Assembly (NCBI GenBank): GCA_001179505.1
Contig: CDMY01000357.1
Span: 1-64,000, forward strand
Length of the DNA stretch: 64,000 nucleotides
Origin: Vitrella brassicaformis CCMP3155
Taxonomy: Eukaryota; Protista; Chromerida
Direction: 5' to 3'
Below, piece by piece: positions 1-64,000 of the stretch; the first letter of the stretch is position 1, and each line of letters begins with the position of its first letter. The position numbers and the translations under genes were made by a program. The notes under the pieces were generated by a model. That model searched no databases, was not told the origin of the DNA, and saw only the letters and a list, made by a program, of their open reading frames with translations.

Positions 1-629
1 AAGCAGCGCGTGATCCATCCATCTCGTGTTTGTGTCTCTGCCTTTTGTTCGTCTGTTGTTGTTACCCGTGCGAGTGCCTTCTTCTTGTTGCTTCGGTTGA
101 CGTCGACGCATGAGGCGGCAGTGAGGCAGCAAAGGAGGAGCAACAATGCCCAGCGGCTCATCATCTTCGCCTGCCTGCCTACTGTTGACTGCTGTGTGGA
201 GGGGTGGGACTCGGCTGTGTGTATGTACGTTCGTATGTATACGAATTGTTAAGGAAGTCGGGACAAGGTATATGACAGCATTCATGCCTATGAATCAACG
301 GTGCCACTGGATGGGATGTGCAATGGTATGGTACCGACTTACTTGGGCGTTGCTTTTTGGTCGCAAACTAATGAAAGTGTTAGTGTGCAGTGCATGCCGT
401 GGTTGATTCCATATAACATATTATGTGGTGATGATCAAATTGAATTCGGTAAGAATGCGGATCAGATCTGTGTCTGTCGATGCATCGATATGATATCGGT
501 TCGGCCCCCTGTGTTGTGTTTATATCCCCAAAAGCAAAGCGACTGCCCCCAACTCAGTTGACACTTCTTGTCTGTCTGTCTGTCTGTTCACTCAAGTGGT
601 CCCGTCCGTCGTCGGTGTTGTGCCTTGGC

Positions 630-2921
630 TCACCAGCCCCCGCACTTGGAGCTGCGGCAGCGCTGGCACGGGGCGCCCTTGGGCAGACACCAGCAACCGG
701 CACCCTGCATACGTGCATCAGAGAGATGACCAACCACAACGGCAGGCACCATTCGAGAATCCATTTACCCGTGTGTTTTCGGCCTGTCTCTTTGTGTTGT
801 GTGTCGTTTTCTCGCTCACCGAGTTGCAGCAGTTTTCTTCCTGTGTGCACCGGCGGTCTCTTACGCCGACGATGAAGCGGTCTGTGTCCTCGCGGGGGGT
901 GACGGGCTCAGGCTCAGGCTCATTTTCTTCCGTCTTGTCTTCTTCCTCCTCCTCAGTGTCCGGCCCCTCCTCCTCTTCTGGCTCGGCAGGTCGGGCAGGA
1001 TGGGGCTGGCCCTCAAAGGGCGGGCTGCTGTCGACGTAGTAGGGCTGGGTGTCGAACTGACCGCCGTAGTGCTCGCAGTAGGCCTTGGGGTTCTTCTCGT
1101 ACAGGACTTTGCCCACTGAGGCGCCCTGGGCAATCCACACCGTCTTGCCGCGACCGCGGCCTGCATCGACACACACACACGCACGAACAGCAGAATGCAG
1201 TAAGGACAGAGAGGCGCAAACAAGGGGAGGGGGCTCTCTGTCTGTCTGTCTGTCTGTGTGTCGGTGTGTCTGTGCCTCTGTGTGTTGGATTGTGTCCGTA
1301 CTTCGTGTGCCTTTGCCCCATTCTTTGGGTCTGAATGGTGCGGCATCGCCTTGTATGGTGGCGACCTTGGCCATGTTGTTCGCACCTTCCTGCGCTCGGA
1401 CGATGGTCGCGTCGCCGTCGCAATAACCGCGAATAGCCTAAATGGATACACACACAGGCGACACATAGGGGTGCAGTCAGTCAGTCATTGCGACACCACA
1501 CACACCGCGACTGATGGATGGATGGATGGATGGATGGACTCACGTGTGCTGCAGCTGTGAGATAGGTTGCCACTGCCTTCCCGTCGGACAGACACCCACG
1601 ATACCACGCCACCTCCTGAAGACATGAGACATGACGCACGTCACGCACACAGACACACAGAGAGAGAGGGGGAGAGAACCAACAATGAACGTCTTGGCGC
1701 TTTGCCGCTGAGTGCACCCCTTCGCCCTGTGTGCCTACGTGGTCGAATTCGGAGCCTGCCAAAACGATGTGTGCGACAGGCCAAACGACAGGCCAAATGT
1801 AGACCATCCTGGGTGTACGACGGCGAAATCGTTTTGCCTACCTGGGTCGGATTTGCGCTCGCCGGGGGGAGGGCCACGCACGAGGTCACCGGGCATCCAC
1901 GTCACGACTGCATGACCACACAAACACGCACACAGGGCTCCATAAACGGGGCCAGCCAACATTCTGCCCCGGGGTGTGTGTGAATGTGTGTTTCCCTCCC
2001 TCCGATGCTGTCTAGTTTGCTTACTCTGCTGAAACTTGTAGAAGGATTTCATCTTGGTATCGGTGTTCTGGGCCCACTCTCGCCAGGCGTCAGCGTCGGT
2101 CTTGGAGGCATGCTTGTTCTTGTCTGTATGGGTGTGGAGGCACCGACGCACACGAACAGTAAACATACCAACACAGACAGACAAACAGAGATCAGTGACA
2201 GACCCACAGAACGGTAAGTATCACGTCCGTCCGTCCGTACTGTTGTATTGTGTGGCATGCTCGCCAATCGCCTCGGCCAGGGGAGCGAGGGCCTGACGGC
2301 TGCACACACACACACAGACAGGAGAGGGAAACCACACACCCCACACATGGATGGATGGATGGATGGACACATAGATCTGCCGCACGTAGATCTGTGTGAG
2401 GGGTGTGTAGTGTAGTGTGGTGTGATGTGGCAGGTTACCCTTCGGCTGTGCATACGACGTCGTTCCACCAGTCGGATATGAGCTTCTTGCCCACGAGGTG
2501 GTGATAGGTGAGGGTCATGGACCCCCACCTCTGACCCGTGGCGTACGGCTTGCGCTTGACGCTGCTGTAATCCACCTGCATGCCGCGGCCGACTGCAGGC
2601 AGCCACACACACAGAAGAGGGCACCAACACCCATGAAAACAGTAAGATCTCCCTCCCCGGCTGTCCCTACCTTCGTCGCAGCCTTTGTTGGCGCCGTTGC
2701 AGAAAGAACCTGCCCGTGGAGGTGGTGTTGGCGGCGGCATTCGTGTCGGTAAGGTCGAGGGCGTCACGGCGGTCCTCAGTATGGAAGAGATCTCGGAGGA
2801 ATGAGGAGAATGGTGTGATGGATTCGGTGGATGGGCTCAACTCGGCATCGGCCTTGCGGAGGGTGAGGGTGAGGGTGGTGGGGATGGCGGTGAGGAGGAA
2901 AAGAATGCAGAGGGAATGCAT
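630..2921 (-). CDS. Hypothetical secreted protein: signal peptide, unknown globular domain, acidic linker, Cys-rich C-terminus
   Basis: ATG 2921 with hydrophobic MHSLCILFLLTAIPTTLTL. High-GC3 exons joined by GT-AG introns (WREWAQNTDTKMKSF, AIRGYCDGDATIVRAQEG, YCEHYGGQFDTQPYY). Then an EPEEEEGPDTEEEE linker and a last exon GAGCWCLPKGAPCQRCRSSKCGGW* (stop 630-632). No family recognised. Confidence 0.6.
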
Positions 2922-3074
2922 TGTCGAGCGAGAAGGGAGGGAAAATGAGAACTAATGCGGAAGGGGGCGGAAATGGACGGGTAAACAGATCTTTGGCCAG
3001 GATGCGGGAAAAAGCGGGGAGGCCAATCTAAAGCTCTAACTCGCGCATGCCTTCCCCTCCCCTCTCCCCTTCTC

Positions 3075-3747
3075 GGATTTGCCGCCTCACCTTCTCAGCT
3101 AAGCGTCTGTCCGTCTGTCTGTCTGGACATGCAGAATGCGACTGACGTGCCCAAGCTAAGCTAGCTTATCCCCAGAGCTCTCATATATTGCCGTGGCCTG
3201 CATGAGATGTCGCCCATCCATCCATCCATCCATCATTTCTCGGATTTGCGTTTGGCCGGTGTGTTCCTGGCCGTGCAGGTGCGGGCGCCCCTTTGCACGA
3301 GGTGAAGCGCATCGCATCTTACGTCTGCCGCAAGGTACATCATGTCAGCACGGCAGATGAAGCAACTGCAGACTCATGTGGCGTCTTTCAGGACTTCTCT
3401 CGCTGGGCGGTCAGACATTGCAGCGTCGCCAACCATCGCCTCAACACCAGTGCCATCCTTCCCGACGGCATCACTATCAACCTCCTCAACAACATCACCA
3501 CACAAGACCACGAACTCTTCCTCGAGCCGTCCGAGGGACTCATAGCGGCGTATCAGCAGACGAGCCGGGAGCAACGAAAAACAGTGGCACAATAGCACGC
3601 ATGGATGAGTCTGCACATGTGAGGGTCTCATTCACCGTCTGTCATGGATTTGCCCCCTCACCTTCTCAGCTAACTGTCTGTCTGTACATGCAGAGTGTGA
3701 CGTGTCGACTCCTCCCTCCCCCTCGTCAAGCTAAGCTAGCTTATCCC
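3075..3747. repeat. Imperfect ~100-bp direct repeat (3075-3172 and 3646-3747)
   Basis: Both copies read ggatttgcc(g/c)cctcaccttctcagctaa...acatgcaga...caagctaagctagcttatccc. The second copy contains the stop codon and 3' UTR start of the minus-strand rhomboid-like gene. Confidence 0.85.
3279..3595 (+). CDS. Orphan exon or gene fragment of unknown function between the direct repeats
   Basis: Splice acceptor gtgcag ending 3278, then an open high-GC3 frame (HEVKRIASYVCRK...HELFLEPSEGLIAAYQQ) to TAG 3595. No start exon identified. Confidence 0.35.
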
Positions 3748-5382
3748 TCGGCGGCTCGGTTGCCGGTGTAGCCATTCAGGTTGGGACCGTTAGCGCCGCC
3801 TGCCGACAGCACCGCCGGGGAGTTGCCTTGGGTGCCCGCCTCGATGTCTGCCCCACCTGCCAACCACCAACACACACACAGACGAGAGAGAGGTGTTGGC
3901 ATTGGCACGAGCAGCTGACCAGCAGCCCCACATACATACCTCTGTCCGGAGCGTCCAGGTCATCAGTCGAACCCAACTTGTGGCCATGCCCACTGAACAC
4001 CTGCACACGACACACACACACACACACACAGATGGTCGGTCGCATGAATTCATGCGTCGCTCGCAGATGAATCCACTAAAGTTGTGTTGCTGCCGGGTCC
4101 ATTTCATTCGCTCACCTTGAAGCCTGCCGGCACGCTGGACCTGGCATTGGGCTGATAGAACGAACCTCTCTGAGACGTGTCTGTGGAGCTGGTGTCCTGC
4201 CGCCCGATGGTGGTGTAGCCCAGCGCACGACTCGACGTCACAAAGCCGGGGACCTCCTTGACGAAGGGCATGGCGTTCTCGATGCGCTGCACGACCACAG
4301 CGGACGGCAGCAGATACTTCAGAGGCCTGCAGGTATACACAACGATTGACTCCATGACATGACCGACACTGTGGGAGCCTTCCTTCTGTGTGCGCTGGTA
4401 GGCGTGTGCGGCCGTACGGTACCCGTAGTGTGTGAGTACGGCCACGATGAGTCCGGCCAGGCCAGCCCAATCGATACTAACAGACAAGAGAGAAAATATG
4501 GCCACCAACAAGGGCGCAAACCAACTGACCACACATGCCATGCACCACAGACAGACAGGCGACGCGAACAGATCGAATTCCTCATTCTGCAGATGGGGCC
4601 AGCCACTTGTGCGTACCAGGCGGGGACGGTGAATGGGAGAGGGAATACGAGCCGGGGTACGTCAGGGGTCTTAAGGCAATCGGCGTGGAGCAGGCAGATC
4701 AATATCGACTAACGGCACAAACCACCACACAGCACAGCACCCCCACCAGTCAAGACACCAGATGTGGGAGGGAGCGGGGCTGTGTGCTTACGAATAGGCC
4801 CGAGTAGGGTCTGACGAGCAGGATCATGCCCCAGGAGGGGATAAGTGCCCACACGAGCAGCACGCTCAGCACGATACAGATGTTGATGGCCACGGACAGG
4901 ATGAAGAACCGCATTGTGGTCTCCACCGTCCCCGTGTTGCTCTCGATCTGCGCCAGAAAGACACCGCCCAGCAGCATCATCAGCAGCAACTCCTGCACAC
5001 ACCCACGCCACACACACAGACACACACACACATACGGCATGAACGACAGATGGTGCGGCCCCGATGGTTGGGCTCGTCATGGTGCTCTGCTTACGATGAT
5101 GTTGAAGTGCATCAGATGCGCGAGAACGAGCCTCTGGACGCCGCCATGAATGACGGCAGCAGGTATGCAGGCGAAGGGCAGCTCCGCTCCGCACACCGTA
5201 GCGATGAAGAGGATCGGCAACGTCACCAGGAGGGCCCTGAGCATCACACGGACACGGCAGAGAGGGGCGGCATCCATCCATTCAGCGCCAATATGCAGCG
5301 GAGCTTGTGCTAACCTGGTGAGCAGCGGGCAGTTGATGAACCACGACGTGATGTTGGTGCCCAGGTCTCGCGAGTCCGACAT
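3741..5382 (-). CDS. Rhomboid-superfamily pseudoprotease (Derlin/RHBDD-like) with C-terminal SHP box
   Basis: N-terminus ITSWFINCPLLTR, multiple TM helices, QRLVLAHLMHFN and AQIESNTGT motifs. TM4 reads YSGLWPLIF; TM6 reads WAGLAGLIV with no catalytic His. FSGHGHKLG at 3971-3997 matches the p97-binding FxGxGxxLG pattern. Confidence 0.72.
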
Positions 5383-5433
5383 CGTGGCAGGGGAGGTTGC
5401 GCACTTTGCACCTCGCGAACCTTCTCGAATTTT

Positions 5434-5440
5434 GCGAGCT
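5434..5440. promoter_or_regulatory. Candidate promoter motif AGCTCGC(A), rhomboid/CCDC25 spacer
   Basis: tgcgagct within the 145-bp divergent spacer; the motif recurs in nine other promoter regions. Confidence 0.55.
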
Positions 5441-5527
5441 GAGTAGTGATCGGCAGAGGAGAGAAAAGTGCACGACGATAGAAACAAAGCAGGCGAGGGA
5501 CACGAAGGCACGTAGATCTTACGGAAA

Positions 5528-7196
5528 ATGGTTTTCTTCTTCGAATGCAGCGGTCACTGCGACGCACTCAGACATAAACACGACAAAAACCGATGCACTG
5601 TCGCCTTCCCCTTTGTGTGTGGTTGCTGCCTGGCTGCGTGTGTGAATGGATGCACTCACTCAGATCCCCGGTTTGTGGTGTACATGGGACGGGACAAGTT
5701 TGAGAATGAAAACCTCATCGAATACGGATTCCCAGGCTAGCAATACAAACAAATACCGACCGTGGATGGGATGAATGGCATACAAATGCACCCATCTAAC
5801 CCTTCCCTTACTGCCATGCCATGCTTGGCTGTCTGTGTGTGTGTGTGTGTGTGTGTGTGGTGTATGCAGAGGACATCTGGTTTCATGTTGACAACTTGTC
5901 CTCTGCCCATGTGTACCTGCGGCCTCCCCGGCCGTGGGACGACCCATCCTTCAGCATCGAGGCCATACCGCCCGACGTCCTCTCTGACATGTATGTCTGT
6001 ATGTATGTGCAGAGGCGCTCAGTTGAGGCAGCCCTGAGTGGGTTGGTGAGGCGAGGCGCCTGCTCGATCATTCTGTGCTGGCTGTGCATGGCTGTGATGG
6101 CATGGCAGGTGTCAGCTGACGAAGGCCAACTCCATTGAAGGTTAGTGGATGGACGAGACAAGACAAACATCCATCCCATCAATCCGTCCATCCATTCATT
6201 CCACCATCCTGTTGCTGTCGTGCATGCCTGGCTGTCTGCCTGTCTGTCTGTCAGGGTCGAAGCAGTCGTCTGTTGACATCGTGTACACGCCCTGGGGCAA
6301 CTTGCGGAAAGACCAAAACACTATGGTCAGCCAATACTCATCTGTGTGGTTGCCTGCCACGTACGTTGTGTGTGTGTGTGGTGTTCACACAGGACACGGG
6401 TACGGTAGGTTTCCAGGACATGAAGCTTGTGTTCAAGAAGAAGGACGTCAAGAGGGACAAAGACATACTCAAGAGGATAGAGAAGGTCAGTGGCTGACGC
6501 ACACAAGGCAGGCACTGCACTGCACTGCATTACACACAGCCTACGCCACATCACATTCATATGTGCGGTTCGGTTCCCCTCTCCCTCCTCTCCCATGTGT
6601 GTTTCGACAGACCAAGAAGGAGAGCTTCCCTGACTTCGCAAGTGAGAGAAGGAGCTGGCCTGCATGACCCGACCCCTTGAGATACCGTCTGTGTGGCTGT
6701 CCTGTTGTGTGTGTGTATCCCCCAGAGGAGAAGGAGGCGCGTGATGTGGAGGAGCGGCATCAGAAGAAGAAGGTGCTGCGGGAGCAGAAGCAGGAACAGA
6801 AGGAGGAACAAAAGAGGAAAGAGGAGGAGAGAAAGGTAAGTAAGGCACACACACATAGCATACACTACACGCACACATACGGGAAGGAAGGATGGCGGCA
6901 TACACAAACGGGGTCGGGTCATGGTGTGCATGGCATGGCATGGTGGCCAATAACCGAACCGTCAGCTCAAGTCCTACGACTCGCTGTTTGCCAGCACCGA
7001 CCAGACAGAAACCAACGAGGTGAGCGACACTCCACTCCACTCGCCCGATAACAAACAATATACTCTCTCTCGCTCTGTTATCCGTGCTGTGCCGGTGTGT
7101 GCGTGTGTGTGATGTGACTGACGTGTGTGGGCTGAGTAGCTGAAGGGAGGTGGGACGATAGAGGAATGCAAGGCGGCCGAAGAGGACTTCTTATGA
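5528..7196 (+). CDS. CCDC25: Coiled-coil domain-containing protein 25 (NFACT-R/DUF814 family)
   Basis: Spliced MVFFF...[36 protein letters not shown]...CQLTKANSIEG...VDIVYTPWGNLRK, a charged coiled coil, and the C-terminus KAAEEDFL*. Confidence 0.95.
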
Positions 7197-7521
7197 CGGA
7201 CGGACGGACGGAAGGGGCGATTGGTCTGTCTGTCTGTCTGGCTGGCTGTGTGAGTGTGTGTGTGCGTGTGGATGGCAAATGCCATGAGTCCGTCCGTCAA
7301 GACTGACTGTCGACCCTTTGCTACCTACCATTATTTGTAAATGAATGGATGACTGACTTGACAGCCCGACTGACAGATAAATGTCCAACACGCGACGAGA
7401 CTCACTCACCCACTATACACACACATACACACATACATCCAGCAAGGGCGGCTGGTACGTGTCTGTCTGCACACCCAGTCAGTCGTTGAAGGAAGGAACG
7501 ACTGCATCGTCTGTCTGTCTG

Positions 7522-8405
7522 TCACTGTGAAGCCTTTTCCATGAGGTAGATGCTGCCGAGTATGTTGGTCTTGTTGGTCTCCAGGATGCACCCGTTGACC
7601 ACCATCTCGTCCAAAATGAAGTGCGCCTTCTCAAGGTTGAACATTATCTGTCAGTCGGGAGGGAGGCACACATGACACCCACAAGGGCATAAATGTCTGT
7701 CTGTCTGTCCGTCCCACCCCCCCCATGCAGTGCTCTCACGACCCACTTACGTCCAGTTCGCACTGCGGGGATCGGATCCATAAAGGCAGACAGGCAAACA
7801 GGGCATGCGACGCGACGTAGTACACACACACGACAGACACACACACACGACAGACATGGTGAGAGTGAACCCGTAGCTATCTATCGTCTTTTGTCTGTTT
7901 GCTGTCTCTCTGGTCGACTCCCTCCCGCACTGACTGACCACATTCTCAAAGTACTTGTCGAGGGTCTCCACGAGTGTGTGGATGAACTCCAGAATGGACA
8001 GCTCGTTCTGCACATATCACACACACACACACACACACAGTGCCATTCATTGGGTGTCCCGCACGTGCCGCCCCTCCCCCTGATTGCCTGACCTCTCCTT
8101 CGCTATCGACCCCGACGATGAAGTAGAGCGATGCGTAGCGCCGGTAGATGACCTTGTACTGGCGGTACTCCATAAACGAACACTGCACACAGACAGACGT
8201 AGGATGACATGGCATTATTGATCTTGTGCGGTTTTCGTGGCTGTCCATGCCATGCACACGTGTGCACCTGCAGTTCGGTTCTGGAGAGACATTTTCTGAT
8301 GAGTTCGCCTTCGAGTGCCACCCTTTCCGGGATGGACAGGTAGTCGTAATACTGCGACAGGCGCGTCTGGCCCTGCTTGTTGACCAGCAAGATGAACTTG
8401 ATCAT
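7522..8405 (-). CDS. AP4S1: AP-4 complex subunit sigma
   Basis: [83 protein letters not shown]. Five exons, including a 12-nt microexon. Confidence 0.93.
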
Positions 8406-8453
8406 CTCATCACACTGCCTGCCAGGCCTTCTTTCCTCTCCCAGCTTCCTTTC

Positions 8454-8460
8454 GCGAGCT
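8454..8460. promoter_or_regulatory. Candidate promoter motif AGCTCGC, AP4S1/thioredoxin spacer
   Basis: cgcgagcttg, about 49 bp from the AP4S1 ATG. Confidence 0.5.
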
Positions 8461-8612
8461 TGAAGAAGAGGGCGCAGGAGTTTTTGTTTTCTTGCGCAAG
8501 TCGAGTGGTTTCGTCTTTGGTACGACACCGCGTCCTTTGATCTCACGGCCGAGTTGCGTTTCGTCGTTGGTAATACCGCAGCTCTGTGTTTTGATAGCAG
8601 CAGCAGCCCAGG

Positions 8613-9583
8613 ATGCCCCGCGTCACACCAATCGCTACCAAGGAAGGTGAGGAGAGGGGACACCCACAGAGTGAGAAATGAAGCCTCTCGTCGGGCAGCA
8701 TGACGCAACAGACCATGTGAACTGACGGGCGTGCGTGTGTGAATGGTTCAGACTTTGAGGAGAAGGTCAAGAAGGCCGAGGCCTCCAAGTTGGTCGTAGT
8801 CGATTTCTTCGCTACCTGGTGTGGTAAGTCGACAAGGACCAACACAACACAACACAACACCAGCAGAGAGGGAGGGAGGGATGTGTGTCGAGTCGATGCC
8901 GGGGCGGGATCACTGCTTGGTCTGTCTGTCTGTGGTTGCTATGATGTATGTGTGTGTGTTTGGACAGGTCCGTGCAAGTACATCTCGCCCAAGCTGGAGG
9001 CGATGAGCGACGAGTTCATGGACGTACTCTTCTTCAAAGGTAGGGACGGGGGGAGGGACATCCATCCTGCAGGGAACACACAGGGCTGACACCGACAGAC
9101 GGCTGTCACGCTGCACTCACCGCCTGTATGTGGTGTGTGTCGTGACATCAGTTGACGTGGACGAGGTTGCGGACCTGGCGGAGGACCTCATGATACAAGC
9201 CATGCCGGTGAGTGAGTGAGATCGCGGTACACCGGGGGAAGGGGCAGCCAGCCACTCCTTCACTCATCGCACTGTCATCTGTGTGTCGTCTTGCATGTGT
9301 GTGCCTCATGTCAGACATTCCAATTCTGGAAGGTGGGCTCATAGAGAAGACAAGCCCGGCATTGCAGGATGTATGGTGTGGCTGTGTGTGTGTGTTGTGG
9401 TTTTCAGAGCGGCGAGAAGAAGACCGAGTTCTCGGGCGCCAATGAGGAGAACCTGCGGTAGGTTAGGAGGGGACTGACTGGAGACATGAATGATAGCAGG
9501 GGAGGAAGGGCCAGCCAGCCTGTTAGTCACCTGCCTGCCGCCGTGTGTGTGTTTGCAGGAAGTTTATTGAAGACAACAAGTGA
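8613..9583 (+). CDS. TXN: Thioredoxin (cytosolic type, ~105 aa, 7 exons)
   Basis: [18 protein letters not shown] (WCGPC with an intron in the Gly codon), [35 protein letters not shown]. Confidence 0.95.
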
Positions 9584-10168
9584 TCTATCGGTGGATGGGC
9601 GGGATGGGATGGGGTGGGGCTGGTTTGCTAGCCGTGGTTGCCTGTCTGATTGCCTGCCTGTTTGCTTTGGTGGAGAGCTGGTTGGTCGACTGACAGATAG
9701 AGGCCGTCGGTCTCATCTATCTATGATATGCACCCCACTGGTCAGTCAAGTCTGCCAATGTGAGAGAGGTCCCCCTTCCCGTCTGCCCGTCTGTCTGTCT
9801 ATCTCTGGCGTCCTCCCCCCCAATGTGTGTATGTATGTATGTCCCCCATTTCCATCTCTATCTCTGTCTGTCTGTCCATGCCATGTGTGTACCCTACGTA
9901 TACACGCGCTAGTCGGCGCTTTGATTGCGCCGTGCATCCATCTGTCTGTCGATTGGATTGCATGCGTTTGGAGGAAAGAGAGCGCACCCCTGTAGCTAGC
10001 TAGCCAGGTCGATCGATGAACCAACCAATCAGTCAGCCCGAAGGTCTGTCTGTCTATCTGTCTGTCTAGAGGCTTGTTTTTGAGGGTGTGTGTACTCTGC
10101 TCTGTGTGCTCGCTCCCTTCCGCTCACTCAGTCACTCACCTGTACGTATACTGCCGTCATACTCACTC

Positions 10169-10654
10169 AACCCTTGCTTTCTGACGGCCGGGCCAGGGCC
10201 CATTTCCCGCTTGCCCGCCTGCCCCCTGCTGTCCCTTGCATGCCTGCCTGTCTATCCGCCTGCCTCGCGCCATGCCCACCACCACCACGGCGAGCCCCGT
10301 TGCCTGCCTGCCTGCCTTTGTGGACCATATCTATTACTTAGATGCAATACGACACGTACACTCACCGGGTGGGCTGGTTGGTTTTGCCCCATGTCATGTG
10401 TCTGTCTCGTGAACCCTTGCTTTCTGACGGCCGGGCCAGGGCCCATTTCCCGCTTGCCCGCCTGCCCCCTGCTGTCCCTTGCATGCCTGCCTGTCTATCC
10501 GCCTGCCTCGCGCCATGCCCACCACCACCACGGCGAGCCCCGTTGCCTGCCTGCCTGCCTTTGTGGACCATATCTATTACTTAGATGCAATACGACACGT
10601 ACACTCACCGGGTGGGCTGGTTGGTTTTGCCCCATGTCATGTGTCTGTCTCGTG
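10169..10654. repeat. Exact 243-bp tandem duplication (10169-10411, 10412-10654)
   Basis: Two adjacent copies from aacccttgctttctgacgg to gtgtctgtctcgtg; no mismatch seen by eye. Lies between convergent 3' ends. Confidence 0.95.
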
Positions 10655-11026
10655 GACCGATGGACAAACGGCGATGGATGGATGGATGAAGGGCTTGCGT
10701 GATCGAACGAACGGTCAAGATTGCTGGCTGCCTGCTTTTCCCTCTCAACCCCTGTGGGCGTTTGTGTGTATGTAAGACCGGTAGACAGTACAGACAGGCA
10801 GACAGACAGGCCGACCGAGAGCAAGCTGACTCGACTGACTTGCTGGCGCAGATGTGACGGGGGCGGCGTGGTGTAGCCCTGGTGGGGTGGAAGGATGGAT
10901 GGATAGATGGGCTGGCGGCACGCAGCATCAACTGAATGAACGTCTGTCTGTTTGGATTTAAGCACACAATTCGTGTATGTATGTATGTCTGTGCGTCTGC
11001 ATGTAATGTGCGTGTGTGTCCAGCAC

Positions 11027-14000
11027 TCACTCTATCTGTGCAATCGACAACGTCTGTCTGTCACACAAACAAGGAGGGCATCTCATCTCCCCCCTCCCCC
11101 ACGCCATGCATACACACACGGTCTCGCTTTCGCGCGAGCCGTCCTGTCCGTCACATCCCTCCCTCCACTCACATCGCATCACAGGAGGCACGCGTCGTGT
11201 CAGTCACCTCATCTATCGCCGATATGAACGACTCCAGGTCGTCGGCCAGCGGACACGTCACACTCACCTGATTGATTCACACATTAAGAGACAAAAGCGC
11301 GCCAAGAATGTCTCGCCAGCCCACGAGCAGACGGCCGTGTTCACTCACCTTCTTGCCATGTGTGTCGTAGAAGGCCACCTTGGAGAAGTGCAGCGCCACC
11401 CTCGGAATCGACGGCACATCACGAGCTGCCTCTCCCTCTGCGGGTTCGCCTCCCCCCGGCCCCTGACCCTCCTCAGCTTCCCCCCTGCTGTGCCGTTGTT
11501 TGGTCTCCTTGCCGTGTGTGCTGGTGTCGGTGAAGTATGAGGGGTGCGCATAGGACGAGTCGCCATGGGGGGCGGCCATGCCACCGTCAGTAGTCCTCAA
11601 CAGCGGGTCGTAAGCGTAGGATATGCCGTCCCGCCTAACCAGGCAGCCATCTGTGTTGTCGTCATTGCCGCCCTCGGCCCCACCGCCCTGCTGCCGTTGG
11701 TATCCCCCCTTGTTGTTTGCCAGGTGTTTGAGGTAGTTGAAGTAGCGAAGGTACTTGAAGTCTCCAGCCAGGGGGAAGCCGCGTGACGCCAGATGGACCC
11801 GTATTTGGTGTGTGCGGCCACTGAGGATCTCCACATCACACAGCGTGAAGGCAGACGACGACCACTGCTCCTCCTGGTAATTGGCTGCCCCATCCGCTGT
11901 CGTCGTTGCTGTTGGCCTTCTCTTCTTGCGGTAGCGTGAGATGAAGTAGCGCCATGGTGTGAAGTGTGTGGTGGCCGGCAGGCCCTTCTCGTCCAGGAAA
12001 CTCAGCTTCCCATTGCTGAGCTTCACCTGGATCGGCCGACACAGACCAGACACACACCAAGCGCAGGCACACACATCACATACATGTGCTCGTGGGGCTG
12101 CGTGAGTGTATACTGCCTGCCTGCCACGGGTCGGGTACCTACACACCGTGCGGATGCGTTTGTCGCAAACGTGATGGGTAGCGTCCTTTGACGGCGGCGG
12201 GACGTGTCCGTGCACGAGTGCAGTGTAGTGCTTCTCCACGAGCTTGGCGTCGAACTGCAGCCTCATGTGGATGTAGGCGTCGTAGGTCTTGCCGACCAGC
12301 AGGGGGCCGCTGGTGAACCGATCCAGACGGTGACACATACCTGATTCATTGATAGATACAGACAGACGCACACACAGATAGATGCCCACGGAACGGATGC
12401 ACATATTCATTTCTCTCCCTAAAAGTGCGTATGGTCTCTCTCACACACCGTGGAAGATGTTGGGGTCGCATGTGGCCTCGTGTGTGGGGTAGTGCTCGTT
12501 GAGCCACAGACTGACGTGCGCATTGCGGCTCAGACTCTTCTGAAACCCTGAGGCCTCGTCAGCCCCCGCCCCCTCTCCCTCACTGTCGGGACTCCCACAT
12601 GTTGTCGAGTAGAGTCTCACCATCGCCGCGCCTCGGTCGACATTCAAACCGCCACCAGCCGACGGTGACAGGCCAAGAGATGCTCTGAGCGTCGCCATAT
12701 CCTCGCTATTGTCGTCTCTCCTCCTCCCTCTGTGTTGCTGCTGCATGTGTCGCTTCGGCTCCGCTTTCTTGCTGTCGTCTTTCTTGCCAGTGTCGGTCCC
12801 CCTGGCCTGTCGTGTCACTTCATCGAAGTCCACAGTCCACCCAGCTGGCTTGAACAAAACCAGGATGCCGTCGTCCTCGTACAAAGGATACGGGGTACCA
12901 AATCTTTGCTCGAGGGCGTGGACGAGGTGTCGGCGTGAGTCAGAGGGGGCAATGGGGGCGACAGGGAAGGAGGTGCGGTCACGATGCTTCGACCACCTGC
13001 CACACACAACCCCATATATCGTCCGATGAGTATTAGTGTGCGGTGTCTCCGTTTGCTTCCGGTTCTCACCATGCAGGGGATGCGTTTGTGGTCGGATCGC
13101 TGTCTCGCTGCAGCTTGAGCACCCTGCACCGGCGAATGAGCTCGTTCCGGAACAGCCCAAAGAGGTGAGGGTACACCTGCAACAGATTGAGCTGGCTGTA
13201 GGACCACAGCATCACCCACAGCAGATGCTCCGAGAACGACGCCAGCTTGAAGCTGCCACTCCAGCCGGGCGAATGCTGACGGTCTAGTGCATCCCTTGTG
13301 AGCTGCCATGCGAGGTCGTGCCAGATGGGGTGAGAGGGGGACAGGTGAGCGCTGGCGAGGGCATACAGTGAGAGCGACAGCGACGTCTCGTCAAGGTCGC
13401 GCTTGAAGGACGCCTTGGACTGGCTCTTGCCCGTCTTTTCGCCGTCAGCGTCTCCGTCCTGCTGGCCGCCCTGCATGATGGTCATTATCTGCAGCCGCCG
13501 CCTCAGCTCGTCAGCCGCCAGCCAGTAGAAGTCCGCCAGACAAGCACCATCTCCAGCCACGGCTGAGGCATAGTTGGACCGAGATAAAGACCACAGCACG
13601 TCAGCCAGGCCTTGGCCAGTGAAGCGAGAGAGGAAGGGCGAGAGGAAGCCCTGGACAGGGGGCGGCCTGACACTGTCGGTGCCCTCTGGATACTCCCTCA
13701 TCAGCTGCTCTCCTGTTGGGTCGTCCGGTGGGATGGGCGGGACCGGTGAGAAGTCAGGGGCGGATGAGGAGGGGTGGGGGGCAAAGGGAAACGGCTCCGA
13801 CACCCGGGCACCATGCTGGGCCAAGCGGTCAACCTCACGGAACAGCCTGCAATCCATGCAGGGAGGGCACAAGGGCAATTGCGGTAAGGTGTGTGTGGGT
13901 GTACCGCACTTGCCGATGCGATGCCAGTGCACTGCGTGTCCGCCTGTCTGTCTGAGTGGCTGGGTGGCTGGGTGCTGACCTCTGCACTTTGACGGCGGTG

Positions 14001-15175
14001 TCCGGGGGAAAGTCCAGTTTGGTCAATCCCCATATCGCCATCGACGTCGACTGCGTGTCCTCTGCACACAAGACAGACATGCACAAACAGCGGTGGCACG
14101 AGAGAGAGATGACAAAGAGAGATGCATCCATCCATCCATCAGTGTCCATCCCATCCAGGTTGCGGTTGCTCACGTGTGAGTTGGTCGGGCACCTTGACGG
14201 CCTGGTCGATGGCGCCGTCGACCAACTGGCGCAGCGCCTCCCTGTCACTGTCGCCTGTGTACCAGTGCCTCTCCCTCTTGCTGTACAGTCTAATATACAT
14301 GATGGCATCGTCATCAAAGGTTTCCTCGTCGCCCTTCAGCAGCCTCTTGCCACGCCGCTGCTGCTCGTCGTCCACACCATCATTGCTCATCCACGTGCGC
14401 CCGCCCACCTCGTCAGGCCGCCCCCATATGGTGGCCACAGACCATATCACCATGGCGATGTCATACGCATTGTACTTGTGCTGCAGCGACGGACCCGCCA
14501 GCGTGAACTGGGCGACGCGGCCGAAGATGGCCTCGAGAGATGGCGTGTGCCCATGCGACCGCCGCCTCGGCGCGTCCTTGTGTGTTTTGGCAATGGTGTA
14601 GAATGTCATGCCGATATTCCGCGGCTTGCAAAGGTCCAAGGTGTCCGACGCGGCTGAGTTTGCCGTCTGGGGGTCGTACCGCCTCCACAGATCTTGCAAG
14701 AGGGCGTCCCATAACGTCATCCTCTCGCCGTCGGCCGACGCCACAGCAACATTGAGCAGCTTGAGCTTGGTTGCCTGCCATAGGACGTTGACGACGAAGA
14801 GCGGGAGGGCGTCGGGGAGGTGCAGGGCAATCCTTGGGACGATGGTTTCTCGCAGCAGACCTATGTCAGGCCGCTTCTGCTTGGATGCTTCAGCCTGGAC
14901 CACAATCACATGGCAACAAGCGATGAGTCATTCGTGGTCAGCAGCACAGCATCTTTGTGGCTCACCAGATATCTGAAAAGGTGTTTGTCTTTGCGGCCAT
15001 CCCGGTCACTGCTGGGCGATGGCGGCGCCTCGGGTCCCTCACTGGATTGCTCATTCGAAGCTGAGGAAACCGTCACTCGCTGTCGGATGAATCGAACAAA
15101 GGGGATAGATCTCAATCTTCTTTGCAGTGGACGAAGATATGGTGCACTCAGCGGTATCATTCTTAACTGTTTCAT
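11027..15175 (-). CDS. RluA-family pseudouridine synthase with a long N-terminal helical-repeat (HPR/OPR-like) region, likely organellar
   Basis: RluA motifs LYEDDGILVLFKPAGW, HRLDRFTSG, GRTHQIRVH, GDFKY and RVALH. At least six upstream helical units (e.g. VVNVLWQATKL, DIAMVIWSVATI, GLADVLWSLSRS). In-frame splices link the two parts. N-terminus is Arg/Leu-rich. The last exon is uncertain. Confidence 0.85.
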
Positions 15176-15538
15176 CCAGAAAGGGTTGGTTGGTTGGTTG
15201 GTTAGTGTGTTTAGCGAGCCTCGTGTCTGTAACCCCGGAGGGATCCTGTTGTCTCACGCACTAAACTAGCAGCATGTACATGCAAAGCATGCACACGGCC
15301 TGTCTACCCCTCCCTGCACTGGCACCGGCGGACAAACAGATGGCAACAGAGAGCACTGGCTGCCTTGTAGAACGTTGACAAACACCGATTCCGGCTACAT
15401 ACACAAGAACGGGCGCTGTCGCCCAGCAAGAGCCATGGCAAGTGTACAGAAGCCAGAAGGGGGAAGTAGAAAAATGAGCGTCCTCTGAGCCACCAAAGCA
15501 ACAATCAGCCAATCACATGAATACACCACCATATACAC

Positions 15539-15838
15539 NNNNNNNNNNNNNNNNNNNNNNNNNNNNNNNNNNNNNNNNNNNNNNNNNNNNNNNNNNNNNN
15601 NNNNNNNNNNNNNNNNNNNNNNNNNNNNNNNNNNNNNNNNNNNNNNNNNNNNNNNNNNNNNNNNNNNNNNNNNNNNNNNNNNNNNNNNNNNNNNNNNNNN
15701 NNNNNNNNNNNNNNNNNNNNNNNNNNNNNNNNNNNNNNNNNNNNNNNNNNNNNNNNNNNNNNNNNNNNNNNNNNNNNNNNNNNNNNNNNNNNNNNNNNNN
15801 NNNNNNNNNNNNNNNNNNNNNNNNNNNNNNNNNNNNNN
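15539..15838. other. Assembly gap (300 N)
   Basis: Run of N. Confidence 1.
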
Positions 15839-15948
15839 AAGGTGCACTCCATCCCTTCACACAGCACTGAGTCTCATGTTGTCCATTGTATCGCTCTCTT
15901 CGTGACACACTGCACACAGAGAAAGGGAAGAAGCAGTTACAGATCCAC

Positions 15949-15955
15949 AGCTCGC
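15949..15955. promoter_or_regulatory. Candidate promoter motif AGCTCGCAA between the RluA fusion and the GH-like gene
   Basis: agctcgcaagagcttgc in the divergent intergenic region. Confidence 0.5.
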
Positions 15956-16284
15956 AAGAGCTTGCAGGGGAAGAAGGCAAAAAGTCACAGAAGGACAGCA
16001 TTTGAGATTCCTTGTGGTTGCTCAATCGATAAAGCACGAGAGGGACGGCAAGGTGCACCCCTCTCTGTTCTCTCATCGCTCAGTTACGGCAACCAGATCC
16101 ATCACATCAGGTGCAGAAGGCCGCCATCCCTCCATGAGTCAAGCCGTTCACCTTGCAACCCTCTGTTTGTTTGCTGCAGACAGGCAATCCTGCTCATCCA
16201 AGATCAACCTTGGACCAACAAGCACAGGTCCGCTGAGAGGGGGTGGTTAAGCTATCCTCGCTCGCTTCGTCGATTGTCAGCTGA

Positions 16285-19200
16285 TTGCTGCCTGCCCTGC
16301 CCCTGGGGTCGTTGATCACCATAGCGGGTCAAGTGAGTCCTGGGTTGCTCAGTCGAGTGCCCAAAGGGAGCAACAATGAGGAGCCCGAGGCGGCCACCCC
16401 ACCGTCCAAGGCAATGATGAGGAGAAAGAACAACATCAACCTCTCCACGCCCCTACCCCTCGACAATGACGACGCCTACTGGGCTGCCTCCTCATGGCCC
16501 AACACCTCGGGCATCAGAGGCCCTGTCCTGCAGTATGCAGGCGTGGCCTTTCTCATCTTAGCGGTGTTCCTGCTCCTCAACTACACGGTCATGCCGCTCG
16601 ATGGGCTCGGCTTCGGTCTCACCAATCCGCCTGCAGAAGCGCCAGCGCCGCCGGCACTGAGCAGCCAGCCCAAGGCAGTCGAGCTGAATGAGATGTCCGC
16701 ATCGTCATCCTTCATGGCATCTGTTGACACCAATGCTGACGCAGCAGCTGCTGCTGCTACGGCGGTGGACGACAAACAAGACACAGCAAGTGAGGCTTCC
16801 TCCTCGTCCACTTCGGAAGGCGCGGCGTCATCCGAAGTGGACAGCGACTGGGGCATCAACGCGGACGAGTCAGCGGCGACCGACAACCTCGATGCGGTGG
16901 ACAACGAGGAGCCCGAGGCGTTCTCGGAGAGTGACGCCTTTCTGCAGGATGAAGAGGAAGAGCCCGAGCCCATCGAGGTCAACGCTGGCGAGTGGAAGCC
17001 GGGCTTCTCGGACGAGCTGCACATCGAGGGTGAGGAGCTGTGGATGCAAAAGGGGGGCGGCCGGGCCAGCGTCTGGGGCCTGCCGCCAAAGGACATGCGG
17101 GACGGCTCAGACCCACTCGACCCACTCATTCCCCTTTGTGGAGGTACTGTACGCCGTCGGCCGAAACACCTACACAAAACAAATCATGAGGGGCCGGTCG
17201 CACCAGCCGACGACGTCTCCCTGTCTGTGTGTGTATGCAGGTGGGTCGCCCTTGGAGGGTGACGGCCACGCAGAGGACCCCATAGCGGTCCGCGTGGTCT
17301 TCGACGAGGAGAGGCCCGGCAGCTATGCCATCAAGGTCGAGAGGAGGAGCGACAGCGACAGCGAAGGCACTCAGTCGACATGGCTACAGTCCACCAACCA
17401 CGCGTTCGTCTACCAGCAAGGCAAGCGCGTGACGGCGGCCAGCCAGCGGCTGCGGCTGCGTGAGGTGCAGCAGGAGACCATACATGGCGTCAAGAAGCGC
17501 ACCTTCGCGTGGGCTGTGGAGCGTAAGGGCGGCAATGCGGCAGTGCCCTTCGAGACGACCATCTACCAAGTGGGCGAGTCGTGCTTGGTGTTCGAGCAGA
17601 ACTTCCCTGAAGGCCTCGACAATATCGCCGTGGGGCGGTCGGCAGCGAGGAAGGACGGCGTGTCTGCGGGCTTCCCCGTGTTCGATCTCCCCACCGATGA
17701 TGACGCCGAGCGTTTGCTGGGCTTCGCGGCGCTCTACGGCAAGTTTGGTTCTGAGGGCAAGTACGGCAATTTCACTCGTCTGGGTGCGCAGGAAGGGCAC
17801 ATCCCCACGGGCATCCAGGGGGGGCTGCCGCTGATCCTCTTCGACCGGTCGCTGGAGGTCAGCTCTGTCGTCAGCCCTCTCAGCCGCTTCACCGTTGCCA
17901 ACGCTGCACTCAGCAAGGAGAGAACTGAGTATCACCTGGGCGTCCTGGGCAGTGCCGACAGCATCCCCGCGGGCTTCCAGTTCCGCTCCATAGCCGTCTT
18001 CTCCGCTCGCGGCATCGCCCATGCGACACGGAAGTGGGGTCGCATCCTGCAGACGCTCTACCAGAAGACGCCCGTCAGCGACGTGAGCGTGTCGCACCTG
18101 TCCTACTGGACGGACAACGGAGCCTACTACTACTACCGCACGGAGCCAAACCAGACATACCCCGAGACCCTCGAGAGCATTGCGCTACACTTCCACAAGG
18201 ACCTGCGGCTGCCCATCCGGAGCATGCAGGTCGACAGCTGGTGGTACCCACAGGGCGCCATGTACGGCCAGACAAGGGGCGTCAAGGTGTGGGCACCCCG
18301 GAGGGACCTCTTCCCGAGGGGACTGGCGCCCATCCATCGCAAGCTCAAGATGCCCATACTCGGTCAGTCAGTCAGTGAGCTGCAGAACAGACAGAACACG
18401 TGGATTGGATGCATATCATCTGTCGGTCGGCATTTATGTTATGCACGCTCTCTGTTTCTTCCCTGTGTGTCATGGTGTTGGTCATCCCATCCAGCCCACA
18501 GTCGCTTTTTCGCCGAGGACAATCTGCACGCGCGGCAGAACGGCGGTCTGTACGATTTCCTTATCCAAAACCACATGACGATGCCAATGGAGGCGCGATT
18601 CTGGGACTCGCTCTTCAGAAACAGGTCGGTGGGTGGGTGGGGACACTCACGCAGCGCAGTGCTTGCAGGGAAGGATGCACCAGCCCGATTCATCTATCTA
18701 TCTGTCTGTCTGCATGTGTGTGTCATGGCATGGTGGTGGTTGTTGGTTGTATGTATGTTGCGGCTGCGGTGCGTGCAGCACTCGCTGGGGTCTGTACATG
18801 TACGAGCAGGACTGGATGTGGTCTCACACCAATGGGCTGCCCAGCATGACCTCCAACGTCACACTGGCAGAGAAGTGGCTTGACGACATGGCCAAGTGAG
18901 TTGACTGACCACTCAATCAACACAGCTAGCTATAGCAAATGGGTGGATGGATGGATGGATACATGCATGCCGTACCCTTGGCTCGCTTTTCGTTCGTGTC
19001 CATCCCTCCGTCTATCAGGGGCGCCGAGAAGTGGGGTGTTCGTGTGCAGTACTGCATGCCTTACAGCCGGCACATCATGCAGTCGGTCAAGTACGACGCC
19101 GTCACGAGCATCCGCGGGTCCACCGACTACCGCCCCACCAAGCAGCAGTGGGACATCGGCCTCACTGCACCCATCATACACGCACTCGGCGCGGCACCCT

Positions 19201-20545
19201 TCAAGGACACCTTCTGGACCTCCATGACCCCCACAGACCGCTACAAAGGAGCCATAGAGCGGTACCCCGGCTGGCAGGGTCTCGTGTCGACTTTGAGCAT
19301 GGGTCCGGTGGGGCCCGGCGACCGGCTGAGCGACGTGGACTTCAAGAGCCTGTTCAAGTGCTGCAGGAAGGACGGCAAGATCCTCAAGCCCTCCAGGGCA
19401 CTAGGCTACGTCGACGCTCTCTACGCCGAGAGGGCCTTCCAGGGCGTCCGCAACCGATACGCATTCCAGACACTCTCACAGGTACCTACGTGACGTGGGG
19501 CAGACAGACAGACAGACAGACAGACAGACATCGGCAGCACCATTACTTCGGCGGGTGTGTGTGTGTGTGTGTGCGATTAGGTGGGTGACTTGGTGTTCCG
19601 CATCTTTACCGGCTTTCGTCTTCGCGAGCCGTTTGATGTGGGCCCTCTGCGTGACGCCGACGACCTGCGGCAGAGCCAACAGTGGCTGATATGGAACCCA
19701 CATGAACACAAAGAGGTAGGTAGACAGACCAGGCAACGCAATGCAATGCAATGCAATGAATGCAGCAGACACCCCCACACACATGTGTTGTGTTGTGTTG
19801 ACGTGTGTGTGGGTGCAGTGGTCATTATGGACGCCTGAGAGCTCTCTGGTGCTGCCTAAGCACAACAACTACCGTCTCTTGTACGCCTCTCCCGTGTGGG
19901 AGCTCAAGGCAGGCGTGCCGTCGACGCCGCTGATCGCTTTGGGCGGTGAGCTGCACAAGTGGACTCCCGTCTCGCCACAACGATTCATCGACATACGCGT
20001 CATGCAACGCAATCCAGACGGTACGACGGGCGGGGAATATGGTAGGGGGGGGAATGTGGGCCACACGCACTCATAATCGACACACGGACACTCGACATGA
20101 CACATCTGTTTGTCCCTCCGTGTGTGTGTGTGTAGGTGGTGACGGTCAGGTGACTCTGCTGCTTGAGGGCGTTGCGGGTGAGGTGGTGGAGCTGCGGTAC
20201 TTCGAGTCGTTTGACGGCGGCCAGACCTTCACACCCATGACCAAATCCATCACATTCAGGGAGCCGCCACCACTCGAGAATGAGGGAGGAGGGGAGGACC
20301 AGCAGGAGCAGCAGCAGGACGGCAGCGACGCCAGCCAGCCGGGTGGAGGGGCCAGCCAACCGTCATCGTCAGAGCAAGGAGATGAGGATGAGGAGCTGGT
20401 CAAGACGGATGTGCGCCGTCAGATGCTGGCCGACGAACCCATGGAGCGGGTGGTGGAGAAGGTGCGCGTGCTGGGTGGGCCACCCATGGTCGTGGTGCGC
20501 AAGCTCGTCACCCTTCCGGACCCCTCTAGTATGCCTGTCGTCTGA
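16285..20545 (+). CDS. Type II membrane protein with a putative glycoside hydrolase domain (GH-D clan/GH36-like TIM barrel)
   Basis: Single TM segment (YAGVAFLILAVFLLLNY) and an acidic Ala/Ser stalk. Motifs LSYWTDNGAYYYY, MQVDSWWY, LFPRGL, YMYEQDW, VQYCMPY, SIRGSTDY, FKDTFWT and GPVGPGD. The start exon is uncertain. Confidence 0.6.
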
Positions 20546-21680
20546 CTGACGGATGGATCACTGAGTGTGGTGCACTTTTTCGTCAGCCAGCCCAGCCGCC
20601 CGAGCACTATTGAGTGCTTCCATCCCATCCTCCTTCCATGTGTGACGTTTGATTAACTAAGGGCGGGCACAGAGAGGATAGGACGGACGGACAGAGAGCA
20701 GCTGTGGTGTGGTGTGGTGTGGCGTGGGGCTGTAAGTAAGGCGTGGCGACATGGCGCACATACATGGCCTGCAGGGGCGGTGTCATACGTGTCATTGAGT
20801 TGACCGACACACGGGCTCTGTTGGTTGATCCAGAGGAACCCGGAGACCCGTCAGTCGGTCGATGGAGCTTCGAGCCATTGCCATTTTCTTCCTACCTACG
20901 TCCATCCATCCCCCCATCGATTCATGCCAGCCACGCCACCATCGAATCGATCGATCGCAGTATTGTCCTTTGGTGTCAGTCAAGGTGCGCGTTTTTGTTT
21001 GTGTACAGAGATGGCGAGAAGGGCTTCTCGCTTTAGAGTTTTGGCTCGCTCATGCGGGGTGCGGTGGGTGCGTACGAAGGAAGGAATACTTACTGACACG
21101 TGCGTTGTACGGTACGGTAATTCAGCCAGACAGGGCCGAATACATGTCACTGTGTGTGTGTCTTTGTGAGTGTGGTGTGATTAGTGAATGTGATGGCTTT
21201 GTGTGTGTGTGTGTGTGGTGCAGACAAGACTCGTACATGGACGGGACTCATGAGTTGCATGGTACGAGCGTGAGTGACCTATTATACTGACTATAACTGG
21301 TCCATTCATGCATGCAGTCGTCCGTGCACTCGTTCGCCCATCTCCCCCTCTCCTGGGCCCCTCTCTCCTCCCCCCTCTCCCCCTCTAGATTGCATCCCCT
21401 CACTCTACATCCCTCTGTCCGCTAGGCATCTGCATTCACCACGAATGGAGAGAAAAGCACACGCAGGTTGAATGACCATCAATGCGCACCATGGTCTTTT
21501 GTTGTGGTCGCTCACTTCTGGCCCTTCTGATGTCTGTGAGTCTGCCTGCATTCGGCCCCACCAACCGATTCGTGAGCACCCACGACACACCCACCAGCAA
21601 CACACCCACCTGCAGCAAAGAAGCCACCAAACGTTTGCACATACAGACACACAGCAATGAATGCGGCGAAGTTGCCCAGC

Positions 21681-23428
21681 TTATGATGTATATATGGCCC
21701 CTCCCTCCCCTACCCCGAGATAAGGGAGGAAGAATCTGAAGAAGAGGAAGGCGGGTCCCTGTGGCGGTGGTGATGCCGCCAGGATGGCCAGGCCGCGGCT
21801 GTCGAGTGTGTGGTTGTGCTTGAGGAGCCACGCCAGGCCACGCAGCTGCATCAACCCACACACCACCACCACATCACGAGCCTCCTTCTGCACACATACA
21901 TGTATAGCACCAGTCATATCAGATTTGGATGTGTGTGTATATGTATGTCTCGCTCACTGACTCACGTCGATTTGTGTGAGTATCTGATGGGCCATGTACA
22001 GATTGCGCTCCTGGAACAGAGCCTGAAGAAAGATAAATCAAGCAATGAGTGAATGACACATTGAAGCAATTGTGGGGCGCTGCGCAGGGGGCGGGGGCTG
22101 TCTGTGTTGACGTACAGTACGTGTATGATTCTTGGGGTGAGAGTGCTGACGAGGTCGTGCAGCTCCTGGTAGGTGATGACCCGCCGGTTGACCAGCGACA
22201 GCGGCATGTAGTTCATGAAGCTACGCCCACTCTCGTTGTCCCACATCGTAAACAGACAACGATTCTTCACCGCCTGTCAGCACACAGACAGTGGCATATT
22301 ATGACCAACACACAACAAACCTGCCTTACACAAGTATGCAGCCGCTCACTACACTGTGGGTGCTGTCGTCACCTGCTGCGTTCGGTCGACCAGAAAGAGG
22401 GACGCACCGATTTCCTTTGCAGCAATGACACTCGCATGGAACTCCCGAACCATCGTACCGCCGTGGATGGCGCGGAATACTCGCAGCTGAAGACAGGCAG
22501 GGATGTGTGTGTTGGTGCAATGGGTGGGTCGACAGCGGCTCACTCGATGGGGGACAGGCAGCTCCTTCTGCAGACAGACAGACAGACAGACAGACAGACA
22601 CCCGATCAAGCACATGCACACAGATAGATTTCAGTGTGCGTGTGTTGTGTTGTGGTTGTGTCCTGCATGCATGTGTGTGTGTATGTATACATTTTGCAGG
22701 ATGGCGTTGATGATCTCCACATAGCGGTACTTGCACAGCTGCAGACACAATCCGACCTCGTCAATGCTGCTGATTGGTTGCCCCTTTCGCCGTACCCACC
22801 TCGAGGAAGACCTGCTGTGGCTTCACTTGACGCAGATACTGACAAGCAACCAGACAGACAGACAGACAAGCTTGTGGTCGGTCGCGACTTTCCTGCCTGG
22901 TGGATCCTCTTTCACCTCGGCCGCATCCTGCAGACACACAACATGCACAAAAACAGGTTACTTTCCGGATGTCCTCATCTCAGTCAGTGTCCACGCCATG
23001 CCGACCTGTGCGCTTGCCGCTCCCTCCATCCGTTGGTGCATGAGACCGTACAGGTGCACCCGCGTCCCGTGCACATCCACAGTGATCACATGGTCATCTC
23101 GCGTCCCCGTCCACAGGAACTGACCCGTCGTAGCGGGCGCCTCCTTGGCCTCCAGATAACCACGGTTCCTCACGTCTGCTGGTGCGTGCGGCATTGCAGA
23201 GGAGCCGCCAAGGGATGAATAGCACCGGCAATGAATCAGAGAGGCTCGTCGTGAGGGAGCCGGAGCTCGTGGCGAAGAGAGATGAGGCTGCAGTGGGTGT
23301 GGTAAGTGGCAGCGCGACGCGGCGACTGCTGCGAAGCTGCTGCAGGCATTCGTGCTCGGGCGAAGTGACGCAGAAAAGCACTTTTTCCGGTAGATCCCGG
23401 ATCTTGTGGTCATGCTCCCATGCTGCAT
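21681..23428 (-). CDS. TraB/PrgY/GumN (TRABD-like) domain protein, probably mitochondrial
   Basis: VHLYGLMH, VREFHASVIAAKEIGASLFLVDR, LFQERNLYMAHQIL and VVVVCGLMQLRGL follow the TraB motif order. N-terminus is Arg/Ser-rich. An upstream in-frame ATG at 23518 is also possible. Confidence 0.7.
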
Positions 23429-23474
23429 TCTTCCTCCTCCTTCCTCCCGGTCGGTCGGTCGGTTGAGGGTTTGA

Positions 23475-23481
23475 GCGAGCT
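23475..23481. promoter_or_regulatory. Candidate promoter motif AGCTCGC, TraB/COMT spacer
   Basis: gcgagctta, 47 bp from the ATG at 23428. Confidence 0.45.
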
Positions 23482-23615
23482 TAGGAAGGTGACGTGTGAG
23501 GATCCCCCTTTCTTTCATTCAACGCTCGCGCGTGAGGATTCGTTATTCATTGCATGCAAAGAAGCTATCTATCGTTGATCGGCTAAGGTTTTGATGGCAC
23601 TCGGATGAGCAGGAG

Positions 23616-24745
23616 ATGAAGAGGCACCGCGCTGATTGGCTACGGCTGTTTATTGCAGTGGCTATGAGAGCTTCAATCACCTGCGCTTCCTTCCTCTTCT
23701 CGCCGTGCTGCCCTTCCGCATCGCCAGCGACGCCAGCGACGACGAATGAGATGGCACCGTTCCGTCGCCCAAGGCGGGCATTTGGGCGAGTAGAGCGACG
23801 AAGAAAGAGATCTCTAGCGCATATGAGAGGAGAGCGGCGCGCAGTGGGACGGAGATCTCTGCTCACAGAGTCAGCGCGTGGCGCCTTGGGTGTCGCATCG
23901 TCCCTCCTACTCAGCCCTTCTGCGGGAGCTCAGTGGCAGTTTGCGACGCCTGCACAGATGGGCGAGGCCGTCATCAAGAACACTCAACAGGTGGGCGGGG
24001 TAAGCGGGCAGAAGGGGATGGATGCAGCCACAATAGTCTGACTGGTGTGGTGTGGTTGGTGTAAGGGTGACATCGGTGGGATCATCGAGGCCATCGACAC
24101 ATTCTCCCGCAAGTCATGGATGATGAACGTCGGCGCCACAAAAGGAGGTGAGCCAGGCGGGCAGGCGTGCAATCAGGCAGACAGCGCGTTGGCTTCATTG
24201 AGTGGTGTTTCCGTTGGTCAGAGTTGTTGGAGAGGCTCTTGAAGGAGAGGCAGCCGTCGTGCGTGTTGGAGGTGGGCACCTTCTGTGGCTACTCAGCTCT
24301 CCACATGCTGCGGGCCCTACCGCAGTCAAGTCGTCTCACGACAATAGAGATCGACCCCGAAACCGCCGCCGTGGCCAGGAGCATTTTGGCGCATGCGGGC
24401 GTTGCTGACCGGATAGACCTGCGAGTTGGTGCGTCAGGGGACGTCTTGCCCAGCCTCAAAGGCCCTTTCGAGTTCATTTTCATGGACCATTGGAAGGGGG
24501 AGTATCTGAAGGACCTGCAGACGCTGGAGAGGCTCCGTCTTACCGCATCGGGAGGCACTCTGGTGTTCGACAATGTGAGATATCCGCCTGGCGGTGCGAG
24601 TGAGCTGTTGAGCTTCCTCGAGGACACATCTGATTATGACGTCGAGTTTGTGGATATCCCATTCGAGTATCGGGATGATATACCTGACGCTGTGGCTGTG
24701 GCACAGTACAAGCCGGGCAAGGGGGCGGGGGGCATACTCATGTGA
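23616..24745 (+). CDS. COMT: Catechol O-methyltransferase family protein with a tripartite (signal, transit, Tat) presequence
   Basis: IEAIDTF...WMMNVG..KG, VLEVGTFCGYSAL, TIEID, FIFMDHWKGEYLKDL and LVFDNV. Three exons. Presequence ends RRSLL...SAGA. Confidence 0.9.
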
Positions 24746-25050
24746 TGGATGGATGGAGGGGTGTTTGACGTCATTCTGACGGACCTCTGTTGATGAATCA
24801 GTCCGTCATATCTTTTCCCATGTTAACATTTCACATTGCCACACAGCGGACATCTGTCTGCATGAATGCAGCGAGTCCGTCAGGTCCACGTCGCATGCAG
24901 CCATCAGCCGCCATATATGCACACACACGGCACGGCACGGAGAGCTGCTTTTCGCAGCAGCCAAAAACTTGCTTGTCATGGATGCAAAACACTCAGCACT
25001 CACTCTACCCGATCCATCGAGCTGAATCCTCTTAGAGTCTCACAAGCTAG

Positions 25051-27589
<2,539 letters not shown>

Positions 27590-27624
27590 GGAGGGGATTG
27601 TTGCCCGCAGCGCTGCTGAAGATT

Positions 27625-27631
27625 AGCTCGC
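27625..27631. promoter_or_regulatory. Candidate promoter motif AGCTCGCAAA upstream of LAP
   Basis: ttagctcgcaaa, 36-75 bp from the LAP start codons. This promoter is not bidirectional. Confidence 0.55.
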
Positions 27632-28290
27632 AAAGCGATCGTCGCTCTCCGACACGCAAGCGTCGTTTATGCATGGCCACGTGGAGACGGAAGAATTCAT
27701 CAACATAGCCGTCCAATGATGTTTGCACTGCAATGGAGCGATACGAAGAGGCAGGGCAGTACATGAATGGTGACAACTCATGCATGCACGTACTCGTAGT
27801 ACAGAGCTCCCATCGAGGCAGCAGCGCTCGAGCTGCGAACGTCACTACTCTAATGGCACAGCTACGACAGATGGGCGGATCAACCGCACACAAAGGGCCA
27901 CGCTACTAGTAGACAAAGAAGAGCTAGGAAGTGCCAGCTACGACGGGCACATGCGCAGCACAAGGGTGCGACGTTGATTCAACGGTACACCTGACGTTTG
28001 CAGCATGTGGCCGGACCTACCCGACGTGTCTGGAGGAATACATGATGTCGACTTGTCCCCGTGGAATGTCAACTGAGGCAGACGAGACACGTCATGCATG
28101 GTGCACAAGGTCGTCTCTTGTAGTCTGTTCGCTAACCTGTAGCTCATATGCAATACTCTGTTCCCACACTTTGGACCAGACACCGACGTACACTTCACCC
28201 TGCGATCGTTCTAGCAAGCCATCGTGCTGGAAGAAATGCATCAATCAGCACAGAGGGGAAGAAGTAAGCACGCACAAATCAGTCGACGTT

Positions 28291-31200
28291 CTAGCTTACC
28301 TCCACACTCAGAAGACCATCGGGAAGGAACACATCCGCTGTGAGTTGTCGCTGCCAATACTGTGTCTCGAGCGACTGGCTGTAGCGATACGAGCCCACAG
28401 CCTCACCCACGATCAGTCGAGGAGCCGTCAGTCGGACATCATGCAACACCACCCCTGACATCGACAAACCGTCCGTCCAACCAGCAGCTGCCCAGTCGGG
28501 TCGCTGCAGCAGGGTTGGATCGACACCAGCCACCATTTCAGGTGCAAGCGGCATCTCGTACGCGGCCGTCTCGGGCTGTGGAGGATTGACAGGCAGCAGC
28601 GGAGGGGGCCTCAACACTGGCGCGCGGACCGTCACCACGTGAGAGATGACGTATCCATTGGTGTCATTGACGCGCTGTCGGCGGCCATGAATGTTGTCGG
28701 GGAAGGCACAGATCGGGAGACGGAAGAAATGCCACTGCATTGGGTTGAGTGGCTGGGTGGTGAAGAACAGCTCTCGATCTGCGGCCTCGTCTGATCCGGG
28801 CTGGAAAAATGGATCGGGCTGGGCGGGGTCGGTCGCTGTCACGGACTGCGTATGCACATCGGCGAGCCAGACGGCAGCACTGGCCATGACTGTCGCAACC
28901 TGACAAGATGAACAGAGACGTGGACGACCAACAAGCTCGGTGTTTCCTCTACACCTCTGCTGTGTGAAATATATGTCTTCCCTCTGCATCAGGTGTGAGC
29001 TCGTATGCAACCTGAGACATAAAGCACAGACCAACAGGCAAATGGCTGACTGACACAAGAGTAGACCGTCTCGCACTCGCTTGATCGCAGAATGATCCAA
29101 TCCACGGCTCGCTGCATCGGCACCCCGACCCCTGCCACACGCCTCTCCCGCGACACAACTCACCTTCAGCTGTGACGCCATCTGGCGGCTCAGCCGACCC
29201 TGAGATGGTGCAGTGTGGGTCCAGCCGCTCGAACAGGCCGCTGACGACAAGGGAGTAGGGCTGCGGGGCCCTTGGGAGGCTGTCGGCCACAACCCACACT
29301 ACACAGATACTCTCGTCACTGGGAAGGGATCGCGGCACAGCTGGCGGGGCCATGGGGGTTTGAGGAGTGGGGGCTGTCGACTTGTTGGACAGAGCGTCAG
29401 CCGGTGGCATGGTGCTGTAGGTGTCTCTGTAATCCGTCGCTGCATTGACGCGCGGAGAGTCGACAATGATGACCTCAACATTGTTAAGTGTGTCGGCTGA
29501 AGCTCCACCATTGCCCTGCGCAGGGCGAACCAGGAGGCCACTCACGTGAAGTACCCTTACTTGCTGTCTGAAAGAAAGCATACGTATCGTGTTGTCCATT
29601 GGTTGTGTTGGCACTTCATGATGAGGTGGACATCGTTGATGAGGGGTACGGCGGCTGCAGGAGCCGACGGGGCATCCGTCCATGTGAGCGACACCTACAT
29701 ACCATTAGAAAGCGAGAGCCCCTTCACCCAACGACGGTTGTCTGGCTGTCTTCATTCTTTCGTGCTCACTTTGAACGCGTAGGGGAGAGTCACTCTCTGT
29801 TCTTCCAGCCTTCTTATTCGTGCGCTGTTCATGGTGATGCAGTACCGGTGGGCATCGCCATCGTCATACAAGAGGCCCTGCAGCACTTCCAAACTGCACT
29901 TAACAGCAGAAGACGTTCCGTCTCGGAAGAATTTGCATCGTACATGTCTCATCACCTCAGCTCCCTTTGCAGGGGCGCCGCATCGTTGTTTTTGAAGGGC
30001 AGCAGTCGACCCAGCTGTACGGCTCCGAAGCCGACCTCGGTGTCATAGGGCCGTGATGAACTCTGGCCTTCGAAGTAGCCCGAAGCGACAATCATCGCCT
30101 TCAGTGTGCTCGATCGGAGGTGGGAGCCTGGCGGGGCGGACGGCTTTCCCTGCGCCTCTTGTAGCAGCCCCTTGCGCAAAAATTCCCTAATCAGTGCTGT
30201 TGCGGCAGCAACGAAAGGTGTAGACTGTGAGGTGCCTTGCAGGCTCTTCTGTGAGCACGACGCGCTCGCATCAGCACTAAGAATGGCATCGCCTGGCGCC
30301 ACTACGTCAGGCTTGATGCGGCCGTCACTCGTCGGGCCTGAAAAAAAAAGGTCAGCGGTGCAAGCGTCGTATTCATTTGTAGTATCGTACCATATGCAGA
30401 GAACCATGCCCTTGTCAGGAAGAGCTTGGTGTCAGAGAGATGAGGGAGTGACACTGTGACCTCCAGTGATGTCTCGACCGTGACAGTTGCTGGTCCGCTC
30501 TCGGATGAATACATCATAGTGTAATTCCGACCAGCTGATTCTTTCAGAAGGCTTTTGAAGGCTCGTCCATCCTCTGCACTTATCAGCAAGGCCGGGATCC
30601 TACAAGTCACACGTCAGAGATACTAAGTGAACAACACATCTTTTATTGTCTGTCGGTCTTACTTGACGGCTGTCGCCATCGCTGCCTGGTCCGGCGGCAC
30701 TCCCATAATCACATCCCATGCGTGCTGGCCATCAGCCGTATTGTACACCAGTACACCGTCGCCGCTGACATTCTGGACATTCAGAGCTTTGGTTAGGAAG
30801 CTGCACCTGCCTCGCGCAACCAGCACCACGAAGCCTTGCAGAGAAAGCAGCCCGACTTCCACCAGATAGCTCGCCAGCAAATCGGGATCACAGCCATCAG
30901 GGGGGTCGCCTGGTGCCAGCATGAGCTCTTTGTTATCGATGAGGCCAATGGCATAGTCAGATGATTCCCAGACGGGGCCGAACACGGCAGGCGATGCACT
31001 CATTTCTGCTGGAAGAGACGGCAGTACCGCGGACCGCAGTAGCTCCTCAACATGGACTCCTGATGCTGTTGGAGAAGTGGCAACAGACGACACCGGGTCG
31101 CACCCTTGTACCACGATATCGTTGGATGTGCTGTAGCGGCAGCCAGGGGAGACATTGAATGAGGGGCGAATGACGAGAAGCTGCCATGGCAGACGCATGG

Positions 31201-32990
31201 GGTATGCATTCCTAAAGAAGCGAAAAGGACGCCGTCCATGTCTGCATCCGTTGATGAATGGATTTGCTCACTTGTTCGAAAAGGTCGCGCCGACCGAGAG
31301 CACGTTTTTGGCATGTGCTGGCGAGTCGACATTCCGGCCGCCCTGCTTGGGCGCATTTCCAGACGGAAAAACAGCTAGGAAGCCCTCATGGCTGCGCAAG
31401 TAGGCATCCACCTGGAAACCAAGAAGAAATCACACACAATGTCTCAACCCCACCGACTGACGTGCGCGCTCACATCGACGTCAAATGTCGTGAGCCCCTC
31501 ATGGTCCTGGCTGCCCCAGGAGCTCGACGCAATAGAGGCGCCCAGTGCACGGAAGTTATCGAAATAGCTGCAACAATGAAAATATCGAGTCCAGTCCTTC
31601 TTGAGCAGATCCGGAGGGCATACCTGTTCTTAATGTTAGCGGGGACGCTGAATCTGCCGCCAGACTGCAGGTCGATGAAGGCCAGCTTCGCTAGTGGCGC
31701 CAGCCCCGAGCCCAGGGTCACATTTTCACCATGAAACGTCAGTACAGGCGGGCCGTTGATTTCTTGCTTTGGTTGCTGCCTCGATCCTGCGAGACACGCC
31801 CCCACATGGGTACCATGGCCATTGACCTACTGGCACAGGCAGGGACAGCATAAGCTGACAAACCGGGCCATCGCACCGTCGTGCTCACGGGATCGTCTCG
31901 GAAGTCGCCACTGAGGGATTGGTAAGACACAATCTTGCGGTGCAAGTAGTTGAGCGAGTTGAACGGCACCTCGTTGGACGTACCACTGTACCAGCAGCTG
32001 TCTCCTGCCACTCCACTGTCTCCAACACCGATGAGCTCCCCTTCCCCGAACAGCCCCTGCGACCACAGAGGCCAGAAGCTGCTCGCTGACTCCTCGGTGA
32101 GCCCGTGCGCCGCAGCAGTTGCCATAAAAAAAATCGCTCTGCATCACTTGTGTGGCTATCTGGCTTTCTACCCTGAAGCTCCTCTGCACCTCGATCGCTA
32201 CTACAAGAGGCTGGCGAGCGACCCACTCGACCGTCCTCCAGCAAGCTTCGGGATGGATGTCTACAAGGAGTACTTGCATCCTCGTTTCGTCCTCCCATTG
32301 TACTTGCAGCGATTGATACGCCCTCGTAGGATCGGAGCGCCCAATTCGCGCCGGCCATTCAGATATTGAGCTCCGCGATTGGACGTCTTGAAGAAGCAAG
32401 ACTGTGAGATTGAGAGGCGAGGAGGCTGTTTGACACCTCGAGTAGAGGAGTTTGTCCACCTTTGCACTCAAAGGCAGAGGAATGACATCAGAAACGTACG
32501 GCAATCCCTTCAGAACTCGCCATGCTTCTTCATTGTCCGGCTGCAGCGTGCTGTTTCTCGCCACATGATAGTGGTGCCGCGGAATATAGTCTACCACTGC
32601 AAAGCCAGCAGCAATGATAGCCCCCTCGACACTCTGCCTCAAAAGCCGCTTCGGCGAACGATTAGCGTCTGAAGTTGAGATCTTGACAGTCACAAGCCAC
32701 TGATTTCCATCGGTTTGCCGTGAGAGTGACCGCAGAGATGGCTCCTTTTCATCCAAAGCACCCTCAGAAGAGCCCGCCTCAAGTCGGTAATTACGCAGTG
32801 ACGGAAGGGGATTGGACTCTCGACGCTGCCGCCGGTGGTAGGTAGGGGGTGCCACTCCATAAGATGGATGGAGAAAGGGTGTCCACGAGCAAGAGATGAC
32901 CAGCATCTGCACGAGTAGCATCTGCACAGTCCACAACTTGTCGCCACCAATCACCATTGTCAGTGCAGAAAGTTCCGGCAATGGACACAT
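28291..32990 (-). CDS. S8 subtilisin-like protease (KP-43/TagC type) with inserted PA domain, beta-barrel and EGF-like domain; one apparent frameshift
   Basis: Triad GDSG / HGTHV / GTSQSTP, oxyanion SGNA, GPTSDGRIKPD. PA domain ARGRCSFLTKALNVQ; LTWTD...LIND...NNVE; EGF CRGRGVW...CRCSEPWIGSFC. The prodomain frame is offset from the catalytic frame at a T8 run (32126-32133). Confidence 0.9.
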
Positions 32991-33053
32991 GCATTACGCT
33001 TACATCCGCCCCGCATACCGAAACCCCTGAATGCAAAAGGCGAAAGTCACCAT

Positions 33054-33060
33054 GCGAGCT
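33054..33060. promoter_or_regulatory. Candidate promoter motif AGCTCGCA, subtilase/hypothetical spacer
   Basis: tgcgagct between ATG 32990 (-) and ATG 33169 (+). Confidence 0.5.
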
Positions 33061-33168
33061 CAGACGTCAAAGCACGCAGACGCTGATCGGGTCTCCTCCT
33101 CGCACAGTCGTCCTTATCACATCGGTGATCAGCATCTTCGAAGATCTTTCCCTGTCACCCTCGCGAAG

Positions 33169-34063
33169 ATGGGCGATGAAGATGCGCCACCACCACGGCG
33201 ACAAGCGTCATCGGACTCGCCCAGCAAGCTCCCACGACGGCAGATCCAGCCACTCAGCAAGACGGCAACGTCATCCAGTTTGTCGTTATCTCAGAGGGAT
33301 TCATCGTCGCGCCTTGCTTGTGCCTTTTTGCCGAGCATCCTGCTCATGTGGTTGATGGGACTCGTCTGCAGTCACGAACGGTCCCCACGCACGCCAATCC
33401 ATCCCCTATCCCCCCTCACATCCCTACCTGCGGACCCTCCCATCCCATCTGCGCATCTGTCCAGCCGCGTGCGGCGAGTGCCATTCGGTGGTTCATCTGC
33501 GAGGCGAGGTGTGGCATATGTGCCCCCGACTCAGTTGACAGCATGGGAGATCATCAAGGTGTTTTCACGGCTGAGGACATGCCGGGGAGAGGATGGCCCT
33601 GGACCCCATGTGTCATTCGAGGAGCGGCAGAAGCAGCTCTTCCAAGGCCAGAGGTCAATCACATTCAAACAGTTCAAAGAAAGGGTACGCGAGGCAGACT
33701 CACACGAGCAATCATTCGTCCACACCAAGATGCCTACCGGCTGCTGTTGATCGGTGTCAGCTTCCGACGATGCCAGCTCGTTGGTTCACGTCTGAGGTGC
33801 CCAACCGGCAGTACGGCAATTTACTGACGGAGCCTCTGCAGCCTGAGACTTACGAGTCGGTCTTCAAGGCGCTGTCCGGCTGGAAGGACGAGCTCACTGT
33901 GGCCGAGTTCACTCGCAAGGTGGACCACCACGTGCTGGCAGGCAACTTCTCTGGCTTTCTGAAGGTGCTGTTCGACCTCGAATTCGAGCACTACGATCAG
34001 ACACACGTGAGGGAAGTGAACAGGGCACAGCAGAAGAGGGCGGCGCGGAGCAAGGCCATGTGA
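33169..34063 (+). CDS. Hypothetical protein
   Basis: Coding-like segments WEIIKVFSRL, FEERQKQLFQG and LQPETYESVFKALSGWKDELTVAEF...RAARSKAM*. Exon joins unresolved. Confidence 0.5.
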
Positions 34064-34565
34064 GGGGGATGGATGGATGGATGGATGGATGAGTGTCGCA
34101 TGCTTGAACGGGCCAGATGTGTTTTGTGGTGGAATGTGTCTGGTGTGCTGTGGAGACTGCGCTTGGCAAGGCCAGGCCGCAGCACGCACGTGTAGACTAG
34201 AGCAGTGAGTGACTGGGGTGTAGAGGCGTGTCGGTTTATGGATGCAGGCAGCGGTTGTGCGTCCATCGTGCGCGTGCTAGTGAGAGTCGCAAGGCGACGA
34301 ATCGACTGGGTTTTGGATGACACAGCTGCAGTCGTCCCCAAATTACACGGTGTGCCTGCCTTTAGATCGATCTGAGTGAAGTGTCTCACCATGTGCGATT
34401 GGTTCATGACCTGTTCACGTGTGCCGATGTCAGCAAAAGACATCGAAATATAAAACGTAGACACCGATGTGAGAAAGCAGAAAGGAGAGACAAGCAACCC
34501 ACACACACCACCAGACCACTCGCCCAAACATACGGCTGAGACTGTCTCACCAGAGGCTGGTCCAG

Positions 34566-35595
34566 AGCCAGCCATCGACGGTTCGAAAACCGGGTGTAAT
34601 GCAGTTACACCCCTCCAAATCCTATCCCTTTCACTCCCCATTCCCTCACTCAAACGAACATACATACATACAGACAGACAGGCGTATGGGAGGACGATGA
34701 AAAAGACTCCACCCACCCCTGTACCGTACCCCTCCCCCTTTCACCTTAGAAGACAGAGCCTTTCTTTGTCAATCACACCCAACACGCATGGCCGGCCTCA
34801 CTCCCTGCCATACGCGTGTTAATCAATGACATGCACTGCACTGCACTGCACCCGCTCGCCCGCCCGCCCCTCCTCGTTTTAAGCAGTCACATCCCCCAAA
34901 TCCTATCCCTTTCACTTCATCGTGTGAGACCCAGCACATCCATGAACACAGACACACCATCCATCTGTCAACCCCCCAACCCCTCCCTCACTCAGACGCA
35001 CAGACAGACAGGCGTACACGACAGCCTCCCCCCGTCCCTCACTTAGACAGGCAGACACACAGGCGTACACGACCCACTCACCCCGTCCCTCACTCAGACA
35101 AACCGACTGACAGATAGATAGATAGGTAGATAGACAGACAGACAGACAAGCGTACATCCCGCCCAGCCCGCAGCCAGATCGACAGACAGCGATATCTCTC
35201 TCTCTCGTGTTAAGCACTCACACTCCCACCAGACACACACATGCCCTGCACCCGCCCCCNNNNNNNNNNNNNNNNNNNNNNNNNNNNNNNNNNNNNNNNN
35301 NNNNNNNNNNNNNNNNNNNNNNNNNNNNNNNNNNNNNNNNNNNNNNNNNNNNNNNNNNNNNNNNNNNNNNNNNNNNNNNNNNNNNNNNNNNNNNNNNNNN
35401 NNNNNNNNNNNNNNNNNNNNNNNNNNNNNNNNNNNNNNNNNNNNNNNNNNNNNNNNNNNNNNNNNNNNNNNNNNNNNNNNNNNNNNNNNNNNNNNNNNNN
35501 NNNNNNNNNNNNNNNNNNNNNNNNNNNNNNNNNNNNNNNNNNNNNNNNNNNNNNNNNNNCTCCCCCAGCCACAGCCAGCCATCGACGGTTCGAAA
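34566..35595. repeat. Low-complexity and tandem repeats flanking the gap
   Basis: Roughly 50-bp units (cactcagac...acaggcgtacacgac...ccgtccct) at 34981-35140. A 23-mer agccagccatcgacggttcgaaa at 34566 and 35573; ccaaatcctatccctttcact at about 34615 and 34896. Confidence 0.7.
35260..35559. other. Assembly gap (300 N)
   Basis: Run of N. Confidence 1.
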
Positions 35596-35650
35596 GCCGT
35601 GCGCCCTCGCTAAGCCATCTGGCACGTACAACCACTGCCCTCTCACCCAC

Positions 35651-36666
35651 TTACCCCCCGGCACGAACTGCGTCTCGCATTCGTGGACCCATCCCCCTCT
35701 CAGCCGCACCAGCCCCCACGGCAGGTATATGTTGAAGGTCTCGTTGACCCATTTCACCTCGCCGACCTGTTGGGGCGGGGGGGTGATGGGGAAGATGGGC
35801 AGGGAGCGGTGGGCGTGTCTGGGCGGCGGCTGTGAGGGGGGACCTCCAGACAGGACTGGCAAAATGCGTCTGACGCCGCCTCGACCAGTGGGAGGGCCCG
35901 CGAACGGTCCGGCGACGGCGAGCTGGCAGCTGCAGCCATCGTGCTGGCGAACGGCTGACCGGCCCCCGACAGAAGCGATCTCTCTGCCTCACTCTCGTGC
36001 TGCGGGGGCCGGGGGGGCCGTGCTGCTGACGACGAAGGCGCTGCCGGCTGGTGCAGGGGTGGAGTAGTGCTTCCGTTCTTCCTTCATCTTCAATGAACAC
36101 GCCACAATCGCCGCTTCCACTATCAGCACACATACAACCATACCTACGAAGAAAACAATGTGTGCACCTTTCTACATTGAGACATGCATCTGCGTCTTGT
36201 CTGTCAGTCTCTCCTTACACTGCGCAGGGGTAGGCTTAGCTGCACGCACCGCGTGACGGATGGCTTCACTGAGTGCCGTGCCCTCCTCCTCTTTCAGCCC
36301 GTCCCTTGGTCTCATAACGCGCTCCTCGGCCTGGATGACACGACAGCATGCATTGATTGCCGTCGTTCCCTCGTCCCGATTCACATTGATTGCGTACCTC
36401 GATTGGCATTTGGTTGACCATGTTGCGAACGTTTTTATCGGTGAAGTGGGGGTCAAGATGGACGGCGATGACGGCCCGAATAGCCGCGAACGAGGGTGTG
36501 CGCCGTGCTCTTCAGCGAATTGCTGTGCATACGGGCTGTTGAATATATCACCGACCTCATCTCTCGACATCACGGTGACGTCACGCCGATCCGCAGAGCA
36601 GGGCTCTGGGACTGGTTGAGGCTTCGCCCGGGATACGCCAAGCTTGGAATATAAAATGTAGGCAGC
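35651..36666 (-). pseudogene. Decayed paralogue A of a lineage-specific family
   Basis: DIFNSPYAQQFAEEH is out of frame with FAAIRAVIAVH...MPIE|AEERVM because of a deletion at 36490/36491 relative to copy C. Confidence 0.55.
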
Positions 36667-36817
36667 AATCTGGATTCATGTGTCTAAAGGACAAGAGAGA
36701 GACGCAAACAGAACGCCAAGAAAGGAGAGTCCCCTCTTTTCTTGTCCCAATGACTCTTTGTTCCCCGCCTTCTTCTCTGTCCCAGCCCTGCCTACTTGGT
36801 GTGGCCATCTTGGTCCC

Positions 36818-39460
36818 TCATGGCCACGAGACGCTGCTCCCACCGCAGGGCCCACAACGTGTCGCGTCGGACGGCGGCCTCGGCCGGATTGATAGTGTCG
36901 TCCTGGGCCTCTGCTGCGGCAGCCTGCTGACCCGAGATGCTGCGATAAATTCTCGTAGAAGCCGCCCCTTACCAGGTGGCGCATCATCATCCCCGAGGCA
37001 AATGATGCCACCCCGCATCCCATGACCTCCGTATGCAGCAGCCTCTTTTGCCGCATCTTCTCGCTGAACTGGCGATGCGCCTCCCGCAGCTACCGCGGTG
37101 GCCTTGTCGTGTGTGGGCTCGATGCCCAGCCTGCTCTTCCAAACCGAGGCCGTCCGCTCATTGTCGGGCACTGCCAGGAGGCCCAGCTCAGGGGGCAGGG
37201 CAAAGTGCGTGAAGCGCGGGAGCTGACCGCGGGCCTCCCCCTCCTTCTCATTCAACACCACCTGGGCGTCCGAGCCATGCTGCTCTCACTCGGTCTCACC
37301 CTCTGGGCCGGTGATGGCGCCAGCGACGTCGAGTGGGAGAGGGGGCGGCAGGGGGAGGAGGACAGACCCAGAGGAAGACCTCCTTGCGCTGCAGGGCCAC
37401 CCAGTTAAACAACACAGCCTTCAGGAGGTTGTCAAGGGCGAAGAGGTTCGCCGACGTGCATGCCGTATGGTCCAGCGCAAACAGGGCAACGCCGCGCACC
37501 GCATTGGCGACTCTCTCGCGCAGGCTGGCGACGATTTCGTCCGTGAGTGAGCCGGAAGCCTCGCCGCTGATGGCCTTGAAATTAAACAGCTGCACGAAAT
37601 AGTGGTTGTCAACGTACTGACCCATGTCTGCAGTGGTCACAGACAGCACACACAAGACATATATGTACGCCTTCCTCTTGTCGCTGTGCAGTGTGTGTGA
37701 GACGTTTGCAGCCTACATTCGGGTTGACAGATGTCCATCCAGGGCATGGCCATGAACACGCACTCCTTCTCCGAAACCACCTCCTCCCCCCTCTTCTCTG
37801 TCAAAGTGGCGGGCGTATTGACGTCCGTTACACTTGCATAACAGGGCAGGAAGCCCCCGTCTGCAGAGTGGTTGCCGCCACCTTCTTCCCATGCCACCCA
37901 AGCGCCTCTGTGAGGTACCTGCTACCTCCTGAACTTGACCTCGGCAGCAAGTGACGCGACGTCATCGGCGCAGCGGTTCTTGAGGGCCCCGTTGGTTTCT
38001 CGGCGGATGATGACCACCTTGAAGGCTGCGTCTCGCTCGCCCGCCGTGCCCTTGAAAAGAGTGCCATGGTCCGCCTCGTGGGCCTTCTCAAACAGAGTCC
38101 AGGCCTCGCCGTTAGCCGCCGTCGAGACGAATGATGGCGACGCTGACGGAGATGCTGATCCCTGATGAAGGTTGTTTTCAGGGATAAACAAGGAGTGCGG
38201 GCTCTCTGCTGACGTCAGGCAGGCGCGGACCAGCCGATCCGCAGAGCAGGGCTCTGGCACTGGTTGAGGCTGCGCCCGGGACACGCCAAGCTTGGATACA
38301 AGTCGTCGAATATAAACTGTAGGCGGCGATATTCAAACTGAAGGAGACGAACAGAGACACCGGGAGCAGGCAGATGCATGTGTGTATGTGGTATGCCTAT
38401 GTCTATGTGTGTATGTCTCGCTATATGTGAGTCAACGAATGTATCCTCTGTGAGACGCACACTGTGTGAGCAGGGCGAGCAGGCTTAGCACACGCACAGC
38501 GATGGCCACCTCCCTGCGGACCTCCTCGACGTCCCGGCCGACAGTGGGGCGGGATGGCGGGCGCTGATGGCCTTGAAGCTGCTGCCGGCTGTGACGAATC
38601 GGCGAAGACGTGGCGGGACTCCTGCCTGGCGCTCTCGCCTCTCTCCCTGTGAGCATCATTGTTGTCGATCTGAAGGAAGTCGACGCCCTCCAAGAACTTC
38701 CTGCCGCTCTCGATAAGGACACGCATGCGCCTCACCAGCTCGTGGCTCTGCGCGAATGGTCAATGCAGGTGTACGAGCCGACGATGCGTTTTGTCCTCTC
38801 ACCGATTCAAATGAGCCAGACGGGGTCGATTCAGCACCAGCACCCATCACCATCATCTGCACGAGGTGTTGGATATGCAGGCAGACAAGTGACCTTTCAT
38901 GGCTCTCTCTTGCTTTGGTTACCTGTCACGGCAACGTCTGTTTTAATCTGGGCGGGCGGCGAGATGGCTGCAATGTCGGGGCCACTTGCAGAAGACGGCT
39001 CGCCACCTGCAGAGCAACACATCCCATATGTGCGTACGATACGAGAGTGTGTGTGTATCGCTCCATTTATCTATCGTCAAGTCGGTGTGTGAGCCGCTCT
39101 AGTAGCTATCGATCGCTTACCTGTGGATGCGGGCACAATCATGTCAGCGCCGCCAACACTATCCCCGACACGACCTACAGGCCGCGGCGCACAGCACGCA
39201 GGCAGACATGTGAGTGACACTTGTGTGCAGCCAGCCGTCGTGTGCCATGCCCGGCGTCTCGCGTACCGATGTCCATGCGATACGCTCCACGACCTGAGGA
39301 GTGCCCTCCACACAAACGGTGGGACATACAGCCAAAACACGCAACACATCCATACACACGTGTGCGTGGGTGGTGTGTGTACATACCTCCACTCTATACA
39401 GCCGCAGCTGCTGCTGCAGGGTGTTGTGCAGCATCCTCATCTAGGACGAGAGAAGGCACG
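36818..39460 (-). pseudogene. Decayed paralogous segments B and B' of unknown family
   Basis: FNFKAISG...SLRERVANAVRGVALFAL (37.4-37.6 kb) resembles SFKAISA / VRREVAIAVRVLSLLAL (38.45-38.6 kb, frameshifted). About 85 bp at 38233-38326 repeats 36585-36666. Confidence 0.45.
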
Positions 39461-40168
39461 ACAGCTCAATGCTGTACTCATTCGTGGCGTCTTTCCTTAC
39501 CTAACTGATCCGCGAGGTCGCTCAGTGACTCTCCGAAATCATTATCGCCTAAGTGCACAACCGGCATGAGAAAAGTGTGCTTCTCTGTGCGTTGTGTGAT
39601 GTGCGAACCGCCTTCTGGAATATCGCTGCAGGACAAAGCCGTCAGGCGGTATAGGCGCTACGGTTCAAACAACAAGACGACATCAGACACCTCAATGCTA
39701 TGCATACCTACCCACTCACCATTCGACGACGAGGGGCCGGGCGCGTCATCAAACGGGATGGTGCCTAAACAGCAACGCACAATCATGTGACAAGTGTCAA
39801 CCAGTCACTTTCTGCATCGTCCGCGTTGTGTTTGAGCATCTCACCAAAGTTGCTGGCGCTCGCTGCAGCACACACGGCCTGCACACGCACAGACACACGC
39901 ACAGACACACAGTCAAAAAGGGACGTCCGTATTCAAAGGCAAAGTGCCGTGGATCCGTGTCTGCCTGTCTTATCTGTCTTTGGTGTGATGCCGTCAGTCC
40001 GTCCGTCTACCTGTGGCCCTTGGAATGGTGTGTCCTCCTCCTCTTCCTCTTTCTCCTCATCGTCATCGTCGTCGAGCTCCTGATGCACAAACATCAGCGA
40101 ATGGGCTTCATTTGTGTGGCTCATTCCAGTGACTGTACGTTCAATGCTGCTGCTGCTGCTCCGAAGAG

Positions 40169-40899
40169 TCAGTCGGTCGGTGTCACTGTGCCGTCGACGC
40201 GCGCCAGGAAGGTGTGCAGCCCCGTGACGATGTGTGAGTGGGAGGCACTGAGGCGGCGCACAAGGGCTGTGAAGGGAGGGGGAGGCGCGATGTGCGGAGC
40301 CGTCGAGAAGAGTGCAGTGAAGGGCGGAAGGATCTCGGCCAGCCGTCGTTGCTCATCGGCTCTGCTCAGGATGATGGCGATGTCTAGCTCCTCGGCCTCG
40401 ATGGGCAGCTCTCGACTATACGTGAGCCCGCCCGCCAAACAGAGAAACCAAACACAAACAGACAGGCCGTGTCTGCTGCGATGGGCTCGATGCGCGCCAT
40501 TAGGGCGTCATTGAAGTCCCTCTTCTCTTCGTCGCTCATCGTCATGTCCTCCCCCACAATATTGAGCTCCCTGCGATGAACAATGCGCTCCTCGGCCTGA
40601 ACACGACAGCACGCATTCATCAATATCCCGTTGTTCTCTGCTCCCAATGGCTCTTGTCTTCCCCAACCTTCTCCAAGATTGCCTACCTCGAAAGGCATTC
40701 TGTCAACGGCCTTGGCAACGTCTTCATCGGTGGTCCGGTGGGCGGCGAGGACGGCCCGAACAGCCGCAAAGTCCTCAGGCGCCGGCTGGTTGCGAGGGTC
40801 GTTGATCTACCGTCGGTGGTCCTCCATGACTTGCCGGCCGTAGGGGCTGTTGAAGGGGTCGTCGGACCAAATGGCCATGGGACGACGGCTCGTCGACAT
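40169..40899 (-). pseudogene. Decayed paralogue C with premature stop and a UIM-like motif
   Basis: MSTSRRP...DPFNSPYGRQVMEDHRR, then TAG (40807-40809), then in frame FAAVRAVLAAH...MPFE|AEERIV. Downstream AEELDIAIILSRADE. Confidence 0.55.
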
Positions 40900-42427
40900 T
40901 TGCACTCTCAAATCTGAAATTCGGAGGGGCGGGAGGGCAAAGCGGACGACACAAGCCAATCGATCAGGCGAAAAAAGAGAAACGGAAGACCTGTGGCTGG
41001 AACGAGAGCTGAATACGTCACCTATTAACAGTTCTGTCGAAAATGATGAAGAAATGCGGGTTTATTGCGATCTCTCTCCGTCTCCGTTTCTCGGAAAATC
41101 TCGCCGCGGTTGAGGGGCAGATGAAGTCAGATTAATTGTCAGATGAGATGTCATGACGTCTTCATTTCTCGCGTCAAGTACTGTACAGCAGGCTGAGCGC
41201 GCGCTGCGTGAATCGTCGCCGCACAACCCTTGTCAATTCATTCTAAGAGAGAGAACCGATGCCACAACGGTAAAGTGAGGTCGAGGAACGGCGAGACCAG
41301 CTTACGCACAGCTAAAGGAAGCGATGCCACCCAGCCAGCAATGGGACACGCCAAAATCCATCAGTGCATGAGTGCGACCCGACCGCAGCAATACCCACCA
41401 CACATTATGTCGGCTGCCTCTCCAGTGTCTCGCTTCCTCTTCGGAGCGAGTGAAGGAGGCAGAGCAGGACATCCAATGGCACCCAACAGTGACATATCGA
41501 TCGACATTCATTCATATAAGCACACAGGCAGACAGAAGAGAGAGGTAGATGCGGTGAGCACGCCAAGCCGGTTGAAAGAAAAATCAGCACCCCCGTGGAT
41601 CCTTCAAACGTAAGCGAGCACACGCACATGCAATAAGAGGTGATGTAGGAAGGAAGGACGCCTCTGAGAGGCAGGCACCCATGTACACGCAGACACGCAC
41701 AGGGGGAAACAGACAGGACAAACACTCAGCTAGAGGAGCGCTGACGGCTCCTCTTCCCCCAATCTGTCGGGGCCAACTGTACAGAGCACCCATACATCCA
41801 TCACGCAGTCAGCTAGGTAAGTTAACTGCGAGAGCACCGCATCAAGTGCAGCACTCGCGCGTCGAGCGAATTCAGCGAGAGCGTTGAGCATGGATGTCAT
41901 GTCTATGGTACAGCAGGCAAGAAGTATGCATGTCCCTGGATGGATGGATGGATGAAGGGAGCGCGCTTCCCATTTACTCGCTGGGCAAAAAAAGCGCCCA
42001 AGGAAGCAACGCCAGCCGTGTTCGTGCGTGGCACATCGAGAGGAGGGAAGAGACAGGCAGGGGACAGGTAAGTGCATTCATCGGAATGCGATTGACCAAT
42101 CACAGATGGAATCAGAGGAATGAAGACAGAGGAATGAAGAGGGTCAAAAGAGAGAAGCCCGCCCCCCGGCCCTTCAACATGCCCTTGTTGCTATGTCTGC
42201 CCCATGCCTCATCTCGAAGTTATCGCAGTCTCATTCCGCTGTAACTTCGTGATTGCCGCAGGGGTAGTGACACAGCCAACGAGAGCAATCGAAGGAAAGA
42301 AGAGAACCCGTAACCCTGCCACCTCACCTATTGCGATACCCACACTGACACGCAAACTTCCCGCCCTCTCTACTTCCTTCCTTGGCCCATTCATTCACGT
42401 AGCTATGTACATGTAATGTGTACATAT

Positions 42428-44038
42428 CTATGCCATGATGAGCTGTGCTTCGATCTGCCCTCTCAGGCGGCCGTCCCTGTCGCTCTCGTGTGTCTTGAAG
42501 AGCACCTCGTCCACACTTGTGGTCGAGTTGAGCACAAACTGTGTAGGGGGCCAGGCAGGTACAGCCCTGAAGACGCACATAAAGCATGACCGACACATGC
42601 CATCCATGACATAGGAATGTATGTGTCCGTGCGCTCTCACGGACCATGAGCAGGCCTCCTCAATCTTGACGGTGTTGGTGTGCATCTTGGCTCTGAACCA
42701 GCCTCGCTCTCCCCAGTAGGTTCCCCAGCTGTTGCGGACGATCCAGTACTCCTCGCCCTCACTGCCACACGAGACAAGACACCAACCAGAGACAGGAAAG
42801 GAATCCATCCACTTGTGTGCGTGTGTGTGTGGTTAGGCTTACTCGGTGACTCCCCATCCGACGACACTGATGATGTGGTTGATTTCCACACCAGGGTCAG
42901 TCACAATGCCACCTGCACTCACAACCATACCCACGGCACAACACATGCCCGGCCGGCCATTCTCCCTTGCCCCTCTCGTTTTGTCTTGTCACTCACCGGA
43001 GTAATCATCGATGGGATCGGAGTCCACGCCGCATGCGATCGGTCCCCTCTTGTAGATCTCAGCCTTCATGGCCTGCACGCCGCTGATGGCGCCGTACTCT
43101 GTGACAAAGTACTTGAGATACCGCGGCTGGGGCGTGCAGTTGGTGGGGCCGGGGGGATTCCAGCACGTTAGGCACTTGTGCTTGTCACTGCACTTTAGAT
43201 CTACAGCCTCGTACACTTGGCTGTCAAAGAGACAATGGCAAGAAAGCACCTTGCTTGCATACAAACGCTGTCTGTGCATCCATCTAGGTTACCATGTGTC
43301 GTCAGGGATGCCGTTGTCTGCCACGTACTTATAGGCACCCAGGTCCGTGCCGCCCCAGCACGTCCCCGCCTCCTCGCCACAGTTCAGGATGTCCTGGATT
43401 GACAGATTGCTGCAGCACCGACAGAGGGAGTGACGCGTATGAGAGGGAAAAAACGGCTGACACGTTCGTTGCAGGCTCACATGTCGGGCCATTCTGCCTT
43501 CCTTTTGATCTTGATGCGGTCCGCGAGCGCAGACATCGTCCCATGAGCCCTGAAGGTGTCACAAAGGAACAAACGATCCATCCCTTGTGCTGCACAGCCT
43601 GTCTGTCTTTGTGTCAGCCGGCCAACATGGATGCGTACCAGCAGGAGCCGCAGTAGACGGGGATGTGCTGATTCAGGTCTTTGGTGATGAAGTTCGAGCC
43701 GCTGACATTGCGCCAATCCCAGGTCTTGGGAAGCTCCTCGGCCATCATATACACGTGGGGTGGCGTGCTGAGGACCATCTGGGGCAGCGTGGACCTGATG
43801 ATGTGACACAAACAGACACAAACACACAATAGGTGGAGAGAAGAAGCTACACACACCTCCACATTCTCAGAGCTTGCCCTCCTCACCTCTCCGGCATCCT
43901 GTAATTGGGGTTGAAGCAGCCGTACTTCCTCGTGCCGGCCGGCCTGGGTGCACCTTGCATCCCCTTGGCCGCCGTGTGGCTGCCACTCACCCCCAACACA
44001 ACGCCAACCAACACCAGCAGGCAAAGTCGCAACGCCAT
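42428..44038 (-). CDS. CTSZ: Cathepsin Z/X (papain family C1A)
   Basis: Signal peptide, short propeptide with Cys (KYGCF), diagnostic [27 protein letters not shown] and [18 protein letters not shown]. Confidence 0.95.
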
Positions 44039-44146
44039 CGTTTGCAGCTGGTCCTTCAGCAATATGTTGCCGGTGAGGGTCCGATTAATCACGAGTCGGG
44101 GAGTGGTGTAGAGTGGTGTTTCCGCAAGATTCGCTTTTCGGCGGGT

Positions 44147-44181
44147 GCGAGCTTAAAAGGAAGCTCGCAAGGATAGCTCGC
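44147..44181. promoter_or_regulatory. Three copies of AGCTCGC (one inverted pair) in the CTSZ/IMP3 spacer
   Basis: tgcgagcttaaaaggaagctcgcaaggatagctcgcg; copies at 44147, 44162 and 44175. Confidence 0.6.
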
Positions 44182-44221
44182 GCTTTTTACCGCTCTCTTC
44201 TCTTTCCCCTCCTTTTTTGGG

Positions 44222-45191
44222 ATGCGTCAGCTGAAGCACCACGAGAAGAAGCTGCTGAAAAAGGTTGACTTTCTGTCGTGGAAGTCGGATGACAATATCC
44301 GTGAGGTCAGGATCCTCAGGCGGCACTACATTCAAGACAGGGAGGACTACACCAAGTAAGACAACACCAAACATCGATGGCGAAAGCAAGGGAAGGGAAT
44401 GAAGCCATGTGGTTGCTGTGTGTGGAATGTGATGGGTTTGTGCAGGTACAACAAGTTGTGTGGGCTGATAACCAAGGTGGTGGCCGCGTTGAGGAAGCTC
44501 AAGCCTAACGACGAGTACCGGATCAAAATGACACAGATACTACTCGACAAACTGTGAGCAGACACGCATCACGCGCACATCCGGCAATGAGCGGGTGTGT
44601 GTTGTCCGTGCCTGCCTGCCTGCCTGCATCCATCCATCCGTCTGTCCATCAGACACGGGATGGGTGTGCTATCCAATCGGAAGACCCTCGACGGCGTGGA
44701 CAAGATCCCCGCGTCTGCCTTTTGCCGACGGCGGCTGGCCGTGTTGCTGGTGCAGCTCAAATTCTGCGAGAACCTCAAACAGGCAGTCGGATACATCGAA
44801 CAAGGACGTAATGATCACACACACACTCACACACGCACCCACATATGATGGCATGGCAGGAAGGCATCTGCCTCCCTCGTTGATGGAGGCCCAATGGGTT
44901 GTGTGCTCTCTGTGGATGCCCCAAATGCAGATGTGCGTGTGGGCCCTGATGTGGTCAAGAACCCTGCCCTACATGTCACTCGTGATATGGAGGACCACAT
45001 CACTTGGGCACAGGGATCTGCCATCAAAAGGTATACACACAGAAAGACATGCACCGGCTGGTCCGGATGACCGGGATGGGACTGGTTGGTGGGTTTGCCT
45101 CTGTCGCCCTGTCTGTCTGTGCGTCGATTCATTCAGGCACGTTAGTCGGTTCAACGAGTCACTGGATGACTTCGAGCTCATGGGCACGTGA
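44222..45191 (+). CDS. IMP3: U3 snoRNP protein IMP3
   Basis: [63 protein letters not shown] and DDFELM. Five exons. Confidence 0.97.
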
Positions 45192-45434
45192 GCACGTGAG
45201 CAGCTTAGCTCGGGGAATCTGAGGGCCGCTCCATACATGCCGCCATTATAAAGGATGGGCGATGCGAGAAATGATTGGGTGTGGATTGGGCGGCACTTTG
45301 CTGAGTGTGGGCTGGGGATGCTCAGATCTCTTTGTGACGGACAGAGAAGACCTGTAGATAGTCTAGCAGGGGCCCCCAGCCAGGGGGCTCGAGACTTCTT
45401 CGAATTTCCTTCCGCTCCTTCCCCAAACGAAAAA

Positions 45435-48333
45435 ATGTCGTTGTTGGTGACATCGTTTGAGTCTCAGCTGGCCGTGGCACTCGACGCGCCACTCGATGGC
45501 CAGGACGATGACAAGCCGGCTCCGGACAAGGACATTCCAGCTCTCACTGGCCCCATGACGGACTCGTGCGTCATGAGCCACCTGGAGCAATTCATCAGGG
45601 CGTTGAAGGACTCCGAGCGAGCCCGTCGCAACCAGCACGCCAGCCGCGTCGTCCATAGAGTGGAGAAGGACCTCAACCGGTTTGTTACATCCATTCAGGT
45701 GTGCGCCACGCAAGCAACCGTGGGACGCAACCAACCGTGGGGGAAGGAGATGCAGTGCCTTCCTGTGAATGGATTGTGTGTGCAGAGCAGCTTCGCTGCG
45801 CTGCGGAACGAGGCTGAAAAGCTCAGGCACAAACTGCACGAAAAGGTGGCTTACTGTGTGGATGGGTGGCGGATGAATGGGGGATTAATTATCTGGGGTG
45901 GTTTTGTGTGCATGCAGGACTCTGAGCTTCAGTCCCTCCGGCGTCGGTACGCAGGACTGAAGAAATACGCGAGGTGCGTGTCACTCTTCAGCCATCCATT
46001 CTGAAAGCCCCATAGCCTTGGTGTGTGTGTCTCTCCCTCCGTCAACACAGGCAGCAGGAGGAGTTGGTCAAGAAGTACCAATCGGCGTCCAGCGAGGATG
46101 TCACCAAAGACGTAGCAGCGGCACCAGTTCCGCCTCCCGAGAACCCCCAGGCCAGCACCATTTCATCCTCAACGGTCGAGGCGGCAGCCGAGCCTGTCTC
46201 ACCCCGCAACTCACACGCGTCTGTTGCGTCGCTGCCCCAGGAGCCGCAGCAACAGCAGCTTGTTAACGAGAGCACCAGAGTGGAGGTGCCCCCCGAGCAG
46301 CGCCGCGACGTGTTGTTGCGTGCTGTGCGTCGTCAGCTGGAGGTGTCGTGGCAGCAGAATGCCGAACTCAGGCGCACTGTTGAAGCCCTCAAGAAGGAGA
46401 GGGAATTCAGCGCTGAGGAGGCGCGCAACCTCAGATGGGAGGCATGGAAGATGAGAACGGTAAGCAGCCAGCCAGACACCGGGAGGGAGGGATGGAAAGC
46501 ATGGATATATGTCATTAATGTCAGGCGCTGGCTCGTTCGTATCGGCCCATGACGTGCAGCTGGGAGACCAAGGACCGCATGAGAGACCGGTTCGCCTTCA
46601 AGACACGCTACATGCGGTCTGCCGCGGGGCAAAGGACGCCGGACATCCGGCTGCTGCGCCCCCCCACGCATCATACACCGAGAGCGGCCCTGACCGACGA
46701 CGAAACCGACTCTGCGACGGAAGACGAGGGCCTGCGGATTGCCCTGGCTCACTCCCGACAGAAGGCCTCTATGTGCCAGAGGCTCAGTGGCAGCCTCGTC
46801 GCCTTCTGCCAGCAGCTGTTGAGCCTCACTGGATGCCCGCTGTGTCAGGAGGACCTGCAGAAACCCATGGTGGTCATCCCGTGTGGACACGTACTGTGCC
46901 ACAAGTGCTGCAAGGAGGTCTTGCAGGTGGGCCGTGAGCACGGGCATATGGAAGCGAAGGATGTCCCATCCCGGACATCCAGCATTGTCCACGAACCGCG
47001 TGAAGTGGTGCGTGGAGCTGTGAGCCTCTCATCTGCACCCCCAAGACAGGTGAGTGAGTATCTGTCCGCCCTCCCAATCGAACTTAGTAATCGCATCTGG
47101 CTGTCTGTCTGTCTTTCTATCTGTGTCGGTCAACGACGGTCATTCAGGAGTGCATAGAGTGCTCTGCGTGTCCGGTGTGTCTGATGAGGTGCCCCGAGAT
47201 GGTGCAGCCGTCCTCGAGCATGCTGGTAGAGGTGAAGCTGCTGACCCTGCTCTTGTCACGTCTGAGCAGTCTGCCGGCGACCATGCCGCCGCTGGAGGCC
47301 ATGGTCCATCTGCAGGGCGACACACTCAGGCTGAAACGAAGGTGGGGGAATACACAAGCGGGGGGAGAGAGGCACACACAGAGACTGTCTGTCTGTGTTG
47401 GGTGTCTGTCTCATGTCATGATCGATCTGGCAGTATCGCTAGCCAGACGGCGCCTCCATCACGGCAGGGCCGCAGTCGGCACCAGGTCAAGCAGGCCAGG
47501 GAGGTGCGCAAGAGAGTTCGGCGCATATATCAGATGCTGAGGGGAGGTCCTAGGAAGACTCACCTACGACGTTCGTGGGCCATGCCATACCCACCGCATA
47601 TGGGGATGGGCATGGGCATGGGCGGCTTCGGCCTCCCATACCCATACCCCCAACCATGGACATGCCCCCCCTTCTCTGTCCATCCTCCATCTTCTCTTCC
47701 CGAGCCACGCACTCTGTCTGCCGCCCCGCCAGCTGCTGCCTATGGCCCACCACCCGGTATGTCTGTGTCTCTCCCCGTCCCTCCCTCCGCCAACAAGCGC
47801 CCTGTGACAGCTCCAGCGGCAAAGGACACCTCACCCACGGCACATCTGCCGCCCCTGGTCCCCCCGCCTCTGCCCCCCTCCCCGTCTGTCAACGCCTTTG
47901 GGATGCCCGTGCCATCCTCGGAGGGGCAGCCGTCGCCGATGATGATGTCGGCCTCATCGGCCTGGCATCCCTTCCCCCCGCAGCCAGATCCACTTGCAAA
48001 TGGCCTCCCTCCTCTGCCTGTGGGGATGGCGGGCATGCCCCCCTCCATGCCCCCCAACATCCCGATGGGTCTGTTCCACCGGATGCCGATGGACGAGGAG
48101 GTCGATGACGGCAGGGACGACGGCATACCTAACGCATGGCTCATGTCACTACGGAGGGCGGGAGACATGGCCTACAGGTGGGCTGAGACAGACGCCTCTC
48201 TGCCCTGCCTATACATACCCACCCATACGTCTGTCTCTGTCCCCCCTGTCATGGTGTGTGCAGCCCGAGTGCGTTTGAGCAGCGGCGATTGCCCAAGGTG
48301 ATGCACTCCACCATGACGGTGACCAAAAGGTAG
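45435..48333 (+). CDS. Coiled-coil + UIM-like + RING-HC + Pro-rich protein (putative E3 ligase)
   Basis: Coiled-coil exons, EDEGLRIALAHSRQ, CPLC...PCGHVLCHKC...CPVC, then a long Pro-rich tail. The 3' end is modelled by splice to stop 48331-48333. Confidence 0.7.
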
Positions 48334-48554
48334 CTCCATCCGCAGCAGTGTAGTGGTGCTCTGAATGCATTCATGGATCGTTTCAATCGACCGACTCACA
48401 GACGATTTCATGTGTGAGTCCATCTATGGGCGCATACATCGACATGGTCTGCATGTAGTTGGCACAATGCTCGCTGTACATGAATTCATGTACCGCCGGC
48501 TGACTCGGTGAACATCACCAGCCAACAGCACCAGTCAACACCTATGGGCTGGCG

Positions 48555-51500
48555 TCACCGACTGACGCACTCATGGCTGGCCGCCTTTCTGTCCCGCCCC
48601 TTGCCCTTCTTGGACCGGAGCGACTTGCTCTTGAGCATACTGCAAACACACACACACACATCCATCCATCCATGCGGATGAAACGCACCACCCACTACTC
48701 GGCTTCCTCTGCTGAATCGCTTCACTTACACTTTGCCTTCGTAGAGGTCCACCTCCCGAATGTCGATGTTGAGCGCCTTCTCCAGCTTCCGTATCACGAA
48801 GCGCGTGTCGGGAGTGACGAAGTTCATGACCACCCCAGGATTGCCCGCCCGGCCCACACGACCCGCCCGGTGGATGTAGTGCTCGGCGTCGGTGGGCAGG
48901 TCCAGGTTGACAACGTGACTCAGCCACGGCACGTCCAGCCCACGTGCACCCAGCTCTGTGGAGACGGCCATGCCGATCTGCCCGTTCTGCATCCGCTTGA
49001 ACACCTCCGCACGGTCGTCCTTGGACGTGAAACCGGACAGCGGGGCCGCTGCAGCCAACAGAAGGCAGTCCAGTGCTGTTGTGGTTGGTTTGGTTGTGTT
49101 GGTGGTAGTGACTGACCGATGATCTGTTTCTGCAGGAGGTGGTCGACGAGCCACTTGACGCGGCCCTGCTTATTGCAGAAACACAGGACGCGCTTGTCCA
49201 CCGGATCTGAACACACACGCATACACACACCCACACAGACAGACACATACCTCGACACACAAACAACCTCCCTCGTGCTGTGCTGCGTGAATCCGCCCAT
49301 CCATCCAGCCAGGTTTGGTAGGGTAGGTACCTGTGTGGAGGAATTTCCTGAGTGCCTCTGTGACTTTGTCTTCCCGCACACACATGAAGATGTGGTGTAT
49401 GTTGGGGGGGATGAGGGGCACCCCTTCGTCGGAGTGCTTGACGCCACCAGGCCGGATCACGTGCCACACCGGACGCATGTACCTGATGGATGGACGAGGG
49501 AGGGAGGGAGGCATCGATTCAACATCCATCCAACAAAACGTGTATGTACGCGACAAACGTCTGTAAGTTTCAACTGTCCATACGCACCTTTTGGCGGCCT
49601 GTGTGACGCTCTTTTGAGCACCGGTGGCTGATGCGAAGATGGTTTGCCTATGTGTGGAGTGGGTGCCCTTGGGGATGGTCGCCATCAGACTTTCCAACTG
49701 GCCCTCATACGGATCCTGCATTCATAGACACACAAACCACTCAAACCATACATGCACGGGTGGAAAGAAACACGCCCTCTGCCCTGCCCACTTACTTACC
49801 CGTATGAGTTGGTCCACTTCGTCAAGCACGAGATACTTGACGCGGCTGAGGTCCACTTTCCGACGGTCCAGCACAAAGTCGTACAGCCGGCCTGGAGTTC
49901 CCACCACCACCTCGGGGCCGCCCTTGAGCTGCTCCAGCTGATACTTGGGGTTAGCACCGCCCAGCAGCATGGCGCACCGAAGACCAGTCCCTTCCAACAC
50001 CACGCGACACACCTGACATGACAAACACACACATCAACCAGAGAGGAAGGGTGGGAATGACGAAAAGTACAGCCGTTCGTTCATCAATGCACCCACCCTT
50101 TGTATGTTTCCTCTTACCTTGGCGATCTGCGCGACCAGTTCCCTCCCGGGCGCCACAATGAGGAGCTCGGGACCCCTCCTCCGCCCCTGCACACCTCCCC
50201 GATTGCCATTGATATCGGTGGCATTGGTGGCAGCCGTTGCCCCATGCTCATTCAGCATGCGCTCGAGCAGCGGCAGGAGGTATGCGAGTGTCTTGCCGGA
50301 TCCCGTGTGTGCGTGTATGATGAGGTCGTCGCCCTGCAGAATGCGTGGGATGGCCTTGATCTGCGTGTGGGTGGGGTTGAGGATGCCGCCACGCCGCAGG
50401 TTCTCCACCATCATGGCGTTGCCGATGCCGATGTCCGGGTCGGTGAACCGCCGCTGCTTCTCGGGGTCGACGTAACCCAACTCGGCGAAGTCAAACACAC
50501 CGTCGTAGCGGGAAATACGACTGCCCTTTTGTGGCGGCCGCGTGCTCGTCTCACGCTGGTCGGTCACCGTGGCATTCGTCCTGCTCTGCAACTCTTCAGT
50601 GGCTCGCAGGGCCGTCTGGACGAGGTCGTGGCTGGAGCTCTCCACCCCACCCAGGCCCTCATCTGACTGCAGGAAGGGCAGACCGGTGTCGTCAGAGTCA
50701 GCCACGTCAACATCACCACCTGCTTTCTGCAACAACAGATACAGGCAGGTAGGGAGGGAAAGTGTGCATGAGGTGGGCAGGCCGGGTACTTGTGTGTGTG
50801 CGTGTGTAGGTACCTGCTGCCTCTTCTTCTTCTTCTTGGTCGCGAGAAAGCCGTGTTGTTTCTTCCACTCAATGATGCTGTCTGGGCGCTCCCTAGTGGA
50901 CACTGGTGCATCAGGCGACGACCCAGCAATGGCAGCTGAGGCGACGGACAGAGGCCGGACAGACTCGGATGGCTGCTGCGGTGGCGCTGTTTTGGTGTGC
51001 CGTGACCGGTCGGGCGGCCGCAGTTTGAACGAGCGAGTGTCTTGGTCGGTGAGTCCGGTGGTGAGGTACTGGAGCATGGCCGAGCCCTTGGTCTGCTGGC
51101 CGTCCCCCACGTCATCCTCAGTGTCCCGATAGTACCGCCGGCCCCGCACTGCAGTAGGTGAGTCTGACCTGCCGCCCTGAAAAAACACACAGATTGTTGA
51201 ATAGGCAGGCAGCCATGAACGAATGAATGAGAGGGGCGGGATTGACATGTATGAGACTGGTCGCAGTTAGTTAAATACCCACCTGTGCGGCTCCCCCAAC
51301 TCCAAACTTCTTGTCCAGCCGTTCCAGCATGCCATCCAAATCCAACCCACGCAACTGAGAAAAGGGCAACACACACAGAGTGATGGATGCGCCATCCATC
51401 CATCCATCCATCCAGTCAGCCGCACCTGTGGGTCTTTGTCCATTTGTATGGATCCATCGGGTGCCTTGAAGCTCTGCACCCGCCGCCAGGCTGCCCTGTC

Positions 51501-51903
51501 CTCGTCGGTCTCCTCGTCCACATCATCCTCATCCTCACCGTCGTCGTCAGATGATGATGCTGCCGACACACCACCACCACTACCACCTGCACCACCACCG
51601 CCCCATCCCTTGTCCATCTCAAGCACGTCACCAAAGGGCTGCTGCCGACGGGAAACAGACGATAGGGCAAGGGGTCGGCGAACGGAGCGCCGTGGTCCAA
51701 TTGCACGCCCATGTGAGGTAGAAACCCGCCTGCAAACACGACGGCGCTCTTGAGGAGGTGTGCGGCGTGATCTGTGCTCTTTGACGTCACCTGCTTGTTG
51801 TTGCTTTGTTCGCGATGAATGCCGTAGATCTGTGAAGCTGCAGACATTCGCGAGGGTCCATTGCTGCCTGCAAGGCGCAACCCGCTGTCAGCAACGCCTT
51901 CAT
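48555..51903 (-). CDS. DEAD-box RNA helicase, probably plastid-targeted
   Basis: PTHTQ, AHTGSGKT, PGREL, TPGRL, DEVD, SAT, ARGLD and HRAGRVGR. The N-terminus models as a signal ending STAF plus an Arg/Ser-rich transit peptide. Confidence 0.95.
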
Positions 51904-51921
51904 CCTTTCCTCTGCTCGCCA

Positions 51922-51943
51922 AGCTCGCAAATGCCAAGCTCGC
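51922..51943. promoter_or_regulatory. Two tandem AGCTCGCAAA motifs, helicase/hypothetical spacer
   Basis: gccaagctcgcaaa repeated, with core copies at 51922 and 51937. Confidence 0.6.
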
Positions 51944-52046
51944 AAAGGATCGGCTTGAAGGCGTTCTGAAAAAGATCTGCACAGCAACAAACACTAAGGA
52001 GGAGGAGAGCCGCTGCAGCCGAAGATCTGCGAAGATCTGCGAAAGA

Positions 52047-53801
52047 ATGGAGGCCAAGTCAGTGCCTTGTCAAGGTTTGCCCAGCAAGGGTGATGATGAT
52101 CCGCCGCCGTCGAATCATCGACTGCTGGGGCCTCTCTTGTCCATCGGCGACACTGTGGTTCTCGAGAAAGGCGAGGAGCGAGGCCTGCCCATCCTCTCCC
52201 TGGCTTATTCCCTAGTGCTGGCCCGGGTCTGCGATGCAATGGTCAAGAGACTGCCACTCGAGGAAATCATGAAGACCATGATGCGGAATATGTTCGGTGA
52301 GGGAGGGCAACGGTGTGTGTGCATGATTGAGTGAGTGACTCTGTACGTGTGTGCCTTTGAATTGTGTTTGTGGTTGGTTCAGGGTTCATCATATGGGAGT
52401 TCAAGGATGAGGACACATCGCAAAAGCACGGCCATTCTGTGGTGCTTCACATCTTCCCAAGTATAGACACATGCATGAAGGCACATGCAGACGGGAGGGC
52501 GAAGGAGAGGCCATGACCTGTCCCTCGCTTGATTGCTTGTTTGCACGTCGTATGTTATGTGTGCCTTCAGAGATTGTGGATGGGTCGTTAGAGTATCCGC
52601 ATTGCCACAAGAGAAACTGGTCAGTCAGTGCACATACTGTTTCCTCATTAATTCATTCATTCATTCATTCTTTGCCATTGGTTGGGTGTCCGGTGTGTCA
52701 GGTCCTCAATCAACATGCACGGCACATACCAGCACATCCTCTACAGCTTCCTCAAACACGACACCGGTAAGCCTCGCAGTGCGCCGTGCGATGCGTTGCA
52801 CTGCAGGGTCGGTCATACTCATTGCGAACGTTACTCAGGCGAGGCCATCACGCCGGATCTGTCGCTGCCCGGCCACGCTGCTGAGTGTCCGCAGCAGAAC
52901 CTGAAGCTCTTCGAGCACGAGATGGAGACGGGCTGCCATTTCAAAGGACCTGTGAGGGTCGACGCAGTGCAGGTAGGCCGGGGCGTGTCAACACGTACTC
53001 GAGACGGACGCCTGTGCGCCTTGTGTGTGGGGATGATCAGGAGTTCACCTACAAGAAGGGTGTGCTGCAGTATATGGACAAGCGTGTGCCGCATCGATTG
53101 GACAAATACGGTAGGGGGGGAATGGGCAATCGACGAGCCTCCGAGCCTGCCTCCGTATTATGGCTGGTTGTTTGTGTGTCTGCAGAGAACACGTTCAGTC
53201 TGAATGTTCGTGGCCCGCTGGACCCTACACTCAACACGCTATTTACCGTTCTCAACTACAAACCCCTCCCACAGGTGGTTGCCTCATTCACTCCCAGGAA
53301 ATCATCGCACTACACACATATACATGCATTCCATTCCCATCTCGTGTGTGGGCGGATGGGTGGGGCGGATGGGTGGGTGGATGGGTGCAGAATGCGGACA
53401 AGCAGTGGCAGGTGCCGCTGTCATCCCTAGAGCACGCCTCAGAGATCATCCGCCTTGTCACCGCAACACTCGCCGATCCCGATCTCTCTGCGTTCGCGGC
53501 GATGGGTGGCGATGCGGCCAAGCTGGCGTCTCTGCCGATCGACGAGGCGTTCCGCTATGCCGTGACGATCGTCAGCGGCTTCGAGGACAGGTACGTGACC
53601 ATTACAATCAAGGCGGCCGACACACACATGACATGACATGACATGACATGGTCTGTGTGGCTGTGTAGGTTCCCCCTTGTGATGCCTCTGGACAAGGGCG
53701 GTACGATGAAGGCTGGCGTGGTGACGGGTGAGGCCGTCAGGGGCCTCGTCTACCACAGCCTCAGGACCATGCCCGAGGTCCGAGTGCCGGAGCATGTGTA
53801 G
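52047..53801 (+). CDS. Hypothetical protein (multi-exon)
   Basis: About eight high-GC3 exons joined by GT-AG introns (LPILSLAYSLVLARVCDAM, HGHSVVLHIFP, LEYPHCHKRNW, NMHGTYQH, EAFRYAVTIVSGFEDR) to TAG 53799-53801. Family not recognised. Confidence 0.65.
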
Positions 53802-54251
53802 CTAAGCAGCTGGGGAGAGAGGCAGAAGAAGACATGCAGCTGCGGCACGGGCCGGATCAGCTTGGATCATGCAGGTTCTTTCTCTTTCACTCGTTTATCT
53901 AATCGTGCTGTTTGAGATTTTGGTCGTCTCGCGTGCTTGTCTCGATTGATGCGCCTCTATTGTGTGAGCGCGAGGTTTTGTGTGTGCACGTTGTACTGTT
54001 TGTGGGAAGGGGGCAGTGCCTGGCCTGTGTCTTATCTTCGCCCTGTGCGTGCGTAGTGAGTGGCCAATGGCTGGGGCGGATTGGATTGCGCCGACCACGT
54101 GTGTGCTGTGTGGCGCCTCTTGGATGCTTGGATGAGTCCAGTCCCCCTCGCATAGCAAACGGGATGTATCTAATCTCAGACATGTTTACGAGCAAAGTGC
54201 CTGTTTAATCATTCATTGTACATTCAGTCGGTCGATGAGTCAATCGATCAC

Positions 54252-57866
<3,615 letters not shown>

Positions 57867-58741
57867 TACATATATATGAGCGATGATGTGTGGAGATCGA
57901 TGCCAGCTAGCCTAGCTGCCTGTGTGTTTTTCTGTCGTGGTGTGGCGAAGTCGGTCTGTGTTGACTTTTGTTTGTTTGTTTGTTGTGTACATAATTAAGT
58001 GTGTGGACGGCCGGCCGGACGCGGACACGGCGGAGCCAAACAAGGGATTGTTGTGTTGTGAGCCAAGAGAACCATTCACACAAATTCATCCATACCTCCA
58101 TCCATTGAGCGTTGCGTCCAGACAGGCCTGTCTGTCTGTCTGTCTGCACAACGATTCGATTGCATGAAAGTATTCAGCCGTCTCGTACGATCCACCCACC
58201 CCGCGAGCAAGCAATGCAATGCAATGGAGCCGAGCCAGCAATGGCAATGAAGGAGCCATTCATTCATTCACACAGATGTAGTCACAAATAAGTGTAGACA
58301 GACCGACATGCAATCAATGCACACCAACCCCCTCTAGTCGCGTTTGTTCACAGGCATCCATCCGTTGTGTACACTGTGGCCACTGAGGCGAGCCCAAAGA
58401 ACGAATGAGTGGACCCATCCATCAAAGAGGGGAGGGATAGAGGGGGGGAGGGCGGGAGGGAAAGGGATAATAAGAGTGCCTCAACAATACAATACACACA
58501 CCGCGCATGGCCTGCACACCACACGGCCCTCCCTTTGATTGATAACATCCACATATATGCCGGCCCTTAAGGTATTCATGTCATGTGTTGTGTGGCATCC
58601 ATTCATCCACCCATCCTCCCCCCGTCCCACTAAACATTGACGGCCCACGCACGCACCACTCGACGAGAGGGGGAGCGATGGAATGAACGATACGGGATCG
58701 ATGCGGTGGTGGTGCTGCCATACACGTATGTATGTGTCCAT

Positions 58742-61317
58742 TTATTTAATAGCGCGGTAGACCTGCCGCGTGACAATATAAGGCGTGCTCTCAACCTTGT
58801 GGTACCTGCAGCCATCCATCCATCCATCCACACGACAGACAACCAACAACCAACGCTCTGGAGCGAGCTCTGCCAGTNNNNNNNNNNNNNNNNNNNNNNN
58901 NNNNNNNNNNNNNNNNNNNNNNNNNNNNNNNNNNNNNNNNNNNNNNNNNNNNNNNNNNNNNNNNNNNNNNNNNNNNNNNNNNNNNNNNNNNNNNNNNNNN
59001 NNNNNNNNNNNNNNNNNNNNNNNNNNNNNNNNNNNNNNNNNNNNNNNNNNNNNNNNNNNNNNNNNNNNNNNNNNNNNNNNNNNNNNNNNNNNNNNNNNNN
59101 NNNNNNNNNNNNNNNNNNNNNNNNNNNNNNNNNNNNNNNNNNNNNNNNNNNNNNNNNNNNNNNNNNNNNNNNNNNNNCCCCCCCCCCCCTCCCCATCCCG
59201 TCCCCCTGTTAACACACTTACGTACCATGCCATGGGCTGATCGCAGAATGGGCATTTGCGCCTGTCGGCGTGCACCTTCTTGGCGCAAATGTAGCAGATA
59301 TCACCGTGGCCACACTCCATTATCACAGTGTCACACACACGATCGTTGCATACTGACACACACATAGCATACACACACACACACACATCCAAAGAGCGGT
59401 ATGTCTGTATGTGTTTGTGGACGTGTGTGTCTGTGTGTCTGTGTGCTGCTTAGTGTGTGTGTGGTGTGGTGTGAGGCCTCCCTCCCTCCCTCCCTCCCTG
59501 CTCACTGGGGCACTCTCCCGTTTGGCTGCCGGGCGTCACGTGTCCCGCCTCTGCGTGTGCCGTCGACTCGGCCAGCAGGGGGGTCTTCTCGGTCGCACTC
59601 AGCCGACTCACATCAGACGGCATCGCCACACCACCCTCCCCCCCAGCAGCTGCGGCAGCATGTTTGGACCCGGTGGCCTCCCCTTCAACAGCCCCTGTGG
59701 TGGTGCTCGTGGTCGTGGTCGCGCGCAGAGACGTGAGTGCCCCCCCGATGCCCAGAAAGGAGAACACGCCCCCGCCGCCCTCCTGCGTCTTCTTGGCTGG
59801 CGCATCGCTTGGGACGATCTCCTTGAGAGGCCCGGTGTACCGCCTGTACACGGCCCGCCTCACTCGCTGCAGATACCGGGGTCTGCGGTAGCCGGGTGGA
59901 GGGCGCACGGGGGGTTTGTAGTAGGGGGACGCCTGCATGAACTGCCGCACGGACTCGACAAAGACGGCCGATGCGATGCCGGCCAAGAGGCATGTGATGA
60001 GTACTAGAGGGATGATGAGCCAGTGAGGGGTGAGGGGCGAGACGCTGTCCGGGCTGTCCAACCACCATGAGAAGTCCATGACCCAGTAGGCCAGCATCAG
60101 GATGGTTGGCACGGTGATGAGCACCACCAGAGCGGCGTTGAGGCGCCGTTCGGCCAGAGGGGTGTCGGGCTGGTTGGTCAACTCAGCGTAGGCGAACAGC
60201 ATTCCCGTGATGAACATTGCACCTGCACACACACACACACACACACACACATCGACACGCATACGCACATTGAACGCTTTAACGGAATGGAAGGGCCTTC
60301 ACTGCTTTTGTGTCTGTGTGTGTCTGTGTCACTAACTCACTGACCGAGTAGAACCAGTAGCGGGGTGAATGCCGGCAGCCATGTCTGTGATAGATAGCCG
60401 TCGACTTTCAGTATGATCAGCAGCAGCTGGGTAAACGGCCAACTGCATCCATCCATCCATCCACACAAGAATGAGAGGGAGGCATTTCGTGTACATCGGC
60501 GGCCCGGCCGACATCCCTTCCTTCTTGATTCGCTTGATTGACTTACACGTGCAGTGCCTGCACAGTGTCGGGCACCCACATCCTGCAGGCATCAACGAAC
60601 CAATGAATGCCACAACACACCATACCACACACAACTCTTCAACAGGCTGCCTCCCCTGGCCCACCAACGCACCCCCCCACCCACCAGCTGTAGTGTCTAT
60701 CCATGACGTATGCGACGATTGCGTTGACGAGTCTGGCCATGGTGCAGGGCACTATGGCCATACTCAGTGTGTGCACCTGCACCCAGGCACTCGCCCCCAG
60801 GTACCAGCACCACACCAAACCGATGCTGCTGACGTCCAGCACCGTCTCGAGGGTCCGCAGGGCCACCAGTATGCGGTGGACCGACACGAAGGATCCGCCC
60901 CACCTGCCCGCCAGCAGCTCGGTGATGCCGCACACCACCTTGCCGTCCAGCAGACGGGCCACCAACACTACCACCAAGTAGCCGTGCCACGGCCATTTCA
61001 ACACCTTCAGCACCTTCAAATAGCAGAAGAACTGCATTGGTGCATGACATGACACACAGAGTGATGGAGGGAATTCATCCTGCATGTTGTTCACGATGCG
61101 ATGGATGGCAAATGAATGATCGGCTTACGGATACAAGGAATGCAGCCACGGCCGCGATGCACTGTCTGGCGCTGCGTGAAAGGGTCTCCATGAGGGTCTC
61201 GTTGTACAGCCACTGCCCTTGCTGGGGGGCGGGCTGCAGCTGCGGTGCCTCCTGCTGCTGGCCATTGGCTTGTGGCGGTGGCTCGGCAATGTTGACGCCT
61301 GCTTCAGCAGCAGCCAT
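58742..61317 (-). CDS. Multi-pass membrane protein (TMEM185/FAM11-like) with a C-terminal RING finger
   Basis: Many TM segments including QLLLIILKVDGYLSQTWLPAFTPLLV. RING VCNDRVCDTVIMECGHGDICYICA...CPFC. The last exon lies beyond the gap. Confidence 0.75.
58878..59177. other. Assembly gap (300 N) inside an intron of the RING gene
   Basis: Run of N. Confidence 1.
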
Positions 61318-61350
61318 CGATGACAAACTACTCCCGCCTTCTCCCATTCA

Positions 61351-61357
61351 AGCTCGC
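61351..61357. promoter_or_regulatory. Candidate promoter motif AGCTCGCA, RING/4-TM spacer
   Basis: aagctcgcag, 34 bp from ATG 61317. Confidence 0.55.
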
Positions 61358-61504
61358 AGGAGCAGAAGAGCAGGAGAGAAATAGGTAGGCAGGCGGCACA
61401 CCTCCTGCACGCGAATGTGTATGTCGGTGTTTTGTTTGTTTCTTATATGTACACCAAAGGTCAGGTGACTGAGAGTCTTTCGCCATCGGTCCATCGTTTC
61501 AGCC

Positions 61505-62398
61505 ATGATAGGAGCAGGTGCGCAACGTAGCAAACAACACAAGCAAGAATTGCAAGAGAAACCACACACACATGCGAATTGTCTTTCATCCGCATGGCGT
61601 CACTCACTGTGTGTTGGCTCCGTCCCTCCCGCCCTCTCTGTCTGCTGTGTGTGTGACGGCGCTGCTCAGGCATGGGTTCGTTCCCGTTTGTGTCGCCGTC
61701 TGAGCGGTGCCTGCAGATCGGGAAGCTGTTCAAGGTCCTGTTGATCGTTGAGGCAGTGGTGCTGGTGGCCATGCTGCTGTTCACGCCGTTCGAGCTGTGG
61801 ATCCTGCTGCAGCTGATATCGGTGGGTTTGGGGTGGTGGGCCATCAAGGACGAGGTGGCCTACCGCCCGCCATTCGTCCAGACGTACGTCTTCCTCACCG
61901 TCCTGGGCTTCATCTTCGCCGCCATCGGGTTCGCCCAGTGGATGGGGGACACCATCAACAAAGCCAGCACCCCCTTGATCATCATCACCGTCATATACGG
62001 GTGCTTCTCGCTCTTTCTTATCGTCTGTTGCCGCTTCTCGTGGGTTCTTTACAAAGAAATGCTCTCGTGCGAACCAACCGGGCTGCAGATGGGGGCCTTC
62101 GGCCAAATGGGTGGCGGGGCGGGTCAGTCCCAGATGCAGCAGCCCGGTAGCGGCTACACCACATCGTATGCGGGCGGCGGGAGCTACTCGCAGGACCCGG
62201 CCGGGTCGCAGCCCTCACCCACCGGGGCGGGCGGGCCGACCGGCGGCAGACAAACCACAGGATTCGTACCATTCCAGGCACGGCAGGGCAGGGTGGACAC
62301 ACAACACAGGGGGTGCAAGCAATCTAATCTGCTGTGCTGTGTCGTGTTGTCTTGTCTGGTGTGGTTTGCTTCAGGGTGAGGGCCACAGGCTGGGTTGA
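61505..62398 (+). CDS. Small four-TM protein with a Gly/Gln-rich tail ending in an SHP box
   Basis: Four hydrophobic helices in ORF 61672-62379 and a low-complexity tail. Terminal exon 62375-62398 gives FVPFQ|GEGHRLG*. Confidence 0.75.
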
Positions 62399-64000
62399 GT
62401 GGGTGAGGATCAACGCCGTTTGGACCGACCGACCGACCGGTGTTTGCAATGCTAGGGGGGGCTCTCTCTGTTTTGACTGTAGCTAGCCAGCCAGCTCCGT
62501 GGACGACGGCAGGCACGTGTGACGTGTGTGTGTTGTTTCTCGGTGACGACTGACTGATGAATTCATGCATGGCCATCCATTGCATGAGTGGCGTGATTTT
62601 AATTCATCGTTGCTCATGTGGCCTTGCCCTGGCTGGGGCCACCCACCATCCATCCATTCATCAGTCAGTCCTTGGTCCCATCGATCAATCAATAGGTCCG
62701 TCCGTCACACAACACACAGACATGAGAGGTGAGCACATCACATAGATCATCTAGCAAATAGTCCATCCAGTCCATCCCCTCCAGCCGCACCCACCGCACA
62801 TGTCAGTCATGTGTGCTGTGGTGTGCACGTACGTATGCAGAAAGTTAGTAAGCAGTTCCTGGCCTGCCTGTGCCTGTCGCTGCACTGCAATCCACTCGGC
62901 CATCATCATGCCATGCCTCCGTCGGTTCGAACCGACGTGCTGCATCCTTCCATGAGTCACTCGCCTGGCGGGCTGGCTGGGCACGTGAGAGAAAAAAGAC
63001 AGCCAGCCATTGCAATCAATGCATATGGATGGATGATCGATCAGATGCACGCGCCTCTGGTGGGTCGGTGGGTTGTTGAAATAAAGCAACCTGTGGCTGG
63101 CTGGCTGACTGACAGACAGATGGACAGACGGCCGTATAGCATCCCTCTCGTGTGCGGGTGACTAAAAATAGCACCGTCCCACAACCCACCTCACACTGGC
63201 GGAAAAAACGTGTCCGCGTCGCTTCACATCCCTGTCCGCACACCCATTGATTGCTGCTATCAAGACATGAAGGGGAGGGCGTATGCAGGCTGTGTGGTGA
63301 TGCGCAATGTGGGTCCCGTCCCGCAAGCAAAGCAAGGCAAAAAAGGGTCCATCCATCCATCGGTACGTCATCCATCCATCGAAAGCACAAAGGTAGGTGA
63401 GAAAAACGGCCAAGGCGGACGGGCGTACACAAGATGGGTAATGTATTGTATGTATAGCACTAGTAGTAGAGACAGACAGACATGCAGACTTCTGGCTAGA
63501 TCACACACTCACAGGTACAGAAAGTGACTTCGGTCCATCAATCCATCTCTCTCCCTACTTGGTTCGTTTGGTGCCTCACTCCACTCATTTGGTCCGTCCA
63601 CTCCATGCCACCCGATGATAAATATTCCCTCCCTCTCTCTCCGTTGGCTGCCTGCTACTCGTCACAGAGGCTCTATCTGTCTGTCCGCTACTCGAGCACT
63701 CATCGGTGCGGCCCTGTAGGACTCCCTCCCTCCCTCCCTACCTAACTCCCATTCGCTCAGGTGCGCACACACGCATAGCATAAACAAACAACCAGACAGC
63801 GGTGCACACAAACAGACACTCACGCGCAGACACACACACGCACCACGCACTCACTGGCAGACAGGCTCCCTCCCTCCCTCTCCCTCCCAGGCAGGCAGGC
63901 AGGCAGGCAGGGACGCAAAACTGGTGGATAAACTGCCGGGTGGCCCGTCACGTATGTCTGTCTGCCTGGATGTCTGTATGACTTGCGTGCGAGTATGTTG

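What the first reader, a model, noticed from the sequence alone, without database searches (positions are those of the whole stretch)
23616..23960. COMT-family methyltransferase apparently targeted to the thylakoid lumen by Tat
Seen: hydrophobic leader with TCA|SF (ASAF-like cleavage), an Arg-rich transit-like stretch, then VGRRSLL (RR at 23850-23855), a hydrophobic core GALGVASSLLLSPS and A-G-A before the mature domain. Established: signal + transit + RR/h-region/AxA is the layout of cpTat lumen proteins in complex plastids, and Tat carries folded, cofactor-loaded proteins. Inference: a SAM-dependent enzyme, or a SAM-binding non-catalytic protein, in the lumen, where SAM supply is not established.
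Basis: partly seen in the sequence, partly recalled or inferred. Interest (0 to 1): 0.72.

Follow-up and report, generated by a model that had tools for sequence, protein, structure and literature searches.

The report
Algal COMT enzyme with thylakoid-lumen leader
A Vitrella brassicaformis gene encodes a catechol-O-methyltransferase-type enzyme behind a leader whose twin-arginine segment is conserved in dozens of algal relatives, which points to methyl-transfer chemistry inside the thylakoid lumen, where none is known.

Summary
The window comes from Vitrella brassicaformis. A three-exon gene (23616-24745, + strand) encodes a 326-aa protein. Residues 1-105 are a leader and residues 106-326 are a complete COMT-type domain.

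- **Gene model:** Spliced transcript contigs confirm both introns. They start at least 110 nt upstream of the ATG at 23616, so the public 257-aa model (start at M70) is probably truncated.
- **Enzyme:** The domain matches human COMT by sequence (3.4e-42) and fold (TM 0.92). The metal, base and SAM residues are conserved.
- **Key test:** RR conservation holds. R79 and R80 are the only invariant leader residues among 10 orthologues. 46 of 50 group-A leaders and 32 of 37 leaders of a second, mostly green-algal and cryptophyte group have RR, an uncharged core and AxA directly before the mature domain. Animal, fungal-like and actinobacterial relatives do not.
- **Upstream signals:** The Chromera, Pseudopedinella and Hanusia proteins carry textbook ER signal peptides with AxA|F sites.

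Caveats:
- In Vitrella alone the pattern is weak evidence, because 13.7% of shuffled leaders show it.
- Its signal peptide is marginal.
- TAT_signal HMMs give no hit.
- I could not verify Tat machinery or localisation.

Verdict: a probable cpTat lumen passenger and a member of an apparently undescribed algal family. The scan holds only this same stretch as a prior note (s1-201801).

The parts
23486..23615 (+). 5' untranslated leader with three short upstream ORFs (ATG at 23554, 23594 and 23605; 10, 4 and 4 codons). The last one overlaps the main ATG as ATGA.
   Evidence: Transcript contigs start at 23486 (X7), 23506 (X1) and 23508 (X2). All three upstream ATGs have a pyrimidine at -3.
23616..23687 (+). 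Putative ER signal peptide, residues 1-24 (basic n-region, core LFIAVAM, T-C-A|S-F site). It is marginal.
   Evidence: Kyte-Doolittle peak 2.23 at residues 9-17. No signal-peptide predictor was available. The orthologues have clear signal peptides.
23688..23840 (+). Arg-rich, transit-peptide-like stretch, residues 25-75. It holds the alternative in-frame starts M46 (23751) and M70 (23823, the public start).
   Evidence: Low pLDDT in the model.
23841..23930 (+). Lumen-targeting-domain-like segment, residues 76-105: RR at 23850-23855, h-region 23880-23921, A-G-A 23922-23930.
   Evidence: R79 and R80 are invariant in A2. The layout is shared by orthologues.
23931..23990 (+). Start of the mature COMT-type domain (Q106 onward) to the end of exon 1.
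   Evidence: W143 lies 38 residues after Q106, as W38 does in soluble human COMT (alignment). The high-confidence fold starts at about residue 111.
23991..24065 (+). Intron 1 (75 nt, GT..AG).
   Evidence: A spliced joint is seen in contigs of X1, X2 and X7. The genomic contig of X8 runs through the donor unspliced.
24066..24147 (+). Exon 2 (includes the WMMNVG motif).
24148..24221 (+). Intron 2 (74 nt, GT..AG).
   Evidence: A spliced joint is seen in X1, X2 and X7.
24222..24745 (+). Exon 3 coding part with stop: SAM-binding motif I, the E of IEID, DHWK, DN and EYR.
   Evidence: PF01596 at 1.9e-21. 100% identity to P0001. Transcripts end at about 24755-24763.

Best explanation
The gene encodes a metal-dependent, SAM-dependent O-methyltransferase of the animal COMT type, made as a 326-aa precursor with a three-part leader.

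Proposed route (inferred):
1. Translation starts at M1 (23616), after leaky scanning past three weak upstream ATGs.
2. Residues 1-24 take the protein into the ER.
3. The Arg-rich residues 25-75 carry it across the inner plastid membranes into the stroma, where the domain folds and may bind SAM.
4. Residues 76-105 (RR, a moderately hydrophobic core, A-G-A) engage the thylakoid Tat translocase.
5. The thylakoidal processing peptidase cuts after A105 and releases a soluble 221-residue COMT-sized enzyme in the lumen.

What is shown: the gene model, the transcript extent, the fold, the active-site conservation and the conservation of the RR/h/AxA module.

What is inferred: the start codon, each transport step, cleavage, activity and substrate.

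The Vitrella protein belongs to an algal family with two groups. Group A holds chromerids, pavlovophytes, pelagophytes, a dictyochophyte and a pinguiophyte. Group B holds chlorophytes, a cryptophyte and a pelagophyte. Members of both groups share this module.
For: **Gene model and start**
- Both introns are spliced out in RNA-derived contigs, which start 110-130 nt upstream of M1.
- A 326-aa transcriptome ORF, P0256, is identical to exon 1 over residues 1-125.

**Passenger domain**
- Pfam PF01596 scores 84.9 bits against a cut-off of 22.
- Human COMT matches at 3.4e-42 over residues 13-220.
- The AF2 domain has pLDDT >90, and Foldseek ranks human COMT 3a7e first with TM 0.92 and rmsd 1.4 A.
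- D241, H242, W243, K244, D269, N270, E301 and E195 are invariant in A2.

**Leader**
- R79 and R80 are the only invariant leader residues.
- All 20 first-found algal leaders show RR + core + AxA, against a shuffle mean of 11.6%.
- 46/50 group-A leaders have RR, and all 50 have A at -1.
- 32/37 group-B leaders have the pattern.
- Only 1 of 56 non-algal relatives shows the loose pattern, and that one is a membrane anchor.
- On the tree, RR leaders are confined to groups A and B.

**Upstream signals fit each lineage**
- Chromera has ...GAHA|FSVP, Pseudopedinella ...TSA|FQ and Hanusia ...SAA|FLQP. Green-algal-type leaders have no signal peptide.

**Precedent**
- The same layout (signal peptide, transit peptide, RR domain with AxA) is the accepted Tat lumen route for cryptophyte phycoerythrin alpha subunits (PMC5784005).
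Against: - The Vitrella pattern alone is weak evidence (13.7% of shuffles).
- The putative signal-peptide core is short and interrupted by Arg. Residues 1-27 could equally form an amphipathic, mitochondrial-type helix.
- The Pfam and NCBIfam scans, which would include their TAT_signal models, gave no hit on any leader.
- The Vitrella c-region lacks the basic residue seen in many orthologues.
- Three upstream ORFs and the better-context M46 leave the start codon open.
- Some pelagophyte leaders are only 36 residues long and look mitochondrial.
- I could not confirm tatC or TatA/B in Vitrella.
- No SAM supply to the lumen is known. From general knowledge, the lumen is acidic in the light while COMT works best near neutral pH.
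Confidence: 0.6

Rival explanations
1. The RR segment is not cleaved. The protein stays anchored in the thylakoid membrane by its h-region, as Tat-inserted Rieske proteins do, or it is delivered by Sec or spontaneous insertion rather than Tat. The catalytic domain would still be in the lumen.
For: Some h-regions are fairly hydrophobic (Vitrella peak 2.13, P0314 2.47). The TAT_signal HMMs are silent. The Vitrella c-region has no Sec-avoidance basic residue.
Against: A at -1 in all 50 group-A leaders and AxA in 43 of them indicate selection for processing. Invariant RR is the Tat hallmark and is not needed for Sec.
Confidence: 0.12
2. Mitochondrial sorting. An Arg-rich presequence is followed by a hydrophobic sorting signal that is cut by the inner-membrane peptidase, or by a mitochondrial Tat-type route, which places the enzyme in the intermembrane space.
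For: The Vitrella N-terminus (basic, predicted helix 4-27) and pelagophyte leaders starting MLRS...ALARAARPP look like mitochondrial presequences. M46 has the best start context and would give a purely Arg-rich leader.
Against: The Chromera, Pseudopedinella, Hanusia and several metagenomic orthologues have uncharged, strongly hydrophobic signal peptides with aromatic +1 residues, which are typical of complex-plastid import. Group-B green-type leaders are Ser/Thr/Ala-rich like chloroplast transit peptides. From general knowledge, chromerid mitochondrial genomes are tiny and encode no tatC.
Confidence: 0.1
3. The real start is M70, as in the public model, or M46. The protein never enters the ER, and the RR/hydrophobic segment acts as an N-terminal membrane anchor or has no targeting role in Vitrella.
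For: The public annotation CEM05384.1 starts at M70. Three upstream ORFs precede M1. Animal membrane-bound COMT uses an N-terminal anchor (P0088).
Against: M1 is on every transcript contig. The upstream ATGs all have weak context, and M70 has the weakest context of the in-frame Mets. Orthologues need the upstream part to reach a plastid. The h-region contains Ser, Gly and Pro and is followed by conserved AxA, unlike an anchor.
Confidence: 0.1
4. The protein reaches the lumen but is not a working methyltransferase there. It binds SAM or a catechol-like ligand as a chaperone, sensor or single-turnover protein.
For: No SAM supply to the lumen is known, and a lumen review contains no occurrence of 'methyl'. 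From general knowledge, the COMT-family protein TOMT/LRTOMT acts in hair cells without needing catalysis.
Against: All metal, base and SAM-contact residues are invariant across divergent algae. Group B keeps DH-K, DN and EY. That pattern is what purifying selection on catalysis predicts.
Confidence: 0.2

Closest known systems
Animal catechol O-methyltransferase (soluble and membrane-bound COMT; PDB 3a7e, 4pyi, 1vid)
   Same: The fold is the same (TM 0.92, rmsd 1.4 A, 36% identity). The length after predicted cleavage is the same, with W38 in register. The metal ligands D141, D169 and N170, the base K144, E199, the SAM contacts E90 and H142/W143, and the gatekeepers W38 and P174 are all shared.
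   Different: The animal enzymes are cytosolic or held by an N-terminal anchor. The algal protein has a 105-residue, cleavable-looking three-part leader with a twin-arginine module. Its substrate is unknown.
Cryptophyte phycoerythrin alpha-subunit precursors (tripartite leader with Tat lumen-targeting domain)
   Same: The leader grammar is the same: ER signal peptide with AxA|F, transit peptide, then RR + hydrophobic core + AxA (PMC5784005).
   Different: The passenger there is a light-harvesting protein. Here it is a cosubstrate-consuming enzyme. Experimental Tat dependence exists for the cryptophyte case (cited in that paper) and none exists here.
Plant polyphenol oxidase (lumenal, Tat-imported catechol-oxidising enzyme; from general knowledge, not tested here)
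   Same: It is a catechol-acting, metal-dependent enzyme sent folded to the lumen by a twin-arginine signal, and its physiological lumen substrate is unclear.
   Different: It is an unrelated fold (type-3 copper), it uses O2 rather than SAM, and it is found in land plants.
Actinobacterial 257-262-aa COMT-like proteins (for example Nocardia O-methyltransferases)
   Same: 37-40% identity over the catalytic domain.
   Different: They have a different N-terminus (LTEIGGKRLPFLRWSF...) with no RR/h/AxA module. On the tree they sit inside the non-algal clade.

Membership tests
Cation-dependent O-methyltransferases, COMT type (Pfam PF01596 Methyltransf_3) | Profile match above the curated threshold | tested here: met
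   84.9 bits against a cut-off of 22 for P0256. 76.8 bits for exon 3 alone.
Cation-dependent O-methyltransferases, COMT type (Pfam PF01596 Methyltransf_3) | Rossmann-like class I methyltransferase fold superposable on COMT | tested here: met
   Foldseek ranks human COMT 3a7e first, E 1.8e-23, TM 0.92 by target, rmsd 1.4 A over 213 columns. Domain pLDDT is mostly >90.
Cation-dependent O-methyltransferases, COMT type (Pfam PF01596 Methyltransf_3) | Metal ligands (D141, D169, N170), catalytic Lys144, Glu199 | tested here: met
   D241, D269, N270, K244 and E301 are aligned to these residues and invariant in 10 orthologues.
Cation-dependent O-methyltransferases, COMT type (Pfam PF01596 Methyltransf_3) | SAM-binding motif I and acidic residue at the end of strand 2 | tested here: met
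   LEVGTFCGYS and the E195 of IEID are conserved.
Cation-dependent O-methyltransferases, COMT type (Pfam PF01596 Methyltransf_3) | SAM-dependent O-methylation of a catechol | not testable with these tools
   This needs recombinant protein and an assay.
Thylakoid Tat (delta-pH pathway) passengers of complex plastids | Twin arginine at the n/h boundary of a lumen-targeting domain | tested here: met
   RR is at residues 79-80. It is invariant in A2 and present in 46/50 and 32/37 relatives.
Thylakoid Tat (delta-pH pathway) passengers of complex plastids | Moderately hydrophobic uncharged core, less hydrophobic than the ER signal core | tested here: inconclusive
   An uncharged core of 14+ residues is present. 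It is less hydrophobic than the first peak in five of the six proteins profiled. In Vitrella the margin is only 2.13 against 2.23.
Thylakoid Tat (delta-pH pathway) passengers of complex plastids | AxA processing site directly before the mature domain | tested here: met
   A-G-A|Q in Vitrella. AxA in 43/50 and A at -1 in 50/50 group-A leaders. The folded domain begins a few residues later.
Thylakoid Tat (delta-pH pathway) passengers of complex plastids | Preceding ER signal peptide and transit peptide | tested here: inconclusive
   The Vitrella core is short and contains Arg, and no predictor was available. The signals are clear in the Chromera, Pseudopedinella and Hanusia orthologues.
Thylakoid Tat (delta-pH pathway) passengers of complex plastids | Match to curated twin-arginine signal profiles (the TAT_signal models of Pfam and NCBIfam) | tested here: not met
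   No hit at E up to 10 on five leaders in either library. These short bacterial models and HMMER's filters are insensitive to plastid signals.
Thylakoid Tat (delta-pH pathway) passengers of complex plastids | Tat translocase present in the organism | not tested
   Literature searches gave nothing usable and the plastid-genome paper is not held. No query sequence by reference was available.
Thylakoid Tat (delta-pH pathway) passengers of complex plastids | Import dependent on RR and on the pH gradient; lumenal location | not testable with these tools
   This needs import assays or localisation experiments.

The most novel reading that the evidence does not exclude
Many algae (chromerids, pavlovophytes, pelagophytes, dictyochophytes, cryptophytes, chlorophytes) run SAM-dependent O-methylation inside the thylakoid lumen. 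That would require an unknown thylakoid SAM/SAH carrier and an unknown lumenal catechol- or quinol-type substrate. With outgroup rooting, the RR-bearing lineages branch at the base of the whole COMT-proper family.
Probability: 0.3. Interest if true: 0.85.

Novelty: new variant of a known kind. Interest (0 to 1): 0.66.

Why it matters
From general knowledge, the known lumen enzymes are proteases, isomerases, a de-epoxidase, carbonic anhydrases and oxidases. A lumen review contains no occurrence of 'methyl' and describes even nucleotide use there as contentious.

A conserved, catalytically intact COMT-type enzyme with a Tat lumen signal in several algal lineages makes one question directly testable: does SAM enter the lumen, and what is methylated there?

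The work also corrects the public Vitrella gene model by 69 residues.

It gives a practical rule for this Arg-rich genome. A single RR-plus-hydrophobic leader is weak evidence (about 14% by chance), and conservation in orthologues is what counts.

Tried and rejected
- **TAT_signal profiles:** Pfam and NCBIfam scans of five leaders at E up to 10 gave no hit. I treat this as insensitive rather than decisive.
- **Tat machinery and localisation in the literature:** Searches for tatC or Tat in Vitrella and Chromera, for a lumenal O-methyltransferase, for SAM in the lumen and for the Chromera gene id found nothing relevant. The chromerid plastid-genome paper is not held.
- **Earlier scan notes:** These returned only unchecked first-reader notes.
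- **Bacterial promoter/terminator scan:** Irrelevant for this eukaryote.
- **Bacterial Tat signal inherited by gene transfer:** Rejected. The closest bacterial relatives have a different N-terminus and no RR module.
- **Joining exons:** Exons were searched by reference. The full-length protein was used only as the database entry P0256, which is identical to exon 1 over residues 1-125.
- **Rooting of the family tree:** It rests on a distant outgroup and is not trusted.

Full report
**Observation**

- A basic and then hydrophobic N-terminus carries T-C-A|S-F at residues 22-26.
- An Arg-rich stretch follows.
- VGRRSLL has its RR at residues 79-80 (nt 23850-23855).
- The uncharged core GALGVASSLLLSPS is residues 89-102, and A-G-A is residues 103-105.
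- An in-frame stop lies 24 nt upstream of the ATG.

**Organism and gene model**

The catalytic exon is 100% identical to a Vitrella brassicaformis CCMP3155 protein (P0001, CEM05384.1).

The gene has three exons: 23616-23990, 24066-24147 and 24222-24745.
- Contigs of three runs (X1, X2, X7) lack both introns exactly at GT..AG borders, so they derive from RNA.
- A contig of a fourth run (X8) runs unspliced through the first donor, so it is genomic.
- The spliced contigs begin at 23486, 23506 and 23508. This puts the ATG at 23616 on the mRNA, behind a 110-130 nt leader.

The leader holds three tiny upstream ORFs whose ATGs all have a pyrimidine at -3. M1 has G at -3, M46 has the best context, and M70 (the public start) has the weakest.

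A transcriptome-derived ORF of 326 aa (P0256) starts at M1 and is identical to exon 1. The public 257-aa model therefore probably lacks 69 residues. The start-codon choice remains an inference.

**The passenger**

- Exon 3 and the full protein match Pfam PF01596 well above threshold.
- P0001 aligns to human COMT at E 3.4e-42 over residues 13-220 of the soluble enzyme.
- An AlphaFold2 model built on ten orthologues has a confident domain from about residue 111 and a low-confidence leader.
- Foldseek ranks human COMT first (TM 0.92 by target, rmsd 1.4 A).
- The metal ligands, catalytic lysine, Glu199 equivalent, SAM contacts and substrate gatekeepers are present and invariant among orthologues.
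- After a cut at A105, the mature protein would have W143 at mature position 38, as in soluble COMT.

**The decisive test: orthologues**

The first word search already showed three pavlovophyte proteins with S-R-R-x-F, a weak hydrophobic core and an Ala-rich site in front of the same domain.

A profile search of 1.84 billion representatives and two further profile word searches recovered two algal groups.
- **Group A:** Vitrella, Chromera velia (Cvel_13748), Pavlovales CCMP2436, Diacronema, Phaeomonas, Pseudopedinella, Pelagomonas, Pelagophyceae CCMP2097, Chrysophaeum, an Aureococcus fragment and many marine metagenome proteins.
- **Group B:** Scenedesmus, Cymbomonas, Monoraphidium, Chlamydomonas sp. 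UWO 241, the cryptophyte Hanusia, Aureococcus and abundant marine sequences. It has DHCK in place of DHWK.

Results on the leaders:
- In a ten-sequence alignment the only invariant leader residues after M1 are R79 and R80.
- RR with an uncharged core occurs in 46 of 50 group-A leaders. One of the two scored as lacking a pair (Chrysophaeum) has RR with a short core that fell just outside the distance rule.
- A is at -1 in all 50, and AxA occurs in 43.
- In group B, 32 of 37 leaders have the pattern, and several of the rest have RR with a shorter core.
- Among 56 non-algal relatives with a leader of 25 residues or more, only one shows the loose pattern, and it is a membrane anchor.
- Shuffling each leader gives the pattern in 1-23% of trials (mean 11.6%; Vitrella 13.7%), against 20 of 20 observed.

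The single Vitrella sequence is therefore not significant by itself. The conservation across several independent lineages is.

On trees of the mature domain, RR leaders are confined to groups A and B. Group B is a clade (100/98), and the animal, fungal-like and actinobacterial sequences form a separate clade. Group A appears as a basal grade under outgroup rooting, which I do not trust.

**Lineage-appropriate upstream signals**

- Chromera (…GAHA|FSVP), Pseudopedinella (…TSA|FQ), Hanusia (…SAA|FLQP) and several metagenomic proteins have uncharged, strongly hydrophobic signal peptides. An aromatic residue follows the cleavage site, then a transit-like stretch, then the RR module.
- Many green-type group-B proteins have Ser/Thr/Ala/Arg-rich leaders without a signal peptide, followed by the RR module.
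- This is the accepted grammar for Tat lumen passengers in complex plastids, described for cryptophyte phycoerythrin alpha subunits (PMC5784005).
- For Vitrella, Phe at +1 is known to be less conserved (PMC6668581).

**Mechanism proposed**

The route is ER entry, plastid import, folding in the stroma, Tat transport and cleavage after A105. This would yield a soluble lumenal COMT-type enzyme. Every transport step is inferred.

**Weak points**

- The marginal Vitrella signal peptide could be read as a mitochondrial-type helix.
- The start codon is open.
- The TAT_signal profiles are silent.
- Some pelagophyte leaders are very short.
- Tat machinery in Vitrella is unverified.
- Biochemically, no SAM supply to the lumen is known (PMC3813922).

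**Novelty**

No paper in the library links a COMT-type or any O-methyltransferase to the lumen or to a twin-arginine signal. The Chromera gene id is unmentioned. Sources name the family members only generically.

I classify this as a new variant of a known kind: a known enzyme family and a known targeting grammar, in an unreported and physiologically puzzling combination that is conserved across algae.

- Exons were searched by reference.
- P0256 is a database protein.

Noticed in passing
window 23005-23465 (- strand): A divergent neighbouring gene. Its transcript contig ends at 23450-23465, only about 20-55 nt from the start of the COMT-like transcript (23486-23508), so the two appear to share a very short bidirectional promoter region. 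Its likely first exon (ATG at 23194, splice at 23005) has no Pfam match.
   Followed up: partly
window 24763-27000 (- strand): A convergent M17 leucyl aminopeptidase gene (PF00883) with many short introns. One RNA contig (X7) runs from the COMT-like gene straight on to 25182, so the two 3' ends abut or overlap.
   Followed up: partly
window 23554-23619: Three short upstream ORFs sit in the 5' leader. The last one ends in ATGA, overlapping the main start codon. This may indicate translational control or alternative starts (M1, M17, M46).
   Followed up: partly
window 23616-23822: The public protein model CEM05384.1 starts at M70 and omits 69 residues that are present in the transcriptome ORF P0256. 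A paper on chromerid targeting notes that such 5' truncations are common in these assemblies (PMC6668581).
   Followed up: yes
tree (P0005, P0009, P0011, P0418): Actinobacterial (Nocardia-type) COMT-like proteins nest inside the eukaryotic non-algal clade with high support. This suggests a transfer between eukaryotes and actinobacteria. The direction was not tested.
   Followed up: no
P0079 and P0080, C-termini: Two group-A proteins (Phaeomonas and a metagenomic one) share a long C-terminal extension ending in ...ANDGSGVA(L)S(S/T)Q. The others, including Vitrella, lack it.
   Followed up: no
window 22560-22640, 25590-25640: (GTCT)n/(CAGA)n microsatellites lie in introns and intergenic DNA around the gene.
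   Followed up: no
Arg-rich leaders here give a loose Tat-like pattern by chance in about 14% of shuffles, so each of those calls needs the orthologue-conservation test used here.
   Followed up: no
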